Position numbers and translations under genes: made by a program. Positions 1 through 64,000 of a stretch of DNA of 64,000 bases are shown one piece after another; the stretch's first letter is position 1, and the number at the start of each line of letters is the position of its first letter. The notes under the pieces are model-generated. The model made no database searches. It saw only the letters and a list, made by a program, of their open reading frames with translations, and was not told where the DNA came from. The DNA comes from Isurus oxyrinchus (lineage: Eukaryota): the NCBI GenBank assembly GCA_026770705.1, contig JANJGN010000036.1, positions 2,542,001-2,606,000 on the forward strand, given 5' to 3'.

Positions 1-380
1 GCTTGAGAGCAGGGTGGTGTGTTGAAATGGCAAGCGACAGGGAGGTCTGGATCATGCTTTTGAGCAGACCGAAGGTATTCTGCAAAGCGGTCAGCCAGTC
101 TGCTTTTGGTCTCTCCATTGTAGAGGAGACCACACTGGGAGCAGAGAATGCAGTAGAATAAATTGAGACAAGCGCTTCACTTGTAGGGAGTGTGTGGGCC
201 CTTGGACGGTGAGGAGGGGGCAAGTAAAGGGGTAGGTGGAACACCTTCTGCGGTTGCATGGGAAGGTCCCGCGGGAGGGGGTTGAGGTAAAGGTGGTGAT
301 AGAGGAGTGGACCAGGGAGTCCGGGAGGGAACAATCCCTGCAAATATGGCCATGGTGGGGTGAAGTGAAGATGCATTTCA
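1..380 (-). mobile_element. Penelope-like retroelement fragment (GIY-YIG endonuclease region)
   Basis: The minus strand translates as YCILCSQCGLLYNGETKSRLADRFAEYLRS, matching the PLE GIY-YIG motif (YCIxCxxCxxxYIGET..RLxxRFxEH). Degenerate. Confidence 0.75.
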
Positions 381-479
381 AATGGGTTCTATGAAACTTG
401 AAGAGAAGGTAGAGCAATCTCAAGTGTGGGACATATGGCGATGTTGCCTAGCAATCAGGGTCCAGGAAGGAAGGCTCGC

Positions 480-487
480 GCACACAT

Positions 488-546
<59 letters not shown>
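480..546. repeat. (CA)n microsatellite
   Basis: Long CA dinucleotide run seen directly. Confidence 0.95.
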
Positions 547-547
<1 letters not shown>

Positions 548-1309
548 CAGAAAAAGAGTCAGTTTGTGCACACTGGAAAGCAACTGCCAGAGAGAGGCTG
601 GAAAGAGCAGGGCTACCAATACCAAGTCCCAAACTGAAGTCGAAGCCAAGACTCCAGATAAGGAGTCAACTGGGTGAAGGGACTGCAGAGAGCAGATTTC
701 CCAAAGTAAATGAAAGTTCTCAAAGCCAAGGAGTGAGACCGAAACGGTACAAAGTCCAAAGAATGCTTTCCAGGCAAATGAAGGACGGGAACCTGGTGTG
801 GAATCGATTGGATATGTAGATATGCTCATTTTGCCATGCAATCTACCTGAGGAGTCACAGGAAGAAAGTTCTGTTCACGCTGCATCTAAACCTCAGCTCC
901 TCACGGACAAAAAGGGCAGCTGCCAGTGAGGTTGAAACACCATCAGACACCCACTGTGCTGCCACCGGAGAAGGTGGTTAATGAACTGAATGACCCAATT
1001 CACATCCAAGTTTGATTATTCTTAAAATGAATCATTAATCTGCTCGGAGACTAGTTGAGAGGAAATGGTCCATGAGCACTTCAGAGACAAAATTAAAATG
1101 GTTTGAAATTTATAATGACGAATTCAAATACTTTAAAGATGGATTTGTAGACGTTTGCTGATTATCAAACTCTGACACTGTTCACTGGTAGGATTTATTC
1201 TTCAGGATAAATCAGACAGAAGATTTCATAAAGATGTTGCCCAAAATATTGTCTTCAATTTTAGTCGTGGATTATTCGATGAATGCACTTGTTTTACCGA
1301 CATTCCGCA

Positions 1310-2600
1310 GTCTAACCTCAGCGGTGGGGAAACTATTGGAAGCAAACCTGAGGGACAGAATTGATCTACACTTGGAGAGGCAGGGGTTAATTAAACACAG
1401 GCAGCATGGTTGTATGAAGGGGAGGTCATGTCTGACCAATTTGATTGAAGTTTTCGAGGAGGTGACCAGGTTTGTAGATGCGGGAAATCTATCTGATGTA
1501 GTACACTTGGACTTCAGCAATGCTTTTGATAAATTGGATCCACAATTGACTGAGTGGCAGGAAGCAGTGTGTGATGGTCGAATGGTTTTTTAGTGACTGG
1601 ATGCCTGTGTCAAGTGGGATTCCACAGGGATCGGTATTGGGTTCTTTGCTATTTGTAAACGGTTCAGACTTGAATGTAGGTGGGTTGATCAGTAAGTTCG
1701 CAGATGGCACGAAAATTGGTCAGGTGGTAAACAGTGAGGAGGATAGCCACAGGTTGCAGGAGGATACAGACGGGCTGGTCAGATGGGCTGATCAGTGGAA
1801 AATGGCATTTAATCCAAATAAGTGTGAGATGATGCATTGGGGCTGGACAAGCAAGACAAGGGACTACACGATGAATGGTAGGGCCCCGGGAATAAGGAGG
1901 AGCAGAGGTGCCTTGGTGTGCATGTTCTCCTGTCCATTAATGAAGCGTATCATGTAGGTAAGGTGGTTATGAAGGCATATTGGATATTTGCCTTTGTTAT
2001 CCGAGGCATAGTATATAATGGCAGGGACTTTATGCTGGAACAGAATAGATTGCACGTTAAGCCACAGCTAGAGTATTGCATGCAGTTCTGGAATCCACAT
2101 TAGTGCAATTGCTCTAGAGCGAGTGCTGAGGAGATATATATGGATGTTACCTGGGCTGGAGAGTTTTAGTTATGAGGAGAGATTGGATAGACTGGGGTTA
2201 TTACCTTTAGAGCAGAGATGATTGAGGGGGACATGATTGAGGTGTATAAAATTATGAGGGTCATAGAGAGAGCTGACAGGAAGGGACTTTCTCCTTTGGT
2301 GGAGGAATCAATAACTTGGGGGCATGGATATAAGCGAAGGAGCAGAAGATGTAGAGGGAATGAAAGGAAGATTTTTTCACCTAGAAGGCGGTGGGGAGTT
2401 GGAACTCATTGCCTGAAAGGGGATTAGAGGCAGAAACCCTGGCATCATTTAAGAAGATTTTGGATGTGCACTTGCGATGCCTTCGCATAGAAGGCAATGG
2501 TTTAGTTCTGGAAAATGGGATTAGAATATTTTGCTACTTGTATGAAGGGAGTATACCCGACGGGGCCAAGGGCATTTTTCGGTGCCGTCGACCCCTATGA
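1310..2600 (+). mobile_element. CR1-type LINE, 5'-truncated, degenerate reverse-transcriptase 3' half
   Basis: Fragments QHGCMKGRSCLTNLIEVFEEV, DVVHLDFSNAFDK, SGIPQGSVLGSLLF, ISKFADGTK, WADQWKMAFNPNKC, KPQLEYCMQFWNPH and GDMIEVYKIM, broken by frameshifts. Confidence 0.9.
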
Positions 2601-3549
2601 TACTATGGCTCTATGACTGCACCCATGTTGGATACCTTTCTGATTCTGAATACGACAAAATTCGGGTCAATGGGGTACATTAAATGGTTTGCGTCAGGTC
2701 ACGAAATTGTTGGTCCCAGCTTCGAGGTTATAACTATTAGGAAAGATTGAACAGGCCGAGGCTCTTTCCTCTAGAAAAGTGGAGGCAGAGGAGGTGACCT
2801 GATAGAGGCCTTTAAAGTTATGAACATATTCGATACGCTAGAAATAATGGCAGTGGGACCAGCACTCGGGACCATCAATATAAGATAGTCACCAATAAAT
2901 CCAACCAGGAATGCAGCAGAAATAACTTTACTTGAACAGTGTGAAGAACGTGAAACTCGCACCCAAAGGTCGCGGTGAATCGCCGAGATGCACTGAAAGG
3001 GGGAATCAGGATAAACACACGAGTTGTAAGGGATAGAGGATATTTTCATGGTGTGGGATTACAGGAGGTAGGAGGAAGTTCTGTGAAGCGGAAACACCTG
3101 CACATAGCAAATGGCCCTTGATCCACAGGAATAATTCTGACACAAAGAGACAGGCGGGAGACAGATTCCGGATGAAACAATCACTAAAATATTAGCGCCA
3201 TATTCTTGTTTTTTTTTCAACTTGGCGTGTTTTTGTTGAAATCAGAATAAATGAATGTGTTCAGGGTGAATTAAATAGAACACTCGGAACGAGGGGCATT
3301 TCCCCTTTCCCCTCGCAAATGTTCTAAGGAGTAATGTTGTTGAATTCAGCATCATTGCATTTTGGCTGCACTTTGAACCAGCCCGGACTGCGCACCGCCT
3401 GTGACGTGTGTTTACCACGATCTGCAGCGTGTTGTCCTTTGCAGGCAGAGCCGTGTGTGGTCTCCTAACCTACATACAGGCAACCCTCTGCTAAAACTTA
3501 CACCATGCTGAATTTTCCAGTGCGCTATTTTAAACGTTTCATGTAAGTT

Positions 3550-3730
3550 TCCCCCGTGTCCCTGGGGCCAATAATTATCCCCGAAAAATATCATTAAATG
3601 CACGATCTGAGTCATAATCACTTTGTTATTTGTGGGTCTGGCTGGGCGCAATTACGGCTGCCGCATTTCCTTCATAACAACAGACTACACTTTAAATAAA
3701 AAAATCTTCCATTGTCCCTGAAGCGCCTCC
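3550..3730 (+). mobile_element. DeuSINE-like (shark SINE) 3' fragment upstream of the V exon of copy 1
   Basis: Motif ...ttatttgtgggtctggctgggcgcaattacggctgccgcatttcc..., homologous to copies at ~7680-7810, ~16030-16450, ~23020-23170(-), ~31600-31980(-) and ~45440-45570. Family assignment is from memory. Confidence 0.55.
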
Positions 3731-3904
3731 CTTACCTCTTGCTCCTGTTATTGTTTCAAATTTAACCCTCAACGTTTGACCCCATTAGCCTATATTTATG
3801 GATGGTCTATTATATATTTTACGGTTGTCGCCGATTCCGAATAGCAAGTATTTTCTCTCTCCCTGCCAAAGCAGGACCCATAATGTTGATTTTGTAACGC
3901 TCAG

Positions 3905-6900
3905 TTATTGTATCTCCATCAAATTTGTCCCAGACTTCGGAGGTTCAGAGTCTCTGGCTTGGAAGTAAAACAAGGTGCATTGTGACACTGCATAGTTGGC
4001 GGTGGTGGGGACAGGGCGGTAGATTGGTATAAACCGAACCAGCGGACGCATGTGCGACTGGTTTACACGGTAACAGAATACAAAACTACAACAGGGAGAT
4101 ATTCGGGAGAAGTTCACCAGAATCGACGCTCTATTCTCTGACTATTGCAGGTGTCCGGGCCAGTGATGCGGACATGTATTATTGTGTAGCTACGAAGCTC
4201 AGTTCGATGTCCTTTACGTTTGGAAATCGTTCAAAATGGTTTATCACAGGTACAAATTACGATTAATTTACATTTTGTATCATCAATAATCAGGAGGTTA
4301 AGGCCAATAGTGATCGAATCTCAGCGCCCGATCCCACCACGTTCCCCAATAATCGGCATTTTAACTCCGCCTCCACATGAAATTCTCTCTGTCGGCGGGG
4401 ACCTACTGGTGAGTTTGGTGAAGTATCTGGGTCCCGATTATTTTGCCGTCCGCTGGAATGTTTCCGGACGGGATGCCCAGGGACAGAAGGATTCCAGGAC
4501 AATCGAGTTGGACCGAACCGGCACCATCAGAAGTTAAATACTTCTCTGGGCGGAAAATTGAAGCAGCGGCGCTCTCTATACTTAAGCCGTTCAAATCAAC
4601 TCCAGTGAAAATCTTCCAATTGATATTGTCTCATCTCAGAGACGGAGTTGTTAACAGGTACTTCGTGCTTTTAATGTGCGACCTATTTATTCGTAACAAC
4701 TCTTTGCACATTTGAACTCCTCCCTTCAATGTGTTTACGTGTCATTTTCCGACCCCTTATCCCGCTATCATGTATCTCATCATTTCAGTATTCATCTATC
4801 TGCATTCTTAAGCCACCTTTCTAGCTGGAATAATAGCGTATGGAGAGAGAAAATCTATTTTGGCCTGTCAATAATTAAGTAAAATCCCAATTTTCTGTTT
4901 ACCGCTTCTTTCTCTCTCGATTCCTGTATTTTATTCTGTGTATTCCGTAGAGCTTCCAGCAATGACGCAGTGCTTTCTGCCCTTTGGCTAAGTGCTAGCG
5001 TTTCTGCTCCAAAGGAACCTCCTCCCACCCCTCTTCATCTCACCCCAGCAACTTATCCTTCCACTCCTTTCTCCTTCATGTGCTTATACAGCGTCACCCA
5101 TCAACGCATCTCTGTAATTCACCTCAGCCACTCCCAGTGGTAACGTGCTCCACATTCTCCCCGCTCCCTGTTATTGGAAATTAGAAATGTTGTCAGATCA
5201 CACTAAAAATTTACCGAAAAAACACTAAAATCTCCAGGCAGACTAGGCCACTAAATATAGCAAGCGTTGAAGATTACCTGATGAGCATTGCATAACCTTG
5301 AGACCCTGACTGGGGAGACAATCAGGATATAAATCCGATTAAGTGTACTCTCCTGTCACATAGGGAAGGGGCAGATGGTTTTAGCTTAGATATGGGAGGA
5401 CATACAATAGACAAAGAGGGGACTTCGATGAAACGCAAGCTGTCTTGAGCTGTGGGAACCAGTGTTTTTGAGTATGTGTTTTAATTTTGGATAATCTAAT
5501 TATGTATACCTGCTTTAGAATAATTGGTTAGCAAAATCACATGTTTATGTACTCAATATGATAGTTAACATTAGAAGGATGTGTCGGTGACCGATTGGAT
5601 GTATTCAAATGTACTCAAACGTATTATGTTAAGGAAAAGTACAAAAGTAATGAAACACAATAAACCTGGGAGCTGGGTCTTCATTTTTAGGAATGATTGC
5701 AGCTACCATGCACATGCTTGAATAAAATCGTTCACAGGAATCGTGAGTCTCTGTGGTCGTTGTGTGATCGGGGATAATAACTTCCCCTCTTCAACTGGCC
5801 GATGTGGTAGTTCCAGGATTGGAGGGAGTACCTTCTTCACTGGTTACCCCACAGACTCCTCTCTGCTCGAAAAAAAGAAGCCAGCCTATCCAAACTTCCC
5901 TGATTGTCATAACTTCTCAGTTTTGGCATAATTCCAGCAAACCTTTTCTTTTTCGCAATTGCCCCTGTGCCTGCATATTCTTTGTATGATATGCAGACCA
6001 GAATAGTTCACAGGACTCTATGTATGGTCTAGCTAAGTTTTGATGTAGCTTTAATGCCGCCTTTCTTCTTTTCATTGCTGGGCCTGGTTTTTATCACCTT
6101 ATTTACCTCTTTCACTAATTTCAGTCATGTTTGTCTTGTGCCTCAGAGCCCTTTGCTCTTCTTTCCGATTTAATCGCTTGTTTTCCAGTGAGTGTTTTGC
6201 CCAAACCCTATCACTATATCTAACCCAAACCCCAATCATACTCCTTCCTAGTTAAACGGCCCCTATATATCATTTCATCCAAGACAAAGGAAAGGAATCC
6301 GCTGGTTGGCTATAAGGCACTTAGAATTTCATGCCTGGCAGACAAACCCTTAACATCAATTACTATTTTCAATTACTATTTCAAGCTTAACACATCTAGA
6401 TAGAACCTGTATGGAGTTCCATAAGGGCTTCATGTGTTTGTGTTTTATAAATGTATCTATGTATCCCTCACTCGCACATGATCTTTTTTTCTAACTCTGT
6501 ATCCATCTATCTATCTATCTATCTATCCATCTATCTATCTAACAATCTATCTATCTATGTATGCATGTATCTATCCATCTATCCACCGCCTCTCTGTCTC
6601 TCTCTTTCTTTCTCTCTCTCTTTATAATTCTCTCACACGCCGTCGACGTGACTGTCTCTCTCTATCTAGCCATCCACCTACCTTCAAATTTGTAAATTTG
6701 TTTCGCTTGCCTAATAAATGTCGAATTTTCATTTTTATGTGCTTGGTGATGATGGTGACATTCACAGGGCTGACTTCGTTTCGGCATCCCGAGCACCACT
6801 TTGTATGTGGTGCTGGATCTCCTTGAACCTTGTGCAAGAGCCAAAAAGCTCGGGTTGTGGGATTTTTTCTGAAATCCAATGAGATTTTTTCAATTTACGT

Positions 6901-7204
6901 TCCCTGCCACTTGCAGTTTCCACTTTCAGGGAGTTCCTCCGCGACGAACCTTTCCTTCGGGGGATATTTCTTGTGGCCGGGAGAAGGACTTCCAGGAACC
7001 GGCAGTCAGGGATAGATTACAGAGACAATCTATAACTCTGAGGCGCTCTCAATTCATCCATTAATCACTGGGTTTGTGGCACTTTCAGCTATTTGAATGT
7101 GAACTGAGGTCATTTTAACTAAGTATCAATTTCATTTTCTAACAGGCATCATGAACAGTGATGCGGAACTTACACATTCCAGAGCAAGGACAGAAAAAAA
7201 TGCG
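3905..7204 (+). pseudogene. Type 1 VJ-C1-TM Ig-superfamily receptor pseudogene (copy 1)
   Basis: V exon 3905-4249 (WYKP..., LYSLTIAGVRASDADMYYCVATKLSSMSFTFGNRSKWFIT|GT) has frameshifts and stops. C1 exon ~4341-4643 (FAVRWNVSGRDAQG...) has lost its acceptor, has Cys->Ser and a TAA at 4535-4537. TM exon ~6893-7009 is degenerate and lacks a GT donor. The 59-nt cytoplasmic exon 7146-7204 is present. No terminal exon found. Confidence 0.88.
5169..5782 (+). mobile_element. Probable solo LTR inserted in the C-TM intron of copy 1
   Basis: Starts TGTTATT and ends AATAACT (near-inverted termini), flanked by TCCC/TCCC, with AATAAA at ~5721. Absent from the paralogous intron near 46370. Confidence 0.5.
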
Positions 7205-8069
7205 GTAACTATGGATTTGTTTCCTAACATGTACAGATTCATTTCACTGAATTTTAACCTAAGGTTTAAAATTCATAGTTCATGTTTTATTAGTCTAAGA
7301 GATTTTGCATAGTTCACATTGCAAAATAACACTGTTTACATGTCATATAACATTGCGACAACAGATCAAAAATATAGACAAGTGTTCAGTTGAATATGTC
7401 AAAGTTTTTACGTTTTTGTTGGGTAAAGGGCATTAACTTTTAGCGAACGAAGGAGAGGAGATTGTGTCCTCTTCACAATTGCAGCCATGAGATGTGGGAC
7501 ATTTCGATTTATCTGGAATTCTCACCTTTAGACCATTCAGCCCCTCTGCAGAGGAGGAATATTCCAGAAAGCGGCGGCGTCGCCTCCTCGCCCTCCTGAC
7601 TTTCCTCAGTGAGATTCCCCTGGGGCCCCCCCCCCCCGCGCATCAGGCCTCACTGCGCCCGGGACCGAGACTTATCCCTTCACCCAACAGACTGTCTGAT
7701 TATTACCACTGTGCTATTTGTGGGATCTTGCTGTGCGCTTACTGTTCGCCGCATTTCCGAGAATGCAAGAGTGACCGCCCTTGAAAAAGTAATTCATGTG
7801 AAGCGCCTTTACCTCCTTCCTATTCCTTTCTTTTTCTATCTCTCTTTCTCTCTTTCTTTCTTTCTTTCTTTGTTCCTTCCTCTCCTTCCAGGTCTGATCT
7901 CAAATTTAACCCTCAGCGCTTTATCCCCGCTACAGGTCAGGAACTGGCGATCCTTCCTGACAGAATGTCCCTGTCACCAGGTGACAGGCGGAATGTCTCA
8001 TTGGTATAAAACAGGTTTTATGTTTCCCTGACATAACAGGATGTCTTGTGATGTGTTCTGTCCCCTCAG

Positions 8070-8408
8070 TGACCGTCTCTCAGGCCGCGTTCCCGCAATC
8101 TCCGGCCGCTCAGACCGTCTCGGTGGGCAGTAGCTTCAAGGTGCATTGCCACACAGGCTGGTTATCAAGTGGAGCTGTTTACTGGTATAAACAGCGGCAC
8201 CGAGAGCACCTGCAGTTCGTTCACAAGGTGAGAAAGCACATCCCTGCAGAGGGAAGGTTTTCAGGAGAAATCAACGACAAATCTACCATTTACTCCCTGG
8301 TGATCGAGGAGGTCCAGAGAAATGACTCGGGTGTTTATTACTGCGCAGCACGGAAAACCCCTGGAAAGTCCCTGGTCTTCGGGACCGGCTCCAAATTGTT
8401 CACCACAG
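8070..8408 (+). CDS. Germline-joined V-J Ig domain exon of copy 2 (open reading frame)
   Basis: 339-nt phase 1-1 exon with B-strand Cys, WYKQ, YSLVI, DSGVYYC and FGTGSKL in one exon. No RSS. Confidence 0.85.
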
Positions 8409-8464
8409 GTAAAAAAAAAGAGAAATGAGATTGTTTACTCGCTTTATCACTGTTTTTTCCTTCG

Positions 8465-8805
8465 CTCACGGGATGTGGGTGTTCTGGCTCGGCAAAGCAT
8501 TTATTACCCATCCCTAATTACACTTGTTCAGGAGGCATTTAACAGAAGGTGTGGATCTGGAGTCAGATGTAGGGTCAGACCGGGTAAGGGCGGCAGATTT
8601 CCTTCCCTAAAGGGCATTAGTGAACCAGATAGGGGTTATTTTCTTAATGATGACAATCGATTCCTTGTCATCATTAGACTTTTAATTCCAGATTCTTATT
8701 CCGTTCCAATTCCTCCCTCTGCCGATTCGAAGCCGGGTCCCCAGAGCATTACTCACTCTCTTGATTACCCCAGCCCAGTGAAAATACCACTCCGCACCGT
8801 GTCCC
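8465..8805 (-). mobile_element. HE1-like shark SINE in the V-C intron of copy 2
   Basis: Reverse-complement homology to the SINE at ~11690-12180 (ggaaatctgccg..., aattagggatggg, cccacatccc). Explains why this intron is 462 nt versus ~90-102 nt in paralogues. Confidence 0.65.
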
Positions 8806-9289
8806 CCAACAACCAATAACCAGGAATTCACGGTGAATAATAATTACATCTTACCTCCCAAACTCGCCAGGTACGCCGACAATATTCCTTTTAGCTCCAC
8901 CAGTGGAGAAGCTGTTGAGATGGAGACTGTCCCATTGATGTGTTTGGTGACCAACGCGGCCTCTGTTACCCTTTCCGTTCGCTGGAATTTTTCCACGTGG
9001 GAGACAGAGGGATGGACGGATTCTGGAACAATCGACTCCAAAGGGGTGTACAATATAGGAAGCCTCATCAGGGTCCCACCAGGAACGTGCAGCGGGGGCG
9101 GGTTCTGCACTTGCTCTGTTCAAATCTCCTCCACTCAAAGTCTCATCAGTGAAAGGTTCTCATATCAGAGAGGTAACTATTGACATTGTCCCTTTACTGG
9201 TATAGTTAATTATTGATGTGAGACTGAATGGTTCGCGACACCACATATGTTATCTTAATAGTTGTTCCCTTTCCATGTATATGGACACA

Positions 9290-9905
9290 GGCACAGATTC
9301 GTAGAAAGTCTACAGCACAGGAAGAGGCCATGGTGCCTGCCTCGTACAAAACCGAGCTACCCAATCCTACTTTCCAACATTTAGTCCGTATTCCTGCATC
9401 TTACAGCGCTACAGAAACACATCCGGTTGCCTTTTAAATGAATTGAGGGTTTCTGCCTCTCCTGCCCTTTCAGCCAGTGAGTCTCAGACCCCTACAACAC
9501 TCTGGGTGAGAAATATCTTCCCTCGTCTCCCCTCTAATCTTTCTACAAATCACTATAAACCTGGACAATGACATCTCTGCTAAAGTAAAAAAAAACATTC
9601 ACATCCCCTCTATCCAGACTCCACACAATTTTGTACACATCAACCCCATCTCCCATCAGCCTCCTCTGCTCCAAGGAGAATACTCCCAGCCTATCCAATG
9701 TTTCTTCATAGCTGAAATTTTCCAGTCGTGGTAACATCCTTGTCAATTTGTTCTGTATTCTCTCTAATGCAATCAAGCCCTTTCTGTAATGAGATGACCA
9801 GAACTGCATACACAACTCACGCTGCAGCCTAACTCATGTTTAATACAGTTCCAGCATAGCCTCACTGCTCTTGCATCCTAAACCTCGTCTAATAAATGAA
9901 AGGAC
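9290..9905 (-). mobile_element. CR1-type LINE 3' fragment
   Basis: Minus ORF CMQFWSSHYRKGLIALERIQNKLTRMLPRLENFSYEETLDRLGVFSLEQRRLMGDGVDVYKI. Confidence 0.85.
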
Positions 9906-10235
9906 CTCGGGCTAATTACCAGGTCAATTACCTCTTCCGTATCTCTCAATGTTTCAGTGTTTAGCTCCCTAAAATTTGAAGCTCATCTGTTTAACTATGC
10001 CAGAGATGCATGGTGGGAGATAAGGAATCAGGCTGAAATTTTGCAGTTTAAACTAGGAAAATTGAAATTCAATTTCCAGTTTGAAACTTGAGCAGTATTT
10101 TGCTTCTATCCTCCCAAACGCATCCATTACAATACCATCAACATGTGCTCTTACCCTCATATACCTTTTTCCGCCGTGTGTTTAGGAGTTTCTCTGCAAT
10201 GAGACTTCCGTTGTATACATTTCCACATTCTAACG

Positions 10236-10400
10236 ATAAAAGAAGCAAAATACGGCGGATGCTGGAAATCTGAAGCAAAAACAGGAAAAAAAAAGGCCTG
10301 GAGAAGGGTCACGCAGACTCGAAATGTTAATTCCGTTTCTGTCTCCACAGATGCTGTCAGGCCCGCTGAGTTTTTCCAGTATTTTCTATTTTTGTTCCTC
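10236..10400. mobile_element. Older Penelope-derived inverted-repeat remnant
   Basis: gcggatgctggaaatctg... and ...gactcgaaatgttaa...gctgagtttttccag: a diverged relative of the 44822 and 57734 elements. Confidence 0.6.
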
Positions 10401-11689
10401 ATTCTAACCACCCTGAACAAAAAAAAAACACGGTTTCCCCTGAAACGCCAGTTGGGGTTCATAATTGGCAGAAGAGCTGAAAGCTCGACATTCCAGGAGT
10501 CAAAGCGGACTTTGCATTAAATTCAGATTGATACAAGAGTATGGGGAGTAGGTCCAAGTAGTGGAGCCGAATTTTGAATCCTTTGGCGAAGAAGAATGTT
10601 CTCCAATAGACACTAAACCACAAGACAACAATAACACTATCAGAGACAAAGTAAGCCACTTGATTGGCACCTTATAAATGCTCACCCTCTGCATGGGCCC
10701 AGTGGCAGTAAGATCTACCATCTACAAGATGTCCTGCATAATTTTGCCATGGTCACGTTGTTCTCTAATCTTATTGTGTTTTCTTGAATGTACCTCTTAG
10801 TCCTTGTCTCTTCCAGTCTCGCTCTTTCTCGCCACCAATCTGTCTATCCCTTTTTATTTTCATATTTTTATTTCACTCGGGTTGTTGATTATACTGGTAA
10901 AACTAACTTTGAGTCCCCATCCCTATTTTGAGTGGGCGTTGGTGTGTATCCTTGAAATTTTGGCAAGTGACAATCCCGTGTAAGGGATTCTTCAATATTG
11001 TTTCTCCCCCCACCCCACCCCACCCCCTCACCCCCGCTACCCCTACCCCGCCCCTTGCTCAGAGCCGCGAATATCTGCTTGTCTCCTGTTGTTTTACAGA
11101 AGTTCGTTGGTGATCTTTCTCCTTCTATTGACCTTGACTGTCGTCGCCGGATGGAGCTACATAAAGCGACATTCAGGTAGGAAGGGCTGTATATTTTGGG
11201 GGCTCTACACACCTGAATGAGAGTCGATGCAACCTTTGCCTCTTTTTGACACGTTAAGTAAAGCTATCAGGGTAAAAATTACAGACATTTATGCCCTTTT
11301 TTATATATCAGGCAACGGGAACTCGGATAAGACATTCACGGATTCTGGGTCACGTGAACGGAACCAAGAGGTAAATACATGGAGACTTTCTTTTGCAGTT
11401 TCTTGACGCTGATTTTATACAACAACCTTTATGCGGGATAGTTATGGTCCCGAAAGTCCACTAAGCTTCTCATAGTCAAAATGGCACCATTTACCATTTT
11501 GCTAGAACTGGAAACAGCTGGAAATATACATCTGGAGATTTAATAGCAGTACTGATATTTAATGATTTTTCAATCGAACGATAACAGGGTTAAATGGTTG
11601 AATTATGAGATCAGGTAGCACATATTTGTTGTTTATACTGAAGAACAAGTCATGTTCCAATTGTAATGATTAAGCTACTTAAATTATCT

Positions 11690-12180
11690 ATGGGTGATGT
11701 GGTGGCAGAGTGCTATTGTCACTGGGCTACAATTCCAGTGTAATTACCTGGGTACCCGGGTTCCAATTCCAGCGCAGCAGATGCTTCAATTTGAATTCAA
11801 TCATAATTTGGAATTCAAAAATCTCGAAACCATGGCTTATTGTCATAAAACCCTCTGAAGGAGGTCCATATGGACTCGAAATGTTAATTCCGTTTTTTTT
11901 CTCTCCACAGATGCTTCTAGACCTGTTGAGTTTTTCAAGCATTTTCTGTTTTTGTTTCAGATTTCCAGCATCCGCAGTATGTTGCTTTTATTATATTGTC
12001 GTAAAAATCCATATGGTTCACTAATGCCCCAAAGGGGAGGAAATCTGCCGCCCTCACCTGGTCTGGCTGACACGTGACTCAAGACCCACAGCAATGTGGT
12101 TGACCCTTAACTACAATTAGGGATGGGCACTCAGTGCTCTCCTAGCCAGCGACGCCCACATCCCATGAACGAATAAATAA
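11690..12180 (+). mobile_element. HE1-like SINE interrupted by a Penelope-derived fragment (~11853-11993)
   Basis: tRNA-like head (gtggcagagtg...ggttccaattcc) and AATAAATAA tail. The internal insert is flanked by the direct repeat tattgtc(a/g)taaaa. Confidence 0.6.
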
Positions 12181-13249
12181 ATGATTGGATAAGACGAGAG
12201 AATCTGTTGCAGCCGTGAATGCTAGTGAAACAAACCTTAACATTTGGAGCAGCCGTTCAGAAGTGACCTCGGGGAGCACCAGAACACAAATAGGGGAGGT
12301 GGGGATACCAACTAGAATTTGATATTTACATTCAATCCTAAAGCATTGCGAAGTATTTGGAGATAGAGACCAACCATGATGTAATTAAATGGGGTGTCAA
12401 GGTCCTGGGCCGAATGTCTTAACGCTGCTCCTGATGTCTATATGATGATAATAGTTTCTATTTTCCCCCATAGACTCTTTATGCTCGCCTGGAGTTTACT
12501 GCAGATCCGACGTCCTAATGGTGAAGAACAGTCACTGGATGAAGCAGGAGATGACGCGTTGAAGAACATTTCCACCATGGAATTCAGTAAGAAGCATTGT
12601 CCAGTGGTAATTCCAACATTTACCTCGATCTTGTGCCGTGCTCGTGAGTTTTGACCCTCAGTGTCATAGGTGTGGAAATGTAATCTAGAAGGTGTCAGCA
12701 CTTCGCCTAGACGGTGTTTCACTTTTATGTTAATGATGTAACATCCACCTGTCACCAACGAGTGACCCCTCAGATGTATTTCCCAATATAGAAACGATTT
12801 AGCACTTATTGTGGATTTGTCATTTTTATTGTTCTCATTTTTATTATTATTATTATAATTATTATTATTATTATTATTATCCGTCACGTATATGGCCATC
12901 GATGTTATCTTAACATGAACACGGACATATACAGAGATATAACTGCATACCTAAACATTGTATAACACTGCAAAATGTGGTTTCCTCAAACAAAGAGAAA
13001 CGGCAGAGATAACACTGTAGATCAGTGCCTGTCGAAGGAACTGCTCCTTAATACTTAACTGAGCCTTCTATTATTAGTTCTCAGTGCGGTTTCCAGTTAG
13101 ATCGATAATGGGGACTGGATTCGAATTAAGGTGATGAATACAGACTCCTAATGAGCTATGTTAGCAGAGAGACATATCCCTTCCTATCTGAAGCTAAATG
13201 CAGAGAAAAGTATCAAACAAGCATTGCTGGTTTTAAATCGAAGAATGAG

Positions 13250-13625
13250 ACATAACCTTACTGAAACTTATAAGATTCTGAGGGAGCTTTGACAGGGTAG
13301 ATGTTGAGAGGTTATTTGCCATCGTGGGGAATCTGGAACTAGTGTTCATAGCTTCAGAATGAGGGTTTCCCATTTACGACAGAGACGATGTGATGTTTCT
13401 TCTCTCAGATTGATTTTTGAATTGTCCTGCCCAGAGAGCAGTTGATGCTGGGTCAGGGAACATGCTGAAGTCTGAGGTAGACAGATTTTTGATTAGCAAG
13501 GTAGCTAAAGATTATGGGAAGCAGATATGAAAGTGAAGCCAAGGCCGCAATCAGTTCAACCATATTCTTATTGAATGATGGCACAGGCTCGGGGGCACAA
13601 ATATTCTATTCCTGCTCCTATTTCT
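13250..13625 (+). mobile_element. CR1-type LINE 3' end/UTR fragment
   Basis: ctgaaacttataagattctgagggga...gacagggtagatg...; same tail architecture as 2220-2600. Confidence 0.6.
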
Positions 13626-14074
13626 GAGGATAGTTTAATATTTGGACAATTGAAATAAATGTTCGGATGGGAATTGTTGACTGGTCTAAGATCAATCTTA
13701 AAAGAAACAGGAAAATGTTTTAAAAATCTACACCAAACGATTGGGTGTTAGGTTGAACTGGTTTTGACACCTTGTTAAATACAGGGAGACTGTTAAGAAA
13801 TTTACAAAATGGTTCCATTGCGCCCTTGCTTCGTGGGAACTTTTCATTCCGATTCCTGAAACAAGGAGCTGCAATGGGTATTTAAAATTGACGCGCATTA
13901 AACAAACGCTCATTAAAATTGCCTTGTTAAATTTTAATATCGATGCCAGCAGCCGGATTAATGAACCCGTTTCCCAATTAAGATGAAGATGAGAACCCGG
14001 ATTATCGCGATGCTCATCGCAAAGGGTCAAATTGCTGCATCAAAATCGAGACAAAACATTTAGAAACTTCTGCT

Positions 14075-14226
14075 AAAAACAAAAAAACTGCGGATGCTGG
14101 AAATCCAAAACAAAAACAGAATTACTTGGAAAAACTCAGCAGGTCTGGCAGCATCGACGGAGAAGAGCTTCTCCGCCGATGCTGCCAGACCTGCTGAGTT
14201 TTTCCAGGTAATTCTGTTTTTGTTTT
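14075..14226. mobile_element. Young Penelope-derived palindromic insertion (centre deleted)
   Basis: 59-bp inverted arms (14107-14165 / 14168-14226, 2 mismatches). Target-site duplication agaaacttctgct at 14062-14074 and 14227-14239. Confidence 0.8.
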
Positions 14227-17200
14227 AGAAACTTCTGCTGGCTGACATCATTCTTTTATGGGACTCCTTCATGGGAAACTTGAGCCAATTGTTAAGTTAA
14301 AGCAGCAAATCCGTGCTGCAAGTTCTCCGCAAGGCTCCACAGGAACCCATGTCAAGGAATCTTCAGGAGAATTCTGAGCGACGGAAGCTGGGTGAGAAGA
14401 GGGAGATACATTCATCTTAATGTGACTAACGTGATAGAATGAAATACTTTCAGAATTGGTTCTGAAATGAACAGACAGTGTTGTTCCTCACTGGGTGCCT
14501 GAACTGTTTTGCAGAAATTCTTGACCTTGAAAAACAAAGAAGTGAGTCAGTGACCCTTGCAGCAGAGAGCGGGGCCGGGCAGCAAAGAGGCTGTGACAGC
14601 GAGCTTCAGAAAGACGCCTCGATCACAGCCCATTCCGAGAGTGTGAAAAGCACATCGAGGGCGGAAATCGTTGATCCAGATTCTGACCATTTTACACATG
14701 AGATGGAAAGTTGTCCGAGCCAGAAGCTCTTAGTGGGTTTCCTGTTATTTTACCTTATGTTATGCAAGCTTCACGTACCGAAATGTCTTCAGATTTGAAA
14801 GGCTGGATATCAATGTTAAGCTCCAGAGAGAAGGCGGCTTGCTCCAAAGGTAGATTCAACCGAACAGAGAAGAAGTTGGTTTACAATGAACCTCATTTAC
14901 AGCGCCCTTATCGACGTGGCATCTGGTCACTGTTTATCTTCAATCCCGGTCTAGAATAAAATTTACAGGTTCCCAATAGTATTCACAAATGATGCCTTCA
15001 CTTCACCTGCGGCTCACCGCGAATACAGTGTCTATTACCCATACACAGGGAACAGTGCAACAGCTCACTCAGGCTTTTAATGTAGTTTTCAATACAATCC
15101 ACACACAATTCACTCAATATGTTGAAGTCTAGGTATTGAGGAGAATGTATCTAGAATATCAAGGTGCAATTCAGGTGAGGTTGTTGAAACATATATTACT
15201 TTGCATGAGACTTTATTTTTGGGGTACATTTCATGCCGTCCTATTACAGAATGTTTCACGTAGTTAACAGAGAGCTTGTGAAGTCTGCAGCATCTGATTT
15301 TATGTCAAACTCCCACTCGTCCATTTAATTGGAGTTGGGCAAAGTCCTCATCCTTCTCCTGATCTGATAATATTAACGATAAGCTAATGTCCATGATAGA
15401 ATTTACCTGTCAGACTTTACTGCGAATTTCCTGCTTTTTCCCTTCCAACGTTCTCCTTTAATTTAGTTTATCTCTACAATGAGGACATTCCGCCCTTCCC
15501 TGCCTCTCTCCTTCCTCTCACGCCCACCCAACCGTTTTGCTTTCATATATTAGCCAATGGAATTTCAGATAAGGCCAATCCCAACACAATGTCATTTTAG
15601 AGTAATGTCAATATATGTTCATTTGTGAGAGACAAATATGGAATCATATTGGGCAGCATATGCCTTTGTGTGTGCGTGTTTCTATGTGTATGTGTGTGTT
15701 TGTGTCTGTGCGTTTGTGCTTTTGTGTGTCTGTGTTTAANNNNNNNNNNNNNNNNNNNNNNNNNNNNNNNNNNNNNNNNNNNNNNNNNNNNNNNNNNNNN
15801 NNNNNNNNNNNNNNNNNNNNNNNNNNNNNNNNNNNNNNNNNNNNNNNNNNNNNNNNNNNNNNNNNNNNNNNNNNNNNNNNNNNNNNNNNNNNNNNNNNNN
15901 NNNNNNNNNNNNNNNAGGTTTATGTGTGTGTGTTTATGTGCGTGTGTGTTTGAATGTGATTGTCCGTACCTCAGTGGGTCGATGTTCACCTCTGTCACAA
16001 CCCACCTCCCTCACCCACCTAAACACCCCACAGAGTCAGAAGTGGAGGGTTCGAGTCATCATGCTGGAGATTTGAGCAATAAGTGTAGACTAACTCTTCA
16101 CTGCAGACCCTAGGGAGCGCTGCACTGACTAAGGTGCTGCTTTCAGATTCTGTGTTAAACCTTGGCCCTTTCTGCCAATCAGGCGGTGTGAAAGGTGCAC
16201 CGTCGCTTTTCCGTGAAGAGGTGGGGATTTGGTTGTCTCCCGTGACATGAGCGATATTAAAATCTCTCGACTGACATCTAAAAACACATTTTCTAGGTCA
16301 TAATCTCATTGTTTCTTTCCTGGGATCTTACTCTGCGCAATATAGCTGCCCCGTTACCAATATTACAATGAGTGAGTGCACTACAAGAAGTGTCTGAAAA
16401 AATAAATGGGGTTGCTGAAACCTTGAAAAGCGTGATATTAACACAAGCCTTTTAATTGTGTCTGTGTTATTCTATCTGGATACGATTAATTCTGTGGGAC
16501 CTCTCCAACGGCAGAGATGGCTTAGAGCAAAACATGGTAATCTGATTGGCGAGTTAACATCAATGCAATCTAATAAAATTGAGATTCATCACCCCAATTT
16601 TCTGATTACACCTTGGTGATTTTTGTATTAAGTTGCTTTCCCAATTCTGCTTCTCTATTCCAATGCATTCATTCAGGCAATTCTTGCAACGGCACATTTA
16701 GCAAAACATTATAAAACTAAATAGGGAACAATGAAAGCAGAGATAATGATACATTTCAAAAGGCAGCATATTTGTGGCAGAAAAAATGCAAAGATATGGG
16801 GAAGGACTTGGACGAATTGGGTTACTTTTTCAAAGAGTTGGCACAGGCACCATGGCCCGAATGGTTTCCTTCTGTGCTGTATCATTCTATGATTCGATCA
16901 AGCACTATTACACAGATAACCTGAATTAACCTTTAACTACTTTTGAAAGTGAATACATATGCCAGTCTCAGGGTAGCCCTCCCTAAACACTTCCTGGAGT
17001 TTGCTGCATTGAAAAATAAATTACAATGAAGACGGGATGCAGATAAGAATCTGCACATTTTCTCTCTGATGAATTATGGAGGAAGCAGGATTTTCCAAAT
17101 AACCCACAGCCTCGTGGACAGAAAACGGAGCCATGGAGACCCCCATAATTTAAGTAAACTACTCCAGCCAGAATTTACAAAACACTGTGTCCTTTTGTGA

Positions 17201-20200
17201 AATATGAAATAAGTTGTTTTCAGGATTGTTGAGTGTATTCCACTTTCTTCTAATTCAAATGTGAAAGAAACACTGAACAAATCTTAGGGACATTCTTCAG
17301 TTTCTCTGGACCTTTTCTGCTGAACCTGAAATTCCAGTTAATGACAGGATTTCTATTGCGTTGCAAACGTCGTATGGAAATAAATAAAATAAATTATTTT
17401 TCCATTATAACGATTCATCAGAGGTTTGCATCGATCAATAATTAGCTTATAATTCAAAGTTAAACGGATGAAACTGCAAATCATGTTGAACTGACAATAT
17501 CCACACTGGATTGAGATGGTTTGGTGCTGGTGTTCTCTGCACAAGGTGTGATGTGTTTAATCATTTACATCATTAGATCACAGCAGGAGATGGGGACGGG
17601 CCCTCATGCAGGAACCTTGTGATGGCTCCATTTTACTTTTACACAGTGTGTTCTTCTTTGAGATTAGTATTAAATACATATGGCAGAGCCTTTGGTTCAG
17701 TGCAGTGTGTTTTGGAAGAAGGGGTGATTTTGCAGCTATGTTTCCCCAAGCCGATCACCACTGGGGCATTCAATCCTCATGCCTGGAATGTTGTAGACAA
17801 ATTAATAGGGATTTATTGCCATAGCAACCTATTATCATCGTACCACTGAACTTCCAGGTTGGTAGGGTGCAACCTAGATTGATTGTTTTTTTTTTCCATT
17901 TGCCTGTTTTTATTTCCCTATTTTTCTGATCCCAGGTTTGCAAAATTTTGCAACGAAGTTTTCTTTCAGAGAGATAGAGGATTACCCCACAGCCGGGCAA
18001 ACTTCATTGTCGATCAGGGTCATATCAGTCTAAATATTCCCATTGTCTTTATTCTGGAATCAAAATGTGAAGCCGGATGAGACGGACGAGCAACAAAAAC
18101 AGCTCCTGCTAAAGTCACTTTCAAGATCCATCTCCCAGAAACTTTCCAATAAACTTGTCGAGGATTTAACTGAGCTCCTGACTGTGCTGACCTTGTTAAC
18201 GTGAATTTAGGTTGTATTGTAGTGTTACTTACACCAGATATATGTTTACCAGGACGCGGCTTAAGAAAGTTAAACTACAAGAAAAGGTGGCTCAGTCTAG
18301 GCTTGCATTCCCTCCGTGATGATGTTTCAGGACCTCACGAGCCTCCTCCCACACCCTCTGCATCCCGCGCCATCAACACATCATTCCATTCATTTTTCTC
18401 TCATGTGATTATTCAAGTTCCACTGAAAAGCACGTCTGATTGTCACCTCAACTTATCCCCCTGGGATCGAGTTCCGCATTACACCCACACCCTGGGTTAA
18501 CAAGAGTGTCATGAATTCCCCACTGGATGTATTAGTGAATATCTAAAACTGATGGCCTATCGTTCTGGTCACCCCCTCAAGTATCCAGTCATTACATAAT
18601 TTTGAAGACCTTTATCGGGTCACCCCTTCAGTCTTTCCTTTTCTCGAGAAAAGAATGCCAGCCTGTTCAATCCTATCTGAAATCATGAACTCTCATTCCG
18701 GATATCATTCTACTAGAATTGTTCCCAAATTTTAAACAGCACACATCTCCTATATAAAGATGTCCTGAATTGCCGATTCAATGAGCGCATTTGGACTGAG
18801 CGAACAAACAACTTCAAAAGACAAATGCAGTGCTTGGATTTCAAAACCTGCTTTAATGGGTTGGTAAATTGGACATTGATGTTCTCTTTCATGTTCATGC
18901 TGAAACAAAGATCCTCAATTAACTTTAAAAAACTCTAACACAACAAAGCAACACATGTAAAAACTGAGCAGAAAGGTAAAATGTCCTAATGTCCACATTC
19001 TCTTGAAATGGAGCCGGTTCTATTAGGCATGCAGTCATTCCAGTAGGTGATACATTGCCTCATTATTACTGATAAATCTGCGTTCAGAGTTTGCGATGAC
19101 AATGTATTAGGAAGGTTCACACATCCAGGCTTTCCGCCAATGAGGACGAAAAAACAGGAAACTTTCCAGAGCACGTCATATCCCGGATGCAGCATATGAG
19201 CTGTCAATTTCCATTGCTATCAGAGTGTGGGGTCCGCAAAAACCGCCAGCCGAGCATAAAGAGTCTGCAACAGAATGCACAGACAGTGATCATGAGAAAC
19301 AGCATCATCAGGGGGCAGAGAGAGGACATTCAGTCCTTCGAGCCTTTCCCGCTAGACAGTTAAATCATTTTGGATCCGCATCGCAATCCTATTTACCCTC
19401 GTTGCTACCATAACACTTAATACAACGAAAATCTATCACACTGTGTTTCAGCATTTTCAGTTGACCCCTCATTTAATTTTGTTTACATGTGTTGTCAACG
19501 TGCTATTGAAAAGGTAAACTCTGTTATCTTAAAGCATGCGCCATGCAAAGTCTCATACACACATATGACTGTAACCAGAAACCTTCAATCTTGAATTTAA
19601 AATCTGCCACCCCTATTTACAGTCGCAAAGAACGATTTCTATTCATAGATACCGCCTTTTCTTCTGTACGTGCTCTGGAATATTTCAGTTCCTTATCAAT
19701 GTTCATGTTGCCTGTTAGGAAGAGGATTTTAAAATGAGTGTAACTGTCCACATTTCACACTGAACCGGCTGAAAGTGTACACAGCTCTGCGACAAGTAGA
19801 TAGATTAAGAGCGCTCCTGAGTTATAACATCTCCCTACAATCTCTTCCTGTCTGCTGGTTCTTGCAGATCCTTCTCCCGGCGAGCAAGACTAACGCCAGA
19901 AGGAATACCGCCGCCAACAAACTCCTGGAATGCGAGAAACTGCAGGGGGCAGGTAGCGGTGAATCTGGAGAGCAAAGAAAAAAGCATTGTATTTGAAAAT
20001 AAATCCCGTAACTGAAGCCTTTTGACTCTGACAGAACGTTCAAGTAGACTCTAGCACACCGGAGCTAGAGATGGGGAAATAATGTCAGTCTTGTTAATAT
20101 CATCATCTCCGGGTCATGAAAAAAAACGCTGAAACACATTAGAAAAGCAAAGCGAATTTGAAAAGCTGAAATCAGATGGATGGATATGGAGAGATAAATA

Positions 20201-20919
20201 GAGTTAGAGGGACAATTATAGAGATAGATAGATGGATGGATCGATAGAAGGATAATGGGATAGATAGAAAGGCAGACGGACAGGTAAGCAGAGAGGCAGG
20301 TAAGTAGATAGATAGATACACACATATATACTCACGTACACAGATAAATGCATACATACATAAATATATGTAAGGACAATAATATGACAGCACTACACAA
20401 GAATGACCAGAGTGGTGTGGGACACAGGATGAAGCAATGGGGCCTCCAAGTTTCTGCGGACCCTTCAAAGTCCACATTGCAATTCAGCACTTCCAAACCC
20501 CATCAAACTCATCCATCCCCTGCATTCATCTAACTTTCTATCCATCTTCCCACATCTACTACAAGCTGCACGCTTTATAATTTCCCAATAGCCATCTTGT
20601 GAGGCACATGAAGTCCTGTGGAAATCCATTCACGTAATATCCAACGTATTCTCTTTAAATATCCATTCAGACATTTCTTCAGCATAAAAGCTCTATTCAA
20701 CTCTTTAAACATAACCACACTTTCACAAACCGGTGCGGGCTGACCTTAGCTACCCCATCTACTGGGAAATGCTCACCTATTTCATTTAGAATAATGGATG
20801 GTAAAAGTTTGACCGCCAGTCATGTTAGACTGAGTTGCTTATAGTTCCCAAACTGACTTCTATGCTCTGCTTTTGATTCAACATTAGGATTAGAAGGTTT
20901 TTGCTAGGAATGATGACGA

Positions 20920-21065
20920 TTAGGGTTAAGGTTCTGCTTAGGTTTGGGTAAGGGTTAGGACTAGCATAAGGGTGAGGATTAGGGCTGAGATTTTGGTTCG
21001 GGTTCGGAGCAGGTTTCACGTCAGGGTTAGGATTAGGGTTAGGATTAGTGTTAGAGCTAGGGTTA
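20920..21065 (+). repeat. Degenerate (TTAGGG)n-like interstitial hexamer repeat
   Basis: ttagggttaagg...cagggttaggattagggttaggattagtgttag. Confidence 0.7.
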
Positions 21066-21149
21066 TACACTCACTGGAAATGAGTCTAAATCGGATATAG
21101 GAGCAGAGTGAAATTGGTTACAGACACAAACACACATGGCATCAGAAAC

Positions 21150-21830
21150 AGAGTTTAATAAGGCCACAAAAAGCAACACACCCAGCACTGGGAGTAATGC
21201 CTAAATAAATTGAAATGAAAAATAGAAAAACCTTTGTTGAAGTTATCATTAGATTAGTTGGACAACACTTGTAGTCATGTGAACAACTTTCATCTCAAGA
21301 GTATAAAAATAATATAGAACATTGGAAAGGGGGTAACAAAAATCCTTTACCTGGATGACATCAACGCTGAGAGGTTATAATTATCAGAAAGCTTGAAAAG
21401 ACTGGGGTACTTTTCTCTACAAAAGAACAGACGAAAGGTTGACCAGATGGAGATCTTTAGGCTTTTGAAGTGGTTTGTGAGGATAGAAGTAGAAACATTT
21501 TTTCGACATTGTAGGGTAGAGAACTGGTCTCTGGGCCATCAATAAATAACAGTCCCTAATATCTCCAATCAGGGATTGAGGAGAAATTTATATACCCAAA
21601 GAATAGGGAGAATGTGGAACTCGTTACTACAAGGAGTGGTTAAGGTGGATAGCACAGATGCATTTAGGGCAAAGCTGGATAAACACATGAGGTCGGAAGT
21701 AAAAGAAGGATATGTTGATTCTGTGATTTAAGGTGGGAATGGAGAGGGCTTGTGTGGAGCATAAATAGCAGCACGGAGCAGAGGAGCCGAATGGCCTGTC
21801 TCTGTCCTGGAAACTCTGTGGAATATCGAT
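21150..21830 (+). mobile_element. Degenerate CR1-type LINE 3' fragment
   Basis: Remnants such as ...gagaggttataattatcagaaag...tgtggaactcg...gccgaatggcctg; the same element lies in the paralogous introns near 5800-6150 and 46200-46870. Confidence 0.55.
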
Positions 21831-24800
21831 AAAAACAGAAAGGAATCAGCGGAGAAAGTAGTAAACGGAAAACTGGGGTGTTATTTTATCATTGACATTC
21901 TAGAATGTCCTTTTTCCCGCCATACACATTAATCCCAATGAGACAGATAGATGAATATTTCATAATGCTTTACACTTGGAAAATGAGATGTTTTAGAGAG
22001 GGGTCATTGGCACATGGGAAGGGGGAATATTTAACGTTCAAAGAGATATTGCCAAAAATAAGCGACATATAAACTAAAGCAGGAAACTATTAATAGCTAC
22101 CTCTCTCAGACAAGGAACTTTCACTGAGAAGAGCTTCACTGGAGTTGATTTTAGCGGCTGAAGTAAAGCGAGAGCAGCTGCTCCAATTCCCGCCCGAAGA
22201 ATTATATGGCTCCTGACGGCACAAGTTCCGTCCGTCTCGATGGTCCCAAAGTCGCTCTGCCGTTCAGTATCGCTTCCGCAAACATTCCAGCGGACAGCAA
22301 ACGAATCGGTGTCCACACCCTTCACCAAACACACCAAAGGGACGCTTTCCATTGAGGCAATTTCAGCTGGTGGCGGAATTAAGAGGTAGAGTATTGGAGA
22401 TCCTGGCGGGATGGAGAGATAGGATTCAATCGCTATTGGGTATAAGCTGCTGATTAGTTATGGTGCAAAGTGTAAAATAATCGTAATGTTTACCTGTAAT
22501 GAGCAACTTGGAACTTCCAACCATCAAGGGCATTCCGCTGAGCTCATTAGCTGAACAGTAATACACACCCGAATTATTGCATGTCCGTAATGACCAGAGA
22601 ATAGAGAGTGTATGTCTGGTTAACGTCTCCCAAAAATCTCCTGGTTGGAGAGTTGTATTTTGTCACAGCGTAAACAAGTTGTCGATTCTCCTGGTGCTGA
22701 TATTGATACCACTGGACTGCTCCCCCTGCCAACCAGCCGGTGTGACAATGCACCTTGTAGGTACTTCGAAGCGAGAGACTATGGGCCGCCGGAGTCTGGG
22801 ATAAAACTGCCTGAGATACAATATCTGAGAGGGACAAAAATCAACACTAGAGGTTCTGTTGTGGCAGCAAAAGAGAACATGTTTCCCCTTAAGAATTGGC
22901 TACAGCAGTAAACTATAAAACAGAGCAGCCCCTGATTCATAGATCCGGTGGACTCAAGTGCTGAAGGTTGTATTTGAAACAATTGCAGGCGCCAAGTTGA
23001 AAGAGAAACGGGTTTGCAGCCAGTGAAGGTTCTTTTCAAGTGCAGCCGCTGTTGTAAACAGGGAATTCGGGGAATTTGCGCACAGCAAGATTCCACACAC
23101 AGCAATGTGATATTCACCCAGATTGTTTTTTCTGACGTTGTAGAGGGATAAAATCTGTCCCGGGGAGGCCAAGGAAAACAACCAGCCCCCGGATCATCAA
23201 CCGACCCTCCCCCCACCCACCAACCCCACGTCCACCCAAAGTCGCCCGACCTACACCACCAATCCCCCCGCGTACCCCCACCCCAAACCCACTCCACCAC
23301 CCCCCCCCCCACCCCCCACCACACCCAGCATCGCCCCGGCTCTTTTGTGTGCTGGGGAAATGGAACGCTTTTCACTCCAAAGGGGCAGACAGGGGATCTC
23401 TGTTCACCAGGTAGTCCGATCGTTTGGAGAATGGTGACATGTGATCGATTATGATGAGGTGGGATCACGTTTTTCTTCAACATGAAGCTAATATGATAGG
23501 ATGTAGGTTTGGAATAATTTTACACCTGACTGACTACCTCAGTGGCCTCAGAATTGCAATAAGACATTTCTGAATGAAGAGTGAAGAAGACACAAACCTG
23601 GAAACAGATGCAGCAATGCGCAGGACGTTAACAATCTCATGTTCGGCACTCCCGGACAGGTTGCTCTGCAATTTACACAATCTCTTCTCTCCGATGTCTC
23701 TGTGCTCGGCCTCAGGGCCCGGAAGACATGGGGAAATTGCACATTTTGCAGAGATTAGGTGCACCGTTCAACATTAGCATACTGGAAAAATCAGCCCCTG
23801 TAACTGTTGGCTGAGAGTTTCCTCTTTACAAGTTTGGAGTCCACGCACAGCTCTGCCTGCAAAGGGCAACATGTTACAGCTCGTGTGAAAAGCCTGTGAA
23901 AGGTGGGACGCGGCCCAGAGTGGCTCAAACTGTAGGCAAAAGGCAATGGTGCTGAACCAACAATATTTATGCTTGTGACTTTTGCGTGGGCGCAGCGTTA
24001 ACACCCCCATTTCCGAGCGTTGTGTTTAATTCCTCCACAACACACTAATTTATTCTAGTCTCCACAAAAATAACATGCCAGCTTGAAGAAAGCAGGAATC
24101 AGATGTTAATACTTTAGTCACTGTTTCACCCAATACCTGTCTCCACGCCTGTCGTGTTGTGTCAGAATTACTCCTTCACTCGCACCCAAGCCCCTTGCAC
24201 CAATTACCCTGGATCTGTAATATAGCCATTCTCTGAGAGGGATCCTGTACGGCCAGGAGGGCAGAGTTGCATAGAAAGCTACTGTGAGGTGGAAAGTGAA
24301 TCTGGGTCGATTTAATTGCTGAAGTGTCCCATATCAAGCTGGAAACATTCCAGCCCTTGGCCATACAGCAGCCATACACTCACAAAACGTTTAGATATAG
24401 TCACCATTGATTGTTGGGGAATCTTGGCCAGAGAGGAGCAAAATCCCTTTTAAGCATGTGGAACAGGATATACAAAACAGAAGAGAATGTACCAAACCAA
24501 GCTTTACTGTAGAGAAAGTGTGGGCGCAGCGGTGCTCCGATGGATAGACAGGGGTTATGGAATGAAGGTGGCTAGACAGAGTTAAAGTATCGATCAATAG
24601 CCTGATTTAATTGCAGAACAAACTCAATTGAGAGGATGTATGGCCTCCTCCTGCTGCATTGTTCCAGTAGGATTTGGAGGTCAAGCTAGTAAAAGACAAA
24701 TTGAGTACTGATATCAGAAGGTCTATGACAATTAGACGGATTAACATTGGGAAATGTTCTCTGGGTAGGGCGAATGGTGTGGCGAGTTGGGGGTTGGGTA

Positions 24801-27800
24801 TTGGCGTGGATGGTGAAAGCCACTGAAATTATTTAGGAAACAGGTGTTATTCTGATGTTTGAGGGAGGCATAACGTTTCTGGATGGATGAACAGTGTATA
24901 GTGAACGAACTTTTCCATCTGCATCTTGTAAAAAGGCTCTCTAAATTATCTTTACAATATCTGTGCAAAATCTAATTTCACAGCAGAATAAACGATGATA
25001 ATTTGAGAATATTTCTAACCACTAGAACAGGACTGACAAAAGATTGTCAGATCCAATTATTCAGTCATCTTAACAACAACGGCATCCAGTTTTTTAAAGT
25101 TTTGAAATAAATTCTCAGGGAAACAAAATCTCAATTTTTAGTCATGCATTTCACTGATCTTCTGATGTGAGGAGTAAATTGTGTTAACGTTCCCAAATTA
25201 TTAACATCACCAGCAATCCGCTTTCAGGTGTAAGTGTTTTGCATCACCTTCCTGTTCCTCTCCTGTTGTGTTCTCATCGTGTAAGTCATTAACACAGCTC
25301 CGCTCACACAGAAAAACCCACAACTACCAGCATCTCAACCCAGGACTGATTTTGCCATCTCAGAACAAATTGCAGTTTCACCCAGGTGACATTTAAGTAT
25401 AAGCTAAATATTGATCAAAACAAACCTCTACTGTGTCGTTAAAATCAAAGAATAATTTATATTATTTACATACAGACATTTGCAAAGAAATAATAACCCT
25501 GTCGGTAACTGGAGTTACAGAGTTCGCATAAAAGATTGTGAAAAACTATAGGAAGCCCCGAATCTTTGCTCAATGTTACGTTCACACTTAAATTATACTA
25601 ATGCAGTGTAATATCAGTCGCAATATTCAATGCAACTTACTTCATATTTTATTAAAATGAGCCAGTCTTTGTATGTGCTGACGATTTCACGGGGAAAGCT
25701 GTCCCTGTAATTTCAACCTTATAGCTCCTATATCGTCCTGTTGAGCTTAGATCTGACTTGCATAACCCCACTGCATAATCAAAATTCAGATACACAAGAA
25801 TGCTACTGTTAAGAGTTCATTCTTATCCATAGAGATTTATTGGACAGTTCCTGGGATATGGATCTTGAAAGAGTTTTAACAGGGAGTTCTTTGTTCTCCC
25901 GGAATTTCTGATCCGTTTCCATTATCTGATCCTGGAGTAATGAGAATGGGAATATGCAGACTGATGTGACTTTGATCGATATTGCAGTGTAACCCCCAGG
26001 TGTGGTGTCCTCCTCCCACTTCTCTCCCCCTTCTCTCCCTCTGTCTCCCTCTCTCTCTCTCTCTAACTGAATATCTTGTTGCTAATGTTTGCAAACCTAG
26101 GATTTGCAAAACAGTAATATCTAGACTGAAAAATACGAAATTCCATCAATATTGCATTCCATCATGCTGGCGGTTACATTATACAATGATAACTGGGTTT
26201 CCATGGCAATACATTTCTAGCAAACTGCCCACAATATCCCAGACATGAGAAGAGAATCACCCAGTGGTGGGGATTTTTGGGAATCATTATTCCTCAGTCA
26301 CCTGTTTTTTTCCAAAACAAACTGCACTCACCCCATTTCTCTAACTTGTAGGCTTAAACTTAAATACAAACAAAAAAAACAGTGTAAAAGTAAATTTGAA
26401 CCCTCATAGGTCTCCTGCATCTGCTTCCTGTTCCTCTACTGTTGTGTTTTAATCCTGTAAATCATAACTCTCAGATAGAGAAACCCACAACAACGGCATC
26501 TCAACCCAGGACTGATATTGCCATCTCAAAATTAATTGCAGTTTCAGCCAGGTGACATATAATTATAAGCTAAATATTGATCAAACCAAATTTCTACTGT
26601 GTCGTTAAAATCGAAGAATAATTTATTTTATTTACATACAGGCATTTGCAGGGAAATAATAACCCTTTCTCTAACTGGAGTTACAGGGTGCGCATAAACG
26701 ATTGAGAGAAACACAAAGAAGTCCCTAATTTTTGCTCAATGTTACTTTCACGCTTGAATTACACTAATACAGTAGACTTTCCTTCACAATATTCAAGGCA
26801 ACCTATTTTATATGTTCTTAAAAATGAGCCTGTCTTTGTGAGCCCTGACGATTGCAGGGGTAAAGCTTAATTTTTTGATGGGGATCTCCATGGCTCAACT
26901 GTTATTTGTACAAGGCTGTGGGTTCTTCGGCAAATCCTCTCTCCTCCATAATTCATCGGACAGAAAAGGTCCGGATTCTCATCTGCGACCTGCCTTCTTT
27001 TTTGATCTCTTTTCCAATGCACCATGTCCAAAGAGGCGTAGTGAGGTCCGCCCTGAGACTGGGAGACACATTCAACATTATTGTTCAAAAATAATTTAAG
27101 AAGACGCGTCAGATTATCTCGCCGGCAATCGCGTTTCATAGAATCATGGATTGATACATCCCAGGAGGAGGCCATTCGGTCCATTATTTCCCTTTCGGGC
27201 TTTTTGTAAACGCCATCCAATTAGTCCCACTCTCCCCTTCTCTGACCCCTTAAGCCAACTATTTTCTCCCCTTCAAGTCTTCATTCTTGAATCTGTCATT
27301 GATTCTGCTTTCATTGCCGTCTGTACCGATTTGAGCTTGTTTTGTTTAATGTGTCTATGCAAGAATTACCTGAAGAAATGTTTTGTAACGGATAAGTGAA
27401 ATCGGAAAGCAGTTAATACAAAAATCACCAAAGTTTAATCAGGAAACTGGAAAGTTAGTGATAAATCTCAACAGCGAGTTCTAAAAACCTGATTCTAAAA
27501 TGTTTGTATTTGTGTGTGGCGATATTTCATTATTTCCATCCAAGTTTATAAAAACACACTGAGGTAGATCATTCGGAAGGATTAGAAATAAAACTCTGAG
27601 TCACTTCGAGCCCGGTTTCATTCTCAATTACTCAATTATTGTTTCAGAGAAGAAAATCTATTGTGGAAAGCTTTCTTGGAAATTCACAAAATTGTGGTAG
27701 GAATAGACAAGTTAGGCAATGCGCATTCAGCCCTATTGACTGAGGGTACAATGACTACGGAATACACATTTACATGTTGGGCCAAGAGATGCAGGGGGGT

Positions 27801-28999
27801 GTGAGGGATATCCTACTTCAGGCAGTGAGTGATAATGGCCTGGAACTCACATACCAAGAGTGATGGAAGGGGAGAGAATGAATGATTACAAATGTACGTT
27901 TACTGAGGCAAATAATCTTACCGGCTCAATGTCAAACATCGGAATTAGGGTTTTAATTGCGTTGATCCAAGATAACGGGTATGCCATCCATGGTCGAGTG
28001 ACATTCCTCTGTTTTGTAATAATTCTATGGTTCTATGACTCCCGGAGACATCTGGACCTGTGTCAGTTAGGCATATAATGAAATAACACTTCATCAGGGG
28101 GATAATCCAGAAACACAATGAATGCTCAGTTACAATGAATATCATGATTTGGGAGAGATTCCTGCTCTCGGCCTCCTAACACTCAGACCGTGTGAATATT
28201 CTTATCAATCGCTCGAAGCATATTCGTGAAGAAATGTATCAGGCCTGCTTTGTTGCTCAATATGAAACCGCATTATCCCCTGATGGTCAGGAATTTGTTC
28301 CCAGTGCATTCAGAGCCGAGGCTAATACAGTTGTATCATCAAAGTTGGGTTTGCAAAGACAATTTCAAATCTTATGGGGAGATTGAAAGAGCGAAAAAAA
28401 GAGATTGAATTCCTTTAATCTTGCACCAACTAAACAGAACAGAGAGCTGAAGGGAAAAATGAGGCGACTGAAATATTGCCACATGCATCAGCACAATTAT
28501 ACATCATTAACAGATGAAATAAAAACTCACCAGGAACTCCAACTGCTGCAAGAAAAGGATAGTAAATGTGATCTATCGGAAGAATGAATGCATGTACCAT
28601 TATTGAGAAACACTGAAGCCGGTTTTGTTGAATCCACAGCTCCATTCGGCGTGCCGAGATTCAGCATTTGAAGGAGCCGTGATTTAAAGGCATCTTACCT
28701 GCTCTGGTCGGGCTAATTACCGGATCATTGCTATCAGATACATTCACATGAACAAACAACTTGCTTCAGCAGCTTTGATTCCAATGCAAATAATATGTCG
28801 TACAAAACACAGACATCTCCAGCTGCAGGTTTTTATATTAAGACACCGCTTAGTTGGAATCATGCTAAGAATTAAACCTGCAGATTTGATCCAACAATAA
28901 TTATTCAATCACATTGGGCTTTCATTCTGTGAAGCCCCTTTGCTCCTGCCGGCACATTGTTAAATGTTAATGATCACTTCGCAAATTGTACATTTTGCC

Positions 29000-29780
29000 A
29001 AGGGATCTGTTCCACTGTTTCCAAGTCAAGACACAACGTCTCAGACTCTGACTCGAGGTACATTGAAGGCCTGGTCCATGACCGCAGCCTTTAGGAATTC
29101 CTGTGATTGATACCAGGGGGAGGACAATGAACACACACTTTTGGCATTCTTCTCTCCGCCTCATCCCTCTGCTTCCACATTAGCTCAAGTTTCCAGGAAG
29201 GTTAGGACTGTGATACCACATAACTGCATTCCTCGTGTTCACTCATTGTCGAACGCTTATCACCCTTCTCCTGCTCTCTTTGTGGCATCAGCAAATTTAG
29301 CTACTATACCTTCAGTCCATTCATACAAGTCGTTTGTATAAACTGGAAAATGTTGAGGCCCCGGTACTAATCAGTGTAGCAAACTATTCACTGCAAACTG
29401 CCAACCAGGAAATAAATACCCATTTACGGTAACCCACTGTTTCCTGTTAGCCTGATAATCTGCTAGCCATGCATATATGTCGCACCCTACACCATGAGCT
29501 TTTAACTATCGCAATATCCTGTAATGTGGCAGTGTATAAAATGCGTTCTGCAAGTCCTAATTCAGTATATTCACCAGCTCCCCTTGAGCCACAGCACATG
29601 CAACTCCTTCAAAGAATTCCATTAAATTAGATTTCATTTCCCTTCACAAACCCATGTTGACTGTATCAAATTGCAGTGATGTTTCCTCAGCGGCCTGCCA
29701 TCACATTTTCAATCATAGCTACCCACATTTTCCCAGTGGCAGAAGTTAAGTGGCCCGTAGTTTCAGCCTTTCTGTCTCCC
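29000..29780 (-). mobile_element. Degenerate CR1-type LINE RT fragment
   Basis: Reverse complement contains caacatgggtttgtgaaggg (QHGFVKG-like), ...gacttgcagaacgcatttta and tgctgatgccacaaag (FADxTK-like). Confidence 0.55.
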
Positions 29781-32769
29781 TCCCAATTCCCGATTTACAG
29801 TTATTTCTGGGATGTTACTTATCGTGAGAAGTGATGCAAAATTTGGACATGGACACCTTCAGTACCTGAGCAGTCGCGAATGGAATGGTATTGAGCATTG
29901 TGTAATCATCAGTGGACAAGTTAAAAAAAGGCATCGCATTTACTTGGAAGTCCAGCGTCACCATAGCCTGTCATTATAAATGCAAGCATTCAGCACCTTT
30001 ACCTTTCATCTCGCAATTCCCAAAGACAAGCTCTCTTCACTAACTTTCCCCAGTTTAACTACCCGTGAACACCCACACACACACACCCACACAAACACAC
30101 ACACACACACACAGACACACACACAGAACTTGCTTTACAGACTACCACCAAAACACATATAAAACCAATATCCATCTTCACGCACTGAACTTCAGTCAAT
30201 CACCTTGTTTGCATTTCCGCCAATGCACTTGCACAACAAAATGAAATGGTCACCAGCTTCAGCACCTTTCTGGGGGAGGGACATTCAGATTTACACTCCA
30301 CATTCCACAAAACTTGTTTGTCTAAAACGCAATGCAATGACAGTAAAAGTCTGGCATGTAGGTTTAATGTTGAACACAAACCAAAAGTCAACGTGAGAAA
30401 ATGATATGCAACCATGAGACATTTCCTGCATCACTGCCCGTGTCCCTCTCCTTCTGTGTTCCAATTGTGTAAATGATAGAACACATCACATCTCAGACAA
30501 TGAAACCCAACGCTAACAGCATCTCAATACAGGACTGATATTGTCGGCTGAACAGAAATTGCAGTTTTATTCAAATGGCATTTAATTATAAAGTAATTAA
30601 TAATCATTACAATCATTCGGTGCATCGTTAAAATCGCAAAGTAATTTATTTTATTCAGATGCAAACATTAAGAAATCAACATCCTGTCAGTAACTGGAGT
30701 TACAGGATCAGCAGAAAATGCCCAGAAAAACGATGGAAGGTCCCTACTGCTTGCTCAATGTTTCCCTCACACTTGAGATGCACGATGACGGTGGAATATC
30801 CTTAACAATATCCAAAACAAATTCTACATTTAGCAAAATAAGCCAGTCTTTGTAGATCTGGGCAGTGAACGAGGAACGCTTATTTGTTTGAAAGGAGTCT
30901 CCTTTGCTCCATGTTGATTTCCACAAAGCTGTTGGTTCTTTGGCAATTCCTGTCTCCTCCATAATTCATCAGACAGAAACAGTCCCGAATCTCAGCTGCG
31001 ACCTGCCTCTTGTTTGATTTTTTATCCAATGCAACCAAGTCCAGACAGGCGTAGAGAGGTCTGCCTTGGGTCTGGGAGACATACTTAAACATTAAAAATC
31101 GAAAGTAATAAAAGGACAAGTCAGATTATCCACTTCCCCAACCGCGTTTCATAGAGTCATGGAATGAAGCAGCGCAGGAGGAGGACATTCGGCCCATTGC
31201 GTCTGTGCCAGCTCTGCGAAAGAACAATGCAATTAAAAACATTGTATCTTCTCTGTCCCCATATCGCTGCCAGTATTTACCCTTTGACTGTGTTTTTGTA
31301 ATTCCTTCTTGATAGTTATTATTGGACCTTCTTCCAATGCCCTCTATATCAGTTTGAGGATTTTTTTGCTTCATCTGTCTGAATTGAGACAGTGAAGCAG
31401 GACCCGGAAAGCAACCGAAAATCACCAAAGTTTAATCAGAAAACTGGGATGATGAGTTTATCAATTTGATTGGATTGTATTGTTGTTAATTAGCCAATCC
31501 GATCCCCATGTTTCATGATCAGCCATCTACACGATTGAGTAGAGCCAACAGCACGAATCACATTCCGAGGAATCACACTCACATACACCCAAAAGTAAAA
31601 GACTTGCGTTCTCTTGGCCTGTCACGAACTAAAGAATCCTCAGAACATTTTACACTCACCTATTTCAGGTGTGGTCTCTATCCTTATTGCAACCGGACAG
31701 CCAGTCTGCGCACAGTAAGATCCCATAAACCACAATGTTGTAATGACCCAGATTGTTTAAAAGATGTTGGTTCAGAGACAACGTAAGAAACGGAGCACCA
31801 GGAAGAGCCGCTCCCCAACAGCCCAAGCACTGCTCTTCTTGCAATAGTGGAGGTGCCATCTTTTAATTGACCTGAGAGGGCAGACAAGGCCTCAGTTTAA
31901 TGTTTCATGCGCAAACAGCACCTCAGACAGCGCAGCACCTGCTCTGGTGGTTCAGAATAGATTTTCTGCTCAAGTCTCTGGATACACACGCACACACACA
32001 CTCACACACAGAAATNNNNNNNNNNNNNNNNNNNNNNNNNNNNNNNNNNNNNNNNNNNNNNNNNNNNNNNNNNNNNNNNNNNNNNNNNNNNNNNNNNNNN
32101 NNNNNNNNNNNNNNNNNNNNNNNNNNNNNNNNNNNNNNNNNNNNNNNNNNNNNNNNNNNNNNNNNNNNNNNNNNNNNNNNNNNNNNNNNNNNNNNNNNNN
32201 NNNNNNNNNNNNNNNNNNNNNNNNNNNNNNNNNNNNNNNACATGCATGGAGATGCAGACACAGTCACAGACACACACAAACACAGACACACACACATACA
32301 CACACACACTTTCTGCCCGAACTGGTTCCATCTTTGTCAATTTACAACGGAAATACATGTTGATTTATCTATAAAACTCCTTTGGGTTTTGCCTTAACTT
32401 AATCGTAATTCCATTGGCTAATATACTTACTGAATTGGTTGGCGTGGGGAGTCAGAAAGGTGGGAAACAAGGGAGGGGGATTCGACTCACTGTAGGCGCA
32501 AATAAAAATAGCAGAAAGACAAAAAGTTTAGCTGCTGGAAATCCGCAGTGAAATTACTCTGCCCTTTGTATGGACAGATGGGGAGAGGAACTTGGGGTTA
32601 TGTTCTGAGTCCACGTAGAGGGATGAGTAGCATTTAGTACAAATTTAGATGTTCCAGTCTGGGACCTGGTTTCTATTAACCATCTGAAATGTGCAGCATG
32701 GGATTCCTTGCAGCTTATCCCAGAAAAACACGTGTTTGTATATTATTACAACAGTGTAAAAAAACTCAC

Positions 32770-35634
32770 CGTTATTGCATCCTGACATGCCTGCTTAGCC
32801 TCTGTTTGACGGTGGTCGCCTGTGTTATTAATGGTTATGATCAGAATTGAAATGTTTCCCAGCCTGGCTAATCCATAATTAATTACAGACACACCATGTG
32901 ACAATGATCCGCAAATCTTCCAATTGCCCCAATATGTCAATGGGCCCCAGATGTCAATGGAGCCCCAATCCACCGAAGCTTCCCCAATACGTGAAAGGTC
33001 CCTCAATAATTCAGTGGAGCGGTATTCACCATTGGGTGGACAGGCACTATCTACTCCTGGTGCTAAGCATCTATTCTCCATCTGGTCTATTACTAACAGT
33101 ATTGTACCAGTAATTGCCATTTTTTATAGGGCCCACAGGCAGCAGAGCGATTGTAAAACATTTTGATAACAGGGAATGGTCTTAAGCATTTTTCCAATTC
33201 CAGCCACTTGTCACTCAATCCGTGCTAACATTTGAATGCAACTTACCGTTTGTCGCTCATTCTGTCCCTCTCTTTGCCTTTTCCCTCTCAAGCTAAAACT
33301 GGCTTCAAACAAAAAGATCAAACATGTCTTATGTATTTTAAATCCTGGGCTCAAGTGCCAGAAAATGTTGAGAAGGAATTTGTCGAGTGGTCGTAGAATA
33401 AATCTTAAAAGATCATGGAAAATGTCAGCATATATCATTGGAATCAGAGTTGGATTTCAAACGGGTGAGGCACATTGTCCAATGTAGAGAAGGTGCTCGG
33501 GATGAATTTTGTAAATGGTTCAGTTACTCAATTTCCATTGTGGGATCTCTGGTATCGTTCTTCTAAAAGAAGAATCTGCAGTTAGCATTTCAAAACTACA
33601 AGAAGGGAACCAAGTGAGACAAACAATTATTAAAATATCCCTGATAAATATCAATTCTCACCTGATCTGCCGCTTTTAAGAATCCAAATGGAAATAAGGA
33701 CCAAGAGTAGAACCAGTATCACCAGGACTGTTATGAGAACAGGAGGGGCCAGACTGCACCATCCTACAGAGACAAAACACTTAGAACCTGCTGCTCGGTC
33801 AAATCATCCTTTTCTGGGATTATCTGATGGGAAAAGTGACCCAAATGGAAGCCCAGAAACAGTCCATTCGGACGATCGTGCCAGTGCAGGCCCTTTGAAA
33901 GAGGTATCTAATTAGTCCCATTCTCCCTGCTCTTCCCCGCCCATAGCCATGTAAATGTTTCCCCTCCAAGATTGATCCGATTCCCCCTTTTGAAAGTTCC
34001 TATCGAATCTGCTTCCACCGCCGTTTCAGGCAGCGCCTTCCAGATCACAGCAACTCGCTGCGTTTTAATGAATTCTCCTTATCACCCTCTCTGGTTCTTT
34101 TCCCGATTCTCTTCAAGCTGTGTCCTTCTGGTTACCGACCCCCCTGCCAGTAGAAACATTTTCTCCCATTTGACTCCATCGAAACCCCTCATAATTTTAA
34201 ACGCCTCGATTTAATGTCCACTCGATCTTTACTGTTCTAAGGAGAACAACACGAGATTCTAGTTCCTCCACATTAACTGAAGTCCGCCATCGCTGATCCC
34301 ATTCAATTAAATGCCCGCTATACCCTCTCTAAGGCATTCTTGCCTGTTTCCTGCTTCTAAAGTACATCCAGTGCAGAACGGACGTCAAATCCATTCCAAA
34401 GTGCACCGCCTGTGAAAAAAAGCAGTGGAAGTAGATTCAACAAAAATTTTCAGAAGGAAACCCCGTTATGACTTGGAGAGGGAAATGTGAAAGGGCTTTG
34501 GGGAAACTGATTTCAAAGTTGAATAAAAACCTTCATTGTTGAAATAACATTCTCACCTGTCCCTACTGCTCTGGGGAACGACACGCACTTTATCCAATAT
34601 TTGACTGAAGACCCCAGTTGAACAATACAAATACAAACAGCGGCGCTTCTCCGGGTTTCCCTCAGCACCACGACGTGACTTCTGATACTGTAGGCCCCAT
34701 CCGCCTCCATTGTACAGGGATCTCTCAGTCCATCAGTGGCCAGGCCGGAAATATTCCCGAAAATAACAATCTGGTTGGAAGAAACTCCACTGACCAGACA
34801 CACTAAGGGGACCGTTTCCCACAAATGCAGCTCACCTGCGGAGCAAACATCAGCACAGCCGCCTTGTTGGTGGAACTCTCTGGACAGAGATTGGGGCACA
34901 GTTAGTGATTAATTTGCACAAAATGATAATACTCTGCATGATCGGAATTCATTTCACTTGCTCTCTCACCTCCAACCAGTAGTGTTGGTGCATTCTGTAT
35001 CGGTACATCGCTACCCCAACGAGCACAGTGATAGGAACCCGAGTCATTCACCTGGACATTGCGAATTTCCAGAATCATCAAATTTGTGCTGTTGCCTTTT
35101 TTTGGAAATAAACTTTCAACCGGTCTCCTGACAGGGCTGGCTGTCGATTAGTGTCGGGGCTTCACCCACAGGGTGGTTGTACCAGAAATAGTGAGACACC
35201 GATTCCACTTCGTAACCGCACGGATTCCACCGTCTCTCCGACTTTAGCTGTCGTGATGATGGGGCTCTGAGACAGGCAGGGTTCGGATTCTGTAACTAGA
35301 GGGATTTTTGTTACATTATCACTGGTTAATGAGGGATAGGAAGCTGCCGCTTTGAAACATTTCACATTTAATTTAAGCAAAGTTACATCATTGGCTTTAC
35401 ATATTCTTGGTTAGATTAATTCTCCAATTAGATTTTTTTCGCTTCATAAGAGGAACTAGTAAACATACTCACATGATTAGGTCAAACTCCTTCACCTGGC
35501 CTCTGGGTTACATTTTCAGTTTAGTAAACACTGATTCTGGCTCATTCAAGTTTCAAATTCTCCCCTGCCTCTTACTCACCATATACCCGCAGCATCTGGA
35601 GAATAAGCATCAGAATTAACGATTCCAATGACAT
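32770..35634 (-). pseudogene. Type 2 V-C1-TM Ig-superfamily receptor pseudogene (distinct paralogue family)
   Basis: Leader 35580-35634 (MSLESLILMLILQMLRVY). V 34970-35295 (CGYEVESVSHYFWYNHPVGEAPTLI...LEIRNVQVNDSGSYHCARWGSDVPIQNAPTLLVG; two frameshifts and a TGA at 35116-35118). C1 34557-34879 (ETVPLVCLVSGVS...DGAYSIRSH...AVCICIVQ; frameshift near its start). TM 33662-33763 (GWCSLAPPVLITVLVILVLLLVLISIWILKSGRS). Phase-compatible cytoplasmic exons 33247-33302, 33030-33081 (weak acceptor) and 32770-32819. Last exon unresolved. Confidence 0.85.
33860..34340 (-). mobile_element. CR1-type LINE 3' fragment in the C-TM intron of the type 2 gene
   Basis: Reverse complement reads ...gtgttgttctccttagaacag...gaggcgtttaaaattatgaggggtttcgatggag..., a typical CR1 tail. 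Confidence 0.65.
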
Positions 35635-35813
35635 CTTGACGCGCTGAGTATTTCCTGTTTTCGCTCTCACCAGTTTAGTGATTGCAGGCGGAGTGGCCGC
35701 AGACAGCCCTGAGCTCAGTCGCAGTCAACAGCTTCACTTTCAGATGCGTTGGAAACTATGACGAGTTATGATATGGAAAATATGACGCCATTTTGGGTGG
35801 GTGTCCTGGTGAA

Positions 35814-35906
35814 TACCACATGCATTTTTCATACTGTGGTCACCGTTTGTGCCTCACAGCGGCCAAGTCGCAGCATGTTTATAAATAAATTTACTGGGTT
35901 GTGGTT
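35814..35906. promoter_or_regulatory. Cluster of three RUNX-type motifs upstream of the type 2 gene
   Basis: ACCACA 35815-35820, TGTGGT 35835-35840 and TGTGGTT 35900-35906, 180-270 bp upstream of the ATG. Motif match only. Confidence 0.35.
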
Positions 35907-37957
35907 CATTGTGTCGAGGGTGCGGGTGTCAAAGAATACTAATTGGGTGTATGGATGCTGAATAGTGTAGTTAAAGTTTATTTCATTCTGGGGATATCAT
36001 GGCCTCTGGCAAGGCCAGAATGCATTAACCATCACCGAATGTCACTTGGGAAGGTGGTGGTGAGCTGCCTTCCTGAACCACTGAAAGTACACACACAGTG
36101 CTTTCAGGGTGGGAGTTCCAGGATTTTGAATCAATGGCAGTGAAGGAACTGTGATGAATTTCCAAGTCAGAGTGATGAGTGGCATGGAGGGGAATTTGCA
36201 GTGGGCGGTGTTCCCAAGTATTTGCTGAATTTGGATGTCAATGTTGCAGAGTACGCAGGTTTGGAAAGAAAACGCCAAGAATTTAGTGTTATGTGATAAT
36301 ACTCACTATTAGCTATTCTGTAAACAGGTTGTACAGGATTCGTAAGACATTCTGGTTAACACAGAGACTGGATATATTGGATGAAATGTATGTGGATTAA
36401 TTTTAATTTTAATGACATGTATCTTATTCAATATGCACAAATTACGCAGAGGCCTAGAGAGGAATTCTAATGCAACAAACACGATCACTCACTGCACTTA
36501 TCGAGAATCTAAATGAACGAATCTCTTTCGAATTCAGTTCTGCCCCTTAAAATGTTCGTGCACCGTCCTCCTTTCTGCTAAGTCACATTGAGTAGGTTTT
36601 CGGACTGACTTATTCTATTATATAAAGCGCCAGGGGGGGTTACCGTGAATTCAGTTCATTGTTCAGTTCTGAGTTCATTGTTGAATTCTAATTACCAATG
36701 ACTTGAGTGATAGGTCCCGTGAAGAGAGTTTCAAACAATAATACATCTTTCACTTTGCATTGTTATCTAAGCGCGTTTACAGCAGTTCAATGGAAAATTC
36801 ACTGCACAGTTATGAATTTGACGTTGTCGTTAAGCTGCTTTGATGTTGCAGTTTACAGAGTTACATAGAACGTACAGCACAGAAACAGGCCATTCCGACC
36901 CGAATACTCGTGCTTGTGTTTATGGTCTGCACGAGCCTTCTCCCACCCTCTCTTCATCTCAGCCCAACAACATTTCCTTTTATTCCTTTCTCCCGCATTT
37001 GTTTATCCAGCTTCCCACTGAAATGCATCTCTGAAATAGACTGAAGCATTCCCTTTGGGAGCGGGTTCCAGAATCTCCCCTGGGTAAAGATGTTTCCCCT
37101 GAATTTCAGACTGGCTTTATCTCATATTAATCACCTCTCGTTACGAAGGGCGATAGGAACACAGGAGCAGGATTAAGCCATTGGGCCATTCGAGACTGCT
37201 CCACCATTCAATAAGATTATGGCCGATCTGGTTGTGGCCTCAACTCCACTATGCTGTCTGTCGCTCATACGCCTTGACTCCCGTGCCTAACAAAAACCTG
37301 TCCGTCACGGGGCCTTGAATAAATTCAAGGACCCATCCGCGACTACTTTCTGGGGAAGGGAATACCACACATGAGTGACCCATTGGGTGAAAACAAATCT
37401 CGTCATCTCTGTCTTAAAAAGGAGACCTTGATTTTTGATCGATGTCCAGAGATTTGGCAACAACAGGAAGCACCTTCGGGGTATCCGCCCTATCAAGGCC
37501 CCTCAGGAACCTATATGTTTCAATACGATCACCTTTCATTCCTCTAAACCCCAAATGGAATTTTTGAATTCTTGAGTGATGACCAATATTTTTGAAATCC
37601 TGCAGAATTAGAGCCAGCTTCCCTACGGCTGCCTATTTGGACCATTTCATAATTGTAAAGACCTCGATCTGGTCGTCCCTCAATCTCTCATCCCCACCCT
37701 CCAAAACACTTTAGAGAAACGAGCCTCAGCCTGTTCATTCCTTCCTGTTATTTATAAGCTCTCAGTTCCCGTATCATCCTTGTGAAATATTAACTGCACC
37801 TTTATCAATATCTCTGTATCTGAATATGGAGAATATTTCTCGAATATGCAGGACTGTGTTCTGTACTCCAAGTGTAGTCTAACTAATGTGAATACATACC
37901 TGGTGTATTTTGGAAATCAGATGATGCGTGCGCGACAGCACTTTGACCTGCGCTAAA

Positions 37958-37970
37958 CAGGAAAACCACA
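37958..37970 (+). promoter_or_regulatory. Composite ETS/NFAT-RUNX-like motif upstream of the intact gene
   Basis: CAGGAAAACCACA, ~170 bp upstream of ATG 38140. Motif match only. Confidence 0.3.
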
Positions 37971-38139
37971 GAGAGCTGTCTACCTCGGCACTATTTTCCA
38001 AACCCCATCGTTTAATAATAAACATAGAACGCCATTCAGGCTGCTTATTTCACACCTCCTTCGCACCGAAAGAATGAGAGCGAGTTCTCAGTGAGATTCG
38101 GATCGGGGCTCAGAGTCTGACCGCCTGAAGTCAGGGACA

Positions 38140-38182
38140 ATGAGATACCTCGGTGTGTGTGCATTGTCCCATCTCTTCCAGG
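38140..38182 (+). CDS. Copy 4 exon 1, leader
   Basis: MRYLGVCALSHLFQ+G|gtaaga; 43 nt, same length and phase as the copy 3 leader. Confidence 0.8.
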
Positions 38183-41100
38183 GTAAGATATCCTAACATT
38201 TTCAGATAGAGTGAAGGAGGGTTGAGATAGAGTAAATAAGGAGAAAATCGTTCCACTGGAAAGAGGATCGGTAACCAGAGGGAGACAGATTGAAGAGAGG
38301 AGAGCGTTTCAGGTAAACCATTAGAGAAAGTTATAATTTTTTGAACAAAATAAATTGCACAACGTCAGCGGAAAATAAGAAATAGCGAAAGGTGAATGAG
38401 AGAAAAATTTTTAAAAATTGGGAATTTTAAGTCATTAACTTCAGTTCCCATGTGCATACCCCAGTAAATAAAACAGAATTGCTGGTGAATGGACTCGTAC
38501 AGTGCCTTTGGAAAGACCGGGGAAAACAATGCAAACCATCGCTTAGTCAGCCCGATTTTAATTGTGTGCGGGTGCAATTTTCCCATATGGACTATTTTTA
38601 AATAAACGATTCTGCTTCCTCCATATCGGGGTGCATTCGCCGGTGTCTGTCTTCGGGGGCGTCGGGTTGAGGGTGCGGGCTGACGGGCTGCACAATACCC
38701 TGAGATGACTTTTTTTTTTCACTCTTGCTCAGTTATTGTGTCTCATCGTCTCTTGTCCCAGTCTCCGCCGGTCAAGACACTCACTGCAGGGAGTCGCGCC
38801 AAACTGAGTTGTCACACGGAAAGGTCCAAACCTGGGCTCATCTTCTGGTACAGACAGCGAGAGCGAAACGACATGAAGCTGGTTTACACAGCGCATAAGT
38901 TCAGCGCAGCGGAGGGGAGGTTTTCCCGCGAGATTTCTGACAAAGCGGGTTATTATTCACTGGTCATTGCGGATACCCGGAGAAATGACTCTGGAATGTA
39001 TTACTGTGCCATCCGCAATTACCAGAACAGGGCCTTAATATTCGGAAATGGATCCCAGTTAGTGATTACAGGTAAATTTCGTCATTATTCCGTCACTTTT
39101 GGCATTTCCACAGCAATTAAAAGTCTCTGGTTTCAACTGTTAATGGTTTGTCTGTTTCCTTTGCCAAATTTAGAGGACTCCCCGACCATTTTCCTCCTCA
39201 CCTCGCAAGAGGATGAGATTCCTTCGGTGGAAAGGGTCCTGTTGTGTTTGATCAGAGGCTTGTCTCCCGATTCCTTTTCCGTCCGCTGGAATATTTCCGG
39301 GCGGGATACCAAGGGAAAGACCGATTCCGGGACAATTGAGTCGGACGGCACCTACACCATCAGGAGTTACACCAGCCTCTCGGCGGAAACTTGGAGCAGC
39401 GGCGCTCTCTGTACTTGCGCCGTTCAAATCAACTCCAGTGAAAATCTTCTCAGTGCAAGTGTCGCATCTCAGAGAGGTAGCTGCTAACAGTGACCGTTTA
39501 CCGACCTATTTATTGCTGATGGGAGGCTTTGACAATTTTGTAAATTAGAATCGTGCATCTTTCCGTGTGAGTCCATGCATCACCATTTTATAATTGACCT
39601 ATCACAGATCTCTCAATGTTTCAGAGTTTATCTTTCTGAAATTTTAACTCTACCTGTTCTCTCTACCCCAGAGAGCTAGGGTTGCTCAGTCACTGAGCTA
39701 GATAGTTGTACACTAAGGGAATATGGGATCCGGGCAGTGTGGGTAATGTGAAGTTGATGTACAATATTAACCATGGTCTTATTGAATGGCGGATACCCTT
39801 CTGGGATCAAACATCTCCTGCTCCTACTTCTTGTGTTCTTGTGTTTGGCTCGACATATTGACATGGTTGCATGCCAGTGGATGACTTGTCAATGTGAATA
39901 ATTGTAAGGTTTGATTGCAGTCCCAGCGTACCTCTCTGTCTCACCATGCCTGTGTACAATTACCTATTCATCTCTCGATCTACTTAACATCGCAATATTT
40001 ACGTCTGTCTCAGTTAAACAATGAGGTATAAGGTATCTTCTCCACCTGTGTGTCTGTCTGTTTATCTGTCTTTCCATCTGTCTCACTCTCTATCAATCAA
40101 TCCATTTCTGTCCTACTGCAGTCTAAGATATCTGTTTTCCTATTTGTCTGCCTATATATCTGGCTGTCTCTGTGTCTGAACAGAACTGTCTACAACTCCC
40201 ACTCTCTCTCCCTGTCTCTCACAGTCCCTATTACTTTCTCCCTGTCTCGCACTCTGTCTATGCTTTGAAACATGTATTGAACTCTCTATCTATCTCACTC
40301 TCCCTTTGTTCATATTGTCTATTTCTATCCTGGTTAAATGGTGCGTTATAAGACATCTGGGACATTCATCTATCTTTCTATCCTTCGACCTGTCTCCATA
40401 CCTCTCTCTGTTTCCCTCTGTCTGCATCGTGCTCTCTGCCTCTCTCTCTCTCTCTTTGCCTCTATCTCGCTCTCTTATAATTTTCCATCCAGTTAAACCG
40501 CTCTGTGTTAGTTTGCTGCTTTATCTATCACACTCTCTTGATCTCTCCGACTCTATCTTTCTATTTATCTCTCAATCCATCTTTCCACCCATTTCTCCGT
40601 CCATCTCTCCGCTCTTCTCTCCATCTCTCCACCATCACTCCTCCGACTCCCCCTCCTTATCTCCCCCATCTCTCCTTCCTCTCTCTCCATCTCTCCCACC
40701 CCTCTTTTCTCACACTCTCCCTCCCTATCTTTCTGCCTATCCCTGATCTCTCCATCTCTTGTCCACTCTCCCCATCCCTCCCTCTCTCCCCATTTCTCCC
40801 TCCCCGTCTCTCCTTAACTCTTCCTCTCTCCAAATCCCCCTCTCCCCTATCTACCACCTCTCCCTCTCTCTCACTCTCTCCCATCTACCCCTCTCTTCCT
40901 CTCTCCACAAATATCCTTTTCCTCAGCATCGCTCCCTCTCTCCCTGTATCTCCCTTTCTCTCAATCATTTCTCCCTTTCTACCCAACTTTCCTCTTTCAC
41001 TCTCTGATTCCTCTTATCCCCGTTACCCCCTCTCCACCTCTCCAACTATTTATCTCTTTTTTCAACCTAGTTGAGCAGTTTTGTATCAGTGACCTACTCT

Positions 41101-42611
41101 CTCGAACACTGTCCATTTTTCTCCGGTTTAACATTTCTGTGCTAGTAAAACAGAGCTCCATCCATTTCTCTCTGTCATTCTCCCTCTATCTCTCTCTTGT
41201 TATCTCTCTATGTTTCAACGATTTAAATAGTGCTACATAAGATCGTTGCTCTCTCTCTCTCTCTCTATTTCTGTCTCCGATAAACAGTGCTCTATCTATT
41301 TCTCTGCCTCTCAGTGTTCTATTCAAGCAGGGCTATATATGATTGTTGCTCTCACTTGCTATCAATTTGTCATTCTCTTCCGCTATCCCTTCTGCCTCTT
41401 TCTTTCTCTTCCAACTACTGTCCGGTCTCGCAGTTGTTCTATAAGATCTCTGCTCTATTTTCAGGATGATGAAATATGGAAAAATCTATTTCAGTTTTCG
41501 GGTGAAATCGCAAATTCAGGTTTGTCATTTTTTCACTTGTTTGATTAATTCCACAAAATTTATTTTCAATGAAAGCTTTTTTGCAGATTCTCCGCTACCT
41601 GCCACCTGCAGTTTTCCGCTTTTATGGAGTTTGTCCGCGTCGGCGCTTCTCGTTCTGGGGATGATCCTTGTGGCCGGGAAAAGGAGCTGCAGGAACCAGC
41701 AGACAGGTAGCGATTGTTGGGGGGACGCTGTAATTTCGCGGTGCTCTCAATACATAAGTTACTCAATGCGTTCTTGACACTTTCAGCCGGTTCAGAGGGA
41801 AATGGAGCCATTTATGTTCAGTGTGAAATGTAGCCATTGATGCTCAGTTCAAATTTTACTTTCTAACAGGCAACATGAACAATGATCAGGAACTGACAGA
41901 CTCCAGGTCACACCGACAGAATGAAGAGGTAAAAGAATGTAACTGTTGTTGCCACTACACGTGAATGCGTTTCACTGATTTGTTTTATCTAAGCTTTAAA
42001 ATTCATCATTATTATTGTAAGAGTCAGGAAAACATTGCGTCATGTGTAATTCAGGATGGAAGAAATTAGGCTTCAATCCGTCTCGTTCGGGGAGATTGAG
42101 GGACAATCTGAGCGGTTTAAGGTGATAAAAGGACACAACAGTGTCAATAGAGAGAAACCGTCTGCTCCGGTGGCGAGGAGGGGTGGGGCCAGATTGGTAC
42201 AGGGAGTAGCGTGAGGTTGGGATGGGGTGGTGGGGGGAGGGGTGGTGGTGGTGGCTAGAGTCCAGGGCTCAGAACCTTAAAAATAGAGCCAGGTCGTTCA
42301 CGGTTGATGTCCGGAAACCTGGAACTCTCTCCCCTCAAAAGCTGCTGTGGTGAGGTGCCAATTGGAAATGTCAAAATTGAGACTGACAGATTTTTGTTGG
42401 GTACAGGGATTAAGGATTAAGGAACTAAGGTGGGTAAATGGGAGTTATGGTACAGATCCGCCATGATCTAACTGAATAGACTTGAGGGGCTGAATGTCCT
42501 CCTCCTATCCCTATGATGATGGTGTTTGTTATATTTATATATTCGGTTTTTATTGTTTCTCCACAGACACTTTATGCCCACTTGGCTTTTAAGGAGAATC
42601 CCAAACTCTGA
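38140..42611 (+). CDS. Intact non-rearranging antigen-receptor-like gene: leader-VJ-C1-TM-cytoplasmic tyrosine motif (type 1, copy 4), predicted 302 aa
   Basis: Six exons with canonical GT-AG and compatible phases: 38140-38182, 38733-39071, 39174-39476, 41587-41706, 41870-41928, 42567-42611 = 909 nt, no internal stop. The structure is mirrored exon-for-exon in copies 2 and 3. Confidence 0.9.
38733..39071 (+). CDS. Copy 4 exon 2, V domain with fused J-like G strand
   Basis: KLSCHT..IFWYRQ..GRFS..YSLVI..NDSGMYYCAIRNYQNRALIFGNGSQLVIT; AG at 38731-38732, GT at 39072. Confidence 0.92.
39174..39476 (+). CDS. Copy 4 exon 3, C1-set Ig domain
   Basis: PTIFLL..LLCLIRGLSPDSFSVRWNISG..ESDGTYTIRSY..ETWSSGALCTCAVQ, the C1-set pattern. 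Confidence 0.9.
40030..41410. repeat. CT-rich low-complexity tract in intron 3 of copy 4
   Basis: Degenerate (CT)n/(CTAT)n sequence; explains the S/L/P-rich spurious ORFs. Confidence 0.85.
41587..41706 (+). CDS. Copy 4 exon 4, stalk Cys plus transmembrane segment
   Basis: DSPLPATCSFPLLWSLSASALLVLGMILVAGKRSCRNQQT; 120 nt, phase 1-1. Confidence 0.85.
41870..41928 (+). CDS. Copy 4 exon 5, cytoplasmic
   Basis: GNMNNDQELTDSRSHRQNEE; 59 nt, the same length as the paralogous exons 7146-7204, 11312-11370 and 19653-19711. Confidence 0.85.
42567..42611 (+). CDS. Copy 4 exon 6, terminal exon with TxYxxL motif
   Basis: ccacag|TLYAHLAFKENPKL*; 45 nt, as in copies 2 and 3. Confidence 0.85.
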   Translation, partial: TLYAHLAFKENPKL

Positions 42612-44821
42612 TTGGAGAGGGAAGAGGGAGAGTGCTCACAGTCTGCTTCCGGAACATGACGTGTTCTGGAAAGTTTCCTCTGTTGAGCGGGACAGTCCGA
42701 AATTCCAACCGGCACCAATTCAGGCGCATTCTCGGCACAATTTTGTGATTTCGCCCATAGGGGACCCGGAACTACCACTTAATGCCCGCTATTCTAACGA
42801 TGAAATATCTTTGCAGTTCCACTCCAGCCTCTGCAGGTTTCTGATATTTTATTATTGAATTCTGCACCTTTATACAGTATGTGAGCAACATATTATTCAG
42901 ACAGGTTTTGCGATGTATCTGTGCTCGAATTACCTACATATTAAAACAAATTTGAAAACCAATGACTGCTCTGTGATTGGAGTTTTTTTTTTGATCATTC
43001 AGACCAGATGCACCCAGGGTATCTCTGAAGGCAATTAACAAAGTCATTTATAGAGCGAATGTAAGGAAGATAGAAGTAAGGGAAGGGATTTGGGCTGCTT
43101 TGATATGAAAGCTGCAGTGTTATTGAACACTGGTTGTGTCCTAGGAGTGAACAGCGTTATATTTACTTTTGAAAGAAGAATATTGACAATCAATACGCCC
43201 TTTTGACAATACAGCTGAGTGGATTTTACCGACAAAAATCACTAGTTCGCAGACACTTAAAGCACTGCAAGAGGCCATTTGGCCCTTCACTCAGAGCCAG
43301 CTCTTTGAATGCGCACTTTCGTCCCATACACCAAATGTCTCCTCATGACCCTTAGAATTAGTCCTCTTCTAGTAAACCTACCAGTAAATGTTACACCTAT
43401 CGCGCTTACAGTACAAATCATCTGCTGTGACTGAAAGCAGCTTGCTGGCGATGTTAATAGTTCAGAAGCGTGAAATCAATTCTCACCTCACATTAGAAGA
43501 TTAGTTAAATCCGTACGTCAGTTTGAGATGCTATTTCACTGCGATGGTGTGATATATTTCCATGACAATCATAACTATTATAAAGCTGGAATGGAAACCC
43601 TTGATGTGCTGATTACTGGATAATTTTGTTGGCGATTAAAATCTGATCCGCAGAACCCCTTGTGATTCCTGTTGTGAACGGATGGAAACATTCCCAAATC
43701 AGCACCGGCTTATTCTAATGTAAAGGGACATTCTGCACATATACTTCGAGTGTATTTGGGGACACTTATTACAGAAAGTAGATGGTAAAGGGCATTCTGC
43801 ATACATCCAGCAAGGTGCTTTCCTCCTCAAACGGCAGGAAAACAACCGTTGCTTAAAAGAAAAAAAAAATCAGGGGTTTGGCAATCGCCTCCCTATTGTC
43901 CCCAAGCAGAGAACCAATCTTACTGCTGATCACTCTGTGTGTCATAGACCTCCAGGCATCTGAACTCTCAATATCCTGAATGGCTAATCTGACAGGCGCG
44001 TTGGAGAAGGCGATAACAATTCATTTCCTCTCTTGGATTGGACCTGGCATTCAATCGGATGATGGCTGAAGTTAGGAAACAGAGATAGTTTAAGTAAGTT
44101 ACATGTGTATTTGGGTGTGTTAAGTCTATAGGGTTTATGATTAAGTTTAATTTTTATTCATACTGTTTTCTAATTGTGGTTTGAAAGGTGCAACCTGGGA
44201 TCTAATTACATTTTTGAGTGTAGGCAGCAGGTTTAAAGCTCTGTTTGTATACCTATATTTCTAATGGTTTTTCTGACTCTTGAAGAGAAGGCAAATCAAA
44301 CACAAAAGCAGAAAATGATTGTGCTGTTGCCTCGTAACCGAGTTGTAGAAAGGGTGGCCCCACTCCCACAGCCATACACACACATACACACACATATATA
44401 GAGAGAAAAATAGCAGCAGTCTGAGTTCACTTGAAAACAGCAGCCAGTGAGAGGCTGGAGAGCAGAGGGACTGAGAGCAAACCCAAAACCGAAGCTCAGT
44501 CATTGTGTACGTTTAAGGTAAAGATTGATATTTTTTCTGATTAACAGTTAACTAAATGGAGATTGGGATTGTATGGGTAAAATGCATTGACATGTTCGAT
44601 CAGCTATGATCATAGCGATTAGAGGATGAGGCTCGACGGCCTGAATGGCCTTCTCCTGTTCCTATATTCCTACGGGAGGAGGATCATGTGGAGGTGAACG
44701 AACGGCACAGAGCAGGCGGCCTTAGCTCCCTGATCCACAGGAGTAATTCTGACAGAACGAGAGAGGAGGGGAGAGTGATTCTGAGTAAAACAGTTACTGA
44801 AACATTACAATCTGATTCCAG

Positions 44822-45053
44822 TATTACCTGGAAAAACTCAGCAGGTCTGGCAGCATCGGCGGAGAAGAAAAGAGTTGACGTTTCGAGTCCTCATGACCCT
44901 TCGACAGAACTTCAAGTTCTGTCGAAGGGTCATGAGGACTCGAAACGTCAACTCTTTTCTTCTCCGCCGATGCTGCCAGACCTGCTGAGTTTTTCCAGGT
45001 AATTCTGTTTTTGTTTTGGATTTCCAGCATCCGCAGTTTTCTTTGTTTTCACC
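44822..45053. mobile_element. Young Penelope-derived palindromic insertion
   Basis: Perfect 90-bp inverted arms 44823-44912 / 44914-45003 with a 1-nt spacer. TSD atctgattccag at 44810-44821 and 45054-45065. Confidence 0.85.
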
Positions 45054-45638
45054 ATCTGATTCCAGGTTTCTTCAAACTGGTGTGCTTCTGTTGAGACCAG
45101 AATAAATTAATCTGTTCGCGATGAATTAAACAGAACACTAGTAATTAGGGGCTTTCTTCTCGCCTTCATAATGTCATAAACAGCAATGTTGTTGAATTCA
45201 TCATCATTATCTTTTGGCCTCAGTTTGACCCAGTCTGGACTGCGCATCGCCTGTGACGCGTGTTTTCCACGATCTGTCGCTTGTTGTCCTTTGCAGGCAG
45301 AGCCGTGTGTGGTCTCCGAAGCTGTAAGCAGGAAACCCCTAGATAAAACTTACACCGCGCTGCATTTTGCAGAGAGTTTATATGTGTGTGTGGGCCAGGG
45401 GCGGAGGTGGAGGGAGGGGCTGGAGGGCTGCGGGTTTAACCCCTGTGTCCCTGGGGCCCATGTTTATCACGCGAGCAACATCATCAAAGGCATGATCTGT
45501 GTCACAAACACATTCTTATTTGTGGGCCTTGCTCTGCGCAGTTTCTGCTGCCGCACTGTTCTAGCCGCTTCTTCACAGGAAGAATTTTCTCTCTCCCGGT
45601 CATAACAGAACCCAGGGTGTTGACTTTGTCCCTCTCGG

Positions 45639-45952
45639 TTAGTGTATCTCAGGCTGTTTTGTCCCGGGCTCCAGCGGTTCATAATCTCTCGCTTGGAAGT
45701 ACCAACAATGTGCATTGTGAGACGGCTTAGTTGGCGGTGCTGTTGTGGGTCGGGGGTGGTGATGGGGAGAGGGAGGGGGCAGGGGCGGTGCTGCGGAGGG
45801 TGCGTGGGCGGTTCTAAGGAGGGGGAGGGTGCGATCCCCTGGTATAAACCTAATCCATTTGCCACTGGTTTATACCGTGACAGAATACAACCATCTAACA
45901 AGGTTATTTTCGGGGGAAGTTAGCGGCACAGGCAGTGTCTATTCTCTAATCA
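45639..45952 (+). pseudogene. Truncated type 1 V-exon pseudogene (copy 5)
   Basis: VSQAVLSRAPAVHNLSLGSTNNVHCETA*, a G-rich insert, WYKP, LVYTVTEYNHLTRLFSGEVSGTGSVYSLI. Acceptor mutated; a deletion removes the V 3' end and C1. Flanks (44690-47890) parallel 3070-6600. Confidence 0.8.
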
Positions 45953-48900
45953 TGTGCCTATGTTTAATTTCTGAACCCTTACTCCAGTCTCATGTATCTC
46001 ATCGTTTCACTGTTTAGCTTTCTGAATTTTAAAGTCTAACTGTCTGTTTGGCGTAAAAGCGAATGGAGGGAGATATGTTGTTTTGACATTTCAATTATTA
46101 AATTAAAACGTAATATTCTGTTTACCAATTTTTCTCCCGATTCCTCTATATCATCACCTGTACTCCATTGAGCTTCCAGCACGGAAACAGTACATTCGGC
46201 CCTTTTACTTGATGATGGTGTTGCTGCTCCACACGAACCTCCTCCCACCTCCTCTTCATCTCCCCCCATAAACATATTCTACTACTCCATTCTCACTCAG
46301 CTTCACCCTTAAATCCATCTCTGCAAATGATCTCAACCACTCCCTATGGCAGCGAGTTCCACATTCTCCCCGCTCTCTGGGTTAAAAGATTCCTCCTGAA
46401 TTCGCGATTGCGATTCTTGGTGATTATCTGATTTGATGGCTTCGAGCTCTGGACTCCCCCAACAAGCGCAAACACCTTGTCTACGCCTGTGTGAAAAATC
46501 CTTTCATAATCTCAAATTTCTCAGGTCACTCCCCAGTCTTCTCTTTCCTTGAAAATTGAAGACAACCTGTTCAATTTTTCCTGACTGTTACAGCCTCTGA
46601 GTTTGGAATAATTACAGTAAACTTTTTTTTCACCTTCCCATGTTTCTTTACATTCTTTTTTACATGATATAAGGACTGTCATCGTTCACAGTGACATACG
46701 TGTGCTCAGGCGAAGTTTTATTATCCGTTTAAAATATATTTTTCTTCTTTTCATGCTTATTGATGTAGACATGTCCACTCTCTGGGCCTCTGATTTTTCT
46801 AACCTTATTAACCTGTGGCACCAATTTCAATGACATTTGTATCTGCACCTCAGAACCCTCTGCTCCTCTATCCAAATTAACTCTGACATCACCCCAGCCC
46901 TAAGCCCATCCCAAACCCCAATCTTTATCCTTCCTGGCAAAGCGGTCTCCATATAATTTTTCAACCAAGTCAAAGAAAGAAATGCGCCGGATAACTATAA
47001 ACTACTTAGTCTTTCATGCGTGACGGAAAAACGCTTAGCATTAATTATTATAAATAGGATTGGTGAGCATTTCTGAATATATGGGTTAGTTACGGAAAGG
47101 CAGCACCGATTTGTGAAAGTGTCGTCATGCTGAACTGGACAGTTAAAGAGAAAGCAGTAGATAGAACACGTATGGATTTCGAGCAGGTCTTCATGTGTTT
47201 AATTGAAATAATAACGCGTCCAGTGTGAAGGAGGTGTAGGAAGATCGATATAATCATGAATACAGACAGGGAGAAATGAGTATTCCTCATGGTGAGCGAT
47301 GGTTGGAGGTGTTGCATTCCAGTTTGGTCTTTGGGACAAGTTTGGAACTGATGTAAGAATGTGGAGAGAGAGAGGTAGGTGAAGATATAAAAACTTCGAC
47401 TTAATTTACCAAATAGTCAGCAGAAACATGGAGGCCTTCATTGCCTCAGTCTGTGCACGACACTGTGCTGGACATTATTGAATATTTCCAACATTTTATT
47501 TTGTTTTAATAAATGTGTCTATGCATTTATCGTGTGCTACCTGGCTTCTTTATGCTTATCTATCTATCTATCTATATATTTATCCTACTATCTGTGTAAC
47601 TGTCTATGTATGTATGCATGTATGTATCTATCTATCTAACTGTCCGTCCCTCTCTCTATCTACCTATCTATCTATGTGCCTGTCTGCCTGCCTTAATATC
47701 TTGCAGTCTACCTATCTAGCTTTCTATCTGTCTGCCTATCTATTTATCTTGTCTATCTCTCTCCGTCTATACCTCTCTATCTAACTATCTATATAAGTAT
47801 CTATCTATCCATCTATCTATCTATCTTTCTATAAAAATATAGCTTTCTCTCTATCTATCCATCTATCTATCTATCCAATCTATCTACCTGTCAACTAAAG
47901 AATCCTAATATTGTACAAAAAGCGAAGTGAAACCCGACCGGAGTTTGGGAACAAAATGCAAAAAGTGCCTCGTACTGAAGGAAGAATATTTGCAATGTGA
48001 TCAGCTTCTATGCTTGCTAATGCCCATCTCAAGAGAGTTTCAATTTCCCTTCGCCATGTTACTTTCAATCTGCTGGCAATCCGGTCCGACGCCCGATCAG
48101 AGGGAGCTGCCACACAGCCTGTTCACTGTTTCCTCATTCAGTTTTTTAATAGGATCCTTAGCTATGGAAATATCAACTGTGGGCAAAGTTAGGAATCCCC
48201 CGCCATTCCCCAACAATTACAGTGTCTGTGTATGGGGTGTACACATGTGCTCCACCCACACCCTTAGGGGAGGCCCATGAATCTTTTCGGCTTGGGTCAT
48301 GCCCTTGGTCCCCCTGATGATTCTTAAAACCCAGATCCCATCATTTCAGAGAACATACTAAAGCGAGTGACGAGCTTCAGCAAATTTACCAACCACAAAT
48401 TCTACCTTGTCCATTGACCAGAGGTTGTCCCCATGCTCACAAGTTGCATGTTCAACCATGAGGCTGAGTCAATATTTAAAAGATATGAGTGCTAGTTAAA
48501 GTGAAACTGTGTATTTCAGTCCTGACACTCCAGGCTTGCTTCGGACAGCCTTTCCGCTCCCATCATGGATAAAGTTCCGATGTGTCCTGCTCATCACTGA
48601 ACTCAGCGTCCTGCCGTTACCCCTAATCCATTCACTGGCGACTGACTGCGGCCTCCAAAATGTTGGCTGCTCTTGCCCCTGGATCCCAATTCCCTGATCC
48701 GGAATACCCTACCTCGATGCTGAGTTTCAACAGCGCTCTTCCTACCAAGTGAACCACTTCCTTCTTCCTTAAGTACCATCCATCGCGAACGATAGCGCCT
48801 AAATTATTAACAGAACAAAGACAAACCCCTTCTGCCTTCTGGACAAGTTCCATTGCTTTCCAGTATTCCTGTGAATCGATCCAAGAACTCTTGCCAGTCC

Positions 48901-51900
48901 CTGACAATCACGTTGTGCATGAACCACTGACTATCACAGCGGCCTCCCACACATACCAAACCATTAGTGTGCATTCTCTACACCTCTCTCAGGCAATGTG
49001 GTGCAACATGCTCCCGCCACATTCCACGCTCCATCCACTGCACCAGAGCCCCAAACGATGCAAGGAGCCACACCCAAACCGTCTGGGGAATTTCTGGACC
49101 TCCATCAGCTCCCAACTCAAAATGCCCGCATGTCCCGAGTCAATGTCTTTGCCTCTCTTCAGGAGCGCACCGTGCTAGTATTCTTCATTATTTCCCTTCC
49201 CAGGGTCAGGCCTGAAGAATGGGATGTCTCACGGTCATTCTCCGAGAGTGTGCATAAGGCGTCCTGTTCACTGGGCGTTGTAGGGTAGGTGGATTAAATG
49301 ATCAATTAAGGCTACAGCAAACTAATCAGCGTAACTTGAACGAAGAAGGATCTCGCCCAAATAAATAAAGATCTCCCGTTGTTCAAAGTGGGATTATATT
49401 TTCAGCTGGTGTAGTAGATTGAAGGACTGCATCAGTTCCAGTAGCTATTTGAGTATGAAGAAGAGTATAATTTTGTGGGATTTCATTATCTTGAGGAGTT
49501 GTATCAGTTTGACAGCTAATTCAGATTAACCCTGTGGTTCAAAAACACGAATTCCACAATCCAACATTTGGAATTGACTTACTGAGTGGCTGCAGTGAAA
49601 TAGGGCAGCCACTTCCCAGAGTACTTGACAATCAGGCTTGACAGGGCAAACGTATGTTAGAAATTAAATTGTTGAATAACGACACAGAGTGAAGGGCATC
49701 ACTGAGACAGTATGAAATGTATCGTTTGGTCTGATGCTGTTGGACTGAATGCACCATGTCCTTGTGTCCATGGTATCTATTTTCTTTAGTTATTTAGTGA
49801 TATCGGAATTGACAAGTTTTGGATTTTTTCCAAAGCAGACACTGTACAAAATATATTCTGTCAAAACAAGGACATGATTTGATGACGTATTAAGTTAGTA
49901 GAAATACAAAAAATACACAAACTATTTGAACAATGATGGTAATTGAGTGTCCCAGTGGAGATACCGAAGGATCTAAAGTAAAGACTTTGGGAATGTGTTG
50001 CTCTCGTGGTTAATTCAGAGACATTGCCGGCAGCGCTAAGGGACAGATCACTTCACACAACAGCACATGAACATATTTTACAATTTCAGGAAAACATATA
50101 ACATGATTCTCACCGTCACTGGTGTTTCTGGTAAGTTACTGCAACCATTGCCGTTGTATGGTGTTTATGGATTTACTCTGTGACTGAAAAAGTTCCACTC
50201 TCTTTTAGATTTGATGGTTATCCACACATGAGTCCACCGATATAATTTCAATTATTCAAAACTCCTTAATTATCCCCATGGCTTGATTCCATTGCCTCGC
50301 TTGAAAATGAACCTTTGTTTGTAGCTCCCAGGATCTCTGAGTAGTCCAGTTACCTGCTTCTTTTGAGAATTGTATCATGTTGTATCAACTCTCAGTGCAG
50401 ACATGGCCCTGAGGGAAACTCGGCGTGGGAGTCTCAGTCAGTGTGTTTTCACACTGCGTGAGGCCCACTAAATAGAGTGAAGCAAACGACACCAGTGACC
50501 AAGGGTAAACGGGAGTGTCTGTTACTGTAGAGCTGCACGAAGAAACATGAAATCATTGAAAGTCTACAGCACAGAAAGAGGCCACTCGGCCTATCTTGCC
50601 TGCGTAGGCCTCAAAACCTGGCTCTCTGGGAGCCACCTTAGCCTGGGAATTAACTGGATGGTTAGACCTGAATGCGGCACGTGTCACTGGAGTTATCTGT
50701 CAGTGTGGAGTTATGCAGAACAACCTGCGTGGACTGCGTACACTGGTCCCAGTGTATCATGTCTCATTGGAAGTCTTTATCTGTGAAGAACTTTTTGGAA
50801 TGCTGGTCTCTAACTGAAGTGGGATGCCTGATGCTGATGCCTGTCCATTATTGAGAGTAGAAATTCAGAATGTGCTGGAAATTCTCAACAGGTCGGGAAG
50901 CATTTGTAGAGAGAGAAACAATTTTAATGATTAGAGTCAAATATTTGATTCAAAAACTCAAATCCGCTTCGCTCTCTGCAATTGCTTCCTGACCTGTTGA
51001 GTATTCTTTGCACTGTATATTTTGTTTCAGATTTCCAGAATCCATAGTGATTTGTTTCCATTGTTGGGAGCATGCTTCCTTGTAGAGCTTAGCTCAGTTC
51101 CGTTCCCTAACGGGAGCCAAACCCCTGACTCTAGTGACCATTTATTACCGGGCGTGTTTGTGACTGTAGATTGAGAGGTAGGGCGTGTCAGGAAACTGAG
51201 CAGAAATCCTGATCCGAATGAGCATGTATTAGTGGGAGTACTGATCATTGTGAAATTGTACTGAGGTAGGGTTGCTAACAGCACTGGAGGAAACTGACCC
51301 CTGTGATGATTTCGCACTGGGAATAATTGTCATTCTAGCATTGAACTAAGTGTGGGTCTCAACGGACGTGAAGCAAGTTAGTTACATGTTAAATCATTGT
51401 TTCAGGAAACTGAATGCCCTGAGTATACTTTTGTATTTTGTTATTGATTAGAAAGGGGAAGGTTTTCACTGTTGGTTGATATTTGGTAATAAGTTCATCA
51501 ATTGTAATTTTGCTGCTGTTCTATCCCCTAATCAAATGTGCTTTTAACTTTTAACTAACGTGTAAGCAGAAGAAGAACAATGCTACTTTATTTAGTCCCT
51601 CTTTAAAATAATGTATAAGCAAAGTAATTCTAAAGACTGTTGTTACTTTGGTGCTTATACATCAGGCCACTAGCCCTGGCCCAGTGCAGAAAAGTGAGAT
51701 AATTTAGGGTCAAGGATGCTTAAGTATATTTTCTTTCTACCACAGGGTTTAAACTGGGAACTGGTTCTTAATTATTTTAGGTTTGTGACTGATTAGGTTG
51801 TTCAAAACCAATTTGTGTATCTGTTTAAGAGTGTCCACACATGTAACCTGCTCATCATCCGCTTGTAGCTCAGTGAGGTGTGTCCCTCGGAGGAGACACT

Positions 51901-54399
51901 CCTAGAATGGAGGAACATAGGTTTCATGCTTTCCCAAGACAGGAAATAGCGAGAGAACAGTAAAAGTAACATTGTTAAGCCAATAATAATGCAATAAATA
52001 GCACACTACGGCAATAAATATTATGTTCAAATATTAGGAAATAACTGATATGTGTTAGAAAGATCCAGTCTCCCGACATTCTAGGTAAAGACGTTTCTCT
52101 GGAGTTCACTCTTGTATTCAATAGAGGCTCTCCTACATTAATTAACTGCACATTCCATCTTTCTACCAAAGGGTAGTATTGTCCTCATATTTTCCCTCTC
52201 AATCCCCTTGACATTTTAAAGTTCTCCATTTGATTATTCCTCAGTTTTCTGTTTTCTAGAGATTAGAGTCACAGCCAGTTACTCGTCCTAACAGTTATCA
52301 TCTCTCGGATATGATATTCTTCTTGAGAATAATATTTGCACGTCTGTAAAGTTTTGGTCTCGATTTCTAAATGTGAAGGCCAAAAATGTAGACAGGACCA
52401 TTTACATAGTGTTGTTCAGGTTCCATAAATGATTAAATATAATCTTTCCGATTTTATTCTTCTTTGCCTATTAATGAACCCCAGTTCTTTGATCGCATCT
52501 TCACTGTTTAGTTAGACCTCATTTGTGACTTGAATCACTTGTGACTCTCTTCCCCTCAAAACCTGTTCCCCGTTGTTTAGTTTATGATTTGTTTGCCTCG
52601 TTTTACCTTAAATATCTTCAAATTCGTATTATTCATTCTTTCAACTCTTATTTGAGATCAATTGCTCCCTTTCAGGTTTCCCTTCGTTTTCTGCATCTGA
52701 ATCCTCAGCAACTGTTCATTATTCTTCAATTGGCCAAAGAGGGTTCTTGCCTTAGAATTTGAAGTTGCTCTCTGGATGCCCATTGATATTTCGACTCATG
52801 CCAGTCCGCCCTCTCTGCACCCAAGGCAACAAGCTGCCCTTAAACTGCTATATGGCTGCATCTTTCCTGACCTACAACATTTGTCCTTTACCACAACCAA
52901 TTTCCCTCGACCATCTCTCATGCTTCCCTTTTGAGAGTCCCATTTGAAATGTATTATTTTATTTTGGTTCATCTACAACCCACTTTGGAAACCCTTTCCT
53001 TATTACTGGCTATGCATTGCTGATGTTTCCTGCTTCAACCTTTGTTTTTCCAGCATTTTCATGACCTTATCACTCCCACTTCCTTCTTAACCAGACCCAA
53101 CCGTGTCCATTCTATTTCCAACATTGTTGCCCTCGCAGTCAAAACCTGCAGAGGGAGCTCTTGTCCAGAGAGATTTCTTTTCCACTCTGTCTTGTGTTCA
53201 CATCTTCTCTCACTGTCAATAGAAGTTCTTGCAGATCTTTCCACACAATCAAATGATTCATTCCACAGAAAGAGGGAGAGAGAGAGAGAAAATAAATTGA
53301 TTACAAAATATCAAAAGATTCAGCTGAAATATGAATCAGCAAGATTCAGCAATCTGCAAAACAAGAGCCAAAGCTCCATTTGTAATTTTCATACACCATC
53401 TCCCTGTACCTGTCAATTATCATCTCCCAATCTACATGTGTGTTCATCTAAACCTAATATTCCCTCAAGTAAATTCTGTTCAATCACGATATATTGTTGT
53501 CCATCTCTCAACTAGCATTCATTTCAAAGGCTTCCAGCATCAGTCAAAATCCTTTGAATCCCTAAATATTTCTTGTCCTTCTCTCAAAGTATGTTAATCG
53601 AAAACTCTTCTGTTAGCATGTAAACGCATGCAAATCCCTAAATATCTTGCTGCTTCCTCTTCACTCTACCTGCACCGGCTATTAAAGACTCTGAGATATT
53701 TGCGTTATTCTAATTCTCTGCTCTTGCGCAGCCCTTATCTTAACTGTTCAAGGTTACTCCTGTGCCTTTAGCTGCTTTGACACGAAGCTCTAGAATTAGT
53801 TTCCCAAACATCTCCGCATCCCTAAATCTCTTTCCTGTTCTAAGCTGTCCCTTTAATTCTGGCTTTTATCAAGTTTCCAGTCATCTGACCTAATATCAAC
53901 TTGTGTAGTTCAAGGTTAAGCGTTCAATAAAATTCTGTGAGAAATAATGTTTTTGCAAAGCGCCTAGGAACATTTGAACAGGGGGAAGGCCTTTCAGCCC
54001 GTCGAGCATGCACCACCAATCAATGCGATCACAGCTGATCGAACACTTCAACGCCGTTTACCCACACTATCCCCATAGCGCTTTACATTATGGTTAATGA
54101 TAAATCTATCAATCTGAGGGTGTTTTGCTGCTTTAAACACATTTTACAAATGTAAACTATTGTTACCCTGACCGAAGAAATTCTCAAAGTACCGGCACAA
54201 TATGGAATGCATACAGATTGAACTCAATCTATGTTGTACCATCATTTCTCCTCATGGCAGGAACGGAATTATGTACATCAAGATTAAAGCTCCCTTTGCA
54301 CCTCCCAGTCAAATGGGCCGGGGAAGGAGTGCGGCGTTAATGCAGAGATGTGCACCCTCAATCATAACCAATGAAAGACTTCTATGAAATGTAAAAGTG

Positions 54400-56000
54400 C
54401 ATGTGTTAACTGCAGAGTTTAGTTCCTTGTACACGGTCACCTCAAAGCTTTCCAGTTAGATACAGCACTGTTAAAACACAGAGAACCCGCTCCACGCTCT
54501 CCTATTTAACACTAAATCTCAAAATGTACAGTGCAGGTTAGATGCATATTAATCATTCTTCTAAACTCTAAGATCGTAAAGCATAACATAAATACAGAAT
54601 AATCTTCCCCAGAAATGTCACATCAGCCATGGTCTGAGCAAGGGTTCAATTCTGATTTAAACTCCATTTGCATCATCCCATCAAATTATGCAAGAACAGG
54701 TGAAACACAGGTTAGATACAGAGTAAAACTGCCTCTATACACTGCTTCACTAAACACTCCTGTGGAAGGTACAACAGGGGTTGGTTACAGAGTAAATTCC
54801 CTCTTTACACTGTTCAGACCAGCACCCCATTGACATTTAGCAGGCGTTAGACATAGCTTAGGTACAGAGGCACGTCTGTCCCTTCAAATGCTGCCAGGAA
54901 TGGTGCGGAACTGGATAGGTGCAGTGTCATGCTCCCTCTACACTGGATGACAATTACAAGGGCAAGTAAAGCATGGCTTTGATGCAGTGTATAGTTCACA
55001 TTTAAATGTCACAACATCAAATCATGGAAGGTATAGCTTGATGATAAATTGCTTACAAGAGCTTCAGCACTTCCCCATTACATTTTTGGCATGTACAGCT
55101 GGGTACACATAGAAGTATAATGCTTTACACTATCTCTGAAACATCTCAGGGCAGGCGCAGCACCCCGTAGGCACACAGTAACGTTGTCTCTATTTTGTCC
55201 CATCAAACACCCAATTCAGTTACAGAACAGGTTAGATGCAGAGTAAATTTCATTGGATGCTCTGAGATCAGCTTCGTGAAAAATCAAGCAGCTCTTGGAC
55301 AGAGAATAAATCTCCTGCTGTACAGTCCCAACAAACTAAACCAAGGCGTGCATATCTAACACAGATGGATAAAGAATAAAACTCACTCAACAATGTCACA
55401 TAAAACACTCTCAGGACAGGCACAGCAAGAGGTTAGATACTGACTAAATCTCCCTCAACACTGCCCCCATCACTTCCCCCAGGACAGCTGCAGCACAGGG
55501 TTAGATACAGAGTAAAACTCCCCTTGCACTGTCCTCATCAAACACTCCCAGGGCAGGTATAGGACGGTGTTAGAAACAGAGCAAATCTCCCTCTACACTG
55601 TCCACATCAAACTCTCCCAGGGCATGTAAAGCAGAGGGTTAGATACAGAGTAATGCTTCCTCTACACTGCCCCCTTCAAACACTTGCAGGGTAGATACAG
55701 CACGAGGTTAGATACAGAGCAAAGATCCCTCTACATTGCTCCATCAAATACTCCTGAGCGGGTACAGTAGCGGTTAGATACAGATTACATCCTCGTCGAC
55801 AATGCCCCATCGAATATCAATAAGCTCGGGACCGAACGGTTCGGATAGAGAGACAAGGTCCCTGTGCTCTGTCCCATGAAAAACCTCAGGACAATTAGAG
55901 CATGCTTGAGACACAGAATAAAGCAACCTCCATATTGTCCCACCAACATTCACATGAATGGTCAAGAAGAGCTTCAAGTAGCTTAAGACTCACTCTATAA
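54400..56000 (+). repeat. ~69-bp tandem satellite, degenerate at the edges
   Basis: Unit ggttagatacagagtaaa..ctccctctacactgtccccatcaaacactcccagggcaggtacagcac recurs at ~55431, 55499, 55568, 55637, 55706 and 55772. Confidence 0.85.
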
Positions 56001-57733
56001 TGCCACATCAAATGATCCTCAATGAAGTACCACTCCACAGTCAGCACTGCCTGGTTCTGCGCTCCAGTGCGGTGAGGAGAACTTTGTAACAAACTTTCAC
56101 CAAATAGGTCCAATCCTAGACCCAGGGGATGTGTCCAGTCCCTGGTTTTCAAAACAAGTGCTCATGACAGAGTCTTATAGCCCAAAGTGAGATCTTTGCC
56201 TGAGATAATTCCAATGTGGTTGGATGACTGTGTTTAGTGGATTCGAGTGGGTCTGGAAGCACTTCTGCTTCTGGTTTTTCATAAGAAGTGATGCAAAGAC
56301 ACTTGCTATCTCTCCCAAACTGTCCTCAGCTCTTTTCAACTCCTGCAATTCTGAGGTGTGGAAATCACAACTGTCCAATGAAAAACCATAAACTGTGTTA
56401 GAATAGAATTTGTCAGCCTTATTAATATATCTGTTCTGCCATATTGCCTCCGGCATGCGGTCCCCTACTTGTCCACTCTCCCTACCGTGTAAAACATTGA
56501 AGTGAGGCAGCTGGAGGCAGTTTGAAGATGCTTTTGAGATTCCTACTGGGCATTGCACAGAGGGACAATGGCTTGAGTGGGGGTGGAGATCTGGGAATAT
56601 TATTATGCAGCGCTCTCAGTCTGGTCTCTGCAACACATCGCATCAGAGAATGCTTGACATGGAATGAGAATTGTAAATCTAGCCAATATATAAATGTATT
56701 GAAGTCCCTCAGAGTGCCACACACTAAATTGAAAGAGAGTGAACTGTATTGCACTTTATGTCAATGTGGGAGCCATGTAATGCACCCTCACAGATTGCTT
56801 AAATAAAGCGTATTCTTTGGAAAGCTAGTTGCAGTTCCCAGCCTTGTNNNNNNNNNNNNNNNNNNNNNNNNNNNNNNNNNNNNNNNNNNNNNNNNNNNNN
56901 NNNNNNNNNNNNNNNNNNNNNNNNNNNNNNNNNNNNNNNNNNNNNNNNNNNNNNNNNNNNNNNNNNNNNNNNNNNNNNNNNNNNNNNNNNNNNNNNNNNN
57001 NGCAGGGTCCTCGGGGATGAGCTTGGGCAGAAACCAATGCAGCTCAATCCAGGGCAGCTTGGTGAATGTACATCACAACATTTCTCAGCTGTTCTGTTCC
57101 TCCATCTGATCACAGGGCATCTGCACATTAATTCTTCACCCCTCCCCCGTCTCCAGCTCCTTGTGTCCAATGTTTTCAGTGTCTAAACTCCTGCCAGCCC
57201 TGATCTCAGATCCCTGTCTTGAAACATGAAGCCTGTTGCAATCTCATTGGCACCGATACGGTTTGAACTAGAAAAAGCTGCATCACTCAGGGTGTCCAAT
57301 GGACACAAGAGGCTGTCTGGTCATTAGAAATGTAGTCAGTAACAAACACTATTGGAAGAAAGTGATGAAGTTTGAACCTTATGGAATGTAATATAATCTT
57401 TACCTGGTTTAATCCAGTGGGAACAAGTATTGGAAGGAATGTTCCTGAGCTGCTCTCTGCTAAATTTAAATTTGCATCTCTCTCAGCTCCATTGTTCGTG
57501 AGGTGTGAGGCTGGTGTGGAGGGTGGACTGGGGGAAGGGAAAGACAGACAGAGAGATTGCCCTGGGCTAAACCATTTGCCTGGTGTGTTTCACCCCTCCC
57601 CGTCAGATTCCTGTTGGGCTGTTCCCCACCGGGGGTAGGTATGTCTCAGGTGTAGAGAGCTGTAAGCCGGTTGGATGGGAGAGATTTGGGCAGTGTGGTG
57701 AGTGTTTGAGAGACAGATATGGGGATATAAAAT

Positions 57734-57975
57734 AAAAACAAAGAAAACTGCGGATGCTGGAAATCCAAAACAAAAACAGAATTACCTGGAAAAACTCAGC
57801 AGGTCTGGCAGCATCGGCGGAGAAGAAAAGAGTTGACGTTTCGAGTCCTCATGACCCTTCGACAGAACTCGAAGGTTCTGTCGAAGGGTCATGAGGACTC
57901 GAAACGTCAACTCTTTTCTTCTCCGCCGATGCTGCCAGACCTGCTGAGTTTTTCCAGGTAATTCTGTTTTTGTGT
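57734..57975. mobile_element. Young Penelope-derived palindromic insertion
   Basis: 99-bp inverted arms 57770-57868 / 57875-57973 with a 6-nt spacer. TSD tggggatataaaat at 57720-57733 and 57976-57989. Confidence 0.85.
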
Positions 57976-58249
57976 TGGGGATATAAAATGCCTGGAGCAT
58001 CCATTGTTTGTTCTCTCGACCCTGCAGCATTGGGTAAGTAACATTGTCTGAGGTGAGGTTTGTATATCTGTCTGTCTGTCTGTTGTCTGAACCATGAACC
58101 AAGTCCCTGCTCTGGTCTTTTAAAATCCCCAACCAGCCCAAACCCCCAGGCCCACTGTCTCTTCCACACCATGGGAGGAGATGGAAGGTGTGTGAGTCAT
58201 TCAAAAGAAATCAGAACCTGTATATTGGTGAGTATGAAACTCTTTAATT

Positions 58250-61085
58250 TCTCTGCTTCTCACTCTCTCTGTCTTTCTGCCACACTCTCTCTACCTCTAC
58301 CTCTTTCCCCTCACTCTCTCTCTGCCTCTGCCTCTCTCTCTCTCTGCCTCTATGTTTCTGTCTCTCTGTCTCACTCTCTCTGTCTTTCTCTGCCACACTC
58401 TCTCTGCCTCCCTCTGCCACACTCTCTCTCTCTCTGCCTCACTCTGTCTTTTTCCATCTGTCTTTACCCCTCTGTCTTTTCCCCAGTCTTTTTCCTCTGT
58501 CATTTCTCTTTTTCCCTGACTTTTTCCTTCTGAAATTTTCCCTATGTCTTTTACCCTTTTTCCCTCTCGTACTCTATTCCCTCTCTCACTCTATTCCCTC
58601 TCTGTCTGCTCTCCATCCTCTCTCTCTGTCTAACTCCCCTCCTCTTTAATCTCTCTGCTGAATTCTCCTCCCCTTCTCTAATTCCCTCTGACTAACTCCT
58701 CTCAAACTCCACCAACCCCTAATTTACTCATTTTCCTTCTGTCTTTTCCCCTCTCTTTTCTCCTTCCCCCTCTCTCACTCTATTCCCTCTCTCACTGTAC
58801 TCCCTCTCTCACTCTATTCCCTCTCTGTCTCCCCTCCCTCCTCTCTGTCTAACTCCCCTCATCTCTAACCTCTCTGCTGAATTCTCCTCCCCTTCTCTAA
58901 TTCCCTCTGACTAACTCCTCTCAAACTCCACCAACCCCTAATTTACTCATTTTCCTTCTGTCTTTTCCCCTCTCTTTTCTCCTTCCCCCTCTCTCACTCT
59001 ATTCCCTCTCTCACTGTACTCCCTCTCTCACTCTATTCCCTCTCTGTCTCCCCTCCCTCCTCTCTGTCTAACTCCCCTCATCTCTAACCTCTCTGCTTAA
59101 CTCCCCTCCCCCATTCTCTAATTCCCTCGTGTCTAACTCCTCTCAAACTCCACCCCTTCCCTGTCCAACTCCACCCCCTTCCCTGTCCAACTCCACCCCC
59201 TTCCCTGTCCAACTCCACCCCCTTCCCTGTCCAACTCCACCCCCTTCCCTGTCCAATTCCACCCCCTTTCCTGTCAAGCTCTCACATCCCTCTCCTGTGT
59301 CTAATTCCCTGTCCTGTGTCTAATTCCCTCTCCTTTTATTCCCTTTCCTATGTCTAATTCCCTCTCCTATATCTAATTCCCTCTCCCGTGTTTAATTTCC
59401 CCCTCCTGTGTCTAACATCCTCTCCTGTGTCTAACATCCTCTCCTCCGTCTAACATCATCTCCTGTGTCTAATTCCCTTTCCTGTGTCTAATTCCCTCTC
59501 CTGTGTCTCATTCCCTCTCTCAAATTCGCTCTCTCTCTGTCTAATTCTCCCTCTCTAATTATTCTCTGTCTCTGGCTAATTTCCCTTTTTCTGTCTGTCT
59601 TTTCTCTTTTTCCGTGTCTTTTTCCCTCTGAAATTTTCCCTCTGACTTTTCCTTTTTCCCTCTGTCGTCTTTTTCCTCTCTCTATTCCCTCTCGCTCCCT
59701 CTCTATTCTTTCTCTCTTTTCCCCTGCCACACATTCCTCACACCCGCACTTTCTCTATTCAGGGTCTCCCCTCGTCTCCCTGTCTAACTCAGTCTCTCGG
59801 TCTAACTCCCCCTCCCCCTCTGTCTAACTCCCCCCGACTCTCCCTAACTCCCCTCCTCTCTAACTACCCTCCCCCTTGTCTTCCCCCCCGTCTAACTCCT
59901 CTCCAACTCTCTAAGTCCACACCCCCTCCCTGTCTAACAACCCCCTGTTTTTTTCATCCCCATCCTCTTTCTAATTCCCTTGTCTAATTCTCCCCTCCTG
60001 TCTAATTCTCCTGTACTGTGTCTAATTCCCTCTCCTGTGTCTAATTCCCTCTCCTGTGTCTAATTCCCTCTCCTGTGTCTAATTCCACTCTCTCCTGTGT
60101 CTAATTCCCTCTCCTGTGTCTAATTCCCTCTCCTGTGTCTAATTCCCTCTCCTGTGTCTAATTCCCTCTCCTGTGTCTAATTCCACTCTCTCCTGTGTCT
60201 AATTCCACTCTCTCCTGTGTCTAATTCCACCCTGTCCTGTGTCTAATTCCACCCTGTCCTGTGTCTAATTCCACCCTGTCCTGTGTCTAATTCCACCATG
60301 TCCTGTGTCTAATTCCACCCTGTCCTGTGTCTAATTCCACCCTGTCCTGTGTCTAATTCCACCCTGTCCTGTGTCTAATTCCATTCTCTCCTGTGTCTAA
60401 TTCCATTCTCTCCTGTGTCTAATTCCATTCTCTCCTGTGTCTAATCCCACTGTCTCCTGTGTCGAATTACTCTCTTTGTCTAATTTCTCTTTTTCCCTCT
60501 GACTTTTCGTTTTTCCCGTCTTTTTCCCTCTGACCTTTTCCCTCTGACTTTTCCCTTTTCCCCCTGACTTTTCCCTCTGAAGTCTTTGCCCTCCCCCTAT
60601 TCCGTCTCTCTCTATTCCTTCTCTCCCTCACTCTATTCCCTCTCTCTAACTCCCTTCCTCTTTCTGTCTAACTCCCCTCCCCTCCTCTGTCTAATTCCCC
60701 TCCCCTCCTCTGTCTAACTCCCTCCCCCTATTCTCCCTAAATCCCCTCCTCCACTTCTCTAATTCCCCCCACCCCCCCGTCTAACTCCACTGCAACTCCC
60801 TGTCCACCACCCTTTCCCTGTCTAACAACCCCTTCTTTTTCTCATCACCATCCTCTGTCTAATCTCCATGTCTGATTCTCCCTCCTGTCTAATTCCCACT
60901 CCTTTCTAATTCCCCTTTCTGTCTAAATTCCCACCCCCCCATCTAATTCCCCCTCTCTAATTACTCTCTCTCTCTCTCTAATTCCCTCCCTCTCTGTGTC
61001 TAAATCCCCATCCTATCTGTCTAATAACCACCCCCCCCCCCCCACAATGTGTCTAATTCTGCCCACCATCTGTCTAATTCCCCCT
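58250..61085. repeat. Pyrimidine-rich compound minisatellite block
   Basis: 219-bp tandem unit (58651, 58870, 59089), ~22-bp aactccacccccttccctgtcc array (59147-59270), and 19-21-bp cctgtgtctaattcc(...) arrays (59280-59510, 60015-60465). Confidence 0.9.
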
Positions 61086-61379
61086 GCCCCAAGCCCTCAC
61101 CCTGGATTTTAATGGCCCCTCTAACCCAACCCCAGCCCCCAGTGAGGGAGCAGAGACACTGAGAGGGAAAGATGGCACAGGGCTGGAATTAGGCTCGGTG
61201 TCATGGTGCAAACTGGGTGCTTGGCAATGGCTGCTCCCTTTACACATCCACCCCCCCTTTTCCACAAATCAATGGGAATAAAACTCGGGAGAGATGGAAA
61301 ACAGGATGATCCGGATCATTCTCGCCCCGACAACATCATGGCAATGAATCCAACTCTCCTCCTGAGAGCAGAGAAAGTC

Positions 61380-61960
61380 AGAGATGGGCAGACAGAGAGA
61401 GCAAGGGATAGGCGAACAGAGAGAGCGAGAGATGGGCAGAGAGGGAGCGAGAGATGGGCAGACAGAGAGAGAGCGAGAGATGGGCAGACAGAGAGAGAGC
61501 GAGAGATGGGCAGACACAGAGAGCGAGAGATGGGCAGACAGAGAGGGAGCGAGAGATGGGCAGACAGAGAGGAGCGAAATGGGCAGACAGAGAGAGTGTG
61601 AGATGGGCAGACAGAGCACAAGATGGGCAGACAGAGAGAGCAAGGGATGGACGAACAGAGAGAGCGAGAGATGGGCAGAGAGGGAGTGAGAGATTGGCAG
61701 AGAAGGAGTGAGAGATGGGCAGAAAGAGAGAGAGTGAGAGATGGGCAGACGGAGAGAGCGAGAGATGGGCAGACAGAGAGCGAGAGATGGGCAGACAGAG
61801 AGCGAGAGATGGGCAGACAGAGAGAGCATGAGATGTAGAGAGTGAGAGCGAGAGATGGGCAGACAGAGAGAGCGAGAGATGCACAGAGTGAGAGCGAGAG
61901 TGTAAAGAGAGAGACTGAGAGATGGGCAGGCAGAGAGAGCGAGAGATGTAGAGAGAGAGA
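61380..61960 (+). repeat. 22-26-bp purine-rich minisatellite (gagagcgagagatgggcagacaga)n
   Basis: Directly visible tandem array; accounts for the overlapping repetitive ORFs. Confidence 0.92.
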
Positions 61961-64000
61961 ATGCTGCTGTGTTGTAGATCAAAGCAATGATCCACAGAGA
62001 GAGATGTGCAGAGAGAGAAAGATGCTGAGAGGCTGAGAGACAACGTGAGATGTAGAGAGAATTAGAGGAGCTGAGGTGGGGGGGGGGAGATTGGAAAGAA
62101 CAGAGTGACAAAGGTTCAGAGAGAGAGATGCAGAGAGATTTGTAGGTAGAGCTAAAAAGGGAAACTTTTCACAATTCAGAGAGGTCGAGATACAAAGGAT
62201 TTGGAGAGATGGGATTTGAAAGAAAGATGTGGGGAAACAGTGAGGATCATGGAGGAGCAGAGATAGAGTCGCAGGAAGAGGTGGAGGGATTGAACTCAAT
62301 GGGATATTGAGTTCAAACTTGACTCAATATTGGGATTTCTGCAGCTCTGTGTCTGAACCTGGATCCCCCGAGTAACATCCCCCTTCCCCAACCTCCTGAC
62401 ACTGAACCCAAGCACAGTGTGAAAATTCCACAAGTCCTTTCTCTGGGAATAGGAATGAGTGACAAAGACACGGATACATTTTTATTATTATTTTTCTCTC
62501 TGGTTTTAGCTCTTGTCCGAGGATTCCTCGCGGCAAATCGATTCCCTCTCTGCATCGTCAATGCCCAGCTTCCAAATCCATTCTCCTTGGGACAGAGAGA
62601 GAGAGAAATGGAAATTAATTAAAACAAAGCAAAGGTTATTGAAACAAAAAAGACAGAGTAAGATCCCAGGGCTCTTCTCACTCACTTACATCCACAATCT
62701 CGGACAGGCCGGTGGACTGGGGGGAGAGGCACCATTTGAAAAACACATCCCCTGTTATTAAACACAGACAATAGGAAGAGATTTAAAACGAGATGAAGGT
62801 GTAAATGCCTCGTGACCACCCGTCTCCCTCTGTGTTAAACCTGCCAGCTCCAGCTGCTTTACTGCCTCATTGTAAAAAACACACAAACACTGATCATTCC
62901 CCCTCACCGTCCCTCTCCCATTCACTGCCCCCACTCCCTCTACCTGCTCACTCCAGGGCTGCTGCTGTTTGGACACAAAATATCCACATTGCACTTTCCA
63001 CTTCTAACACTGTCACCTCTCCCTCTCCCTTTCTCACTCTGTTTCTCTCCCCCTCTCTGTAAATATCCAGCCCACCCCATCCATGCTCATCTTTCCCTCT
63101 CTCTCTCCCACTTGATAATCTGTAGCTACTTCTGTTCTTTTTCCCTTCCTCAGGATTGAACTTGATTGAAAGACAATCTGAAAAGTTTCTGTCTGACCAT
63201 TTGAAATAATGATGCACTGTGGCCATGTTTTATATTTATTGATGATTTACTGAGAGAAATGGGGGGGCGGAAATGAGAATAATCCTCAATCAGCCGGTCA
63301 GTAAACTGAACGCAGGGTGGATAGCCATGGTTGCAGTGCAGGACAGACTGCAGGCCAGACATGCACAGCAAGATCCCACAAGCAAGGTGATGGTAGCCAG
63401 GTATCCTTCCCCCCCTCCCCACCCCCAGAAATGGCTAATCTTCCTCTTTTAAACTGGGGTCAGGTGGGGTGGGGTGGTGGGGAACTGATTGTTTTGCAAA
63501 ATTTTGAAGACTTCAGAGAAAACATTGAGTGGAATTAAACCCCCACTCCCCACCCCGTCTGATTCATCATCTGGCCTTCAACACAGGGAAGATAACAGTA
63601 AATAAACAAAATAAAAATAGCAAGGACAGTGGCACATTTAGACATTCAATTCAAGGAGCTCGAACATTGGACAGTCAATACATTAATGTTTACAAGCGCA
63701 CAGCAGGATCCCACAGACAGCACCACGAGAGACATGGCCACAATGCAGAAACTCCAGATCCTGTGTCTCCCTCATAACCGCCCCTCCTTCCATCTGTTAC
63801 CTCCCCACTCAATATTTCCCTCAATCTATCCTCTTTCCCACCTCTCCCCCTCTCTCTCACTCTCTGTTTCTCACATTCCAGAATATGGAGAGGCAGAGAG
63901 AGAGAGAGAGAAAACCACAGTCAGGGCCTCAATAAACTCTGTTCAAAATGGTTCCTGCACATTTCATTAAAGCCTCAATTCATCGCAGTGTCTAAAACAG

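Follow-up and report, generated by a model that had tools for sequence, protein, structure and literature searches.

Two V-C1-transmembrane (TM) genes, here called type 1 and type 2, stand head to head in a 64,000-nucleotide window of Isurus oxyrinchus DNA (contig JANJGN010000036.1, positions 2,542,001 to 2,606,000). This raises the question of whether they encode the two chains of one germline-encoded receptor, and whether their layout keeps those chains together. The reading that we favor, at a probability of about 55%, is an ancient unit of two non-rearranging genes, each with a joined VJ, a C1 domain, a TM segment, and a tyrosine motif. The intact type 1 chain would pair, most likely in trans with a type 2 chain of the cluster, as a disulfide-linked, Fab-shaped dimer.

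Organization of the locus

A divergent V-C1-TM gene pair was borne out from the sequence, with ATGs at 35634 (minus strand, type 2) and 38140 (plus strand, type 1) and 2,506 bases between them. Both genes have a leader-VJ-C1-TM-tail layout. The type 1 gene is intact and encodes 302 amino acids. Its exons encode a leader (38140..38182), the joined VJ (38733..39071), a C1-set domain (39174..39476), the stalk Cys and an uncharged TM segment (41587..41706, PATCSFPLLWSLSASALLVLGMILVAG), tail exon 1 (41870..41928), and a last stretch with an ITSM/ITIM-like TLYAHL motif and the stop (42567..42611). The VJ exon is intact, with WYRQ, Met50, YYC, and FGNG and no nearby site resembling a recombination signal sequence (RSS); the pairing residues reported initially (WYxQ, YYC, and FGxG, here FGNG) are retained. 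Among the records listed as matching the type 1 V-C1 stretch, none is on record as RNA.

The type 2 gene is a minus-strand pseudogene, which leaves the pair a half-dead unit. Its leader exon (35580..35634, MSLESLILMLILQMLRVY) reads as intact, with a GT donor. The joined VJ exon (34970..35289) is broken, keeps Pro50, and lacks FGxG; the C1 exon (34557..34879) is frameshifted. Intact paralogs match Pfam V-set, and an intact paralog matches Pfam C1-set. The remaining exons encode the stalk Cys and an uncharged TM segment (33662..33763, GWCSLAPPVLITVLVILVLLLVLISIW), tail exon 1 (33532..33562), tail exon 2 (33247..33292, 46 bases versus 47 in intact copies), tail exon 3 (32770..32819), and a last exon (30880..31071). 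Lesions were called against the closest intact paralog, and the frameshifts and stop noted earlier were confirmed. The VJ exon has an 8-base deletion near 35224, a 1-base insertion near 35105, and a TGA stop codon at 35118-35116. The C1 exon has a 1-base deletion near 34843 and a 6-base deletion near 34562. The donor after tail exon 1 is mutated from GT to TT, and 1-base deletions are found in tail exon 2 (one) and in the last exon (several). Sister copies C36:2778362 and 1845138 show the split V pattern as well. The lesions are therefore inherited, and assembly error was ruled out as their source.

The last exon (31071-30880) lies outside the interval 32770..42611 and was missed in the initial annotation, which had described a type 2 tail without a tyrosine motif. 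It reads TQGRPLYACLDLVALDKKSNKR and carries the motif PLYACL, which is PLYASL in most intact type 2 copies, and a basic C-terminal cluster. A type 2 family transcript is spliced in a relative, where the homologous last exon is joined in RNA-like contigs.

The spacer between the two genes (35635..38139) is homologous to the spacers of all seven other units compared, with 68-80% identity over most or all of its length. Those seven spacers are 2.3-2.6 kb in size. In a weak test of the initial view that inserted repeats make up much of the window spacer, 15% of it has at least five copies elsewhere in the 1.07 Mb examined.

A cluster of head-to-head units

The window lies within a cluster that spans 3.5 Mb and contains ~81 type 1 and ~83 type 2 matches, or ~160 gene copies and fragments of both types. 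The head-to-head arrangement recurs throughout: all 34 pairs of family neighbors less than 5 kb apart are type 2/type 1 pairs in this orientation. One further candidate, C2:3519025, was rejected as a family member at 25-31% identity to either V. Intact genes in the cluster number 31 for type 1a and 20 for type 2; intact type 2 genes thus exist elsewhere, where the initial annotation had placed a functional partner unless it lay in another allele. Outside any tight unit are 13 type 1b genes.

Both genes are intact in only two of the 34 units; 19 keep type 1 only, two keep type 2 only, and 11 keep neither. The both-intact units have flaws: an AA acceptor at one tail exon of 631569, no Cys23 in 673267, and an early stop in 677175. 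Sixteen of the 20 intact type 2 genes are outside head-to-head units. Intact type 2 genes are thus 4/34 inside units versus 16/49 outside (Fisher p=0.037); we do not treat this difference as significant, since many of the units arose by recent segmental duplication. Head-to-head linkage does not now keep partners together.

These counts do not support the proposal of strictly cis, co-regulated partner genes. In its full form, each unit would have a bidirectional promoter and encode an obligate one-to-one heterodimer of a signaling type 1 and a silent type 2 chain. The uniform orientation of the 34 tight pairs and the conserved spacer size speak for that model, which is nevertheless improbable and largely refuted already for this genome, given the rarity of both-intact units, the many units with type 1 only, the position of most intact type 2 genes, and the type 2 tyrosine motif. 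On the trans-pairing reading, the window unit would be one copy of an ancient head-to-head pair in which type 1 has survived and type 2 has died, and the partner of the intact type 1 chain would most likely be a type 2 chain from another locus of the cluster. The back-to-back layout would be an inherited duplication unit that may once have coordinated expression.

Domains and the putative dimer interface

Both types score above the Pfam cut-offs for V-set and C1-set. The membrane-proximal stalk Cys was read from the sequence of both window chains, within PATC in type 1 and GWC in type 2, as initially noted. All 31 intact type 1a and all 20 intact type 2 genes have it, as do most of the bony-vertebrate homologs aligned.

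V-domain positions are given in IMGT numbering. The type 2 V segment WYNHPVGEAPTLI carries the Pro on which the original pairing argument was built, and the Leu/Met residues said to occupy the equivalent position in type 1 V domains were found in both EHLQFV and NDMKLV. Position 50 is Pro in 14/14 distinct type 2 and Met in 16/18 distinct type 1 V domains. Both types retain the Fv-type interface residues Tyr42, Gln44 (14/14 type 2 and 17/18 type 1), and Tyr103 (all distinct V domains), and variation is greatest in the CDR-like loops of both. All 18 distinct type 1 V domains have FGNG. In type 2, L-Q-N-G stands in place of FGxG, and position 118 is L or I in all 14 distinct copies; its turtle and alligator relatives, unlike shark type 2, have FGNG. 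The type 2 V is also unusual in having an extra Cys pair, and the B-strand Cys is lost in five of the 14 distinct copies.

In fold, an AlphaFold model of type 2 (mean pLDDT 77) resembles the light chains of antibody Fabs. The best PDB matches of type 1 are TCR alpha and Ig light chains, contrary to the suggestion that its V is VH/TCR beta-like. Since VH and TCR beta are less similar to the type 1 V than TCR alpha and light chains are, the argument that the two types are two halves rests on one residue. Both C1 domains align with the dimer-forming CH3 and CL domains of Ig. On the C1 face (EU numbering), the CH3-394 position is Asp in 31/31 type 1 and 18/20 type 2 genes, and the 407 position is Arg/Lys in 31/31 and 17/20.

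The stalk Cys and the Pro50/Met50 asymmetry support disulfide-linked dimers, and on these residues heterodimers formed in trans are likely. Such dimers would be held by V-V and C1-C1 packing and a stalk Cys-Cys bond. Pairing would be non-obligate; homodimers may also form, because the C1 faces are near-identical in both types.

NKR-P1 and Clr are a genetically linked NK receptor/ligand pair, and types 1 and 2 might likewise be a linked receptor and its ligand, binding each other across cells. This would fit a linkage long kept without one-to-one retention, and the unusual type 2 V, which has an extra Cys pair and lacks FGxG. We consider it very improbable, because both types have Fv-type interface residues and most of their variation in CDR-like loops, and both chains have signaling tails.

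Transmembrane segments and tails

Tyrosine motifs are encoded by 29/31 intact type 1 genes (T-x-Y-x-x-L in 28 and one IHYAGL). The type 2 last exon has P-x-Y-x-x-[L/M/V] in 20/20 intact genes; the canonical hydrophobic -2 residue is absent. Both types thus carry motifs, which removes the distinction between a signaling type 1 and a silent type 2 chain. Any charge within the first 20 TM positions is confined to six of 51 intact genes (four with Arg at the outer edge and two with Asp). TCR-like signaling, implied by the original comparison, does not fit these uncharged cores; because nearly all intact chains have them, the receptors are likely inhibitory rather than CD3-coupled. Under trans pairing, each chain would send an inhibitory or modulating signal through its own YxxL motif, which we take to match the consensus for SHP/SAP-type adaptors. 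A minor type 2 subtype has a transmembrane Arg and no tyrosine motif, and would yield activating dimers.

A tyrosine motif and a stalk Cys on each chain would also suit independent receptors. In that case, types 1 and 2 would be separate homodimeric or monomeric receptors, and their layout no more than what remains of an old inverted duplication, copied onward by segmental duplication. The symmetric C1 faces, the type 2 loss of FGxG, the independent loss of partners, and the 13 type 1b genes outside tight units agree with this. A further parallel, the shark non-rearranging V-C1 protein UrIg2, is described as homodimeric (PMC12227049). Independence is possible, if rather unlikely: Pro50 versus Met/Leu50 is held by lineage, and sharks, a caecilian, and turtles keep both lineages on shared contigs, with equal contig size as the proxy.

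Age and relatives

In the tree, the type 2 (support 98/93) and type 1 (99/96) lineages each hold sharks and bony vertebrates, which places both before the shark/bony-vertebrate split on sequence grounds. The shark genes group there with similarly built proteins of turtle, alligator, lizard, Xenopus, caecilian, lungfish, bichir, and paddlefish. Linkage of the two lineages extends beyond this genome: both types are on equal-sized contigs, a proxy for linkage that carries no orientation, in three sharks (Cetorhinus, Mustelus, and Carcharodon), one caecilian (Rhinatrema), and three turtles (Lepidochelys kempii, Chelonia, and Pelodiscus). If the chains heterodimerize, a germline-fixed V-C1 receptor of two chains would date back at least as far as jawed vertebrates.

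PRARP/VJC1 is a pair of non-rearranging genes of bony fish, amphibians, and reptiles with joined VJ, C1, and TM and ITIM/ITSM-like tails. Chicken PRARP1/2 reportedly formed monomers, homodimers, and heterodimers (Fu et al., 2019), and Xenopus VJC1 genes are said to be treated by Ohta et al. (2019). Types 1 and 2 probably belong to this family, an identity with the named genes that we infer from features which we take to define it. Like PRARP/VJC1, the shark genes have a joined VJ exon without an RSS, one C1-set domain, a TM segment, a tail with an ITIM/ITSM-like tyrosine motif, and two linked lineages conserved across jawed vertebrates (by the tree and the contig proxy). They differ in having ~160 copies and fragments rather than a pair, in the loss of FGxG from type 2, and in the Arg-TM subtype. 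PRARP/VJC1 presumably lie in the region matching human 1q and chicken chromosome 25. Six marker families of that region were searched; none is on C36, and ephrin, Xlink, and S100 matches are together on C12. The 69 matches of a protein homolog search include Xenopus homologs, no bird protein, and none labeled PRARP or VJC1. A literature search found no paper on this shark cluster, and the original PRARP/VJC1 papers may already list shark copies. PRARP is mentioned in PMC10751288 and PMC11599192.

The shark genes share a V-C1-stalk Cys-TM layout with TCR alpha/beta and Ig light chains, and PDB and fold searches match them best to TCR alpha, Ig light chains, and CH3/CL. Unlike these, V and J are germline-joined in a single exon. 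Of the 86 V exons scanned, 84 had no RSS-like pattern; the other two had a weak match each, at the acceptor. TCR chains have basic TM residues that couple them to CD3 and a minimal tail; here, TM cores are uncharged in nearly all intact genes, and the tails are long with their own tyrosine motifs. A true TCR or germline-joined IgL was rejected on the missing RSS, the tyrosine-motif tails, and the separate tree lineages.

CD8 alpha/beta are linked non-rearranging VJ genes whose products form homo- and heterodimers through a stalk Cys, and the shark genes resemble them in linkage, non-rearranging VJ, and stalk Cys. The shark genes differ in having a C1 domain and ITIM-like motifs and in forming a multigene family, none of which applies to CD8. 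As described in PMC12227049, UrIg and UrIg2 are shark non-rearranging V-C1 relatives of antigen receptors that form disulfide-linked dimers, and UrIg2, with many C domains (V-C1 to C9), homodimerizes through a V-V interface unlike that of an Fv. The present genes are likewise shark, non-rearranging V-C1 relatives of antigen receptors; instead of the multiple, IgG-Fc-like C1 domains of the UrIg proteins, they have one C1 exon per gene, and they form a large two-lineage cluster with bony-vertebrate relatives.

A possible repertoire

The cluster might be a working, pre-RAG-style combinatorial repertoire on shark lymphocytes, with trans pairing, variegated expression, and both inhibitory and activating receptors. 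We regard this as unlikely. If true, it would be a living model of a two-chain receptor before rearranging TCR and Ig. With at least 51 intact genes and variable CDR-like loops, the shark expansion could show whether combinatorial pairing is sufficient for a recognition repertoire. Pairing ~18 distinct V domains of type 1a, and those of type 1b, in trans with ~14 distinct ones of type 2 would give a few hundred germline Fv-like sites.

A divergent pair of non-rearranging VJ-C1-TM-tail receptor genes lies head to head in the window, with ATGs at 35634 (type 2, −) and 38140 (type 1, +). The window occupies positions 2542001–2606000 of contig G000:C36. The type 1 gene has six exons (leader, joined VJ, C1, stalk cysteine with TM, and two tail exons), all with canonical splice sites, and encodes a 302-aa product with the C-terminal end TLYAHLAFKENPKL. 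The type 2 gene has eight exons spanning 35634 to 30880, with damage in V, C1 and tail; the window unit is half dead. Sister copies at 2778362 and 1845138 of the same contig have the same split V, so the window type 2 gene is an inherited pseudogene. Re-reading the sequence bore out the ATGs, stalk cysteines and V motifs of the initial annotation. Its type 2 model lacked the final exon, which exists at 31071–30880 (−) and carries PLYACL and a basic cluster. The nearest database homologs are from Carcharodon and Cetorhinus, pointing to a lamniform shark as the likely source. The window also contains a gene of the divergent type 1b group at 8070–12520 (+), with an EHLQFV V domain, an open V exon and an early C1 frameshift. 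Two more decayed type 1 genes, at ~3900–4660 (+) and 22800–19700 (−), carry frameshifts and stops.

Along 0.586–4.10 Mb of the same contig, searches with type 1 V, intact type 2 V and type 2 C1 located at least 81 type 1 and at least 83 type 2 loci, one of the latter being found through C1 alone. All 34 neighbor pairs <5 kb apart are type 2/type 1 units in head-to-head orientation. ATG-to-ATG spacers are 2.3–2.6 kb in all seven other units compared and align with the window spacer across most or all of their length. Solo genes of the main type 1 group (type 1a) match it over 1.3–1.9 kb, much of the spacer sequence compared; in solo type 2 genes the match is 250–750 bases out of at least 760 compared. 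Because spacer homology is kept across units and solo genes, the head-to-head unit is the duplication module.

Loci with a stop-free V match were modeled, together with the window's own; those with a stop-bearing or partial V were scored as broken unmodeled. Among modeled loci, 31 type 1a and 20 type 2 genes are intact. The 13 type 1b loci misfit the type 1 template and were handled apart; a C1 frameshift is present in three and TLDARL in four, and none lies inside a tight unit. Both genes are intact in 2 of the 34 units, type 1 alone in 19, type 2 alone in 2 and neither in 11, counts that are not independent because many units are recent segmental duplicates. Both fully paired units themselves carry defects, and 16/20 intact type 2 genes are found outside units. 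Strict pairing of co-regulated cis partners is not supported, since both are so rarely intact in one unit.

V and C1 residues are numbered by the IMGT and EU schemes. The stalk cysteine is present in all 51 intact genes. Distinct type 1 V copies have Gln44 (17/18), Met50 (16/18), Tyr103 (18/18) and FGNG (18/18). All 14 distinct type 2 V copies have Gln44, Pro50 and Tyr103; type 2 V also has Leu/Ile118, lacks the first Gly of FGxG and contains a further pair of cysteines following the C strand. The canonical B-strand Cys23 is gone in 5 of these 14, two of which also lack the F-strand Cys. Cys23-less type 2 V domains keep a second, non-canonical pair (intact type 2, e.g., L023:4293–4619), and homologs from reptiles and amphibians have counterparts of this pair. 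Paralog identity is ~70% in V, lowest in the CDR-like loops, and ~80% in C1.

The predicted type 2 structure (pLDDT 77, pTM 0.59) matches Fab light chains. Type 1 V had been called VH/TCR-beta-like, which agrees with its residue at position 50; its best matches are also TCR alpha and light chains, so the label depends solely on that position. C1 domains of both types align with CH3/CL, and their outward residues are almost the same (Asp394, Glu399, Arg407 and Tyr/His409 equivalents). This C1 face is predicted to be self-complementary and would not discriminate between homodimer and heterodimer. A type 1/type 2 heterodimer is plausible. Chicken PRARPs reportedly form homo- and heterodimers. The C1 F strand of both types (e.g., window 39174–39476) contains C-x-C (LCTCAV or LCTCIV), and the third C1 cysteine that results is possibly free in the shark proteins.

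A 473-base contig from sequencing run X1 (guessed to be RNA, organism A) aligned to the intact type 2 locus L023 and runs from TM through all three short tail exons into the final exon with the Tyr motif, its junctions falling at the modeled boundaries. Run X2, from the same sample, has C1 spliced to TM. These joins come from a single sample and from a gene ~89% identical to L023, either a paralog or an ortholog; they confirm the type 2 exon model, not type 1/type 2 co-expression.

Almost every intact gene has an uncharged TM core, and the tail motif is TxYxxL in type 1 and PxYxxL in type 2. From the uncharged cores and Tyr-motif tails we infer inhibitory or modulating receptors rather than TCR/CD3 coupling. 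No tyrosine motif had been noted in the type 2 tail; its PxYxxL corrects this, and both chains are predicted to be able to signal. The TM motif N-[VF]-[VI]-R-M occurs in 3/41 modeled type 2 loci on this contig: 586339 (L005), which has a leader stop; 1686272 (L048), which lacks the stalk Cys; and 3958434 (L096), which appears open save for tail exon 1, whose acceptor is AA. In the models of 1686272 and 3958434, the last exon is out of the Tyr frame. A fourth locus, 3894223 (L022), resembles these genes, with a poorly mapped TM. The Arg-TM type 2 subtype without a Tyr motif is likely an activating form. Open type 1 genes at 3908232 (L094) and 3972454 (L097) of this contig have lost the tail Tyr (TLNAQL) and have a TM Asp.

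Type 2 homologs were found in sharks, rays, chimaera, bichir, paddlefish, lungfish, frogs, caecilian, lizard, turtles and alligator, and type 1 homologs in sharks, sawfish, sawshark, lungfish, caecilian, newt and turtles. A midpoint-rooted tree of 46 V+C1 rows, hand-picked from ~260 proteins, supports type 2 (98/93) and type 1 (99/96) lineages, each mixing cartilaginous and bony vertebrates, and also contains a related third group, with members from bony fish, lungfish and coelacanth; a quick 99-row tree agrees. Both types are on equal-sized contigs, a proxy for linkage that is silent on orientation, in Cetorhinus (7,994,003), Mustelus (74,146,782), Carcharodon (396,902), Rhinatrema (74,781,573) and the turtles Lepidochelys kempii (18,816,287), Chelonia (19,202,859) and Pelodiscus (25,597,082). 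The head-to-head arrangement is real and ancient.

The third V-C1-TM lineage (proteins P0060, P0070, P0083, P0084, P0085, P0102 and P0112) is marked by an additional cysteine in the CDR1 region and occurs in lungfish, coelacanth, bichir, sturgeon and pike, with no shark member in the sequence set used. One caecilian protein resembling type 1, P0075, bears the source annotation 'programmed cell death protein 1'.

The type 1/type 2 build matches chicken PRARP (Fu 2019) and Xenopus VJC1 (Ohta 2019), described non-rearranging VJ-C1-TM genes, and the kind is probably known already. Among the marker families used to look for synteny with the human 1q/chicken chromosome 25 region, none had a hit on the window contig, while ephrin, Xlink and S100 hits fall together on contig C12. 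No PRARP-labeled sequence and no bird homolog was among the homologs found by protein search, and no description of the shark cluster on this contig was found in the literature searched. PRARP is briefly mentioned in PMC10751288 and PMC11599192. UrIg2, according to PMC12227049, is a homodimer with multiple C domains, unlike the single-C1 type 1 and type 2. An unrelated open V exon on another contig (G000:C2:3519025–3519390, locus L099) has an apparent J-like end, YYCTVWGSVYGEGTQLIVTS, and more V exons are nearby.
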